The position numbers and the translations under genes are program-made. From Dickeya dadantii NCPPB 898 (lineage in GTDB: Bacteria; Pseudomonadota; Gammaproteobacteria; Enterobacterales; Enterobacteriaceae): 32,000 nucleotides of DNA. This document shows, piece by piece, positions 1 through 32,000 of the stretch. Within the stretch, counting starts at the first letter, position 1. Each line of letters begins with the position of its first letter. The notes beneath the pieces were generated by a model. That model did no database searches. It was not told the DNA's origin and worked only from the letters and a program-made list of their open reading frames with translations. The DNA is taken from positions 1,682,551-1,714,550 of the forward strand of contig NZ_CM001976.1 in assembly GCF_000406145.1 (NCBI RefSeq). Direction: 5' to 3'.

Positions 1-1289
1 GCCATCAGCAACCGCCGCTGCTGGTGGCCGACGGCGCCGATTTGCAGCGCGCCGTCGCGTTTGGCCCGGTATGGTCGCCGGCCCCCACGGGGCATAAGCC
101 GCAACCGGCGCTGGATGCGCAACTGGCGTGGTATTTCGACTTCTATCAGCAGGAGGTGGAACAGCGGAAATGGTACGGCTTCTGGGATTTCGGCGACGTG
201 ATGCACACCTACGATGGCGATCGCCATGTCTGGCGTTATGACGTGGGCGGCTACGCCTGGGATAACTCGGAGCTGAGCACCGATCTGTGGCTATGGTACT
301 ACTTTCTGCGTAGCGGCCGGGCGGACGTGTTCCGCATGGCGGAAGCCATGACTCGCCACACCGGCGAGGTGGACGTGCACCATGCCGGCCGCTTCCAGCC
401 GCTTGGGTCGCGCCACAACGTGCGTCACTGGGGCGACAGCGCCAAGCAGTTGCGCATTTCCACCGTGGCGAACCGGCGTTTTCTGTATTACCTGACCGCG
501 GATGAACGTATCGGCGAGCTGATGGATGAGCAGGTGGAGGCGCTGCGCACCCTGCAACGGGTGATGCCGGGCCGCAAGATCGGCCAGCCACCGCCGGCCG
601 ACGAACGGCTGGTCAGCCTCTATTTCGGCACCGACTGGGGCGCGGTGGCGGCAGCCTGGCTGACCGCCTGGGAGCGGCGGCATGATGCGGCGATACGCGA
701 TCGTCTGCTCAACAGCATGCGGTCGATTGCGGCCCAGCCGCACGGCTTCTTCACCGGGCTGGCGGAGATGGACCCCGACACCGGCGTATTCCGGCCGGTA
801 GCGGCCGACCAACTCGTTATTTCGCATCTGAGTGCGGTGTTCGGGCTGGCGGAGGTGTGCGCCGAACTGTTGCAGGTGCTGCCGGACCCGGCGTTCGAGC
901 GCGCCTGGCTGGACTATTGCCGCCTGTACAACGACCCGAAGGCGTTGAGCGCGTTTGTCGGTCAGCCGGTGAAAAAGCGCAATCTGGTGCAGGGCCATGC
1001 CCGGCTGAGCGCCTTTGCCGGCTGGCATCAGCACGACAAGGCGCTGACCCGGCGCGCCTGGCGCGAGTTTGTGGACGGCGAGGGCGGTATTGTCCACCCC
1101 AACCGGCGGGTACGGCTGCTCACGCCGCCCGCGGTGCTCTATCCGGTGAAAGAGGCGGAGATCGATTCGTCGATCGATCAGCGTTCCGGCAGCACCGTCG
1201 TCACCAATCTGTCCACCAATGCGGTGGCGCAGTGGGGGCTGACCGCTATCGCCATGCTGGCGCTGGCGGGAGACGCACCGCCCAAATAG
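1..1289 (+). CDS. 3' portion of a large conserved protein whose 5' end lies outside the window. It resembles YetA / 'exo-rhamnogalacturonan lyase family' proteins, which often accompany DUF1961 (YesU-type) genes.
   Basis: The frame is open from base 3 (HQQPPLLVADGADLQ...), so the listed start at 24 (GTG) is internal. The translation looks ordinary and globular (WYGFWDFGDVMHTYDGDRHVWRYDVGGYAWDNSELSTDLWLWYYF...). Stop is TAG at 1287-1289. The family call is from memory only. Confidence 0.6.
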   Translation, partial: HQQPPLLVADGADLQRAVAFGPVWSPAPTGHKPQPALDAQLAWYFDFYQQEVEQRKWYGFWDFGDVMHTYDGDRHVWRYDVGGYAWDNSELSTDLWLWYYFLRSGRADVFRMAEAMTRHTGEVDVHHAGRFQPLGSRHNVRHWGDSAKQLRISTVANRRFLYYLTADERIGELMDEQVEALRTLQRVMPGRKIGQPPPADERLVSLYFGTDWGAVAAAWLTAWERRHDAAIRDRLLNSMRSIAAQPHGFFTGLAEMDPDTGVFRPVAADQLVISHLSAVFGLAEVCAELLQVLPDPAFERAWLDYCRLYNDPKALSAFVGQPVKKRNLVQGHARLSAFAGWHQHDKALTRRAWREFVDGEGGIVHPNRRVRLLTPPAVLYPVKEAEIDSSIDQRSGSTVVTNLSTNAVAQWGLTAIAMLALAGDAPPK

Positions 1290-1380
1290 CGATACGTCAG
1301 GCAACGACGGGCCAGATAGCCACAGGCCCGATAACGGCGCAATCCGGATAATCACGCCCGCCGCAGCGGGCTGCAACCGT

Positions 1381-1444
1381 ACATCATCACAATAAAACAT
1401 CATCACAATAAAACATCATCACAACAGAACATCATCAGGACATG
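1381..1444. repeat. 16-bp tandem repeat of about 4 units: ACATCATCACAATAAA x2, ACATCATCACAACAGA, ACATCATCAGGACATG
   Basis: Read directly. Units start at 1381, 1397, 1413 and 1429. The last, degenerate unit contains the AGGA (1437-1440) that lies 8 nt before the ATG at 1449. Confidence 0.9.
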
Positions 1445-1448
1445 ATCA

Positions 1449-2165
1449 ATGACGGACACAGGCTATAGCGCACAGCGCACGGTTATGGAAAGCCACGCCG
1501 GTCAGGCGTGTACCGCCGCCACGGAAGGCGATTTTCACCAGCAATCAAATCCCCATCAATTCACCCTGCAATGGGCGCAAGCCGCTGACGGAAAACCGTT
1601 GTGCTGGCGGGTGGAGCAGGAAGATCCGGCGCGCACCCGCATCGGTGTTGACGAACACGCGTTGACGCTGGACAGCGCCGCCGGGCTGACGGTGTGGCTC
1701 GACCAGCCGCTATCCGGCAGGTATCGCATCAGTTATCTGCGCGAAGTCTTGGTGCAGGGGCAGCCGAACGATCGGCTTTCCGATCTCAATCAGTTTTGGG
1801 CGGCGCGGGACCCGGCTCGCGCGTCGTTGTTCACCCGTCACGGGGTGCTGGGTGAATACGATAATCTGGCGCTGTATTACGTTGGCATGGGCGGCAACTG
1901 GAACAGCACCACCCGTTTTCGCTACTACAACGGCCTCGGCGAGCGACAGTTGCTGGGGGAGTTCACCGATGAAGCGCATTTGCTGCGCGCCGGGCAGCGT
2001 TATCGGGTGACCATTGAGGTGGACAGCACCGAAACCCGTTTCCTGATCGATAACCAGCTCTACTTTCGCGCTCACTATGCCGCACCGCCGGCCAGCGGCT
2101 ATTTCGGCCTGCGGACGGTATTTTCGCGGCAGACAATCAGCCAGTTCAGCGTCACGCCGCTGTAG
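1449..2165 (+). CDS. DUF1961-family (YesU-like, concanavalin-type fold) protein, 238 aa
   Basis: ATG at 1449 is preceded by AGGA. The segment LALYYVGMGGNWNSTTRFRYYNG and the overall size match my memory of DUF1961 proteins. The 3' end overlaps the convergent LysR gene by 14 nt. Confidence 0.6.
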   Translation: MTDTGYSAQRTVMESHAGQACTAATEGDFHQQSNPHQFTLQWAQAADGKPLCWRVEQEDPARTRIGVDEHALTLDSAAGLTVWLDQPLSGRYRISYLREVLVQGQPNDRLSDLNQFWAARDPARASLFTRHGVLGEYDNLALYYVGMGGNWNSTTRFRYYNGLGERQLLGEFTDEAHLLRAGQRYRVTIEVDSTETRFLIDNQLYFRAHYAAPPASGYFGLRTVFSRQTISQFSVTPL

Positions 2166-3093
2166 TGTCGGAAGCGCTGATGCGGTGCGGCGCCTGATCC
2201 ACCTGCAAAAACATGGCGATCAGCCGCTGCGACAGCCACGACAGGCGGGAGTCGGCGCGGCTGACGATGCCGTAATGGGTGTAAAACTCGTCGGTGTCGT
2301 CGTCCAGCCCGGTGATTTTCAGCATGTGGATGCCGTCCGGCGGCTGTTGTAACGGCCCGTGGCGATGATTGGTGGTGCCGATGGCGTCGGACTGGCGGAT
2401 CACATCCAGCAGGCTGTAGCCGTTCTCGCACTCAATGCTGGTGCGGATATCCTGCTGGCCGCTCAGCCGCACCAGCGCCTGACGCAGGTTGGGTGGGCGC
2501 ACCGTGGCCGCCAGCGGGTAGCTGAACAGTTGCTCGACGCTGATTTCATCAAACGCCGCCAGCGGATGCCCCTGACGACAGCAGAAGCCCCAGCGGTGCT
2601 GGCTCAGCGGCTGCACGTTGTAGCGGGCGTCCAGCTCGAAATGGCGGGTATCGGCGACGATAAAGGCAAACTCTTCCGCCATCAGGCGTTGCCCCAGCGC
2701 CTGCCAGTTATCGACCCGGAACATCAACCGCACCCGTGGATACTGGCGGGAGAACTCGCCGATCACCTGCGGCATCAGCCAGGCCGCCGGCGCCGGGCCG
2801 CAGCCGAAATGCACCTCGCCGCTCTCTTTTTCGCTGAACTGTTCGATATCGTTGATTAAATCCTGCGCGTGGCGGGTGAGGCGGCGGGCGTGTTCCAGCA
2901 CCAGCAGCCCTTTCTTGGTGGGTTCCAGATTATGGTGACGGTCGATCAGCCGCGCGCCCACGCTCTGTTCCAGCGACTGGATGCTGCGGCTGAACGCCGA
3001 CTGTGAAATGTTCATAGCCAGCGCCGCCGAAGTGAAATTACGGTGCTCGATCAGCGCAATAAAGTGGCGTAACTGACGCAGGTCGATATTCAT
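2152..3093 (-). CDS. LysR-family transcriptional regulator, 313 aa
   Basis: The N-terminal wHTH is MNIDLRQLRHFIALIEHRNFTSAALAMNISQSAFSRSIQSLEQ, followed by a LysR substrate-binding domain (FGCGPAPAA...VDNWQAL). It is a clear paralog of the LysR at 17933-18859. Confidence 0.9.
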   Translation of the reverse strand: MNIDLRQLRHFIALIEHRNFTSAALAMNISQSAFSRSIQSLEQSVGARLIDRHHNLEPTKKGLLVLEHARRLTRHAQDLINDIEQFSEKESGEVHFGCGPAPAAWLMPQVIGEFSRQYPRVRLMFRVDNWQALGQRLMAEEFAFIVADTRHFELDARYNVQPLSQHRWGFCCRQGHPLAAFDEISVEQLFSYPLAATVRPPNLRQALVRLSGQQDIRTSIECENGYSLLDVIRQSDAIGTTNHRHGPLQQPPDGIHMLKITGLDDDTDEFYTHYGIVSRADSRLSWLSQRLIAMFLQVDQAPHRISASDTTAA

Positions 3094-3234
3094 GGTATTC
3101 AGGGCACTGTGGTGCGGCGGAGAGACAGACTGAGCAGGCTACCAGCCCGACGACCCCGTCAACAAATAACCAATACGGCGGCGATATGACAGGTTGTTAT
3201 ATGTCAGAAACGGTGCGAGCGGGCAGGAACAACA

Positions 3235-3258
3235 CCCCTCCCGCCGGCGCGGGAGGGG
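3235..3258 (-). terminator. GC-rich hairpin just downstream of the DUF2076 gene; a likely intrinsic terminator with an imperfect U tract
   Basis: CCCCTCCCGC (3235-3244) pairs perfectly with GCGGGAGGGG (3249-3258), with loop CGGC. On the minus strand it is followed by TGTTGTTCC. It begins 8 nt after the stop codon (3266-3268). Confidence 0.5.
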
Positions 3259-3265
3259 ACGGGGA

Positions 3266-4033
3266 TTAGACGTAGGAATCGTCGTCGTCGTAGGAATCAT
3301 CAGCCGCGAAATCGTCGTAGCCGCTGTTCTGCGGTTCGTCGTCGGCGTTGCTGTTCCAAAAGTTGTTGCCGGCACCGGCACCGTTGAACGTATCCAGATT
3401 GTCCGCACCGAAATCCCGGAAGCTGTCGCCGACGTTACCCAGCGGGTTCTCGTTGAGCACCGGATTTTCGTTGATGATGTTGATGATTTCTTCCGGCTGC
3501 GAGCGGTGGAACATGCCGGTCAGCATATCGGCCAGCACCACGCCGCCCGCCACGCCGGCGGCGGTCTGCAACGCGCCGCTCAGAAAACCGCCCGCACGGG
3601 ACGGCGCCGGTTGCGCATAGCCCGGCGCAGGCTGGCCGTAACCCGGTGCCGGCGGCGTATATCCCATCGGCTGACCGTATCCGGCCGGCTGGCCATAACC
3701 CGCCGGTTGCGACGGCTGCGGCGCGCTGTTGCGACTGCCGCCGCCAAACAGCCCGGCCAGAAAACCGCCGCTGCTTTGCTGTGGACGGGCAGAGGCTTCC
3801 TGCGTCAGTCGGTTGACCTCGGCTTCCAGCTCTTTCACCCGCTGATCCAGCTGTTTCAGCGCCGCTTCCTGAATAATCATCGCCTGCGCCATGTAGTAAG
3901 GCGCGGCTGGCTGCTGGCGAATGTGGTCATTGATTTGCTGTTCTGCCTTGAGATCCCGAGGGCCCGTGTTGGTCTCGGCTGTTTTCAGTCGGCTAAACAG
4001 ACCATCAATAAGGCGTTGTTCTTCAGATTGCAT
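3266..4033 (-). CDS. DUF2076-family protein, 255 aa, with an N-terminal coiled-coil-like region, a G/Y/P/Q repeat middle and an acidic C-terminus
   Basis: MQSEEQRLIDGLFSRLKTAE...AAPYYMAQAMIIQEAALKQLDQRVKELEAE matches my memory of DUF2076. Internal repeats are GYGQPAGYGQPMGY and PAPGYGQPAPGYAQPAP. The tail is DDSYDDDDSYV. SD is GAGG, 7 nt before the ATG. Confidence 0.75.
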   Translation of the reverse strand: MQSEEQRLIDGLFSRLKTAETNTGPRDLKAEQQINDHIRQQPAAPYYMAQAMIIQEAALKQLDQRVKELEAEVNRLTQEASARPQQSSGGFLAGLFGGGSRNSAPQPSQPAGYGQPAGYGQPMGYTPPAPGYGQPAPGYAQPAPSRAGGFLSGALQTAAGVAGGVVLADMLTGMFHRSQPEEIINIINENPVLNENPLGNVGDSFRDFGADNLDTFNGAGAGNNFWNSNADDEPQNSGYDDFAADDSYDDDDSYV

Positions 4034-4254
4034 AGGATTACCTCAAGAGATATTGGATTGCGGACCCGTCTAATCAGGCCGGTCCTGCGGCTGTTTTGTC
4101 ACACCCTTCGCCGCCATCCTACTGCGTTCCTGCGGGCTAATACACGATTGTCGGGTAAAGCTGCTTACAAATTTGTTACCAATTACGGCAAACCGACGCC
4201 GGTCGTTCTGCCGGTTTTCGTCTTACTTTTTCCGCTATTGATATTTTACCTGCC

Positions 4255-4394
4255 GGAGGAAATGGTGATTAATACTTTCACACGCCGGAAGCCTGCCAGA
4301 ACGGGCTTCCGGGCCGTGCAGCTACGCTGAGCGAAGGGATACGCCGCTCAGGCGAAACAGGACGGCCTGCACGGTTGGAAGGCGTCATTTTTTT
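4255..4394 (+). promoter_or_regulatory. Candidate leader-peptide/attenuator element: a 22-codon uORF (4262-4330), mutually exclusive helices, and a T7-tailed hairpin
   Basis: GGAGG at 4255-4259 precedes ATG 4262 and GTG 4265. Helix A is 4285-4293 with 4304-4312 (9 bp). Helix B is 4314-4321 (CCGTGCAG) with 4367-4374 (CTGCACGG), 8 bp. The terminator-like helix is 4361-4368 with 4380-4386 (one bulge), followed by TTTTTTT at 4388-4394. No promoter was identified. Confidence 0.35.
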
Positions 4395-4442
4395 ATCCGT
4401 TTTACGAACCGGTTTCCCATTTATCGACCAGGAGGAATCACC

Positions 4443-4565
4443 ATGTCCCGTCTGTGTTGTTGCGGCTGCTCCATGCTGAATGTTTCGACATTTGTTAATT
4501 TCATTGATGGAGTCCGCCATGAGTCAACCCGCATCCCTGCCCGTACTCGACTTTTCCCTGCTTGA
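4443..4565 (+). CDS. Candidate 40-codon upstream ORF with a cysteine run (MSRLCCCGCSMLNVSTFVNFIDGVRHESTRIPARTRLFPA); it overlaps the oxygenase start in another frame
   Basis: AGGAGG at 4430-4435 lies 7 nt before ATG 4443. Codons 5-9 are TGT TGT TGC GGC TGC. Stop is TGA at 4563-4565. There is no homology evidence; the call rests on the strong SD and on context. Confidence 0.35.
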   Translation: MSRLCCCGCSMLNVSTFVNFIDGVRHESTRIPARTRLFPA

Positions 4566-5553
4566 CGGCAATGCCCGGCAACGTGCCGATTTTCTGCAAC
4601 GCCTGAATCACGCCGCGCGTGAAACCGGCTTCTTCTATCTGACCCACCACGGCGTCGACCCGGAATTGCAACAACGCGTTCAACGGCTGTCGCGCGCTTT
4701 TTTTGCCTTGCCGGACGCGGAAAAACAGCGGGTGGCGATGATCCGCTCTCCCTATTTTCGTGGCTATAACGTCGCGGGCGCAGAGCGTACCCGCAGCGAA
4801 CCGGACTGGCGCGAGCAGTTCGATATCGGGGCCGAGCGCCCGCCGCTGCGCCTGTTATCCGGCGATCCCGCCTGGCGACGGCTACAGGGGCCGAATCAGT
4901 GGCCTGTGTCGCTGCCGGAACTGAAAACCGCATTGCTGGAGTGGCAGCAAACCCTGACCCGCATTTCGCTGCGTTTACTCCGTGCCTTCGCTGAAGTGCT
5001 GGGGCTGCCGATAACCGCGTTTGATGCGCTGTACGGCGATAAACCCAGCGAGCATATCAAGCTGATTCGCTATCCGGGCCGGGCGACGGCGGACAGCCAT
5101 CAGGGAGTCGGCGCGCACAAGGATTCCGGTTTCCTGACGCTGTTGTTGCAGGATCAGCAGTCTGGTTTGCAGGTGGAGGTCGAACCGGATCAATGGGTGG
5201 ACGCGCACCCGCTGGCGGGGTCGTTTGTGGTCAATATCGGCGAACTGCTGGAGCTGGCGACAAACGGTTATCTGCGCGCCACCGTGCACCGGGTGGTGTC
5301 GCCGCCGGCCAGTCAGGAACGGCTGTCGGTGGCTTTTTTCCTCGGCGCGCAGTTGGATGCGGTGGTGCCGGTGTTTCCGCTGTCGCCGGCGCTGGCGAAA
5401 CTGGCTCGCGGGCCGGCCAGCGACCCGAACAACCCGCTGTTGCGTGAAGTGGGTTGGAATTACCTGAAAGGGCGCTTGCGTTCCCACCCGGAAGTGGCGA
5501 AGCGCTACTACGGCGATGTGGTGCAGGCGCAGCAGCAGGCGGTTACCGCCTGA
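4519..5553 (+). CDS. 2-oxoglutarate/Fe(II)-dependent oxygenase of the isopenicillin-N-synthase-like family, 344 aa
   Basis: I chose the start at ATG 4519 (GGAG at 4509-4512) because family members typically begin near the LPV(I/L)D motif (MSQPASLPVLDFSLLDG). The HxD...H-type core is visible (GVGAHKDSGFLTLLLQD ... LRATVHRV). Confidence 0.85.
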   Translation: MSQPASLPVLDFSLLDGNARQRADFLQRLNHAARETGFFYLTHHGVDPELQQRVQRLSRAFFALPDAEKQRVAMIRSPYFRGYNVAGAERTRSEPDWREQFDIGAERPPLRLLSGDPAWRRLQGPNQWPVSLPELKTALLEWQQTLTRISLRLLRAFAEVLGLPITAFDALYGDKPSEHIKLIRYPGRATADSHQGVGAHKDSGFLTLLLQDQQSGLQVEVEPDQWVDAHPLAGSFVVNIGELLELATNGYLRATVHRVVSPPASQERLSVAFFLGAQLDAVVPVFPLSPALAKLARGPASDPNNPLLREVGWNYLKGRLRSHPEVAKRYYGDVVQAQQQAVTA

Positions 5554-5596
5554 ATTCGGTTAGCTATCAAAATGAAAATCATCAAGGGATAACAAA

Positions 5597-6403
5597 ATGA
5601 AAAATCATAATTTTTTTGCTCTGACGGCGATGGCATTGGCAATGGGACTGTCGGTATCGGCTCAGGCGGCCGATGCCTTGCGGGTGGCGGCGGATCCGGT
5701 GCCGCACGCGGAAATTCTGGAGCAGATTCAAAAGGCGGACCCGTCGCTGAAGCTGAAGGTGGTGGAGTTGAGCGGCAACGTGAACGCCAACGAACTGCTG
5801 GCCAGCGGCGATGTGGACGCCAACTACTTCCAGCACGTGCCTTATCTGCGCGATCAGGAAAAAGCGCTGGGCAAAAAATTCGTGGTGGCGGCCACGGTGC
5901 ATATCGAACCGCTGGGGATTTATTCCCGCAAATACAAATCGCTCCACGAGGTGAAGGAGAACGCCACCGTGGCGGTGCCGAACAACGTCACCAACCTCAG
6001 CCGGGCGCTGTACCTGTTGCAGGGGCAGGGGCTGATCAAACTCAAGGCGGGTTATAACGACCCGTCGAAAGATCAGGCGACGCCGAAAGACATCGCCGAC
6101 AACCCGAAAAAACTGAAGATCAAAGAGATTGAAGCGGCGCAGATCCCCCGTTCGCTGGATGACGTCGACCTGGCGGTGATCAACGGCAACTACGCGCTGG
6201 AGGCCGGGCTGGTGCCGTCCCGCGATGCGCTGGGGCTGGAGAGCGCCAGCCATAATCCATACGCCAACATTCTGGTGACCACGCCGGCGCTGCAAAACGA
6301 TCCGCGTATCAAGCAACTGGCGAAGGATCTGGAGTCCAAAGCCACGGCCGACTTCATCAGTCAGCGCTATAAAGGGTCGGTGATTGCGGTGGCGGGGCAA
6401 TAA
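5597..6403 (+). CDS. MetQ/NlpA-family ABC substrate-binding protein, 268 aa, with a Sec signal (no lipobox Cys)
   Basis: The signal peptide is MKNHNFFALTAMALAMGLSVSAQA/AD. Family-typical segments are LRVAADPVPHAEIL and NYFQHVPYL. Confidence 0.85.
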   Translation: MKNHNFFALTAMALAMGLSVSAQAADALRVAADPVPHAEILEQIQKADPSLKLKVVELSGNVNANELLASGDVDANYFQHVPYLRDQEKALGKKFVVAATVHIEPLGIYSRKYKSLHEVKENATVAVPNNVTNLSRALYLLQGQGLIKLKAGYNDPSKDQATPKDIADNPKKLKIKEIEAAQIPRSLDDVDLAVINGNYALEAGLVPSRDALGLESASHNPYANILVTTPALQNDPRIKQLAKDLESKATADFISQRYKGSVIAVAGQ

Positions 6404-6406
6404 CGG

Positions 6407-7198
6407 ATGATTCGCATCGAACGGCTGGGGAAACGCTATCCGGGGTGCGCGCAGCCCGCGCTGGAGAACGTGTCGCTGACCATTCCGTCAGGGGCGGTGT
6501 ACGGTATTCTCGGGCGTAGCGGCGCGGGCAAGAGCACGCTGATTCGTTGTCTCAATCTGCTGGAGCGGCCCACCGCGGGCCGTATTCTGATGGACGACTG
6601 CGACATCGCCCGCCTGTCGCCGCGGGCGTTGCGCCAGCAGCGTCAGCGCACCGGCATGGTTTTCCAACATTTCAATCTGCTGCATGCCCGCACGGTGCGG
6701 GATAACGTAGCTGTGCCGCTGGAAATCGCCGGGGTCGGCAGGCGCGAGCGGGAAGCGCGCGTGACGGAATTGTTGGCGTTAGTCGGGTTGAGCGACAAGG
6801 CGCTGGCTTACCCGTCACAGCTGTCCGGCGGGCAGAAACAGCGGGTCGGCATCGCCCGTGCGCTGGCGGCGCAGCCGCGTTATCTGCTGTGCGACGAGGC
6901 CACCAGCGCGCTCGACCCGGAAACCACCGCGTCGATACTGGCGCTGCTGGCCGACATCAACCGGCAACTGGGGCTGACCATTGTGCTGATCACCCATGAA
7001 CTGGAGGTGGTCAAAGCCATCTGCGATCACGCGGCGTTGCTGGAGCAAGGCCGCGTGGCGGAAAGCGGCGCGCTGCGAACGCTGCTGGCGGACCCGGCTT
7101 CCCGCCTGCGACAGGTGCTGTTGCCGAATCTGGACGCCGAGCGTGCGTTTTTGCGGCGACACGGCGTAGAGGAGGGGGAATTGTGCAAAGTCGCCTGA
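6407..7198 (+). CDS. MetN-type ABC ATPase, 263 aa, without the C-terminal regulatory (NIL/C2) domain
   Basis: Walker A is GRSGAGKST, the signature is LSGGQKQR, and Walker B is [11 protein letters not shown]. Only about 25 aa follow the ABC core. The 3' end overlaps the permease start by 16 nt. Confidence 0.9.
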
Positions 7199-7854
7199 GT
7201 TGGGAAGACTTTTTCCCGATCATGCTGAACGCGACGCTGGAAACCCTGTACATGGTGGGGCTGGCGGCGCTGTTTACCGTGCTGGTGGGGCTGCCGACCG
7301 GCGTGTTGCTGTTTATCAGCCGTCAGTCGGGCATCATGCCGTTGCCGCGAGTGAATGCGGTGCTGGGCGGGGTGATCAATGTCGGGCGTTCGCTGCCGTT
7401 CGTGGTGTTATTGATTGCCCTGATCCCGTTTACCCGCTGGGTGGTCGGCACGACGTTGGGCAGCACCGCCGCGGTGGTGCCGATTACCGTCGGTGCGTTT
7501 CCGTTTTTCGCTCGTATTGTGGAAAACGCGTTGGCCGAGGTGGATCGCGGCCGGATAGAGGCGATTGTGTCGATGGGCGGCACCGTCTGGCATGTGATCA
7601 CTAAAGCGTTGCTGCCGGAAGCGCTGCCGTCGATTCTGGCGGGCATCACCCTGACGGTGGTGATGCTGATCGGCTTTTCGTCAATGGCGGGGGTGATTGG
7701 CGGCGGCGGGCTGGGGGATCTGGCTATCCGCTACGGTTATCAACGTTTCAATCAGCAGGTGATGGCGGGAACGATGATCGTACTGGAGCTGCTGGTGCAA
7801 CTGGTACAGTCGCTGGGCGACAGGCTGGTGCGTCGGCTGGCCTACCGACGGTAA
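7183..7854 (+). CDS. MetI-type ABC permease, 223 aa
   Basis: GTG at 7183 is preceded by GGAGG (7171-7175). The sequence aligns by eye with E. coli MetI ([12 protein letters not shown]..., [23 protein letters not shown]). An alternative ATG lies at 7222. Confidence 0.85.
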
Positions 7855-14933: not shown

Positions 14934-16534
14934 AGGGTATCTCCTGTGGTGCGCCAGCGGGTCATGCGCTGTTCCAGCCGCTGACCGAGGTGGTCGATCA
15001 GCGCGCCGGTGACGCCAATCAGCAGCATGCCGCTGAGGATAATGGGCATATCCAGCAGTTGCTGGGCGTTGATCATCAGGCTGCCGATGCCGGTGCCGGA
15101 CGACATGAAATATTCCGCGCCGATAGCGCCGAGCCAGGCGTAAATCATCGCCAGCCGCAGCCCGGTGAACAGCGCGGGCGCCGCGCCGGGTAGGATCAGC
15201 CGGCGCAGACGATGGAACCACGGCAGGCGCAGCACCTGCGCCACCTCCTGCAAGGCGAGGGAGCGCTGGCGCACGCCGCGATGACTGGCAACCAGCATCG
15301 GAAAGAACGCCACCAGCGCGATAAAGGTCACCTTACCGCCGTCGTCATTGCCGACCCAGGCGGTAATCAGCGGCAGCCAGGCGAACAGCGCCACCTGACG
15401 CAACAACGTTAGCGTCGGGGTAAACACCGCCTCGGCGCGCGTACTCAGCCCCAGCGCCAGCCCGGCCAGCAGACCGGCGCTCACGCCGAGGGCGCCGCCC
15501 ACCAGCGCCCGCCACAGGCTGTGACGCATGGCGTCGGGCAGCGAACCGTCGCTCACGCCATGCCAGATAGCGCGGAGAACCTCGCCGGGCGGCGGCAACA
15601 GCAGCGCGTCGACCCAACCGTGATGGCTCGCCAGTTGCCACAGCGCCAGCAACAACAGCGGCACCGCCAGCCCGATGGATTGGCCGGCGGGCGCGGCGTG
15701 CAGCCGGCCGACCGGCGGGTGCGGCCAGGCGATCAGCCGTTGGTCCAGTTGGGTGATGCCCCATTCCATCAGCAGACCGGTCAGCCCGATGACGGCGATG
15801 CACACCAACACAATATCCAACTGGAATAGCTGGCGTCCCCACACCATCAGATAGCCGATGCCCTGCGACGAGGCGAGCAGTTCCACCACAATCAGCGACA
15901 CCCAGGCTTGTGACAGCGCCAGCCGCAGGCCGGTAAACCACACCGGCAACGCGGCGGGCAGAATCAACCGGGTCAGACGAGTCAGGCGCGGCAGGCGCAG
16001 GGTGCGCGCCACGTCGAGCAACGCTGGCGGAACATCGCGTACGCCGCGCTGGCTGTGCAGTGTCACCGGCACGATCACCGCTTTGACCAGCACCGCCAGC
16101 TTGAGGCCGTCGTCGATGCCGAACAGCACCATAAACAACGGGATCCACCCCAGCGTGGGGATTTGGGCCAGCGCGTAGACGGTGGGATAAAGTAACCGTT
16201 CTGCCCGAACCGACGCCCCCATCAAGGCGCCCAGCAGCGTCCCGGCCAGCACGCCGGCGGCGAGCCCGCTGACCAGACGGTGCAAGCTGATCAAGAGCTG
16301 ACTGAGCAGATCGCCCTGTAGTAGAGAAACCGCGGTTGCCGCCACCCGTGACGGCGCGGGCAGAATTTGCGGCGGCATCCACCCAAGCGTGCTGCTGAGG
16401 CTCCACAGCAGCAACACCGCCAGCGGCAACAGCAGCGGCGCGACGATGCGCCGGGTAAGGCGCGGTGTGAGCGGGCGCGCCACCGACGGGCCTTTCATCA
16501 ACCAGGATTTATGCATGACCAAAGGCTTATTCAT
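14930..16534 (-). CDS. Tandem-fused double permease of the NitT/TauT family (AtsB-like), about 534 aa
   Basis: Two homologous halves are visible (…LSQLLISLHRLVSGL…ARTLRLPRLTRLTRLILPAALP… and …AMRHSLWRALVGG…AQVLRLPWFHRLRRLILPGAAP…). The start is uncertain: ATG 16534 is chosen, with alternatives at 16516, 16498 and 16639. Confidence 0.8.
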   Translation of the reverse strand: MNKPLVMHKSWLMKGPSVARPLTPRLTRRIVAPLLLPLAVLLLWSLSSTLGWMPPQILPAPSRVAATAVSLLQGDLLSQLLISLHRLVSGLAAGVLAGTLLGALMGASVRAERLLYPTVYALAQIPTLGWIPLFMVLFGIDDGLKLAVLVKAVIVPVTLHSQRGVRDVPPALLDVARTLRLPRLTRLTRLILPAALPVWFTGLRLALSQAWVSLIVVELLASSQGIGYLMVWGRQLFQLDIVLVCIAVIGLTGLLMEWGITQLDQRLIAWPHPPVGRLHAAPAGQSIGLAVPLLLLALWQLASHHGWVDALLLPPPGEVLRAIWHGVSDGSLPDAMRHSLWRALVGGALGVSAGLLAGLALGLSTRAEAVFTPTLTLLRQVALFAWLPLITAWVGNDDGGKVTFIALVAFFPMLVASHRGVRQRSLALQEVAQVLRLPWFHRLRRLILPGAAPALFTGLRLAMIYAWLGAIGAEYFMSSGTGIGSLMINAQQLLDMPIILSGMLLIGVTGALIDHLGQRLEQRMTRWRTTGDTL

Positions 16535-16774
16535 TTTTCTTTGTAAGCTCAGCCAAAATGAATCGATAGGGTATAAAAACCTGATTTTTCGGTGATACGC
16601 CAATGCAATAAACCGATATCTCATGTGCAAGAAATGCATATGACCTGCTATCCGGCATCGGGGCTGATTTATGCTTTTTTTTGCTGAGAAATCATGGAAA
16701 TGTTATTTACGGTGCCACGGTCGCGTTCGCTAGTTTCTCGCCATTGAAACCGCCTGCAATGAGTGGAGAAAAAC

Positions 16775-17872
16775 ATGCAACAACAACGAGATCGCCATCG
16801 TTACCGTGGCTGGGTCGGCCTGTTTAAAGGCGCAGGGCTAGTGCTGCTGACGGTCGCGACGCTGGGGAGTTCAGCACGAGCGCAGGAGGCCAAACCGGCG
16901 GAAATCCGCATCGGGCTGCCGGATCAGAGCGCGGGCAGCAAGCCGTTTATCGGCGGGCCGCTGGGGCTGGCCTATATTCGCCACAGCCTGGAACAGGCGT
17001 TTGAGCCACAGGGCATCAAGGTGCATTGGTCGTTTTTTAAAGGCGCGGGACCGGCGGTGAACGAGGCGCTGGCCAACCAGCAACTGGATGTGGCGTACCT
17101 CGGCGATCTGGCGGCGATCATCGGCCGTTCCGGCGGGCTGCCGACCCGGGTGTTGCTGGGGTCGCGCGGTTCCAGTTCGTATCTGGCGGCGACGCCGGAG
17201 TCCGGTATTGCGCGGATTGAGGACCTGCGCGGCAAACGGGTGGCGGTCTACAAAGGCACCGCCGACCAACTGTCGTTTGAGCGGGCGCTGAAAAGCGCCG
17301 GGCTGAACGAGCGGGATATCCGGGTCATCAACCTTGACTGGACCGCCGGTAAAGCGGCGCTGGCGGCCCGGCGCATCGATGCGGTGTGGGGCGGCGTGTC
17401 GCTGCTGGCGCTGCGCCCGCAGGGGATTCGCATCATTACCTCCAGCCGCGACCTGGGCTGGGCCAATACCACCCAGGCGGTGGTGCTGGCGACGCAGGAT
17501 TTTATCCAGCGCTACCCGCAGGTCACTCAACAACTGGTAGCGGTGCTGGTACAGGAAGCGCACTGGGTCAGCGACCCGGCGCATCTGGCGGACTATATCC
17601 AACTGATGGCGGACCAGAGCCAGATTCCGGCCGCGCTGTTTGAAGAGCAGTTCCGGCCGGATTCGCTCAACCTGCAAAGTTCGCCGCGTCTGGACCCGTT
17701 CCTGCGCAGCAACCTGCAGGACAGCGTGCAACGCGCCCACGCCGCCGGATTAATTCGTTCCGCGTTTTCGGTGGAGGAATGGTTGGATAGTCACGTTGTC
17801 GATCAGGCGTTGACCGACCTGAAACTGGAGCGTCAGTGGCCGAATTATGACGCCAGCGGCAAGCCCCAGTAA
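16775..17872 (+). CDS. NMT1/SsuA/AtsR-like periplasmic substrate-binding protein, 365 aa
   Basis: ATG at 16775 has GGAG 6 nt upstream. The signal-like N-terminus is ...GLVLLTVATLGSSARA/QE. The body is an SsuA-type fold (IRIGLPDQSAG..., LDVAYLGD, VAVYKGTADQ). It is divergent from the permease operon. Confidence 0.8.
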   Translation: MQQQRDRHRYRGWVGLFKGAGLVLLTVATLGSSARAQEAKPAEIRIGLPDQSAGSKPFIGGPLGLAYIRHSLEQAFEPQGIKVHWSFFKGAGPAVNEALANQQLDVAYLGDLAAIIGRSGGLPTRVLLGSRGSSSYLAATPESGIARIEDLRGKRVAVYKGTADQLSFERALKSAGLNERDIRVINLDWTAGKAALAARRIDAVWGGVSLLALRPQGIRIITSSRDLGWANTTQAVVLATQDFIQRYPQVTQQLVAVLVQEAHWVSDPAHLADYIQLMADQSQIPAALFEEQFRPDSLNLQSSPRLDPFLRSNLQDSVQRAHAAGLIRSAFSVEEWLDSHVVDQALTDLKLERQWPNYDASGKPQ

Positions 17873-17874
17873 CA

Positions 17875-17939
17875 CATTAGTCGTAACACATTAGTCGTAA
17901 CGCATTAGCCGTAACGTATTAGCAGTAACGCATTATCCG
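17875..17939. repeat. 14-bp tandem repeat of 4 full units plus a partial one: CATTAGTCGTAACA, CATTAGTCGTAACG, CATTAGCCGTAACG, TATTAGCAGTAACG, CATTATCCG
   Basis: Read directly. The array fills the whole 60-nt spacer between two convergent stop codons (17870-17872 and 17933-17935). Confidence 0.9.
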
Positions 17940-18859
17940 GCGCAGGGCGGGCGCAGCCGGTCCTGTTCCAGAATGGCGTCGATCATCAGCTGTGCCAGCG
18001 GCGACAGCGGTTTTTGCAGGCTGGAGATAATCCCGAACCGGGTCTGCATCTGCGCCCATTCCGCCGGCTGCTCGGTGAGGGCGATCTCCACCAACTGGTG
18101 GCTGTCGCGGCCGAGCGCAAACCCATCCTCGCTGGAAAAACTGATCGCCTGGGTATGGCGCAGTACGCTGAACACCGAATAGATGTGGTCGCACTGAATC
18201 TGCGGACGGTAATCCGGCTGACCGGTCAGCGCCGCCAGCACTTTGCGCATGCCGACCGGCAAATAGGGCGACGCGAGCGGGAAGCGCAGCAGGTCGTCGG
18301 GGGTGACCTGCGCCTGCAGCGCCAGCGGGTGATCGCGGTGGCAAATGAAGAAACAGCGGCGTGGGTTGAGCGGCTGCACCCGTAACTGCGGGTCAAGCTC
18401 GGCTTGCCAGGTGTCGGCCACGAAAAACGGCCACTCTTCGGCCTGCAACCGCTGGTGCAGCGCATGCCAGTTGTCGACGCAGTAGGTGACGCGCGCCCGC
18501 GGCCGCAGCGAGTGAAAGGCGGACACCGCCCGCGGGATCAGCGCCGCCGCCGGTGCCGGGCCGCAACCGAACGCCAGCTCGCCGGCGTCATCCTCGCCGA
18601 GTTGCCGCATGTCCTGAATCAACTCCCACGATAGCGCCTGCATGCGCTGGGCGAAAGGCAGCAGCTTTTTGCCCTGCCAGGTGAGGGCAAACTGCTTGCT
18701 GTGCCGATCCACCAGCGGGTGGCCGAGGGTTTGCTCCAGCGTTTGAATACTGCGGCTGAACGCGGATTGCGACAGGCAAACCGCTTCAGCCGCCTGCACG
18801 AAACTGCGGTGTTCCGCCAGCGCCAGAAAATTGCGCAGTTGCCGTAAATCCAGGTGCAT
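17933..18859 (-). CDS. LysR-family transcriptional regulator, 308 aa
   Basis: Start is ATG 18859 (GAGGA 5 nt upstream). The N-terminus is MHLDLRQLRNFLALAEHRSFVQAAEAVCLSQSAFSRSIQTLEQ. It is a paralog of the gene at 2152-3093. Confidence 0.9.
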   Translation of the reverse strand: MHLDLRQLRNFLALAEHRSFVQAAEAVCLSQSAFSRSIQTLEQTLGHPLVDRHSKQFALTWQGKKLLPFAQRMQALSWELIQDMRQLGEDDAGELAFGCGPAPAAALIPRAVSAFHSLRPRARVTYCVDNWHALHQRLQAEEWPFFVADTWQAELDPQLRVQPLNPRRCFFICHRDHPLALQAQVTPDDLLRFPLASPYLPVGMRKVLAALTGQPDYRPQIQCDHIYSVFSVLRHTQAISFSSEDGFALGRDSHQLVEIALTEQPAEWAQMQTRFGIISSLQKPLSPLAQLMIDAILEQDRLRPPCAG

Positions 18860-18960
18860 GATGTCCTCGCTCGGGGGAATATTCCGGGCAGCTTGGGCCG
18901 GTGGACTCGGGTAACGCAATGAACAAAAATGCATAACTTATAACGTGTTACCGGTTGGTC

Positions 18961-18988
18961 ATGCCGGACAGCGTCCGGCATTTTCTCC
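18961..18988 (+). terminator. Terminator-like hairpin with no obvious upstream gene
   Basis: ATGCCGGAC (18961-18969) pairs perfectly with GTCCGGCAT (18973-18981) around a 3-nt loop, followed by TTTCTCC. It lies about 100 nt upstream of the LysR start, on the opposite strand. Confidence 0.35.
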
Positions 18989-19256
18989 AGTGGCCAGGTA
19001 AGGAGGGACATAGCCTGGGCTATCCCGCGCGTACTGCGAGCGACCAAGATAGGCGACTCAGCCACGTCAGGCTGATAAGGCGCTAGCGTAAATTCTTCAT
19101 TACGCCCTACCTCGATACCATCGACATAGACGATGCAGACATTGCCAGACGAGGTCATCACAACATGTCAGCCCATCATCAGTAAATCGCATCACGCTAT
19201 GCCCGCCTTGTTTTCAGGGGATGCTATTCCCCGGCAGCCCTGTTGAGCGCGGCGTT

Positions 19257-20024
19257 TTAGGGCTGTGCCAGCGCGCAGTTTACATCCAGAATTTCTTCCG
19301 CCGAGCCGCGGTTGAACAGGCCGATAAAATCACGTCGCACCGCCAGCAGAATCAGCTCGCCCTGTGCGTTGGCGGTCAACGCCAGACCGTAGTTTTCCAT
19401 CCGATCTTCGCGCGTTTGCACATACTGATTGAGCAGTTTGAACGGATCGGTTCGCGTCAAATCGCTGCCGTTCAGCTTGATTGCCAGATAATCGTGGCCC
19501 AGCAGCGGCTGGCCGAGCGACACCCAGTCGTAACCGATATTGGCGTTTCGGGCGCGCAGCGTCTGGTAGACCTCGGGTTTCAGGCAGGAAATATGGATAT
19601 GCAACTGCCCCTGCGTGCGGCCATACAGCGAGTTGATCGCCAGCCCGAGCTTATCGTCGCCGATCGGTTTGCCCATTTGGCGCGACAAGCGGTCGCGGTA
19701 GGCCCAGGCGGCGGCGAAATAGGCGGGAGCGCCGGGTTGCAACAACAATGGGCTTTCAATGCCGCTGATGCGGTCGGTCGGGATTAGCAGGTCGTGGTAC
19801 GGGCCGCGGCGGTCTTTGAACAGGGCGTAATGACCTTGCAGATTGACCTCCAGACAGGGGGCGGGCGAGTTATTTTTCTGCTGGTTGGGAACGCACTGCT
19901 GACCGACAAACTCCCACAGTGCGTTACCGTTGCCGCGACGGGCGAAAGGCTGCCAAAAATAGAGCAGCAGGGCGACCAGCAACAGCGTCACGATCAAACC
20001 GATAAGGTATTTCTTGCGTATCAT
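19257..20024 (-). CDS. cdh: CDP-diacylglycerol pyrophosphatase, 255 aa
   Basis: Start is ATG 20024. There is an N-terminal membrane anchor (MIRKKYLIGLIVTLLLVALLLYF). Matches to E. coli Cdh include ALWEFVGQQCVPNQ, HDLLIPT and the HIT-like QLHIHISCL. The size matches Cdh (~251 aa). Confidence 0.9.
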   Translation of the reverse strand: MIRKKYLIGLIVTLLLVALLLYFWQPFARRGNGNALWEFVGQQCVPNQQKNNSPAPCLEVNLQGHYALFKDRRGPYHDLLIPTDRISGIESPLLLQPGAPAYFAAAWAYRDRLSRQMGKPIGDDKLGLAINSLYGRTQGQLHIHISCLKPEVYQTLRARNANIGYDWVSLGQPLLGHDYLAIKLNGSDLTRTDPFKLLNQYVQTREDRMENYGLALTANAQGELILLAVRRDFIGLFNRGSAEEILDVNCALAQP

Positions 20025-20074
20025 GGCTGGGTTCCGTAGAGGGGGTTGCCGCATGGTTATCGATTGCGACCCAA

Positions 20075-20123
20075 TTGTCGCAAGGTTATTTGTTGCAAGG
20101 TGATTCGTTGCAAGGTGATTCGT
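20075..20123. repeat. 15-bp tandem repeat of three units centred on GCAAGGT (cores at 20080, 20095 and 20110). Two units are the perfect copy GTTGCAAGGTGATTC.
   Basis: Read directly. The two perfect units contain the palindromic hexamer TTGCAA. The array lies 50-100 nt upstream of the cdh start codon. Confidence 0.85.
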
Positions 20124-20210
20124 CGTATGACGGCACGCCGCATGGGTGTGACTACGCGCAGCATAGTGCCGCGCGCAGATGGCGACATGATGACAGTCGG
20201 CGCAGGCCGG

Positions 20211-21110
20211 TTAGCCGGCCGACGCGCTTTCGCCGATCAACCTGCGGATAATCCGCACGACCTCTTCCACCAGCAGGCTGCGTGCGTGCTGGGGCGGAAA
20301 TATCGCCAGATAGGCGACGTCAATCTTCGGTTCAAAGGGTTTGATCAGCAGCCTGGCTTCGCTGGTGCGTGCGGTAATGGCATCGACAATCCCTACCCCT
20401 AATCCAGCGCCCGCCATGACGCAGCAATGGCGCAGCGAGGTTTCGATCGGGCTTTGCAGCACCACGTCTTGCGCGGTGATCGCCTGCGCCAGCTGTTCCC
20501 GCAGCACGGTTTTGCGCCCCGGAAGGATAGAACGGTAGTGGTTCAGGTCGTCAAGGGTGATGCCGGCGCGGTCCGCCAGTGGGTGGGTCGGCGCGACAAC
20601 CGCGACAGCCTGGGCGACGCCCAGCAGGTCGGCCTGCAATCCCTTGATCGCCGGCGTACTGTTGATAAAACCGATGTCGTATTGGTTGCTGAGCACCATC
20701 TCGGTGATCGCCAGCGTGCTTTCCACATCCATAGATAGCGCCACATCGGGGTATTTTTTCAGCAGCGAGGGGAAAATGCGCTCGGTGCAGAGGTTGGCGA
20801 GCGCGGACACCGCGCCGATGCGCAGCACGCTGCCTTTGGCGTGCCGGATGTCGTCCGCCACCCGCAGAATGTGATCCAGCCCCAGATACAGCCGTTCGAT
20901 TTCCCGAAAAAGCTTAAGTGCTTCTTCACGGGGTTCCAGCCCCCGGCCATCCCGATCAAACAGTTTTAGTTTAACCGCGTACTCAAAATCCTTGATCAGC
21001 CGGCTGACCGCCGGTTGGGTGATATTCATGATATTGGCGGCCTGTGTGATGCCGCCGGTCAGAATCACCTTATGGAATGCTTCAACCTGTCTTAAGTTGA
21101 TACGGCTCAT
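20211..21110 (-). CDS. LysR-family regulator of the OccR/NocR-like subgroup, 299 aa
   Basis: Start is ATG 21110. MSRINLRQVEAFHKVILTGGITQAANIMNITQPAVSRLIKDFE closely resembles the OccR/NocR N-terminus as I remember it. It is divergent from the ABC/catabolic operon. Confidence 0.85.
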   Translation of the reverse strand: MSRINLRQVEAFHKVILTGGITQAANIMNITQPAVSRLIKDFEYAVKLKLFDRDGRGLEPREEALKLFREIERLYLGLDHILRVADDIRHAKGSVLRIGAVSALANLCTERIFPSLLKKYPDVALSMDVESTLAITEMVLSNQYDIGFINSTPAIKGLQADLLGVAQAVAVVAPTHPLADRAGITLDDLNHYRSILPGRKTVLREQLAQAITAQDVVLQSPIETSLRHCCVMAGAGLGVGIVDAITARTSEARLLIKPFEPKIDVAYLAIFPPQHARSLLVEEVVRIIRRLIGESASAG

Positions 21111-21276
21111 AGATGTTACCAACCATAATGTTTATTTATGAATTCGGTACAAAATACGATTTTTAATTATTTTAACCAACACGTAGACTCCATCACGAAG
21201 GTTACAGTTTGTCATAGATTTGAACAAAGCGTGATGAACCCGAATGCGGGATGGATCCGAATTTAAAGGAGTAACC

Positions 21277-22815
21277 ATGAAAGGAATGTTGTTTGTTGCC
21301 GGCCTGATGACGTTAATGCCCATCGCGCAGGCAGCAGATTTGACGATTGGACTGGCGTCATCCACCACATCGATGGATCCGCAGTTCTATGTCGGCGGCG
21401 CTAATAGCGCCATGGCCCGCAATCTGTTCGACGGGCTGGTTAACCAAAACGAAAAACAACAAATTACCCCAGCTTTGGCGGTGTCGTGGAAAGCGGTTAA
21501 CGACACCACCTGGCAATTTACATTGCGACCGAACGTTAAGTTTCATGACGGCACCGATTTTAGCGCCCGGGATGTGGTGGCCAGTGTGAAACGCGTCGCG
21601 TTGGCGGCAAAAAACAGCCCCAGCGCTTACACGCCCTACGTGGCGGACATCAGCGAGATTCGTGAAATCGACCCGCTGACGGTGGAAATCAAGACCAAAG
21701 GACCGGCGGCACTGCTGCTCAACAACCTGAGCCGCATCGCGATACTGCCGGCGCGGCTGGCCGACCAGCCGACTGACGTGCTGAACGGCGGTAAAGACGT
21801 AATTGGCACCGGCCCGTTCAAATTTGTCTCCTATACCCCGGATGACAAGGTGGTGCTGAGTCGTAACGACCACTACTGGGGCGGTAAAGCCGAATGGGAC
21901 ACGGTGACGTTGCGCGTCATCAAGAACAGCAGCGCCCGCATTGCCGCCTTGCTTTCCGGCGATGTGGACATGATCGAAAGCGTGCCGACGGCGGACCGCG
22001 CCACTATCGCTCGCCAGCAGGCCTTCGCCACGGAGTCGGTGCCGGGTAACCGCATCCTGTATCTGCATCCGGATCAGGACCGCGACGTGTCGCCGTTCGC
22101 TAAAGGTGATGACGGCAAGAATCCGCTGAAAAAAGCGGAGGTGCGTCAGGCGATGTCGCTGGCGATCAACCGCGACGCGCTGGTGCAACGGATTCTCGAC
22201 GGTCAGGGGCTGCCTTCGTCGCAGTTGGTGCCACAGGGGTATCCGGGATATTCCGCCAACATACCGGCGCCGGTTTACGACCTGGCGCAGGCGAAACAGA
22301 AACTGGCGGCGGCGGGCTACCCGAACGGGTTTACCCTGACGTTCCACGCCTCGAACGATCGCTATCCCAACGACGCCAAAATCGCACAGGCGCTGGGGCA
22401 GATGTTCAGTCAGGCGGGCATCAAGACCGAGGTGGTCACCATGCCCGGCAACGTCTACTTCGCCAAGGCGGCGCAGCGTGAATTCAGCCTGGTGATGGGC
22501 GGCGCGGCGATTGAAACCGGCGAGGCATCCGGTGTGCTGGGGCCGTTGCTGGAAACCTTTGGCCCGAATGCCGGCCAGGGAAACCGGGGGCGGTATTCCA
22601 ATGCCGAATTTGACAAGCTGCTGAATCAGGCTCGCGCCACGCTGGATGAACGGCAACGCGATGCGCTGCTGCAGCAGGCGACCGAATTGGCGATGAAGGA
22701 GCAAGGGGTTATCCCGCTGCTGTTTCTCTCCAATACCTGGGCAATGAAAAAAGGCTATAGCTACGTGGGCCGCACAGACGGCTACACATTGCCCTATTTC
22801 GTTCACAAACAGTAA
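21277..22815 (+). CDS. ABC substrate-binding protein, family 5 (Dpp/Opp/Nik type), 512 aa
   Basis: ATG at 21277 has AAAGGAG upstream. The signal peptide is MKGMLFVAGLMTLMPIAQA/AD. Family-typical segments are LVNQNEKQQITPALAVSWK and VKFHDGTDFSARDV. Confidence 0.9.
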   Translation: MKGMLFVAGLMTLMPIAQAADLTIGLASSTTSMDPQFYVGGANSAMARNLFDGLVNQNEKQQITPALAVSWKAVNDTTWQFTLRPNVKFHDGTDFSARDVVASVKRVALAAKNSPSAYTPYVADISEIREIDPLTVEIKTKGPAALLLNNLSRIAILPARLADQPTDVLNGGKDVIGTGPFKFVSYTPDDKVVLSRNDHYWGGKAEWDTVTLRVIKNSSARIAALLSGDVDMIESVPTADRATIARQQAFATESVPGNRILYLHPDQDRDVSPFAKGDDGKNPLKKAEVRQAMSLAINRDALVQRILDGQGLPSSQLVPQGYPGYSANIPAPVYDLAQAKQKLAAAGYPNGFTLTFHASNDRYPNDAKIAQALGQMFSQAGIKTEVVTMPGNVYFAKAAQREFSLVMGGAAIETGEASGVLGPLLETFGPNAGQGNRGRYSNAEFDKLLNQARATLDERQRDALLQQATELAMKEQGVIPLLFLSNTWAMKKGYSYVGRTDGYTLPYFVHKQ

Positions 22816-22843
22816 ACGGTGAGTTTCTCACCTGGCGCTGGTG

Positions 22844-22940
22844 GTGAATGAAAAATGTACACCCCAAATAATTCGAAGTGCAGGACAACACGCTTGCGTG
22901 TTGAACAACACACCTGCAACTCGAAGTATGACGGGGGTAG
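22844..22940. repeat. ERIC/IRU-like imperfect palindromic intergenic repeat; a shortened, degenerate copy
   Basis: It starts with GTGAAT and contains CACCTGCAACTCGAAGTATGACGGG. That differs by one base from the ERIC core as I remember it (CACCTGCAACTTGAAGTATGACGGG). The left arm ATTCGAAGTGCAGG is the imperfect complement. There is a central 7-bp hairpin at 22886-22903. Confidence 0.5.
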
Positions 22941-23036
22941 TGCGATTTTTACGTTAACACCAGGGTTCTCCCATCAGGCCGTGTCCCGTCGTATTCCGCG
23001 GCGGGACACCCCGCCTGCAACCTTCAGGGTCACTCC

Positions 23037-23921
23037 ATGAGCGAATTCTCCGGCGTATTCCCCTATCTGGTTTCACCTGTAAAAGCGAATGGCGATGTGG
23101 ACAAAGTCGTCCTCACCGAAGTGGTCGAGCACCTTATCGCCAGCGGCGTACAGGGGTTGACGCCGCTTGGCAGCACCGGTGAATTCGCTTATCTGACTGA
23201 AAAACAGCGTTTTGATGTCGTCAGCACCGTGGTTGAAGCGGCGCGCGGTCGGGTGCCGGTGATCGCCGGCGTGGCCGCCACCACTATTCAGGATGCGCAG
23301 ACGCAGACGCGCGCCTACCTCGGTTTGGGCGTCGACGGAATTCTGGCGATTCTGGAAGCCTATTTTCCGCTGACCGACGCCGGGGTGGAGAGCTACTTTC
23401 GGGCGATTGCCGAAGCCGCGCACCCCACGCCCGTGGTGCTGTACACCAACCCCCATTTTCAGCGTTCCGACCTTAGCCTGCCGGTGATCGAGCGGTTAAG
23501 CCACGTGGAAAACATCCGCTACATCAAGGATGCTTCCACCAATACCGGTCGGCTGTTGTCGATTATTGAGCGCACCGGCGGACGCATGCAGGTCTTCGCC
23601 GCCTCGGCCCATATTCCCGCCTGCGTGATGCTGATTGGCGGCGTCGGCTGGATGGCCGGCCCGGCCTGTATCGTGCCGCGTCAGAGTCTGGCGCTGTATG
23701 ACGCCGCCAAACGCGGCGACTGGCAACTGGCGATGGAACTGCAACGTCCGTTGTGGCGGGTGAACGAAATTTTTGCCAAATACTCGGTGGCCGCCTGCAT
23801 CAAAGCCGCGCTGGAGATGCAGGGATTCGCGGTCGGCAACCCGATCGCCCCGCAACAGCCGCTGAATCATCATGCCCGGGAAGAAATCGCCAGCGTGCTG
23901 AAAGGGGTGGGCGCGTTGTGA
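23037..23921 (+). CDS. DHDPS/NanA-family (class I aldolase/lyase) protein, 294 aa
   Basis: Family landmarks are [30 protein letters not shown] and the putative Schiff-base Lys in IRYIKDAS. Confidence 0.85.

Positions 23922-32000: not shown

Follow-up and report, generated by a model that had tools for sequence, protein, structure and literature searches.

A cysteine-codon leader ORF overlapping the start of a 2OG oxygenase/MetQNI-like operon in Dickeya dadantii and other Enterobacterales: a candidate cysteine-sensing translational attenuator

The window, i.e., the whole stretch of 32,000 nucleotides of Dickeya dadantii NCPPB 898 that was analysed, contains a four-gene operon encoding a 2OG oxygenase and a MetQNI-like importer, preceded by a short leader ORF (Table 1). 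The same four genes occur in identical order in Pectobacterium, Pseudomonas, and Rouxiella loci. The oxygenase is named "isopenicillin N synthase family oxygenase" in sources. It contains no Cys and a single internal Met, and its 79 orthologues average 0.02 to 0.10 Cys and about 3 Met, with internal Met ranging from 1 to 4. Sulfur economy in composition is typical of sulfur-starvation-induced proteins, and the oxygenase and the binding protein, both nearly free of Cys and Met, fit this group. To the initial annotation the operon looked like a sulfur-compound scavenging system, and a relation to sulfur is suggested by the importer family and the composition of these two products. The apparent link to cysteine supply is circumstantial. 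A literature search on the function of the operon returned nothing specific.

Table 1. Leader elements, predicted helix arms, and operon genes in the window
Feature	Position	Strand	Remarks
uORF Shine-Dalgarno (SD), AGGAGG	4430..4435	+	7-nt spacer, then ATG 4443
Leader ORF (uORF), 40 codons	4443..4565	+	candidate; read from sequence, unannotated
Helix 5' arm, UG, UUGU, GCGG, GCUCCAU	4453..4474	+	RNAfold MFE prediction; overlaps Cys codons and anti-SD CUCCAU
Cys run, TGT TGT TGC GGC TGC (C-C-C-G-C)	4455..4469	+	uORF codons 5 to 9; proposed sensor codons
Helix 3' arm, AUGGAGU-CCGC-(C)-AUGA-(GU)-CA	4507..4526	+	RNAfold MFE prediction; oxygenase SD, spacer, start codon 4519-4521, codons 2 and 3
Gene 1, IPNS/ACC-oxidase-like 2OG-Fe(II) oxygenase, 344 aa	4519..5553	+	Pfam DIOX_N and 2OG-FeII_Oxy
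Gene 2, MetQ/NlpA-family substrate-binding protein	5597..6403	+	sequence; 0 Cys, 2 internal Met
Gene 3, MetN-like ABC ATPase	6407..7198	+	sequence family
Gene 4, MetI-like ABC permease	7183..7854	+	sequence family

The translation of the uORF is MSRLCCCGCSMLNVSTFVNFIDGVRHESTRIPARTRLFPA, followed by the stop codon TGA (4563-4565), which lies 47 nt within the oxygenase ORF in a different frame. The uORF crosses both the SD (GGAG, 4509-4512, 6 nt ahead of the start codon) and the ATG of the oxygenase out of frame. The SD, start codon, length, Cys codons, and stop of the uORF had been described in the initial annotation, and on rechecking the window sequence we confirmed all of them, every coordinate being correct. 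Some sources carry a 357-aa oxygenase annotation that begins at ATG 4480; this start was rejected, as it has no SD and the orthologues align from ATG 4519. An N-terminally extended oxygenase produced by a +1 frameshift at hungry Cys codons was likewise rejected for the window. TGA 4477-4479, which follows the Cys run, shuts the oxygenase frame ahead of ATG 4519, and this frame is closed upstream of the main ATG in 49 of the 51 leaders compared below. The region 4034-4520 gave no match to the Rfam 15 covariance models, even at E ≤ 10, no homologue of the leader region was found in E. coli complete genomes, and no further copy of a structured insertion at 4285-4385 was found, either elsewhere in the window or in plasmids. 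A sub-threshold fluoride-riboswitch-like Rfam match within the DUF2076 gene was taken as chance.

An SD-led ATG uORF was found in the window and in 50 of 80 orthologous loci, and these 51 leaders, which fall into 14 divergent sequence clades, form the set used here. The genera represented include Dickeya, Brenneria, Symbiopectobacterium, Sodalis, Klebsiella, Kosakonia, Phytobacter, Buttiauxella, Cedecea, and Trabulsiella, among others, and a Pectobacterium locus that was fetched separately, outside the 80, also has the uORF. It is absent from about 30 of the 80 orthologues (Erwinia, Pantoea, Pseudescherichia, and others) as well as from Pseudomonas and Rouxiella. The initial annotation had regarded relatives lacking the uORF as evidence against a regulatory switch. 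Such relatives exist alongside the 50 that carry it, indicating that the operon can do without the uORF. The start of the uORF lies 67, 70, 73, 76, 79, 85, 88, or 103 nt upstream of that of the oxygenase, and despite these eight distances all 51 uORFs are in one phase relative to the oxygenase ATG. Nearly all orthologous leaders have an SD-like motif (GAGG, AGGA, or GGAG) ahead of the uORF ATG. Within the first 12 codons, every one of the 51 leaders has between two and five Cys (three in 39 leaders, two in 6, four in 4, and five in 2), with the run starting at codon 2 to 7, whereas Cys accounts for 1.6% of the remaining peptide residues. We also scanned both strands of the window and 83 fetched loci (about 0.6 Mb) for SD-led ATG ORFs with CCC in the first 12 codons. 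There were 45 such ORFs, 42 of which were the leader uORF; the background of CCC among all ATG ORFs was about 0.2%. The uORF with its Cys run is far beyond chance.

In 49 of 51 leaders the frame of the uORF reaches the main ATG without a stop, compared to 2 and 21 for the other two frames. Counted by clade, the figures are 13 of 14 versus 1 and 2. The uORFs end 32 to 65 nt inside the main ORF, out of frame; the exceptions are two leaders (L011 and L026) in which the uORF stops 22 nt ahead of the main ATG and the Cys run is still kept. Synonymous exchange of TGT and TGC among the leaders preserves Cys. This interchange and the open frame are the apparent mark of selection at the coding level.

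What is conserved in the peptide is the Cys cluster, as would also be the case if the uORF product were a functional micro-protein rich in Cys, or a nascent-chain sensor, whose Cys residues bind metal or sense redox state rather than the supply of Cys-tRNA. Proteobacteria do have a metal-sensing uORF product with conserved Cys (PMC9426467). However, CruR of Bordetella (DUF2946; PMC9426467) combines a CXXC motif with a C-terminal RAPP in a conserved protein family, whereas the Cys residues here are adjacent (CCC), no arrest motif such as RAPP is conserved at the C terminus, and the C-terminal part is unconserved. Outside the Cys run the uORF peptide diverges freely in sequence and length. The other conserved residues are confined to G-x-x-N/H-E, which is dictated by the oxygenase SD and ATG, and the final 10 to 20 residues are fixed by the overlapping oxygenase codons. 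An exact look-up of ten uORF peptides in a collection of 15 billion proteins found none of them (0/10). A micro-protein, which the initial annotation had mentioned as an alternative reading, is therefore highly improbable.

The initial annotation had further proposed a helix over the oxygenase SD, formed by CTCCAT (4469-4474) and the complementary ATGGAG (4507-4512). This pairing was recovered, but its extent had been underestimated at 6 bp (7 with a G-U pair). RNAfold predicted a helix of about 17 bp in the window, in which the Cys codons pair with the oxygenase AUG, and the register was found to differ between clades. A UUCG hairpin within the enclosed region (AATGT-TTCG-ACATT) is present at 4479-4492 as described, but it is not kept even in Dickeya oryzae and was rejected as a functional part. 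We assessed the helix by alignment-free tests and in two explicit registers. The duplex energy in the window was -20.7 kcal/mol, compared to -14.8 kcal/mol for dinucleotide shuffles (z = -2.15, p = 0.035). Such single-sequence duplex tests were weak overall, with a median p of 0.135, and the folding energy of the whole leader in the window was ordinary (z = +0.42). In the MFE structures of 39 of 51 leaders, 8 or more of 20 TIR nucleotides were paired with the region of the Cys run. Pairing between these two regions was about twice the shuffle expectation in 13 of 14 clades (Wilcoxon p = 0.0004), and cognate arms were better than swapped arms by 1.6 kcal/mol (p = 0.011), the clade tests not being phylogenetically independent. 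In an unfitted MAFFT alignment, 68% of cells paired, compared to 34 to 50% with slid partners, and the covariation score was 0.196 versus 0.06 to 0.11, with compensatory CG/UA, GC/AU, and AU/UA pairs. In the Dickeya register, covariation was not above that of shuffles. RNAalifold found no consensus structure for the 51 leaders, because from clade to clade the register of pairing moves along the UGU repeats in steps of whole codons. Little pairing was predicted in leaders of the Buttiauxella gaviniae/noackiae type (L038 and L069) and in some of the Cedecea type. The covariation that the initial annotation had proposed to look for was modest, although pairing of the arms recurs with different sequences. 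These results suggest that the Cys-run region can pair with the oxygenase SD and AUG above shuffled, slid, and swapped controls.

Since UGU is the complement of ACA and can also pair, via G-U, with AUG, the UGUUGUUGU tract might be nothing but an anti-RBS element, i.e., a constitutive cis-repressor or thermometer-like helix against ACA-AUG, with an accidental Cys reading and the uORF as a bystander or a constitutive translational enhancer. Consistent with this, 78% of the leader Cys codons are UGU, and in 49 to 51 of 51 leaders a Cys codon is joined to the main AUG by the invariant pairs U-G, G-U, and U-A. However, the tract is always in the Cys frame even though its distance from the uORF ATG shifts by whole codons, and Cys persists despite different nucleotides (UGC GGC UGC in Dickeya and UGU CGU UGC UGC in Sodalis). 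The SD and ATG are also always there, and the frame is open for 20 to 30 codons. We consider it most unlikely that the tract acts in pairing alone. The UGU bias itself has two candidate causes, pairing with ACA/AUG and slow wobble decoding.

The open frame raises a different alternative, in which the helix is incidental. Ribosomes translating the uORF from its strong SD would occlude the oxygenase SD and AUG and stop inside the gene, and a shortage of Cys would relieve this by damming them upstream, on the Cys run. A pure helix-melting mechanism needs neither an open frame across the main start (49 of 51 leaders and 13 of 14 clades) nor an invariant phase, so both count in favor of such interference. 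The moderate helix statistics and the clades that fold poorly point in the same direction. In contrast, the pairing above the three kinds of control would be left without a role, and the two uORFs that stop ahead of the main ATG retain the Cys run. A stalled ribosome would moreover be positioned exactly where masking lowers the modelled cost of opening the TIR most. In the window, a 28-nt ribosome footprint on the Cys run lowered the modelled opening cost of positions -13 to +5 from 13.6 to 7.3 kcal/mol. For all P-site positions between 2 codons upstream and 8 codons downstream of the first Cys codon, the modelled cost decreased, by 6 kcal/mol for the leader of the window and by 2.5 to 3.2 kcal/mol on average. 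It was not lowered by a footprint at the initiation codon or farther downstream. Interference independent of the helix is therefore rather unlikely. It is a variant of the attenuator reading, with an identical sensor and output.

The oxygenase/MetQNI-like operon probably carries in its 5' leader a translational attenuator that senses cysteine by way of the ribosome. From its Cys codons and their pairing potential, we infer that the leader responds to cysteine as follows. The 5' arm (UGU UGU UGC GGC UGC plus CUCCAU) would pair with the oxygenase SD, spacer, and AUG and keep oxygenase initiation low, while the uORF would be translated constitutively from its own strong, unpaired SD. When Cys-tRNA(Cys) is ample, ribosomes would cross the Cys codons and the oxygenase RBS and end 47 nt into the oxygenase ORF. 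As termination there would be in the wrong frame, it would neither allow reinitiation at the oxygenase AUG nor leave the AUG exposed, and the helix would re-form behind the passing ribosomes. When Cys-tRNA(Cys) is scarce, a ribosome would stall on the Cys run with its footprint occupying the whole 5' arm. The oxygenase SD and AUG, some 40 to 60 nt downstream, would thereby become single-stranded and open to 30S subunits. Translation of the oxygenase may then shield the polycistronic mRNA and raise expression of the importer genes. The cysteine-sensing translational switch put forward in the initial annotation is thus consistent with all computable checks, namely conservation, pairing, and the apparent relation of the operon to sulfur.

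The leader peptides known from enterobacteria respond to His, Trp, Leu, Thr, Ile/Val, and Phe and work via transcription termination. The leader described here resembles hisL, trpL, leuL, thrL, ilvL, and pheL in having a run of codons for the amino acid that would be sensed, with ribosome position read out, and such a run is the hallmark of classical transcription attenuation. However, those leaders choose between terminator and antiterminator during transcription, whereas in this leader there is no terminator, the proposed output is access to the RBS, and the amino acid would be cysteine. The uORF overlaps the oxygenase start and so leaves no space for a terminator. No terminator-like site lies within 4443-4519, the listed sites being at 3908-4215 and 4576-4588, and no Rfam leader family matched. 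Transcription attenuation as in his, trp, or leu, or Rho-dependent termination via the leader peptide as in tna, thus has very little probability as the primary mechanism. Rho might nevertheless plausibly contribute in a secondary way, through polarity when the oxygenase ORF is not translated.

The closest known counterparts are the mycobacterial polycysteine sORFs (Ms5788A, "Cys ribulon," Canestrari et al.). Mutants of Ms5788A showed that the downstream SD is sequestered in a duplex, that ribosomes stalled at the polycysteine tract block this duplex, and that a pair of adjacent Cys codons is enough (bioRxiv 10.1101/834739; Mol Microbiol 2020). Like these sORFs, the enterobacterial uORF is a co-oriented upstream short ORF with at least two consecutive Cys codons, and the SD region of the gene that follows is predicted to pair with the Cys codons themselves. 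A ribosome starved of Cys-tRNA would likewise block the duplex and free the RBS, a translational mechanism that needs no terminator. The mycobacterial sORFs share an mRNA with sulfur/cysteine genes; here, the importer is MetQ/MetN/MetI-like and the oxygenase and binding protein have the sulfur-poor composition described above. In contrast to the mycobacterial sORFs, which are leaderless, the Dickeya uORF is SD-led, with SD-like motifs in the orthologues. It also differs in crossing the main SD and AUG and in its stop, which falls out of frame inside the main ORF. Such uORFs occur in Gram-negative hosts, the Enterobacterales, and the proposed target is a 2OG oxygenase with a MetQNI-like importer.

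Candidate Cys leader peptides have also been reported upstream of cys/cbs operons in Actinobacteria (Seliverstov et al. 2005; PMC1262725). These were likewise found by comparative genomics as short ORFs with Cys-codon runs and no terminator hairpin. However, they are limited to Actinobacteria, a Rho-dependent mechanism was suspected, no overlap with the main ORF was described, and their Cys run lies near the stop codon rather than at the start of the ORF as here (PMC1262725). The proposed remodelling of an SD-sequestering hairpin by a stalled leader ribosome is similar to translational attenuation of the ermC/cat type, an analogy that Canestrari et al. also draw for the mycobacterial sORFs (bioRxiv 10.1101/834739). 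In ermC/cat, stalling requires an antibiotic and a specific nascent peptide, whereas the Cys run is the sole conserved feature of the uORF peptide, which points to tRNA supply as the signal.

A full-text literature search found cysteine-codon leaders for Actinobacteria only and no report for Proteobacteria. The suggestion in the initial annotation that this leader type had not been described in enterobacteria accordingly stands for the Proteobacteria as covered by that search, but the type is not new to biology, since the mechanism has been demonstrated in mycobacteria. What is probably new, judging from the leaders compared, is the SD-led form that overlaps the main ORF out of frame. The overlapping out-of-frame inhibitory uORF of eukaryotes is represented by ATF4 uORF2, which similarly spans the main start. 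Ribosomes translating it bypass the main AUG, and amino acid starvation relieves the inhibition. The analogy is one of logic only, as ATF4 uORF2 works by scanning and reinitiation kinetics and not by codon-specific stalling or RNA pairing. More tentatively, the Enterobacterales may possess an unrecognised class of amino-acid-sensing leaders in which an SD-led Cys-codon uORF acts on translation and the out-of-frame overlap is itself functional, carrying unstalled ribosomes past the oxygenase AUG. We regard this broader proposal as possible rather than likely.

Cysteine and sulfur control in Enterobacterales has been described as transcriptional, through CysB/Cbl. If the attenuator operates as proposed, it would add a tRNA-charging input to this CysB/Cbl-centred control and extend ribosome-based cysteine sensing to Gram-negative bacteria, and other sulfur-starvation operons may carry similar leaders. 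Bypass by unstalled ribosomes would parallel, in bacteria, the logic of the eukaryotic overlapping uORFs that are relieved by starvation. The uORF is an example of the unannotated ORFs of 35 to 45 codons that comparative genomics can reveal, and as a compact, sequence-defined translational switch it would be reusable as a cysteine biosensor. The sulfur-depleted 2OG oxygenase and the MetQNI-like importer would also be marked out as a probable system for scavenging cysteine/sulfur in genera that are plant-associated or clinical, including Dickeya, Pectobacterium, the Klebsiella oxytoca group, and Kosakonia.

The initial annotation had placed a Cys-run leader ORF (uORF) ahead of the oxygenase gene, and all of its coordinates were correct on rereading of the window sequence. 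The uORF stops 47 nt into the oxygenase ORF, in a different frame. Ten uORF peptides were looked up among 15 billion predicted proteins and none was present, and the uORF is thus unannotated. An oxygenase start at ATG 4480-4482, in frame and 39 nt upstream, underlies the 357-aa product in some public annotations of relatives (e.g., P0005). This start was rejected, as the ATG, located inside the uORF loop, is without an SD and directly follows TGA 4477-4479; the N termini of the orthologues agree with ATG 4519. The same TGA rules out a +1 frameshift fusion of the uORF to the oxygenase in the window.

Features of the leader and the oxygenase operon (window coordinates)
Feature	Position	Strand	Remarks
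DUF2076 gene	3266-4033	-	Upstream and divergent
LysR-type regulator gene			Upstream and divergent of the oxygenase operon
uORF SD, AGGAGG	4430-4435	+	7-nt spacer, then ATG 4443
uORF, 40 codons	4443-4565	+	Peptide MSRLCCCGCSMLNVSTFVNFIDGVRHESTRIPARTRLFPA*; sequence reading
Cys run, TGT TGT TGC GGC TGC	4455-4469	+	uORF codons 5-9
Anti-SD, CTCCAT	4469-4474	+	Complementary to ATGGAG 4507-4512
UUCG hairpin, AATGT-TTCG-ACATT	4479-4492	+	Sequence reading
Oxygenase SD, GGAG	4509-4512	+	6 nt upstream of ATG 4519
Oxygenase	4519-5553	+	DIOX_N + 2OG-FeII_Oxy (Pfam, NCBIfam); "isopenicillin N synthase family oxygenase" in public sources
MetQ/NlpA-family binding protein	5597-6403	+	Pfam, NCBIfam
MetN-like ATPase	6407-7198	+	Pfam, NCBIfam
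MetI-like permease	7183-7854	+	Pfam, NCBIfam

The window is Dickeya DNA; the nearest protein on record, at 98% identity, carries the name D. dadantii. A single oxygenase scan of one-genome-per-species contigs yielded 80 orthologous loci (67 to 86% identity), all in Enterobacterales. Both the uORF and its Cys run were kept in the window and 50 of these loci, whose leaders group into 14 sequence clades: an ATG behind an SD-like motif begins a short ORF 67 to 103 nt upstream of the oxygenase ATG, with two to five Cys within the first ~10 codons. The peptides start with M-S-R-L-CCCGC in Dickeya, M-x-H-Y-R-CC(C) in Brenneria, MTGYRCCCC in Symbiopectobacterium, MTEYCCCC in Sodalis, MRCCCP in the Klebsiella oxytoca group, Kosakonia, and Shimwellia, MMRCCCA in Phytobacter, MMLRCCCA in Buttiauxella and Dryocola, MQRCCCY in Trabulsiella, and MMSDYSCCC in a separately fetched Pectobacterium locus. 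Past the Cys run the peptides cannot be aligned, save for a G-x-x-N/H-E motif imposed by the oxygenase SD and ATG, and outside the run Cys accounts for 1.6% of residues. Because conservation is confined to the Cys run, the Cys-rich microprotein first offered as an alternative, whether functional in its own right or metal sensing like CruR, is unlikely. In one Symbiopectobacterium metagenome-assembled genome (L054), the oxygenase ORF is cut to 106 codons and is probably a pseudogene; the Cys-run uORF upstream is intact.

The eight distances between the uORF and oxygenase starts (67, 70, 73, 76, 79, 85, 88, and 103 nt) share one phase. The uORF frame is free of stops from its own ATG to the oxygenase ATG in 49 of the 51 leaders and 13 of the 14 clades, compared with 2 and 21 leaders for the other two frames. 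TGT and TGC (124:35) stand in for each other, with Cys retained. The invariant phase, the open frame, and these codon swaps indicate selection on uORF coding. Among all fetched DNA, on both strands, 45 SD-led ATG ORFs had CCC in the first 12 codons, and 42 of them were this leader. In Phytobacter, Klebsiella spallanzanii, and Kosakonia quasisacchari (L064:5321, L076:5322, and L080:5318), a second SD-preceded ATG ORF, starting MCCCAM(K/R), begins ~2.3 kb past the oxygenase start. Judged from its position, it probably lies within the ABC ATPase gene, where a conserved coding motif is probably being read in an alternative frame.

About 30 of the 80 loci (Erwinia, Pantoea, Mixta, Kalamiella, Pseudescherichia, Escherichia sp. 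ESNIH1, Pluralibacter, one Sodalis, and Acerihabitans) lacked the uORF, as did the Pseudomonas koreensis and Rouxiella loci; E. coli had neither a match to the leader region nor the uORF. This indicates that the uORF is an add-on and that the operon can be regulated without it. An upstream element, TATTGATATTTTACC... (4238-4255), extending over 4238-4280 as CTATTGATATTTTACCTGCC...GATTAATAC, is common to the window, D. oryzae, and uORF-less Erwinia loci (L009, L012, L013, L015, and L017), and from its sequence may be a weak promoter (TTTACC-17 nt-ATTAAT) or an activator site for the operon. Another conserved box, also upstream, is shared by Enterobacteriaceae loci both with and without the uORF (TTAGAAGATAACAATATTGGGCG / AAATTAGAAAAGAAGGTTATTGG). 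Between the first element and the uORF, the window carries a highly structured insertion of ~90 nt (4285-4385; folding energy of region 4275-4400, -52.9 kcal/mol, z = -2.9). Within it, a CCGGAAGCC/GGCTTCCGG hairpin, perfect over 9 bp, is nested next to another stem. The orthologous D. oryzae region lacks this insertion, and no further copies were found in the window or among plasmid records; one possible identity is a REP/MITE-like element located inside the 5' UTR. A sub-threshold fluoride riboswitch match in the DUF2076 coding region (3284-3360, minus strand; 17.4 bits versus a gathering score of 34; E = 0.15) is most likely due to chance.

The first two products of the operon have very few sulfur amino acids. 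The oxygenase (344 residues) has no Cys and one internal Met, its 79 orthologues average 0.02 to 0.10 Cys and 2.6 to 3.1 internal Met, and the MetQ-like protein has no Cys, and so is not a lipoprotein, and two Met. Loss of sulfur amino acids is a trait of proteins made under sulfur starvation. The transporter scores below the equivalog cutoffs, indicating a paralogue of MetQ/MetN/MetI, and the PDB relatives of the oxygenase are generic IPNS/ACC-oxidase/EFE-type enzymes. The surroundings have a sulfur flavor. The window also encodes an SsuA/NMT1-like binding protein (16763-17872; 369 aa, 0 Cys, 2 Met) and, on the minus strand, a 621-aa protein with arylsulfotransferase (ASST) domains and a C-terminal thioredoxin domain (12305-14170), whose gene has ABC transporter genes and LysR regulators as neighbors. 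The Pectobacterium operon adjoins a SulP transporter.

The 6-bp anti-SD pairing of the initial annotation is present but is only part of a longer predicted helix of ~17 pairs with small bulges, and the UUCG hairpin in its loop is not conserved, even in D. oryzae. In the window, 4453-4474 (UG, UUGU, GCGG, GCUCCAU) is predicted to pair with 4507-4526 (AUGGAGU, CCGC, AUGA, CA), so that the oxygenase spacer and AUG are paired by the Cys codons themselves. A similar predicted layout recurs between clades with differing sequences: GCG-CUGUUGU-UC-CCGAA with UUCGG-AG-ACAAUG-CGC in Klebsiella/Kosakonia and UGUUGUUA-CUCC with GGAG-A-UAACAAUG in Trabulsiella. At least 8 of the 20 nt from -14 to +6 of the oxygenase are paired to the Cys-run region in the MFE structure of 39 of the 51 leaders.

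The helix statistics were moderately positive overall. Duplex energies relative to dinucleotide shuffles had a mean z of -1.1 (window z = -2.15, p = 0.035). In 13 of 14 clades, the nucleotides of the oxygenase translation initiation region (TIR) were paired to the Cys-run region about twice as often as expected from shuffles (Wilcoxon p = 0.0004), and cognate arms were better than arms swapped between clades by 1.6 kcal/mol (p = 0.011), with the clades not fully independent in either test. In an unfitted MAFFT alignment, the Klebsiella-type register had 68% of cells paired versus 34 to 50% for slid partners, and its covariation score of 0.196 (versus 0.06 to 0.11) was reached by none of 500 shuffles, with compensatory pairs CG/UA (20/15), GC/AU, and AU/UA. 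The Dickeya-type register was 61% paired versus 32 to 41% when slid, with no excess covariation over shuffles. RNAalifold found no consensus structure for the leaders owing to slippage of the register along the UGU repeats, whole-leader folding energy was ordinary (z = +0.42), and some clades folded poorly (L038/L069 and some Cedecea-type leaders). Given these moderate statistics, a helix pairing the Cys run with the oxygenase start is likely, short of proven.

We modeled a ribosome as a masked 28-nt footprint (P site -12 to +15) and calculated the free-energy cost of opening the TIR (-13 to +5). In the window, a ribosome on the Cys run lowered this cost from 13.6 to 7.3 kcal/mol; the effect was ~0.3 kcal/mol at the initiation codon and nil once the P site was beyond codon 15. 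Over the 51 leaders, the mean gain was 2.5 to 3.2 kcal/mol when the P site lay between 2 codons ahead of the first Cys codon and 8 codons past it; at other positions it was close to zero. Stalling at the Cys run thus falls in the unmasking zone, but because this zone is broad, the result fits the model without being diagnostic of it.

In mycobacteria, Cys codons of polycysteine leaderless sORFs form a duplex with the SD region of the following gene, a stalled ribosome prevents this duplex, and as few as two Cys codons in a row are enough (bioRxiv 10.1101/834739); Cys-run leaders were predicted in Actinobacteria in 2005 (PMC1262725). By analogy with the mycobacterial system, which is established experimentally and whose mechanism is essentially the one proposed here, we infer that the leader is a Cys-tRNA-sensing translational attenuator. 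The helix would repress the oxygenase basally, and the strong, exposed SD would keep the uORF translated constitutively. With ample Cys-tRNA, ribosomes would cross the oxygenase RBS and terminate, out of frame, 32 to 65 nt into the oxygenase gene without reinitiating at its AUG, and the helix would re-form. With scarce Cys-tRNA, a ribosome stalled on the Cys run would hold the 5' arm, and the oxygenase SD/AUG, 40 to 60 nt downstream and beyond the footprint, would become accessible. Classical transcription attenuation was rejected, there being no terminator and no room for one. The frame kept open across the oxygenase start suggests that read-through itself matters, which could occlude the RBS or avoid termination near the helix or AUG; helix-independent interference by uORF ribosomes crossing the RBS therefore stays a close rival to attenuation through the helix.

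Unlike the mycobacterial sORFs, the uORF has SD-led initiation and is not leaderless. It also differs from the known actinobacterial and mycobacterial leaders in the Cys run at its beginning, the out-of-frame overlap with the main ORF, the Gram-negative hosts, and the target operon. No cysteine-codon leader for Proteobacteria was found in the full-text literature searched, which was not exhaustive. The cysteine-sensing translational switch first suggested is supported, as far as computation goes, by the conserved uORF and Cys run, the predicted helix, and the sulfur-poor products, and its simple, sharp predictions make the leader worth a bench test.
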